From: a bacterium
GTDB lineage: Bacteria; Sysuimicrobiota; Sysuimicrobiia; Sysuimicrobiales; Humicultoraceae
Length of the DNA stretch: 13,249 bases
Direction: 5' to 3'
NCBI GenBank assembly: GCA_041497675.1
Contig: JBGQGY010000103.1
Location: 1-13,249 of the forward strand
Under the pieces are notes generated by a model. That model was given only the letters and a program-made list of their open reading frames with translations. It did not search any database and had not been told where the DNA came from. Positions 1 through 13,249 of this stretch are shown here, piece by piece. Each line of letters opens with the position of its first letter. The first letter of the stretch is position 1. The position numbers and the translations under genes were made by a program.

Positions 1-2
1 AT

Positions 3-86
3 GCGGTCATTACTCTCGCTGTGATATCGCTCATGGTGCTGGCTATCGAGATGGTGGTTTTGTTGTTAGCCCCAATCCTCAGCTAG
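3..86 (+). CDS. Partial CDS (3' end), hydrophobic/transmembrane C-terminus of a gene entering the window
   Basis: Frame 3 reads AVITLAVISLMVLAIEMVVLLLAPILS* (TAG 84-86), almost entirely hydrophobic; a hairpin follows at 93-126. Confidence 0.45.
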   Translation, partial: AVITLAVISLMVLAIEMVVLLLAPILS

Positions 87-200
87 CTGATCCGATAGAT
101 CTGGCGGTGCTCCCGCCGATTGATCGTCCCGGCCTGCGCGAATACCGCCCAGCGCCAGGACCGTGCCCAGTGCGAGCGCAGCCGCCGTGACTGTTCGCAT
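83..200 (-). pseudogene. Frameshifted/truncated small secreted protein
   Basis: SD GGGAGG (213-208) lies 7 nt before ATG 200, giving MRTVTAAALALGTVLAL. Removing one G in the GGG at 150-148 continues AVFAQA-GTINRREHRQIYRIS*, completing a Sec signal peptide with an AQA site. The unshifted frame gives 44 aa ending at 66. Confidence 0.5.
93..126 (+). terminator. Hairpin just after the stop of the partial CDS (possible terminator, no U-tract)
   Basis: CGAT-A-GATC-T-GGCGG [TGCTC] CCGCC-GATT-G-ATCG inverted repeat. Confidence 0.3.
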
Positions 201-520
201 AATATCGCCTCCCTGAGAGTTGCCTGATTTCGACCGCTTGGACATCGGAGACCCTGCCGGGGTTTAGCGCCTTTGTGTCTGGCGCGCTCTCTCTTCTCAA
301 ACCATTGAGGCCCGGAGTGAAGCACGGTCCCACGGGAGGCCTAGAGCAGCCGCTTCTTGGGCATACTCTAGGTCACGTCCGGTGAAGCGTTGCCGGACGT
401 TGTTTTCTGGGAGAGAGCTCAGGCGATGGCCTTCCTCGCCTCGTGCACCACGAAGAACTCGCTCCGCGAGCGACCGCCACGGTCGCGCAAGATTCTTTTC
501 TGTCGGGGACTGCACCTCCA

Positions 521-3500
521 ATGAAGTCCCCTGGACACCACCGGTCTCAGGAGGTCCGCACCTGGGTCAACGGGGATGTGACCCTTAGACTCCGGGGCCT
601 TTCAAGGGTGGCCGGAGCCGCCGCCATCGTGGTTGGCGCGCTCACACTGGTCGGCTGGTCATTCAACGTCCTGTGGCTTACGAGCATCCTGCCTGGTCTT
701 GCCACTATGAAGCCAAATACCGCGGTGGCGTTCGTGCTTGCTGGGGTGTCGTTGGAGTTCCTCTGGCCTGAAGAACCCTACCGCCGGGGACGGGTCGTGG
801 CAGGTTTATGCGCGTTGGCCGTCCTTCTCGTGGGCGTATTGACGCTCGCAGAGTATGCGGGTGGTCGGCACCTGGGCATCGACCTATGGCTGTTCCGGGA
901 GGCGACAGAAGCGGAAGGTACGTCCTTCCCCGGCCGAATGGCGCCAGCCACGGCGCTTGCCTTCGCGCTGGTGGGAACGGCGCTCCTGCTCGTGCATCGG
1001 GGACGTATCCGGGCAGCACAAGTCCCCACCCTCGGCGCCGGGTTCATCGGCCTGTTGGGCGTCCTGGGCCATGCCTACGGAATTAAAGCCTTCTACGGAC
1101 TGGCCGCCTCATACACCACGGTCGCCGTGAACACGGCCGCCACGTTCCTGCTGTTGGCCATCGGTGTGCTCTGCGCCCGACCTACCCAAGGCATGATGGC
1201 CCTGCTGACCAGCGACACGGGCGGGGGAGTGGTCGCGCGGAAGCTCTTGCTCCCTGCGGTCGTCGTCCCCCTCTTTCTTGCGTGGGTTCGACTCTGGGGT
1301 CAGCGAGCGGGTCTCTACGGAACAGAATTTGGCCTCGCGCTCTTTGCGCTCTCAAACATTCTTGTCTTCGCGACCCTGGTGGCCTGGAATGCGGGAGCGC
1401 TCCATCGTACCGATCGGGCACGTCGGCAAGCCAACCAGGCGCTGGCCAAGCAAACGGATCGCCTCGAAGTGTTGCACAAGATCGATCAAGATATTCTGAC
1501 GGCACAAAACCCGGAAGCCGTAGCGGCAGCGGCTCTTCACCACCTCTGGAACCTGGTCCCCTATCGGCGAGCTAGTTTCTTACGGTACGACCTCGAAGCG
1601 AATGAGGCCAGGGCGCTAGCTTCGCACGCCAGCAACGCTACTCCGTCACTGATCCCTGGGACACGCTTTCCGCTGGACACGCTAGGGGATATCGGAGACA
1701 TGCTCAATGCCCTCAAACAGGGCAAGACGTACGAGCAAGACATGGTGAAGTTCTCCCAGCACGTGCCTGCTGTGCAAGCGGCGCGTGCTGCGGGAATTCG
1801 CACCACGCTAGTCGTTCCCTTGCTCGCTGAAGCTCAACTGATTGGCGCCCTGCATTTTGGGCTCGCCAGTACTGATGTCCTGACGCCGGAAGACCTCGAC
1901 ATTGCCCGCGAGGTGGCCGACCAGGTAGGGATTGCCATTCAGCAAGCGGAGCTGCGCCAGACTGTGCAGCGCCATACGGCAGAGCTAGAGCAACGCGTCG
2001 CCGCCCGCACCGAGGAGCTGGGGGAGGCCACGAGGTTCCTGGAGCAGCTGGTGGCGACGACCCCTGGGGTGATCTACCGCCGCCGGCCCGGCGACCTGGC
2101 TATGACCTATGTGAGTGGGAACGTCGAGCGGGTACTGGGCTTTCGTCCGGAAGAGATTGTGGGGGTCCCGAGGTTCTGGTACCAGCGCATCCACCCCGAT
2201 GATCGCGCGCGGCTCGACGCCGACAATGAGCGCGCGTGGAAGGAAAGGCAGCCGCAGGTCGAGCGCGAGTACCGGTTTCGGCACCCGGACGGACAATACC
2301 GGTGGCTGCAAAGTGTGGTGCGCTTCGAATATGATGAAGCCGGAGCTCTGGTGGACATCGTAGGCTTCGTGTTGGATGTCACCGACCGCAAGCAGATCAT
2401 GGAAGAACTTGCCCGAACCAGCCACGAACTGCGGGAGGCCAGAGACTCCCTCGAAACGCTGGTCAGCATGAGCCCCTCCATCATCTTCGAGACCGATCTC
2501 AAAGAAGGGCGCGTCAAGTATTCTAGCCCGAACATCGAACGCATCGTCGGGTACACGAGGGAGGAGATCCAGGTTCTCTCGTCTTGGGAAGAGCATATCC
2601 ATCCCGAGGATCGCCAGAGCTTCAAGACCGGCATGCAGGAGGCGATTAGCAACAAGGCCGCTCAATTCGAACTGGAGTACCGCTTTCAGCACAAGAACGG
2701 CGACCCCCGCTGGCTCCACAGTGTGGTCCGTATCGCCTATGACGAGGGCGGTCGGCCCACCACCGTCTTCGGCTACAGTCAAGACATCACCCTGCGCAAG
2801 GCTGCCGAGGAAACCCTGAGGCAAGTTCGACTCGAAGCCGATCGCGCCAATCAGGCGAAGAGCGAGTTCCTCTCCCGCATGAGCCACGAGCTGCGAACGC
2901 CGCTCAACGCCATCCTGGGGTTCGCCCAACTGTTGGAGATGGACTCTCTCAATCCAGAGCAAAGCGAGGGTGTGGCGCACATTCTCAAGGGCGGCCGCCA
3001 TCTTCTTGGTCTCATCAACGAGGTGCTGGATATCGCGCGGATTGAGGCGGGGCGGTTGGACCTTTCCCTGGAGGCAGTCTCGGTGGACGAGGTGGTCCGG
3101 GAGAGCCTCGATCTAATCGCGCCGCTGGCGGCCGAGGGAAACATCGGGGCCGAAACCGCGCCGGCTTCGGGGTTCGTGCTGGCCGATCGTCAGCGGCTCA
3201 AGCAGGTCCTCCTCAACCTCCTCTCCAACGCGGTCAAGTACAACCGCAGACGGGGAACGGTCGCGCTGTCCTTCGAGAACATGCCCGCGGGTCGGCTGCG
3301 CATCAAGGTGAGTGACACCGGTCCCGGCATCGCTCCCGAGCGGTTGGAGCGGCTCTTCATCCCCTTCGAGCGGCTCGGGGCCGAGCAGTCCGGGGTTGAA
3401 GGCACCGGCCTCGGCCTGGCCCTCTCCAAACGGCTGGTCGAGGCTATGGGTGGTACCCTCGGCGTCGAGAGCATGCCCGGCCAGGGCAGCACCTTCTGGG

Positions 3501-3991
3501 TGGAGCTCGCGCTGGCCGAAAACCCGATTCAGCGTGTGGACCAGACGGGCGTCGCTCTGCCGGCCGCGGCTGAACTGAACGCCTCCCGCAAGGCCCGGAT
3601 TGTCCTTTACATCGAAGATAATCTCTCAAACCTGAAGCTCATCCAGCGTCTCCTGGCCCACCGGCCCGAGGTGCGGCTCATCCCCGCCATGCAGGGGCGT
3701 CTGGGGCTGGACCTGGCTCGCGAGCACCGGCCACATCTGATCCTTCTGGACCTCCATCTGCCCGACATCCCGGGCGAAGAGGTCCTACAGCGCTTGCAGG
3801 CTGACCCGGAGACGCGGCCCATCCCGGTGGTCATGGTGAGTGCCGACGCCATACCAAGCCAGGTCAAGCGGCTGCGCGCCGAAGGCGCGCGGGATTATCT
3901 GACCAAACCACTGGACGTAAAGAAGTTCCTCGCTCTCCTGGACGACGTGTTGGCAGATCGAGCGTTGGGACCGACAGGAAGAAAGGGCTGA
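521..3991 (+). CDS. Membrane-bound hybrid sensor histidine kinase (multi-TM, GAF, 2x PAS/PAC, HisKA, HATPase_c, C-terminal receiver)
   Basis: H-box [20 protein letters not shown]-box [17 protein letters not shown]1 VSDTGPGI; G2 [17 protein letters not shown]...LILLDLHLP...VSAD...LTKP; two PAS domains with IHPDD/IHPED and RW..S; GAF 'LVVPLL..QLIGAL...[15 protein letters not shown]'. Start uncertain (GTG 443, ATG 521 or GTG 578). Confidence 0.95.
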
Positions 3992-4025
3992 GAAAGCCGA
4001 TACCTTCGCGATTGCCGGATCCCCT

Positions 4026-5039
4026 CTAGTAACGCTTCCAGGGACGCCATGGCAGCCTCCAGCGAGTCTTCGCCGGAGCGCCAGCCTGCTGCTGCGCATC
4101 GAACTCAACCCGCAGGCTCGCGTAGTCGCGGGCAAGGTTCTCGGAGTACGCCAGGAGGTCGGTCAGGAGGCGTGCTCCGTCGTTGCAGGGCGGGGTGCAC
4201 TCGACCGGACCTCCCAGGTACTCGACGGGATCTTCAATGATCCGGGGATCAGCCATCTCATCTTGTCTGACAGCATAGTGGGTGGCCGCCTGCCGGAAGC
4301 CGGCCGCAAAGCGCTCAGGATCCGCTTTGAGGAGCTCGAAGGGGTCGGCGTACTGAAAACCCCATGACGGATGCCGATCCGGCATGGCAAAGTACTGCAG
4401 GCGTTGGATGGCGACTTTGGAAGCGTACTGTCCCGGCGAGCGGACGGGAAAGTGAGCAAGATAGGCCCGTTCGCATTGGCGGGACGGGCACGGCGCCCCA
4501 TCGACCTCCAGGGCATGGCTGCCCTGGGTCACCCTGGCTGCCGGCAGGCGGGCCAGCGGGCCCGGGATCACCACCTTCGCCCAGGGATAGCCTTCCTTGA
4601 CGAGCCGGTGGCGAATCCGGCGCACCGGGTTGGTCTCGGAAGGGTCGTCGCCGGCGCGGGGCACGTACGAGCGCCAGAAGACGTGCAGCAGGGCTCCTGC
4701 CGAAACGTCATCCGCGCCGTGCGCAAAGATCCCGCCCCCCGGGCCGGCGACGAAGAACTCGTCAGCGTCCAGGGGAAGCACCCAATCCGCGCCGCAGTCG
4801 AGCGCAACCGTGTGCATCAGCCGTGTCATTCGCTTCCACTGCAGATGCCCGATGGATGGGTCGTCGACCACGTCGAGGGACAGCCCGCGCCGCTGGAGCG
4901 CCGACAGGATATCCCTGGTGCCGTCGGTGCTGCCGTTGTCGAGGACGATCAGGTGATCCGTCACGGCGACGGTGTGGCGGACGAAGGCCTCTACGATGTC
5001 GACCTCGTTCTTCACGCAGCTGATGGCGACGACGCGCAC
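4026..5039 (-). CDS. Glycosyltransferase family 2-like protein (Glyco_tranf_2_4-type)
   Basis: VKNEVDIVEAFVRH, VLDNGSTDGT, DWVLPLDADEF (DxD), later QGSH and HFPVRS motifs typical of this GT-A subfamily. Confidence 0.9.
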   Translation of the reverse strand: MRVVAISCVKNEVDIVEAFVRHTVAVTDHLIVLDNGSTDGTRDILSALQRRGLSLDVVDDPSIGHLQWKRMTRLMHTVALDCGADWVLPLDADEFFVAGPGGGIFAHGADDVSAGALLHVFWRSYVPRAGDDPSETNPVRRIRHRLVKEGYPWAKVVIPGPLARLPAARVTQGSHALEVDGAPCPSRQCERAYLAHFPVRSPGQYASKVAIQRLQYFAMPDRHPSWGFQYADPFELLKADPERFAAGFRQAATHYAVRQDEMADPRIIEDPVEYLGGPVECTPPCNDGARLLTDLLAYSENLARDYASLRVEFDAQQQAGAPAKTRWRLPWRPWKRY

Positions 5040-5140
5040 GTAGTGTGATACGTCGCCGGCTCTCCAACCCCTCGCAGGGCGGGCTGTGTTCTTGAGAGAA
5101 TCTAGAGAACGACAGCGAGCATCTGCCGGAGGGACTGAAC

Positions 5141-5578
5141 ATGTTGCAGGCCATTTGGAACAGGAAGCGTACGAGCGAGCGCGGGTTCACGCTGATCGAA
5201 CTCATCGTCGTGATCGCAGTTCTTGGTATCTTGATCGCGCTGGCGATGCCCCGGTATCTTGGCTCGCGCAAGAGCGTGCTGGTGGCCGAAGGGGACAACG
5301 CGCTCCTGGAGATGAAGACGATGTCGTGGGCCTATTACCAGCAGTACAACACGTTCGTGGGGCTGGACACGGGCTTCCCGGGTGTGATCGGGTTCCAGGC
5401 GCCGGGCACGGCCTGCTGGATGTTCTCCATCCCGAGCTCTACGGTCACGTCGGTGACGCTGCGGGCGACGGGCAACACGACCGGCCGGACGCAGTGCAGC
5501 ATCCTGTTGGGTTCGGAGCAGATCAACGTGACGCTGAACAACACCGGCGCGGTGACGCGCGCGACCAGCGGATTGTAA
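5141..5578 (+). CDS. Type IV pilin-like protein (prepilin N-terminal cleavage/methylation motif)
   Basis: Basic 15-aa leader ending RG|FTLIELIVVIAVLGILIALAMPRY (G-1, F1, E5, P22); two Cys in the globular part; SD GGAGG upstream of ATG. Confidence 0.92.
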   Translation: MLQAIWNRKRTSERGFTLIELIVVIAVLGILIALAMPRYLGSRKSVLVAEGDNALLEMKTMSWAYYQQYNTFVGLDTGFPGVIGFQAPGTACWMFSIPSSTVTSVTLRATGNTTGRTQCSILLGSEQINVTLNNTGAVTRATSGL

Positions 5579-5581
5579 GTC

Positions 5582-5611
5582 TGGCCAAGCAAGCGTTCAC
5601 CGTGCTATTCT
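5582..5611 (+). promoter_or_regulatory. Putative sigma70 promoter of tRNA-Pro
   Basis: Extended -10 TG-C-TATTCT (5603-5611), TGGCCA 18 nt upstream of the hexamer; tRNA starts 13 nt downstream. Confidence 0.45.
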
Positions 5612-5624
5612 GAGCGTTAGACGT

Positions 5625-5701
5625 CGGGCCGTAGCGCAGCTTGGTAGCGCGCCTGAATGGGGTTCAGGAGGTCCGCGGTTCAAATCCGCGCGGCCCGACC
5701 A
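5625..5701 (+). tRNA. tRNA-Pro (anticodon GGG)
   Basis: 77 nt cloverleaf: acceptor CGGGCCG/CGGCCCG + ACCA, D-arm GCGC-AGCTTGGTA-GCGC, anticodon arm CCTGA-AT GGG GT-TCAGG, T-arm CGCGG-TTCAAAT-CCGCG; encoded CCA. Confidence 0.98.
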
Positions 5702-5839
5702 TCGTAAACCCCGCACCTATCAAGAAGAATCGCACGTCAGCCTCCTAGTAGGACTAGAAGATTCAGGTCGATGGTTGCACGTGGGATCGCAACAGACCCG
5801 TGAGCGAGCTGGACCTGGTGTTAGCGAGCGGGAGCCTCC

Positions 5840-6325
5840 TCAGCGGTTCGGGCAACGTACATAGTCAAAGAACGCGTCCTTTGGATTGTTGAATGAAATG
5901 ACCACCCCGGAGTCGCTCTCAGTGTCCCAGTAGCCACGATATCTCGAATCGTTCAGCGCTTGAATCTGTATCAGTAACCCGTCCTGCTGCGGGGCAATGA
6001 AGATCGTGATGGCGCCCCTCTCGCGCACTCCGAAGTTACGGAATTCCTTCTCAGGAACGGGCACGTAAAGACCATCATTTTGGGTGAGCCATTTACCGCT
6101 CGCGTTCTCCAGCCACTGATATCGCCCGTCGTGCGTGTACGCATTCCGTAACTTGTCACACTGACCCCGCTGCGCCCACTCCCCGACTAGCAGCGTATAA
6201 TCGATAGCACGGTTCTGGCAAGCGGAGGTGAAGGAGAGCAACAGTCCCAACAAGATGGAATTGCGCAGAAGTGACCGCGTTGGCCGTCGATGCTCAAGGA
6301 TGATCTGTATGCCCCTCAAGGGCAT
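5840..6325 (-). CDS. Hypothetical lipoprotein, possibly lipocalin-like beta-barrel
   Basis: Basic stretch, hydrophobic core and lipobox-like FTSA-C, then LVGEW (GxW), aromatic beta-strand pattern and a second pair of Cys. Frame is open back to 6478; ATG 6325 (or a nearby TTG) is the more plausible start. Confidence 0.65.
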   Translation of the reverse strand: MPLRGIQIILEHRRPTRSLLRNSILLGLLLSFTSACQNRAIDYTLLVGEWAQRGQCDKLRNAYTHDGRYQWLENASGKWLTQNDGLYVPVPEKEFRNFGVRERGAITIFIAPQQDGLLIQIQALNDSRYRGYWDTESDSGVVISFNNPKDAFFDYVRCPNR

Positions 6326-6607
6326 CACCCCTCTGCCACGCAAGAAATTGATGCCCCCTCGAACCACATACCAGTCCTGGACATAGTATTCGACCGCGCA
6401 CTGCGTTAACCGCCCTGCGGTCCCTGGCGTTGGATGCGGAGCAGTGACGTGGTGACCAGCAGACCGGGAGGCGGCCAAGGTCGCCGTTCCGATCGGTGCC
6501 TGGACCGTCGCCCCTCATCCTTCAGATGTCTACTGGAAACGGTGAAGAGCAACTAGCCTGCGGGCTGGCATGCTGGAGGCCCCCCGCAAAATCAACTCTC
6601 CGCCCGA

Positions 6608-6636
6608 TAGACGGTGGCGGCCGTGGGAGATAAGTT
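6608..6636 (+). promoter_or_regulatory. Putative sigma70 promoter for the two small ORFs
   Basis: TAGACG - 17 nt - TAAGTT, followed by SD AGGAGGT (6646-6652) and ATG 6660. Confidence 0.4.
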
Positions 6637-6659
6637 CAGCATAAGAGGAGGTCGGGGAG

Positions 6660-6833
6660 ATGAAGGACGTAAGGGACGGGATCGAAGTCCACCCGTTTGA
6701 CTCTTGCAACCGGTGCGGCCTCCGAAGGCGCACGCGTGAACTGGAACGGGAAGGCATCGTCGTGAGGCTCTGCGACGATTGCTATTGGGGAAAGGAACCG
6801 AAGAATGGGGAAAAGGTGGACCCTGCAGCGTAG
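6660..6833 (+). CDS. 57-aa CxxC-x18-CxxC zinc-finger/ribbon microprotein
   Basis: MKDVRDGIEVHPFDSCNRCGLRRRTRELEREGIVVRLCDDCYWGKEPKNGEKVDPAA*; perfect SD AGGAGGT 7 nt upstream; absent from the ORF track. Confidence 0.8.
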   Translation: MKDVRDGIEVHPFDSCNRCGLRRRTRELEREGIVVRLCDDCYWGKEPKNGEKVDPAA

Positions 6834-6874
6834 TGCTCGTCACGACGATAGGAATCAAAAACAAGGAAACCGAT

Positions 6875-7069
6875 ATGAGCACCCAGCAGATTACGGTACA
6901 GGAGATCACAGCGAGGGAGGCTTACGACGCGGCGGATGCCATCATCACAGCGCTCCCGAACGCGCCGAGGCGGGCATTGGCAGGGGAGATCCACGATCTC
7001 TTCCTGTACCTCAAGTGCCAGATGCACAGGGAAGGACCCCGTTCGGTGCCCATGCCACGGCCCGGCTGA
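6875..7069 (+). CDS. Small helical hypothetical protein (64 aa)
   Basis: AAGGA SD before ATG 6875; MSTQQITVQEITAREAYDAADAIITALPNAPRRALAGEIHDLFLYLKCQMHRE..., two amphipathic helices. Confidence 0.6.
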   Translation: MSTQQITVQEITAREAYDAADAIITALPNAPRRALAGEIHDLFLYLKCQMHREGPRSVPMPRPG

Positions 7070-7151
7070 CCACCGCGGTCACGATTGGTTCTTGTTACCT
7101 TCCTGTTGCCTCACGGAGGCCGAAAGCCGCGTACTGAGATCAAACCACTCG

Positions 7152-7280
7152 AAGCGAACCGAAAGGTGAGCCGAACGCCAAAAGCGAAGTAGGATGCCGG
7201 ATTCGGCGTCCTGACTGCATTTCCGCCGTTGCGTAGTCAGGGTTCTGGCTCATCGCTTGTCCTCCCGACTAGGAAAGGCG
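7152..7280 (+). ncRNA. Candidate structured cis-regulatory leader RNA (no family recognised)
   Basis: Nested pairings: 7152-7157/7253-7258, GAAA hairpin 7158-7167, 7168-7176/7242-7251, 9-bp hairpin 7191-7212, hairpin 7213-7238; alternative SD-sequestering hairpin 7254-7263/7271-7280. Confidence 0.4.
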
Positions 7281-7286
7281 CAAAAC

Positions 7287-8282
7287 ATGAGGCTGTCCGT
7301 CGTCATCCCCAGCCGGAACGCGGGGGACACGCTTGCGGCCGTGCTGGAGGGCCTCGTCACACAGGACGTCCCCGCGGGCACATTCGAGGTCATCGTCGTG
7401 GACCGTTCCTCAGACGATACCGTTGAGCGTCTGGGGCGTGTGGACAGGCGGTTCCCGCTGCGAATCGTCCGCCAGGTCGGTCGTGGCCGCGGGGCGGCCC
7501 TCAACCAGGGGGTCGCCAACGCGGGCGGCGACGTTCTCCTCTTCATGGACGCCGACGTCATCCCGCGGCCCGGGTTGCTCGAGGCGCACCTCAAACACTA
7601 CGAGGTCGGTGGAAGGCTGCGCGCGGTGCAGGGCCGTACCGTCCCAGACCCTGGGACGCTGATCACTCCCTTCATGCGCACCGAAAACACGCTGCCGGAT
7701 CTGACCCGGCGCCGGCGGGACGATATGGCGCCCTTTCACGTCTTGGGGAGGAACTTCTCCGTATCCCGCCCTGGGTTCGATGCCGTGGGGGGCTTCGATG
7801 AAGCGTTCCGCAACTACGGGTGGGAGGACATCGAGTTCGCCGTCCGCTTCCACAAGGCCAAGGGGCGCATCATGTACGAACCCGAGGCCCTGGCCGTGCA
7901 TTGTCACCCGATCACCGTGGAGGCGGCGTCTGCGCGTCAACGGGAAAACGGTCGCGGCGCGGTCTACTTCTGGCGCAAGCATGGCCGACCGCTGGCCCTC
8001 GGCCTCCAACTCGAAGTCCATCCGTTGCTCCTGCCGTTGAAGTGGCTGGTCTACCGTACGGGGCCGGCGACGTGGTTCCTCGAGGCTATCCGTCCCTGGG
8101 CCGAGCGGCGCGACGTCTTACTCTTGCTCAACGAATGTTATCATCACATGACCTGGCGCGGCTTTTACCAAGGTGTCTTCGAGGCCTTCCGCGAGCCGCC
8201 GCCGCCGGTCGCGCCCCGCCGGCAGGAGACAAGAACGAGCCAGGTAAGAGTTGGAGGAAGGAGGCGAGGACAGGATGGGTGA
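7287..8282 (+). CDS. Glycosyltransferase family 2 protein
   Basis: LSVVIPSRN, FEVIVVDRSSDDT, ALNQG, LLFMDAD (DxD), GGFDEAFRNYGWEDIEF; SD AGGAAAGG before ATG 7287. Confidence 0.93.
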   Translation: MRLSVVIPSRNAGDTLAAVLEGLVTQDVPAGTFEVIVVDRSSDDTVERLGRVDRRFPLRIVRQVGRGRGAALNQGVANAGGDVLLFMDADVIPRPGLLEAHLKHYEVGGRLRAVQGRTVPDPGTLITPFMRTENTLPDLTRRRRDDMAPFHVLGRNFSVSRPGFDAVGGFDEAFRNYGWEDIEFAVRFHKAKGRIMYEPEALAVHCHPITVEAASARQRENGRGAVYFWRKHGRPLALGLQLEVHPLLLPLKWLVYRTGPATWFLEAIRPWAERRDVLLLLNECYHHMTWRGFYQGVFEAFREPPPPVAPRRQETRTSQVRVGGRRRGQDG

Positions 8283-8484
8283 GTTCACAATTCTCAGAAG
8301 CGCTGTTGGACAGTGGCACTGGCACCTGCAAGCCGCGAACAATCATATTATCGCGGATTCGGGAGAGGCCTACCCGACGAGGCCCGGAGTTCTTGCCGCG
8401 ATTGCCCGGGTGAAACGCGAAGTGTTTCAAGCAACGATTCGAGACGGCACGCAGCCATCCACCGGGCTAGACGTCTATCGATGA
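8275..8484 (+). CDS. YegP/DUF1508 (UPF0339) family protein, single domain, 69 aa
   Basis: F.I.....GQWHWHLQAANNHIIADSGEAY.......AI matches the family pattern (G.W.WRL.A.NG..IA.SGEGY); purine-rich SD region; overlaps the upstream gene by 8 nt. Confidence 0.88.
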   Translation: MGEFTILRSAVGQWHWHLQAANNHIIADSGEAYPTRPGVLAAIARVKREVFQATIRDGTQPSTGLDVYR

Positions 8485-9458
8485 AGACCGCACGATGGCT
8501 GGTCGGGTCCGCCCTTTGGAGGTTCCGGCCGTTCATTCGGTCGATCTTCAGTGAGTTTCGCCTCGCGGAGCAGTTCTCCAACCCCAGCATGCACGAGAAG
8601 ATGCTGCTCGACGCGGTGCGGTGCGAAGCCTTTCGCGCGGCCCTGGCGCAGGTCGTGCGACCGGGCGACGTCGTGCTCGACCTGGGAGCCGGGACCGGGT
8701 TGCTTTCGCTCTTTGCCGCGTCGTCCGGGGCGAAGCACGTGTACGCGGTTGAGATGAGCCGGATCGCCGACATGGCCGAGCGGTTGATCGACGCCAACAA
8801 GATGCGCGACAAGATCACCCTCGTTCGAGGTAACTCCCGGAACGTCAGCCTGCCCGAACGCGCCGACGTGCTCGTCACTGAGACGCTGAGCAGCTGCGGG
8901 TGCGACAACGAGAACATCGTCGAGTACGTGCTGGACGCCAAACGAAGGCTGCTGAAACCCGGCGCCAGGGTCATCCCCGCCGCTGTGGAGACGCTCTTCA
9001 CGCCCATCCAGTCCGATGAATTTGGTCTTGGACGGCTGGCGCCGGCCTTATACGGTTTTGACTACACGCCGTTCCGCAGCGTGCGGTATTCCGGCCCCGG
9101 CATGCAGCAGGCGTCCGGCAGGTCGTTCGTCGAGCTCGCCGAGCCCCTGCGGTGCTGGCCTATCGACCTCAGACAGGACGAGGTGCCGGCGCCTGGGGAG
9201 GTCCGCCTGGATTTTCAGATCACGCGCGAAGGACGTGTCGATGGTTTTCTGGGCTGGTTCGACGCCCTGCTGGCGCCCGGCGTGTCGCTCACGAACTCGC
9301 CGCACCGGCCTCCAACAAGCTGGGAGCAGTTGTACTTTCCCGCGGCGAATCAACCACGCGTGCGACCCGGACAGATCCTGCGGCTGACGGTCGATCCCCG
9401 GCTCAAGGGGGGCGGGTCACACTGGGCGTATCAGATCGAGGTGCGCGACCGCGTCTGA
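8481..9458 (+). CDS. SAM-dependent methyltransferase, protein arginine methyltransferase (PRMT)-like
   Basis: HEKMLLDAVR, motif I VLDLGAGTG, post-I VYAVE, ADVLVTE...NE double-E loop, LLKPGARVIP, C-terminal GFLGWFD..L and LTNSP..PPTSWEQLYF; ATGA overlap with the DUF1508 stop. Confidence 0.9.
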   Translation: MKTARWLVGSALWRFRPFIRSIFSEFRLAEQFSNPSMHEKMLLDAVRCEAFRAALAQVVRPGDVVLDLGAGTGLLSLFAASSGAKHVYAVEMSRIADMAERLIDANKMRDKITLVRGNSRNVSLPERADVLVTETLSSCGCDNENIVEYVLDAKRRLLKPGARVIPAAVETLFTPIQSDEFGLGRLAPALYGFDYTPFRSVRYSGPGMQQASGRSFVELAEPLRCWPIDLRQDEVPAPGEVRLDFQITREGRVDGFLGWFDALLAPGVSLTNSPHRPPTSWEQLYFPAANQPRVRPGQILRLTVDPRLKGGGSHWAYQIEVRDRV

Positions 9459-9460
9459 GA

Positions 9461-9805
9461 TCAGACCGTGCGGGCGAGCAACCCGAGAACGTGGAAGGCC
9501 ACCAGCATGACGTAGACGAAGGCCGCTCCTCGCAGGATCGAAAGCACCGGCAACCGGCTTCGATCGCGGCGCGCGATCACACAAAGGCTGACGGCCAGCA
9601 GGACGAGCACGACGGACTTGACGATGGTCGGCCACGGCGTCAGGAGCAGCGGTCGCAGCATGGGGTTCAGTTCCTCGATGCCTCGTTCGGCGGCGACGTA
9701 CGTAAACAACAGATCGAGGGCGTTGGCAAGCAGCAAGACTGCATACCATCGCCATAAGGCTTTGGCTGTAGCCGGCAACAACAGCCGTGCGCCCCGGGCC
9801 GCCAT
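9461..9805 (-). CDS. DUF5658-like small integral membrane protein
   Basis: Three hydrophobic helices with N.LD..FTY.....G..E.NP and a K in TM2; SD-like AAGGACGGGGG before ATG 9805. Confidence 0.8.
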   Translation of the reverse strand: MAARGARLLLPATAKALWRWYAVLLLANALDLLFTYVAAERGIEELNPMLRPLLLTPWPTIVKSVVLVLLAVSLCVIARRDRSRLPVLSILRGAAFVYVMLVAFHVLGLLARTV

Positions 9806-9866
9806 CGACGCCCCCGTCCTTCGTGCTCGACAGGCGCCCGAAGCGAGCCGGCCAGCCGATCAGCCT

Positions 9867-9946
9867 CTTCGGCAGCCCGGCCGGCCGGTGATACGGCCCC
9901 GATGACTTTGCGCCCCCGGATCGCTCCGGGTTTGCCCGTTCGGAAG
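9867..9946 (-). ncRNA. Cyclic di-GMP-I (GEMM-I) riboswitch
   Basis: Minus strand reads CUUCCG AACG GGCAAA CCCGGA GCGA UCCGGG GGCGCAAAG UCAUCGG GGCCG UAUCAC CGGCC GGCCGGGCUGCC GAAG: P1, P2 with GNRA loop, conserved GGCAAAC, CGCAAAG and CUGCCG segments; ~60 nt upstream of the DUF5658-like start. Confidence 0.9.
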
Positions 9947-9981
9947 TTGATTCGGACCCCAGCGCTCGCTCGCCGTGAGCC

Positions 9982-11196
9982 CTATCGTTGAGTGATACTC
10001 TGGAGATTCGCCGGGGCGTGGGGGCTTCCTGCCGGCCCCGCGATCCGGGTCGCCACGGCGGCTGTCGCAAGCATCACGGCGGCGGCCGTGGTGAACGCCG
10101 CGCCCTCCCCGTACAGGCCCAGCACGCCGTTGCCCCACAGGGGCCCTACCGTGCGTCCCAGACCTTCGATGGCGCTGCTGACGCCCTGGAGGCGTCCCTG
10201 CTCATCGGGTCCCGCCGACCGGCTCAGCAGGCTGGTCAGGGTAGGGATTGCCAGGGCGACCCCCACCGCGGCGGGAACCACCGTGATGACAAAGGGGGCC
10301 AGGTCGTGGACGACCGAGGCGATCGCCAGACCGACCCCAGCGACGCTGAGCCCTGCCAGCAACGTCGAGCGTTCGCCCAGCCGTCGCACCATGGGCCCGA
10401 CAATCGCCACCTGCACCACGACGCCGATCACGCCAAAGAAGGCCAGCAGATAGCCGGTGTGGGCCACATCGAGACCGAAGCGCCGAGCGCCGAACAGCGC
10501 AAAGGTCGTCTGGTAGACGGCAAAGGTAGCCCAGTAGAAGAAATCGACGACCAGCAGCCGGCCGATTGCCGGACGCCTCAGCATCTCACCCATTGCGCGC
10601 CACGGCGACGAGCGGGGGGCCGAGGTCTTGTGCACCGTCTCCGGAAGCCACACCCACGCCAGCAGGGTGGCCGCACCCGCGATCGCCGCCGCGCCCCAGG
10701 CGGGCGCGGCGTACCCGATGCGGCTGAGCGCCCCGCCCATCGCGGGACCGAAGACGAACCCCAACCCAAACGCCGCTCCGATCAAGCCAAACGCCTTCGC
10801 CCGGTCTTCGGGCGCCGTGACGTCGCCGATATACGCCCGCGCGGTCGAGATGTTGCCGCCCGACAATCCGTCGACGATCCGCGCCGCAAACAGGAGCATG
10901 ACGTTGTGGGCCAGTGCCAGCATGACGAAGCTCACGACCGTACCGATGAGGCTGAAGAGGAGCACCGGCCGCCGTCCGTAGCGATCGGACAGATTCCCCA
11001 GGATGGGAGCGGCGAAGAGCTGGCAGGCCGAAAACGAGGCAAACAACAGTCCCACGGTGAACGCCGACGCGCCCAGCGAGGTCGCATAGAAGGGGAGCAG
11101 GGGGATAATGATGCCGAAACCGAGCAGGTTCACCAGGACTGTGAGGAAAATGACGAGAAGGGGACGCTGAACCGGAGCGGACCGCGGGCTGGCCAC
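9982..11196 (-). CDS. MFS transporter, TetA/DHA1-like drug:H+ antiporter family
   Basis: About 12 TM; motif A GNLSDRYGRRPVLL, ARIVDGLSGG, antiporter motif C GFVFGPAMGG. Confidence 0.93.
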   Translation of the reverse strand: MASPRSAPVQRPLLVIFLTVLVNLLGFGIIIPLLPFYATSLGASAFTVGLLFASFSACQLFAAPILGNLSDRYGRRPVLLFSLIGTVVSFVMLALAHNVMLLFAARIVDGLSGGNISTARAYIGDVTAPEDRAKAFGLIGAAFGLGFVFGPAMGGALSRIGYAAPAWGAAAIAGAATLLAWVWLPETVHKTSAPRSSPWRAMGEMLRRPAIGRLLVVDFFYWATFAVYQTTFALFGARRFGLDVAHTGYLLAFFGVIGVVVQVAIVGPMVRRLGERSTLLAGLSVAGVGLAIASVVHDLAPFVITVVPAAVGVALAIPTLTSLLSRSAGPDEQGRLQGVSSAIEGLGRTVGPLWGNGVLGLYGEGAAFTTAAAVMLATAAVATRIAGPAGSPHAPANLQSITQR

Positions 11197-11208
11197 GCCA
11201 CCACTCTA
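11194..11208 (-). promoter_or_regulatory. Putative -10 element giving a leaderless MFS transcript
   Basis: TAGAGT - 6 nt (GGTGGC) - GTG start; no strong SD. Confidence 0.45.
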
Positions 11209-11305
11209 CCGGGCGGCCGCAGCCGCGTCCAGGGCGCCGGTCGCAAGACGCGAAGGATTCGCCCGCACTCCACGCGTAGGTGTTGATAGCTCAAGGAGGT
11301 GGCGA

Positions 11306-12307
11306 ATGCCCGTAGGCCGGTCAGTACACCGCTACCCGGTCACCGTCGACCTGCACGGCGGGGAGATCACGCTGGCGGTCCACGAGATCACCGGCGCCCG
11401 CGACGGCCCCACGCTGGCGATCCTTTCGACGTTGCATGGAGGGGAATGGCTCTCGATCGAAATGGTCCGCCGGTTCGTGCAGCGGGTGGACCCGCGCGGG
11501 ATGGCCGGCCGCGTGCTGGCGGTCCCGGTCGGCAACCCCGTGGCGTTGACGCACCTGACGCGCAACACGCCGGACGAGTCGGACTCCGCCGACCTCAACC
11601 GCGTCTTCCCCGGTCAGCACACCTGGATCACCGATCTGCTGGCAAGAGCGATCACGGAACATGTTCTCAAGGAATGTCAGTACGTCATCGACATGCATCT
11701 GGGATTGTGGGCCTCATCGTTCTACACGGTCGTGTGGCCAAAAGATCTGCCCGATCCCGAACAGGTCCGCCGCGCCGGCGTGATGGCTCAGGCCTTTGGG
11801 TGTCCGATGGTGCAACACCAGAACATCGTCACGCAGTTTCCGGGTCCGCGGTCGGCGGTCGGTTACGCGGGTACCCACCTCGGCATCGTGCCCCTGATTG
11901 TCGAGATCGGGGGCGCCGGGTTTGCGCCGGCCCTCGAAGAGAAGTGGATCGAAGAGACGGTCGCGGGCATCGAAAGCGTCATGCGTGCCATCGGCATGCT
12001 CGATGGACAGCCGCTCCGGCTTCCCCGATACCTGCACTATAAGCGTCACGTCCGCCTGAACCCGTCGGTCGCCGGATACCTGCTCCCCGACATCGGGCCC
12101 GACGACCTCTGCCGCGACGCGCCGGCGGGTACGGTCGCGGGGCGGGTGATCAGCCCGTACACGTTCGAGGAGCTCGAGGTCCTGCGCGCGCCCGTCAACG
12201 GGGCCTGGATGATGGTCTCCCGCGCGTACCCCGTGCGTCCCGGGTACTGGGCGTTTGGCGTGGCCAGCCTGGACGATCCCGGCACCGGCTGGGGGCCGTG
12301 GCCGTAG
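11306..12307 (+). CDS. Succinylglutamate desuccinylase/aspartoacylase family (M14 Zn-hydrolase)
   Basis: LHGGE, DLNRVFPG, IDMH, IVEIGG catalytic/Zn motifs; SD AAGGAGGT. Confidence 0.92.
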   Translation: MPVGRSVHRYPVTVDLHGGEITLAVHEITGARDGPTLAILSTLHGGEWLSIEMVRRFVQRVDPRGMAGRVLAVPVGNPVALTHLTRNTPDESDSADLNRVFPGQHTWITDLLARAITEHVLKECQYVIDMHLGLWASSFYTVVWPKDLPDPEQVRRAGVMAQAFGCPMVQHQNIVTQFPGPRSAVGYAGTHLGIVPLIVEIGGAGFAPALEEKWIEETVAGIESVMRAIGMLDGQPLRLPRYLHYKRHVRLNPSVAGYLLPDIGPDDLCRDAPAGTVAGRVISPYTFEELEVLRAPVNGAWMMVSRAYPVRPGYWAFGVASLDDPGTGWGPWP

Positions 12308-12310
12308 CCT

Positions 12311-13228
12311 ATGCGCTTTCTGCTCCGCCGCGTTCCGCAGCTCGTCGTGGTGCTCTTTGGGGTCTCAATCGTCACGTTTGGCATGGTGCGCCTCACCGGG
12401 GATCCCGTGACGGTGCGGCTGGGCGAGACCGCGACGGACGAGGCGATCGCCCAGATACGGTCCGAGCTCGCCCTGGACCGGCCGGTCCACGTCCAGTACG
12501 CGCGGTTCATCCGCAACGCCCTGCGCGGTGATTTTGGAGAGTCGCTCCGATACCGCCAGCCCGCGCTGACCCTGTTTGTCGAACGCCTACCCGCCACCCT
12601 CGAACTCGCCGGCGCCGCGCTGCTGCTCGCGCTGATCATCGGCCTGCCCATCGGCATCACCGCCGCGCTGCGTCCCCAATCGGCTTTCGACGGGTTGGTG
12701 CGCGGCCTTGCGTTGACCGGGCAGGCGATCCCAGGATTCTATCTCGGGCTGGTGGCGATCATCGTCTTTGGCGCCCAGCTCCGTCTCCTGCCGACCGGCG
12801 GCCGGGGCTCGCTCGCGCACCTGATCCTGCCGGCGTTCACGCTGGCCGCCTATCAGGCCGCGATCGTCGCGCGCTTCGCCCGGGGTGCGATGCTCGAGGT
12901 CCTGGGTGAGGACTACATCCGGACGGCGCGGGCGAAGGGCCTCCGCCGGTTCAGGGTCATCGTCCAGCACGGGCTGCGCAACGCGCTGATCCCGGTCGTG
13001 ACCATCATCGCCCTGCAGGTCGGGACGCTCCTGTCCGGCGCCGTGGTGACCGAGACCGTGTTCTCATGGCCCGGCGTCGGCCGGCTGGCGGTGCAGGCCA
13101 TCTACGCGCGGGATTTCCCAATCGTCCAGGTCACCGTGATGGTCACCGCCGCGCTCTTTGTGGCCATCAACCTGCTCACCGATCTCCTCTACGTCCTGCT
13201 CGATCCACGGGTGCGGGTTGGCGATTGA
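12311..13228 (+). CDS. Peptide/nickel ABC transporter permease, DppB/OppB family
   Basis: GDP...LG, GDFGESL, RLPATLEL, EAA loop EDYIRTARAKGL, HGLRNALIP, ETVFSWPGVG, DLLY..LDPRVR. Confidence 0.95.
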   Translation: MRFLLRRVPQLVVVLFGVSIVTFGMVRLTGDPVTVRLGETATDEAIAQIRSELALDRPVHVQYARFIRNALRGDFGESLRYRQPALTLFVERLPATLELAGAALLLALIIGLPIGITAALRPQSAFDGLVRGLALTGQAIPGFYLGLVAIIVFGAQLRLLPTGGRGSLAHLILPAFTLAAYQAAIVARFARGAMLEVLGEDYIRTARAKGLRRFRVIVQHGLRNALIPVVTIIALQVGTLLSGAVVTETVFSWPGVGRLAVQAIYARDFPIVQVTVMVTAALFVAINLLTDLLYVLLDPRVRVGD

Positions 13229-13249
13229 CCGGCGCATCGCCGTCGCGGC
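13225..13249 (+). CDS. Probable start of the next (DppC-type) permease, partial
   Basis: TTGA start/stop overlap and an open frame to the window end; identity inferred only from usual operon order. Confidence 0.3.

Follow-up and report, generated by a model that had tools for sequence, protein, structure and literature searches.

A lineage-restricted operon of GT2, DUF1508 and PRMT-like genes in an uncultured sediment bacterium

Bacteria have a large family of PRMT homologues, from which the eukaryotic enzymes are believed to have come, and YegP/DUF1508 is a widespread orphan domain. In the part of their account drawn on here, Aravind and co-workers describe the bacterial PRMT-like "peptide methylases" as the radiation from which the eukaryotic PRMTs are said to derive, and put the nearest bacterial relatives into antibiotic-like secondary-metabolite operons that also contain dioxygenases, NRPS and amine oxidases (PMC3417536). 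For the YegP family, the sections consulted report the single-domain HVO_2922-like form as a homodimer (PMC11601603) and propose an sPC4/Whirly-like nucleic-acid-binding role (PMC12065111). Our literature search found no defined substrate for bacterial PRMT homologues and no paper linking the GT2, DUF1508 and PRMT families, in agreement with an earlier sequence-only reading of the locus described here, which knew of no pathway joining the three.

The window, i.e. the whole stretch of 13,249 nucleotides analyzed, contains GT2, DUF1508 and PRMT genes in a real operon whose distribution is limited to a single lineage of an uncultured bacterium from sediment, probably a member of the Armatimonadota to judge from homologue names (Table 1). 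As described in the sequence-only reading, the genes overlap, by 8 nt between GT2 and DUF1508 (ATGGGTGA at 8275-8282) and by 4 nt between DUF1508 and PRMT (ATGA at 8481-8484), where the PRMT start overlaps the DUF1508 stop. The pilin and second glycosyltransferase that it placed nearby were also found. Compared over positions 7000-9900, both junctions were bridged by contigs in all four further sediment-metagenome runs compared (spanning 7108-9025 in X3, 7000-9025 in X4, 8121-8901 in X5, and 7000-9900 in X6), which belong to four studies that may be a single campaign. The arrangement is therefore not an assembly chimera.

Table 1. Coordinates of the operon genes, of features at the GT2/DUF1508 junction and of neighboring genes in the window.
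Feature	Position	Strand	Remarks
GT2 family glycosyltransferase, operon gene 1	7287..8282	+	331 aa; Pfam Glycos_transf_2 PF00535
Single-domain DUF1508/YegP/UPF0339 protein, operon gene 2	8275..8484	+	69 aa; Pfam DUF1508
Type-I-PRMT-family SAM-dependent methyltransferase, operon gene 3	8481..9458	+	325 aa; PRMT_C and class I methyltransferase models
Lineage-specific Arg-rich GT2 tail (..RRQETRTSQVRVGGRRRGQDG)	8214..8282	+	1-nt length difference near 8214 bypasses the ancestral stop
Ancestral GT2 stop TAA, now out of the GT2 frame	8245..8247	+	Three-frame translation, L073 alignment
DUF1508 leader with strong Shine-Dalgarno (GGAGGAAGGAGG at 8253-8264)	8248..8274	+	Non-coding in L073; also GT2 tail codons in the window
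Pilin-like gene	5141-5578		Present in the window
Second GT2 gene	4026-5039	-	Present in the window

A crude genome-wide scan of starts and stops covered 2340 closely spaced coding-like pairs; 583 of these overlapped by 4 nt and 70 by 8 nt on the same strand. Since such overlaps are commonplace in the genome of the window, they indicate, as far as sequence can tell, operon organization and no special functional tie between GT2, DUF1508 and PRMT. The three genes are probably co-expressed, and to this extent we accept the coupled expression that had been proposed from the overlapping layout. A possible Shine-Dalgarno sequence (AGGAAAGG) was located 8 nt upstream of the GT2 gene at 7287; for the PRMT gene itself none was evident. 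Between positions 6400 and 10000, no sigma-70-like promoter was identified and three terminator-like sites were found against 2.1 expected, none on the plus strand between the three genes; both scans are uninformative for this phylum. Rfam searches of positions 7152-7286 and of the DUF1508 leader gave no match, and RNA folding of 7140-7300 gave a z of -0.82.

The three domain assignments made earlier were correct, all Pfam scores being above cut-off: 82.7 bits for GT2 (PF00535; cut-off 23.3, E 3.9e-23), 47.4 bits for DUF1508 (PF07411; cut-off 22) and 32.6 bits for the PRMT (PRMT_C PF22528; cut-off 27), which also matched class I methyltransferase models. In a profile search with the PRMT (A1), matches to PRMT6, PRMT1 and CARM1 had E-values of 2e-43 or weaker, and the alignments covered the double-E and THW regions. 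Its AF2 model (pLDDT 79) matched PRMT6 in Foldseek with E 3e-24 and a TM of about 0.7, the top matches all being PRMT6, PRMT3, PRMT8 or CARM1 (TM 0.67-0.74). In SAM motif I (VVLDLGAGTGLLS) residues D67, G69, G71, and G73, together with the post-I E91, are invariant in 18 homologues and align to PRMT6. The double-E loop is the guanidino-binding device of PRMTs; its glutamates E134 and E144 do not vary within A1 and fall opposite the SEWMG...HES stretch when aligned to PRMT6. The THW loop reads T279-S-W281, with an invariant W281 and the His replaced by Ser; relatives with at least 58% identity have S, H or N in the middle position, and acidobacterial members have His. The dimerization-arm region of the model comprises short helices only (182-185 and 196-202). 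Because motif I, the post-I Glu, both double-E glutamates and the Thr and Trp of THW are kept, the PRMT homologue would be active as a SAM-dependent N-methyltransferase of guanidino (arginine) groups in a protein or peptide. The bacterial family gave 1071 matches at E<=1e-3 among 8000 scored candidates, and a more distant subfamily (28-39% identity) adjoins asparagine-synthase-like genes.

The DUF1508 protein matched PDB 6Q2Z (E 2.2e-4), 2K8E, and 3BID in the structure database, all at E 2e-4 to 4e-4, and was modelled by AF2 as beta-beta-beta-alpha over residues 3-51 (strands 3-8, 14-19, and 25-28; helix 36-51). The remaining 18 residues form a tail ending in GLDVYR and were modelled as disordered (pLDDT 47-58). 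A full HMMER search, where a word-index search had given only one protein, identified a cluster of 11 sequence variants, with lengths of 69-77 aa and identities of at least 91%. All 11 have the GLDVYR tail unchanged, and it is absent from the other single-domain relatives aligned; the nearest relatives outside the cluster are at most 53% identical. With 41 bits against a cut-off of 90, the protein did not reach the NCBIfam equivalog of the HVO_2922 family (NF041908), and no RGG/RG-type motif was found in its sequence.

In the GT2 protein the D88-x-D90 (DxD) motif is invariant across 14 aligned homologues (A3). Its top NCBIfam matches, the equivalogs EpsD (143.7 against 370, E 8.5e-42) and MftF (110.8 against 280, E 7.5e-32), scored below their cut-offs. 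Its family is paralogue-rich and often in tandem; a search of 40 related genomes found it in 28.

One other locus, L073 of a sister lineage, was found to carry DUF1508 next to the PRMT gene. The two proteins are 93 and 78% identical in amino acid sequence to those of the window, and the ATGA overlap and a convergent DUF5658 gene are shared. Upstream of DUF1508, L073 has a KdgD/DapA-like gene in place of GT2. The relatives of that gene in the window's genome are only 39 and 33% identical and do not help in ordering the events. Directly after its stop, L073 keeps about 16 vestigial GT2 3' codons (..APPVSPACRRQQRAR), with the stop TAA changed to CAA. Over positions 8185-8280, 70 of 96 alignment columns are identical between the window and L073, nearly all from about 8200 onward. 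At first L073 was taken to show that the unit had always lacked GT2, but the three-frame comparison reversed this reading and favored a trio in the ancestor from which GT2 was lost afterwards.

Since L073 carries the pair with a GT2 vestige, the trio is, on these alignments, to be placed in the ancestor that the lineage of the window shares with the sister lineage, GT2 is seen to be dispensable, and the DUF1508-PRMT pair is the apparent conserved core. The sister lineage appears to have deleted GT2 later and kept the leader, DUF1508, PRMT and the ATGA overlap, with both genes under purifying selection (dN/dS between window and L073 of 0.067 for DUF1508 and 0.16 for PRMT). The pair is one inherited arrangement, and so represents one evolutionary event and not a repeated independent association.

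The same alignment bears on the Arg-rich GT2 tail, which had been proposed as a methylation target. Read in the DUF1508 frame, the window gives ..AGRRQERAR and a stop, matching the C-terminus ..ACRRQERAG of a GT2 that is 82% identical (P0127). A 92% identical GT2 and its cluster (P0126) end in ..RLQESG, and close homologues have three different C-terminal endings. The Arg-rich tail is, by this comparison, evidently a recent 1-nt frameshift that reads through the ribosome-binding leader of DUF1508. As the GT2 homologues with 92 and 82% identity lack the tail and its origin is a frameshift, its role as a methylation target is unsupported.

The sequence-only reading had joined these elements into a single system of glycosylation and methylation: GT2, PRMT and DUF1508, the last as adaptor or substrate, would act on one target, and the Arg-rich tail would be methylated. 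The predicted translational coupling of the three genes and their joint presence in the ancestor of the clade speak for it, as does a further lineage in which an 82% identical GT2 and DUF1508 probably share one 1381-nt contig, judged from matching contig sizes and sources only. Nevertheless, we consider it highly improbable, since the L073 lineage has DUF1508-PRMT without GT2, the tail is a frameshift product missing from close homologues, and at all 11 GT2-homologue loci in relatives neither DUF1508 nor PRMT lies within 1.5 kb. A coherent three-part module is not supported, given a sister lineage that deleted GT2 and kept the pair under purifying selection.

Gene neighborhoods gave a divided answer on co-occurrence: the trio is placed in the ancestor of a small clade, and no association was found beyond it. 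Among 94 genomes of the phylum, DUF1508 was found only in that of the window; a search of the other 93 gave none. It was absent at 29 of the 30 other PRMT-homologue loci, including 12 of 13 with at least 47% identity; the PRMT enzyme family therefore does not need DUF1508. At the loci examined for PRMT orthologues of at most 63% and GT2 homologues of at most 60% identity, the other two genes were never present, and only the species of the window showed the full trio directly. Small ORFs are located directly 5' of other PRMT homologues (99 aa in L022, 72 aa in L025, 148 aa in L026, and 140 aa in L027); none matched a Pfam family at E<=0.01 or the DUF1508 HMM. The longest contigs of the DUF1508 cluster are equal in size to PRMT-homologue contigs (5991, 1970, and 400494) and to the contig of the 82% identical GT2 (1381), and the same-contig pairings for these four rest only on equal sizes and sources.

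This patchiness raises the possibility, which we regard as a real one, that the genes have no functional link and that three unrelated accessory genes accreted behind a shared promoter, YegP having a general stress or nucleic-acid-binding role, the PRMT methylating another protein or peptide, and GT2 serving envelope glycan synthesis. All three are patchy accessory genes in varied contexts, DUF1508 is nearly absent from the genomes of the phylum searched, overlapping junctions are generic in this genome, and GT2 was lost while the other two stayed. However, the DUF1508-PRMT junction and the leader remained in place after a deletion whose end lies 75 nt upstream of DUF1508, and they are about 89% identical, whereas the flanking genes have a dS of 0.5-0.9 between window and L073; the PRMT gene, moreover, is without an evident ribosome-binding site of its own.

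The PRMT neighborhoods could also be taken to mean that this clade acts in envelope or exopolysaccharide biosynthesis, with either a glycan or one of the glycan-machinery proteins as methylation substrate, in which case the GT2 link would be meaningful and DUF1508 incidental. Glycosyltransferases lie within about 3 kb at three of 11 informative orthologue loci (at least 47% identity): G012 has GT4-GT4-PRMT-methyltransferase-Wzx-like flippase-GT4, L075 has GT2 and Acetyltransf_6, and L078 has GT2 and two Acetyltransf_6. Chance proximity would be roughly 4-7%, a rate taken from the window's genome alone (19 GT2 and 23 GT1/4 matches in 3.97 Mb), and the density of glycosyltransferases in acidobacteria may differ. 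However, the GT families, strands and positions differ among the three loci, L075 and L078 are probably closely related, DinB, dnaX/ybaB, MOSC/SatD or unknown genes are the neighbors at the remaining eight loci, and the double-E loop points to a guanidino substrate. We find this explanation quite doubtful.

The best explanation overall, which we hold tentatively and as somewhat short of probable, is a lineage-restricted operon with an ancestral trio, from which GT2 was lost in the sister lineage and in which YegP is the lineage-specific substrate or partner of the PRMT. The YegP protein would then be a dedicated substrate or specificity partner of the PRMT homologue in the window's lineage, and translation of the PRMT would depend on termination-reinitiation after DUF1508. 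GT2 would be an ordinary membrane-associated sugar transferase on the same transcript, unneeded by the pair. The likeliest methylation site would be in the lineage-specific disordered tail ending in GLDVYR, or R55. The more specific proposal, that the YegP mini-protein serves a bacterial type-I PRMT homologue as dedicated substrate or as the subunit presenting the substrate and is methylated on the GLDVYR arginine or R55, is speculative and rather unlikely. Against the substrate-or-partner reading stand the His to Ser change in THW, the lack of an RGG/RG motif in DUF1508, and the great frequency of 4-nt overlaps in this genome. For the PRMT (A1) and DUF1508 (A4), complex prediction scored 0.00 in both runs, a verdict of "no answer" that weighs neither way.

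If the substrate proposal is true, it would give bacterial PRMT homologues their first defined enzyme-substrate pair and provide the first biochemical access to the orphan YegP family. The pair stays coupled after deletion of the upstream gene, and a cheap two-protein experiment could assign a function to both. The ideas of a three-part "glycosylation plus methylation" system and of an "Arg-rich target tail" are not backed by sequence comparison, which saves effort on them.

Compared with known systems, the GT2 protein shares the GT-A fold and DxD motif of EpsD/MftF-type enzymes but scores far under both equivalog cut-offs, and no mycofactocin or eps genes are nearby. The methyltransferase has the Rossmann SAM domain and PRMT beta-barrel of the eukaryotic type I PRMTs (PRMT6, PRMT1/Hmt1, CARM1, PRMT3, and PRMT8). 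It differs from them in being only about 27-30% identical, in the Ser replacing the THW His, in a short dimerization-arm region, in lacking N-terminal targeting domains, and in being bacterial and operon-borne. Relative to the "peptide methylase" operons, as far as the part of the source drawn on describes them, dioxygenases, NRPS and amine oxidases are all absent at our locus, and the clade of the window PRMT has varied, partly glycan-related contexts unlike those secondary-metabolite operons (PMC3417536). The DUF1508 protein has the same domain of about 50 residues as E. coli YegP (2K8E), Haloferax HVO_2922 (6Q2Z), and NMB1088 (3BID), and is single-domain like HVO_2922. To this domain it adds the 18-residue disordered tail ending in GLDVYR, and among the YegP forms examined it is the only one coupled to a methyltransferase.

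Both junctions of the operon, GT2 to DUF1508/YegP and DUF1508/YegP to methyltransferase, were found to overlap, as the sequence-only reading had noticed (coordinates in the table). Because contigs from four of four other sediment-metagenome runs span both junctions, the three-gene arrangement is not an assembly artefact. The DUF1508 gene has a strong Shine-Dalgarno sequence. None was obvious, by eye, upstream of the methyltransferase gene, so that its translation probably relies on reinitiation after DUF1508. A crude genome-wide scan for coding-like pairs gave 583 same-strand overlaps of 4 nt and 70 of 8 nt among 2340 closely spaced pairs. Genes of this genome normally overlap in this way; the overlaps point to an operon, which is real, not to a special system. 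The region of the hairpin ~75 nt 5' of the GT2 start was not unusual in overall structure (z -0.82) and had no Rfam match.

Features of the window and of loci compared with it
Sequence	Feature	Coordinates	Strand	Details
Window	Hybrid sensor kinase	443-3991	+	large, 1182 aa; GAF, two PAS, HisKA, HATPase, receiver
Window	Glyco_tranf_2_4 gene	4026-5039	-	comes after the kinase gene
Window	Type IV pilin-like gene	5141-5578	+	N_methyl motif
Window	Low-G+C stretch	~5500-7000		1.5 kb past pilin-like gene/tRNA; G+C 0.58-0.59 vs 0.62-0.70
Window	tRNA-Pro(GGG)	5625-5701	+	directly 3' of pilin-like gene
Window	Unassigned ORF	5840-6478	-	212 aa; within low-G+C stretch
Window	Hairpin	7191-7211	+	strong, 9 bp, GC-rich; GGAUGCCGG..CCGGCGUCC
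Window	GT2 glycosyltransferase	7287-8282	+	331 aa; Pfam PF00535, E 3.9e-23
Window	DUF1508 Shine-Dalgarno	8253-8264		GGAGGAAGGAGG
Window	GT2 stop/DUF1508 start overlap	8275-8282		ATGGGTGA
Window	Single-domain DUF1508/YegP protein	8275-8484	+	69 aa; 47.4 bits vs cut-off 22
Window	DUF1508 stop/methyltransferase start overlap	8481-8484		ATGA
Window	Class I methyltransferase with PRMT beta-barrel	8481-9458	+	325 aa; PF22528, 32.6 bits vs cut-off 27
Window	DUF5658 membrane-protein gene	9461-9805	-	114 aa; downstream of aptamer match
Window	c-di-GMP-I-GGC-type riboswitch aptamer match	9867-9945	-	54.6 bits, E 8.5e-11, just below gathering score 59
L073	Same aptamer match	1966-2044		same score
L070 (G012:C110)	Polysaccharide cluster	3142-11736	same strand	GNAT, GT4, GT4, PRMT, second class I methyltransferase, Polysacc_synt_3 flippase, 122-aa ORF, GT4
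L026	PRMT homologue with C-terminal SEC-C zinc motif	5998-7002		gammaproteobacterial MAG
L027	PRMT homologue with C-terminal SEC-C zinc motif	1084-2082		gammaproteobacterial MAG

Elsewhere in the window, ~800 nt of the low-G+C stretch had no family match. The gene order MFS then DUF5658 is syntenic in G001, a relative of the same genus.

The Arg-rich GT2 tail had been proposed as a methylation target. A length difference of 1 nt near 8214 shifts the window's GT2 into another frame, in which the ancestral TAA is skipped. The frame then crosses DUF1508's purine-rich, ribosome-binding leader, where GGA GGA AGG AGG is read as G-G-R-R, and closes with the TGA at 8280-8282. Homologues 92% identical end in ..RLQESG or ..RFQEGG and the 82% homologue in ..RRQERAG, and more distant ones have endings that are unrelated but similar in length. 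The tail is therefore a young and unstable by-product, and as a conserved methylation site it is a poor candidate. The proposal is not supported, the read-through being missing in the 92% and 82% homologues.

In L073, a sister-lineage metagenome contig of 2180 nt, DUF1508 (93% amino acid identity) and the PRMT homologue (78%) again share an ATGA overlap. The DUF5658 gene (88%) is there too, likewise convergent, but a KdgD/DapA-like gene lies upstream in place of GT2. Between window and L073, dN/dS was 0.067 for DUF1508 (dS 0.54), 0.16 for PRMT (dS 0.88) and 0.084 for DUF5658. DNA homology starts ~75 nt 5' of the DUF1508 start, directly past the stop of L073's upstream gene. In this stretch the DUF1508 frame reads ..APPVSPACRRQQRARQ in L073 and ..AGRRQERAR followed by TAA (8245-8247) in the window, and the 82% identical GT2 P0127 ends in ..APACRRQERAG. 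L073 thus retains ~16 vestigial codons of a GT2 3' end. The common ancestor of both lineages would have had all three genes together, and the L073 lineage would later have deleted GT2 and kept DUF1508 with its leader as well as the PRMT homologue.

The longest contigs of DUF1508 variants and PRMT homologues agree in length (5991, 1970 and 400,494 nt), as do those of one DUF1508 variant and the 82% GT2 (1381 nt). Matching lengths and sources suggest further lineages with the DUF1508-PRMT pair, plus one more with GT2-DUF1508. On the 400,494-nt ENA contig the PRMT homologue P0019 (83% identical) is recorded as no more than a 203-aa C-terminal piece with PRMT_C only, and the longest contig of P0397, an intact DUF1508 variant, has the same length; the PRMT gene of P0019's lineage may be split or carry a frameshift. 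All three genes appear to go back to the ancestor of one narrow clade, in which GT2 can be dispensed with and DUF1508-PRMT is the conserved core. The observation of the sequence-only reading stands and its interpretation finds partial support; a unified glycosylation-plus-methylation system of all three genes is, with the apparent deletion of GT2 in the L073 lineage, very improbable.

DUF1508 (PF07411) was found in one of 41 genomes of relatives and one of 94 in the phylum set, tallies that take in the unpublished genomes G010 and G019; each time it was the window's own. Across 97 loci (701 kb, 10,046 ORFs), an HMM of the DUF1508 alignment had no matches beyond the copies of the window itself and L073. 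Outside the window's own species, co-occurrence of the three genes was not seen at the loci compared: DUF1508 was present at one of 30 other PRMT-homologue loci, and neither it nor PRMT lay within 1.5 kb at any of 11 GT2-homologue loci in relatives (at most 60% identity, often tandem paralogues).

Thirteen of the PRMT loci have at least 47% identity. Among them, DinB lies upstream in G001 (PRMT 63% identity), and in G012 (58%) the gene is part of a GT4-GT4-PRMT-methyltransferase-flippase-GT4 polysaccharide cluster. Other neighbours were dnaX/ybaB; MOSC, SatD or Rce1-like; Acetyltransf_6 with GT2; or unassigned. Glycosyltransferases within ~3 kb at three of 11 informative other PRMT loci, against a chance rate of ~4-7% in the window's genome (19 GT2 and 23 GT1/4 matches in 3.97 Mb), would tie this PRMT clade to glycan loci; however, their families and positions vary, the loci are not independent, and such a tie is unlikely. 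A distant PRMT-like subfamily (28-39% identity) adjoins asparagine-synthase-like genes at L025, L028, L034 (also with an NTP_transf_5 gene) and L071 (G018), a setting that looks like a RiPP or lasso-type peptide context. An unassigned ORF of 140-148 aa precedes each SEC-C PRMT homologue.

P0001, the DUF1508 protein of the window, has matches to three UPF0339 proteins of solved structure, 6Q2Z, 2K8E and 3BID (E 2e-4 to 4e-4), and its model is beta-beta-beta-alpha over residues 3-51, then a low-confidence tail. When 1.84 billion representatives were searched in full with HMMER, 469 relatives came up at E<=1e-3, with only a single cluster above ~53% identity: 11 sequence variants of 69-77 aa, at least 91% identical. 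All 11 end in GLDVYR, a tail absent from the other single-domain DUF1508 relatives aligned. We tentatively favour, at close to an even chance, a putative arginine or guanidino methyltransferase for which YegP would be a lineage-specific substrate or partner. Against this count that the DUF1508-PRMT pair is one inherited event, that the enzyme family lives mostly without DUF1508 and that the DUF1508 protein has no RGG-type motif. The main rival, an operon built by accretion from genes without shared function, is a serious possibility, if short of probable.

Literature searches at listing level found neither a substrate of a bacterial PRMT defined by experiment nor a paper that connects DUF1508 with PRMT. 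The bacterial family is large (1071 matches among 8000 scored candidates), and many members ~50% identical are labelled Acidobacteria or Armatimonadota. The window's methyltransferase does belong to the PRMT family. The profile of 18 homologues matched PRMT6, PRMT1, CARM1, PRMT8, PRMT2 and PRMT3 in the PDB (E 2e-43 upward), the alignments covering the double-E loop and THW region. Invariant were D67, G69, G71 and G73 of motif I, the post-I E91, both double-E glutamates (E134, E144) and the THW-loop W281, the loop being T-S-W in the window and THW or TNW in relatives; as judged from these residues, the catalytic motifs appear intact. In Foldseek, the AF2 model (pLDDT 79) had only PRMTs as top PDB matches (E 3e-24, TM ~0.7). 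Altogether, a single narrow lineage couples a bacterial gene of this family with one for YegP, and the main interest of the pair is that it permits a simple two-protein experiment.
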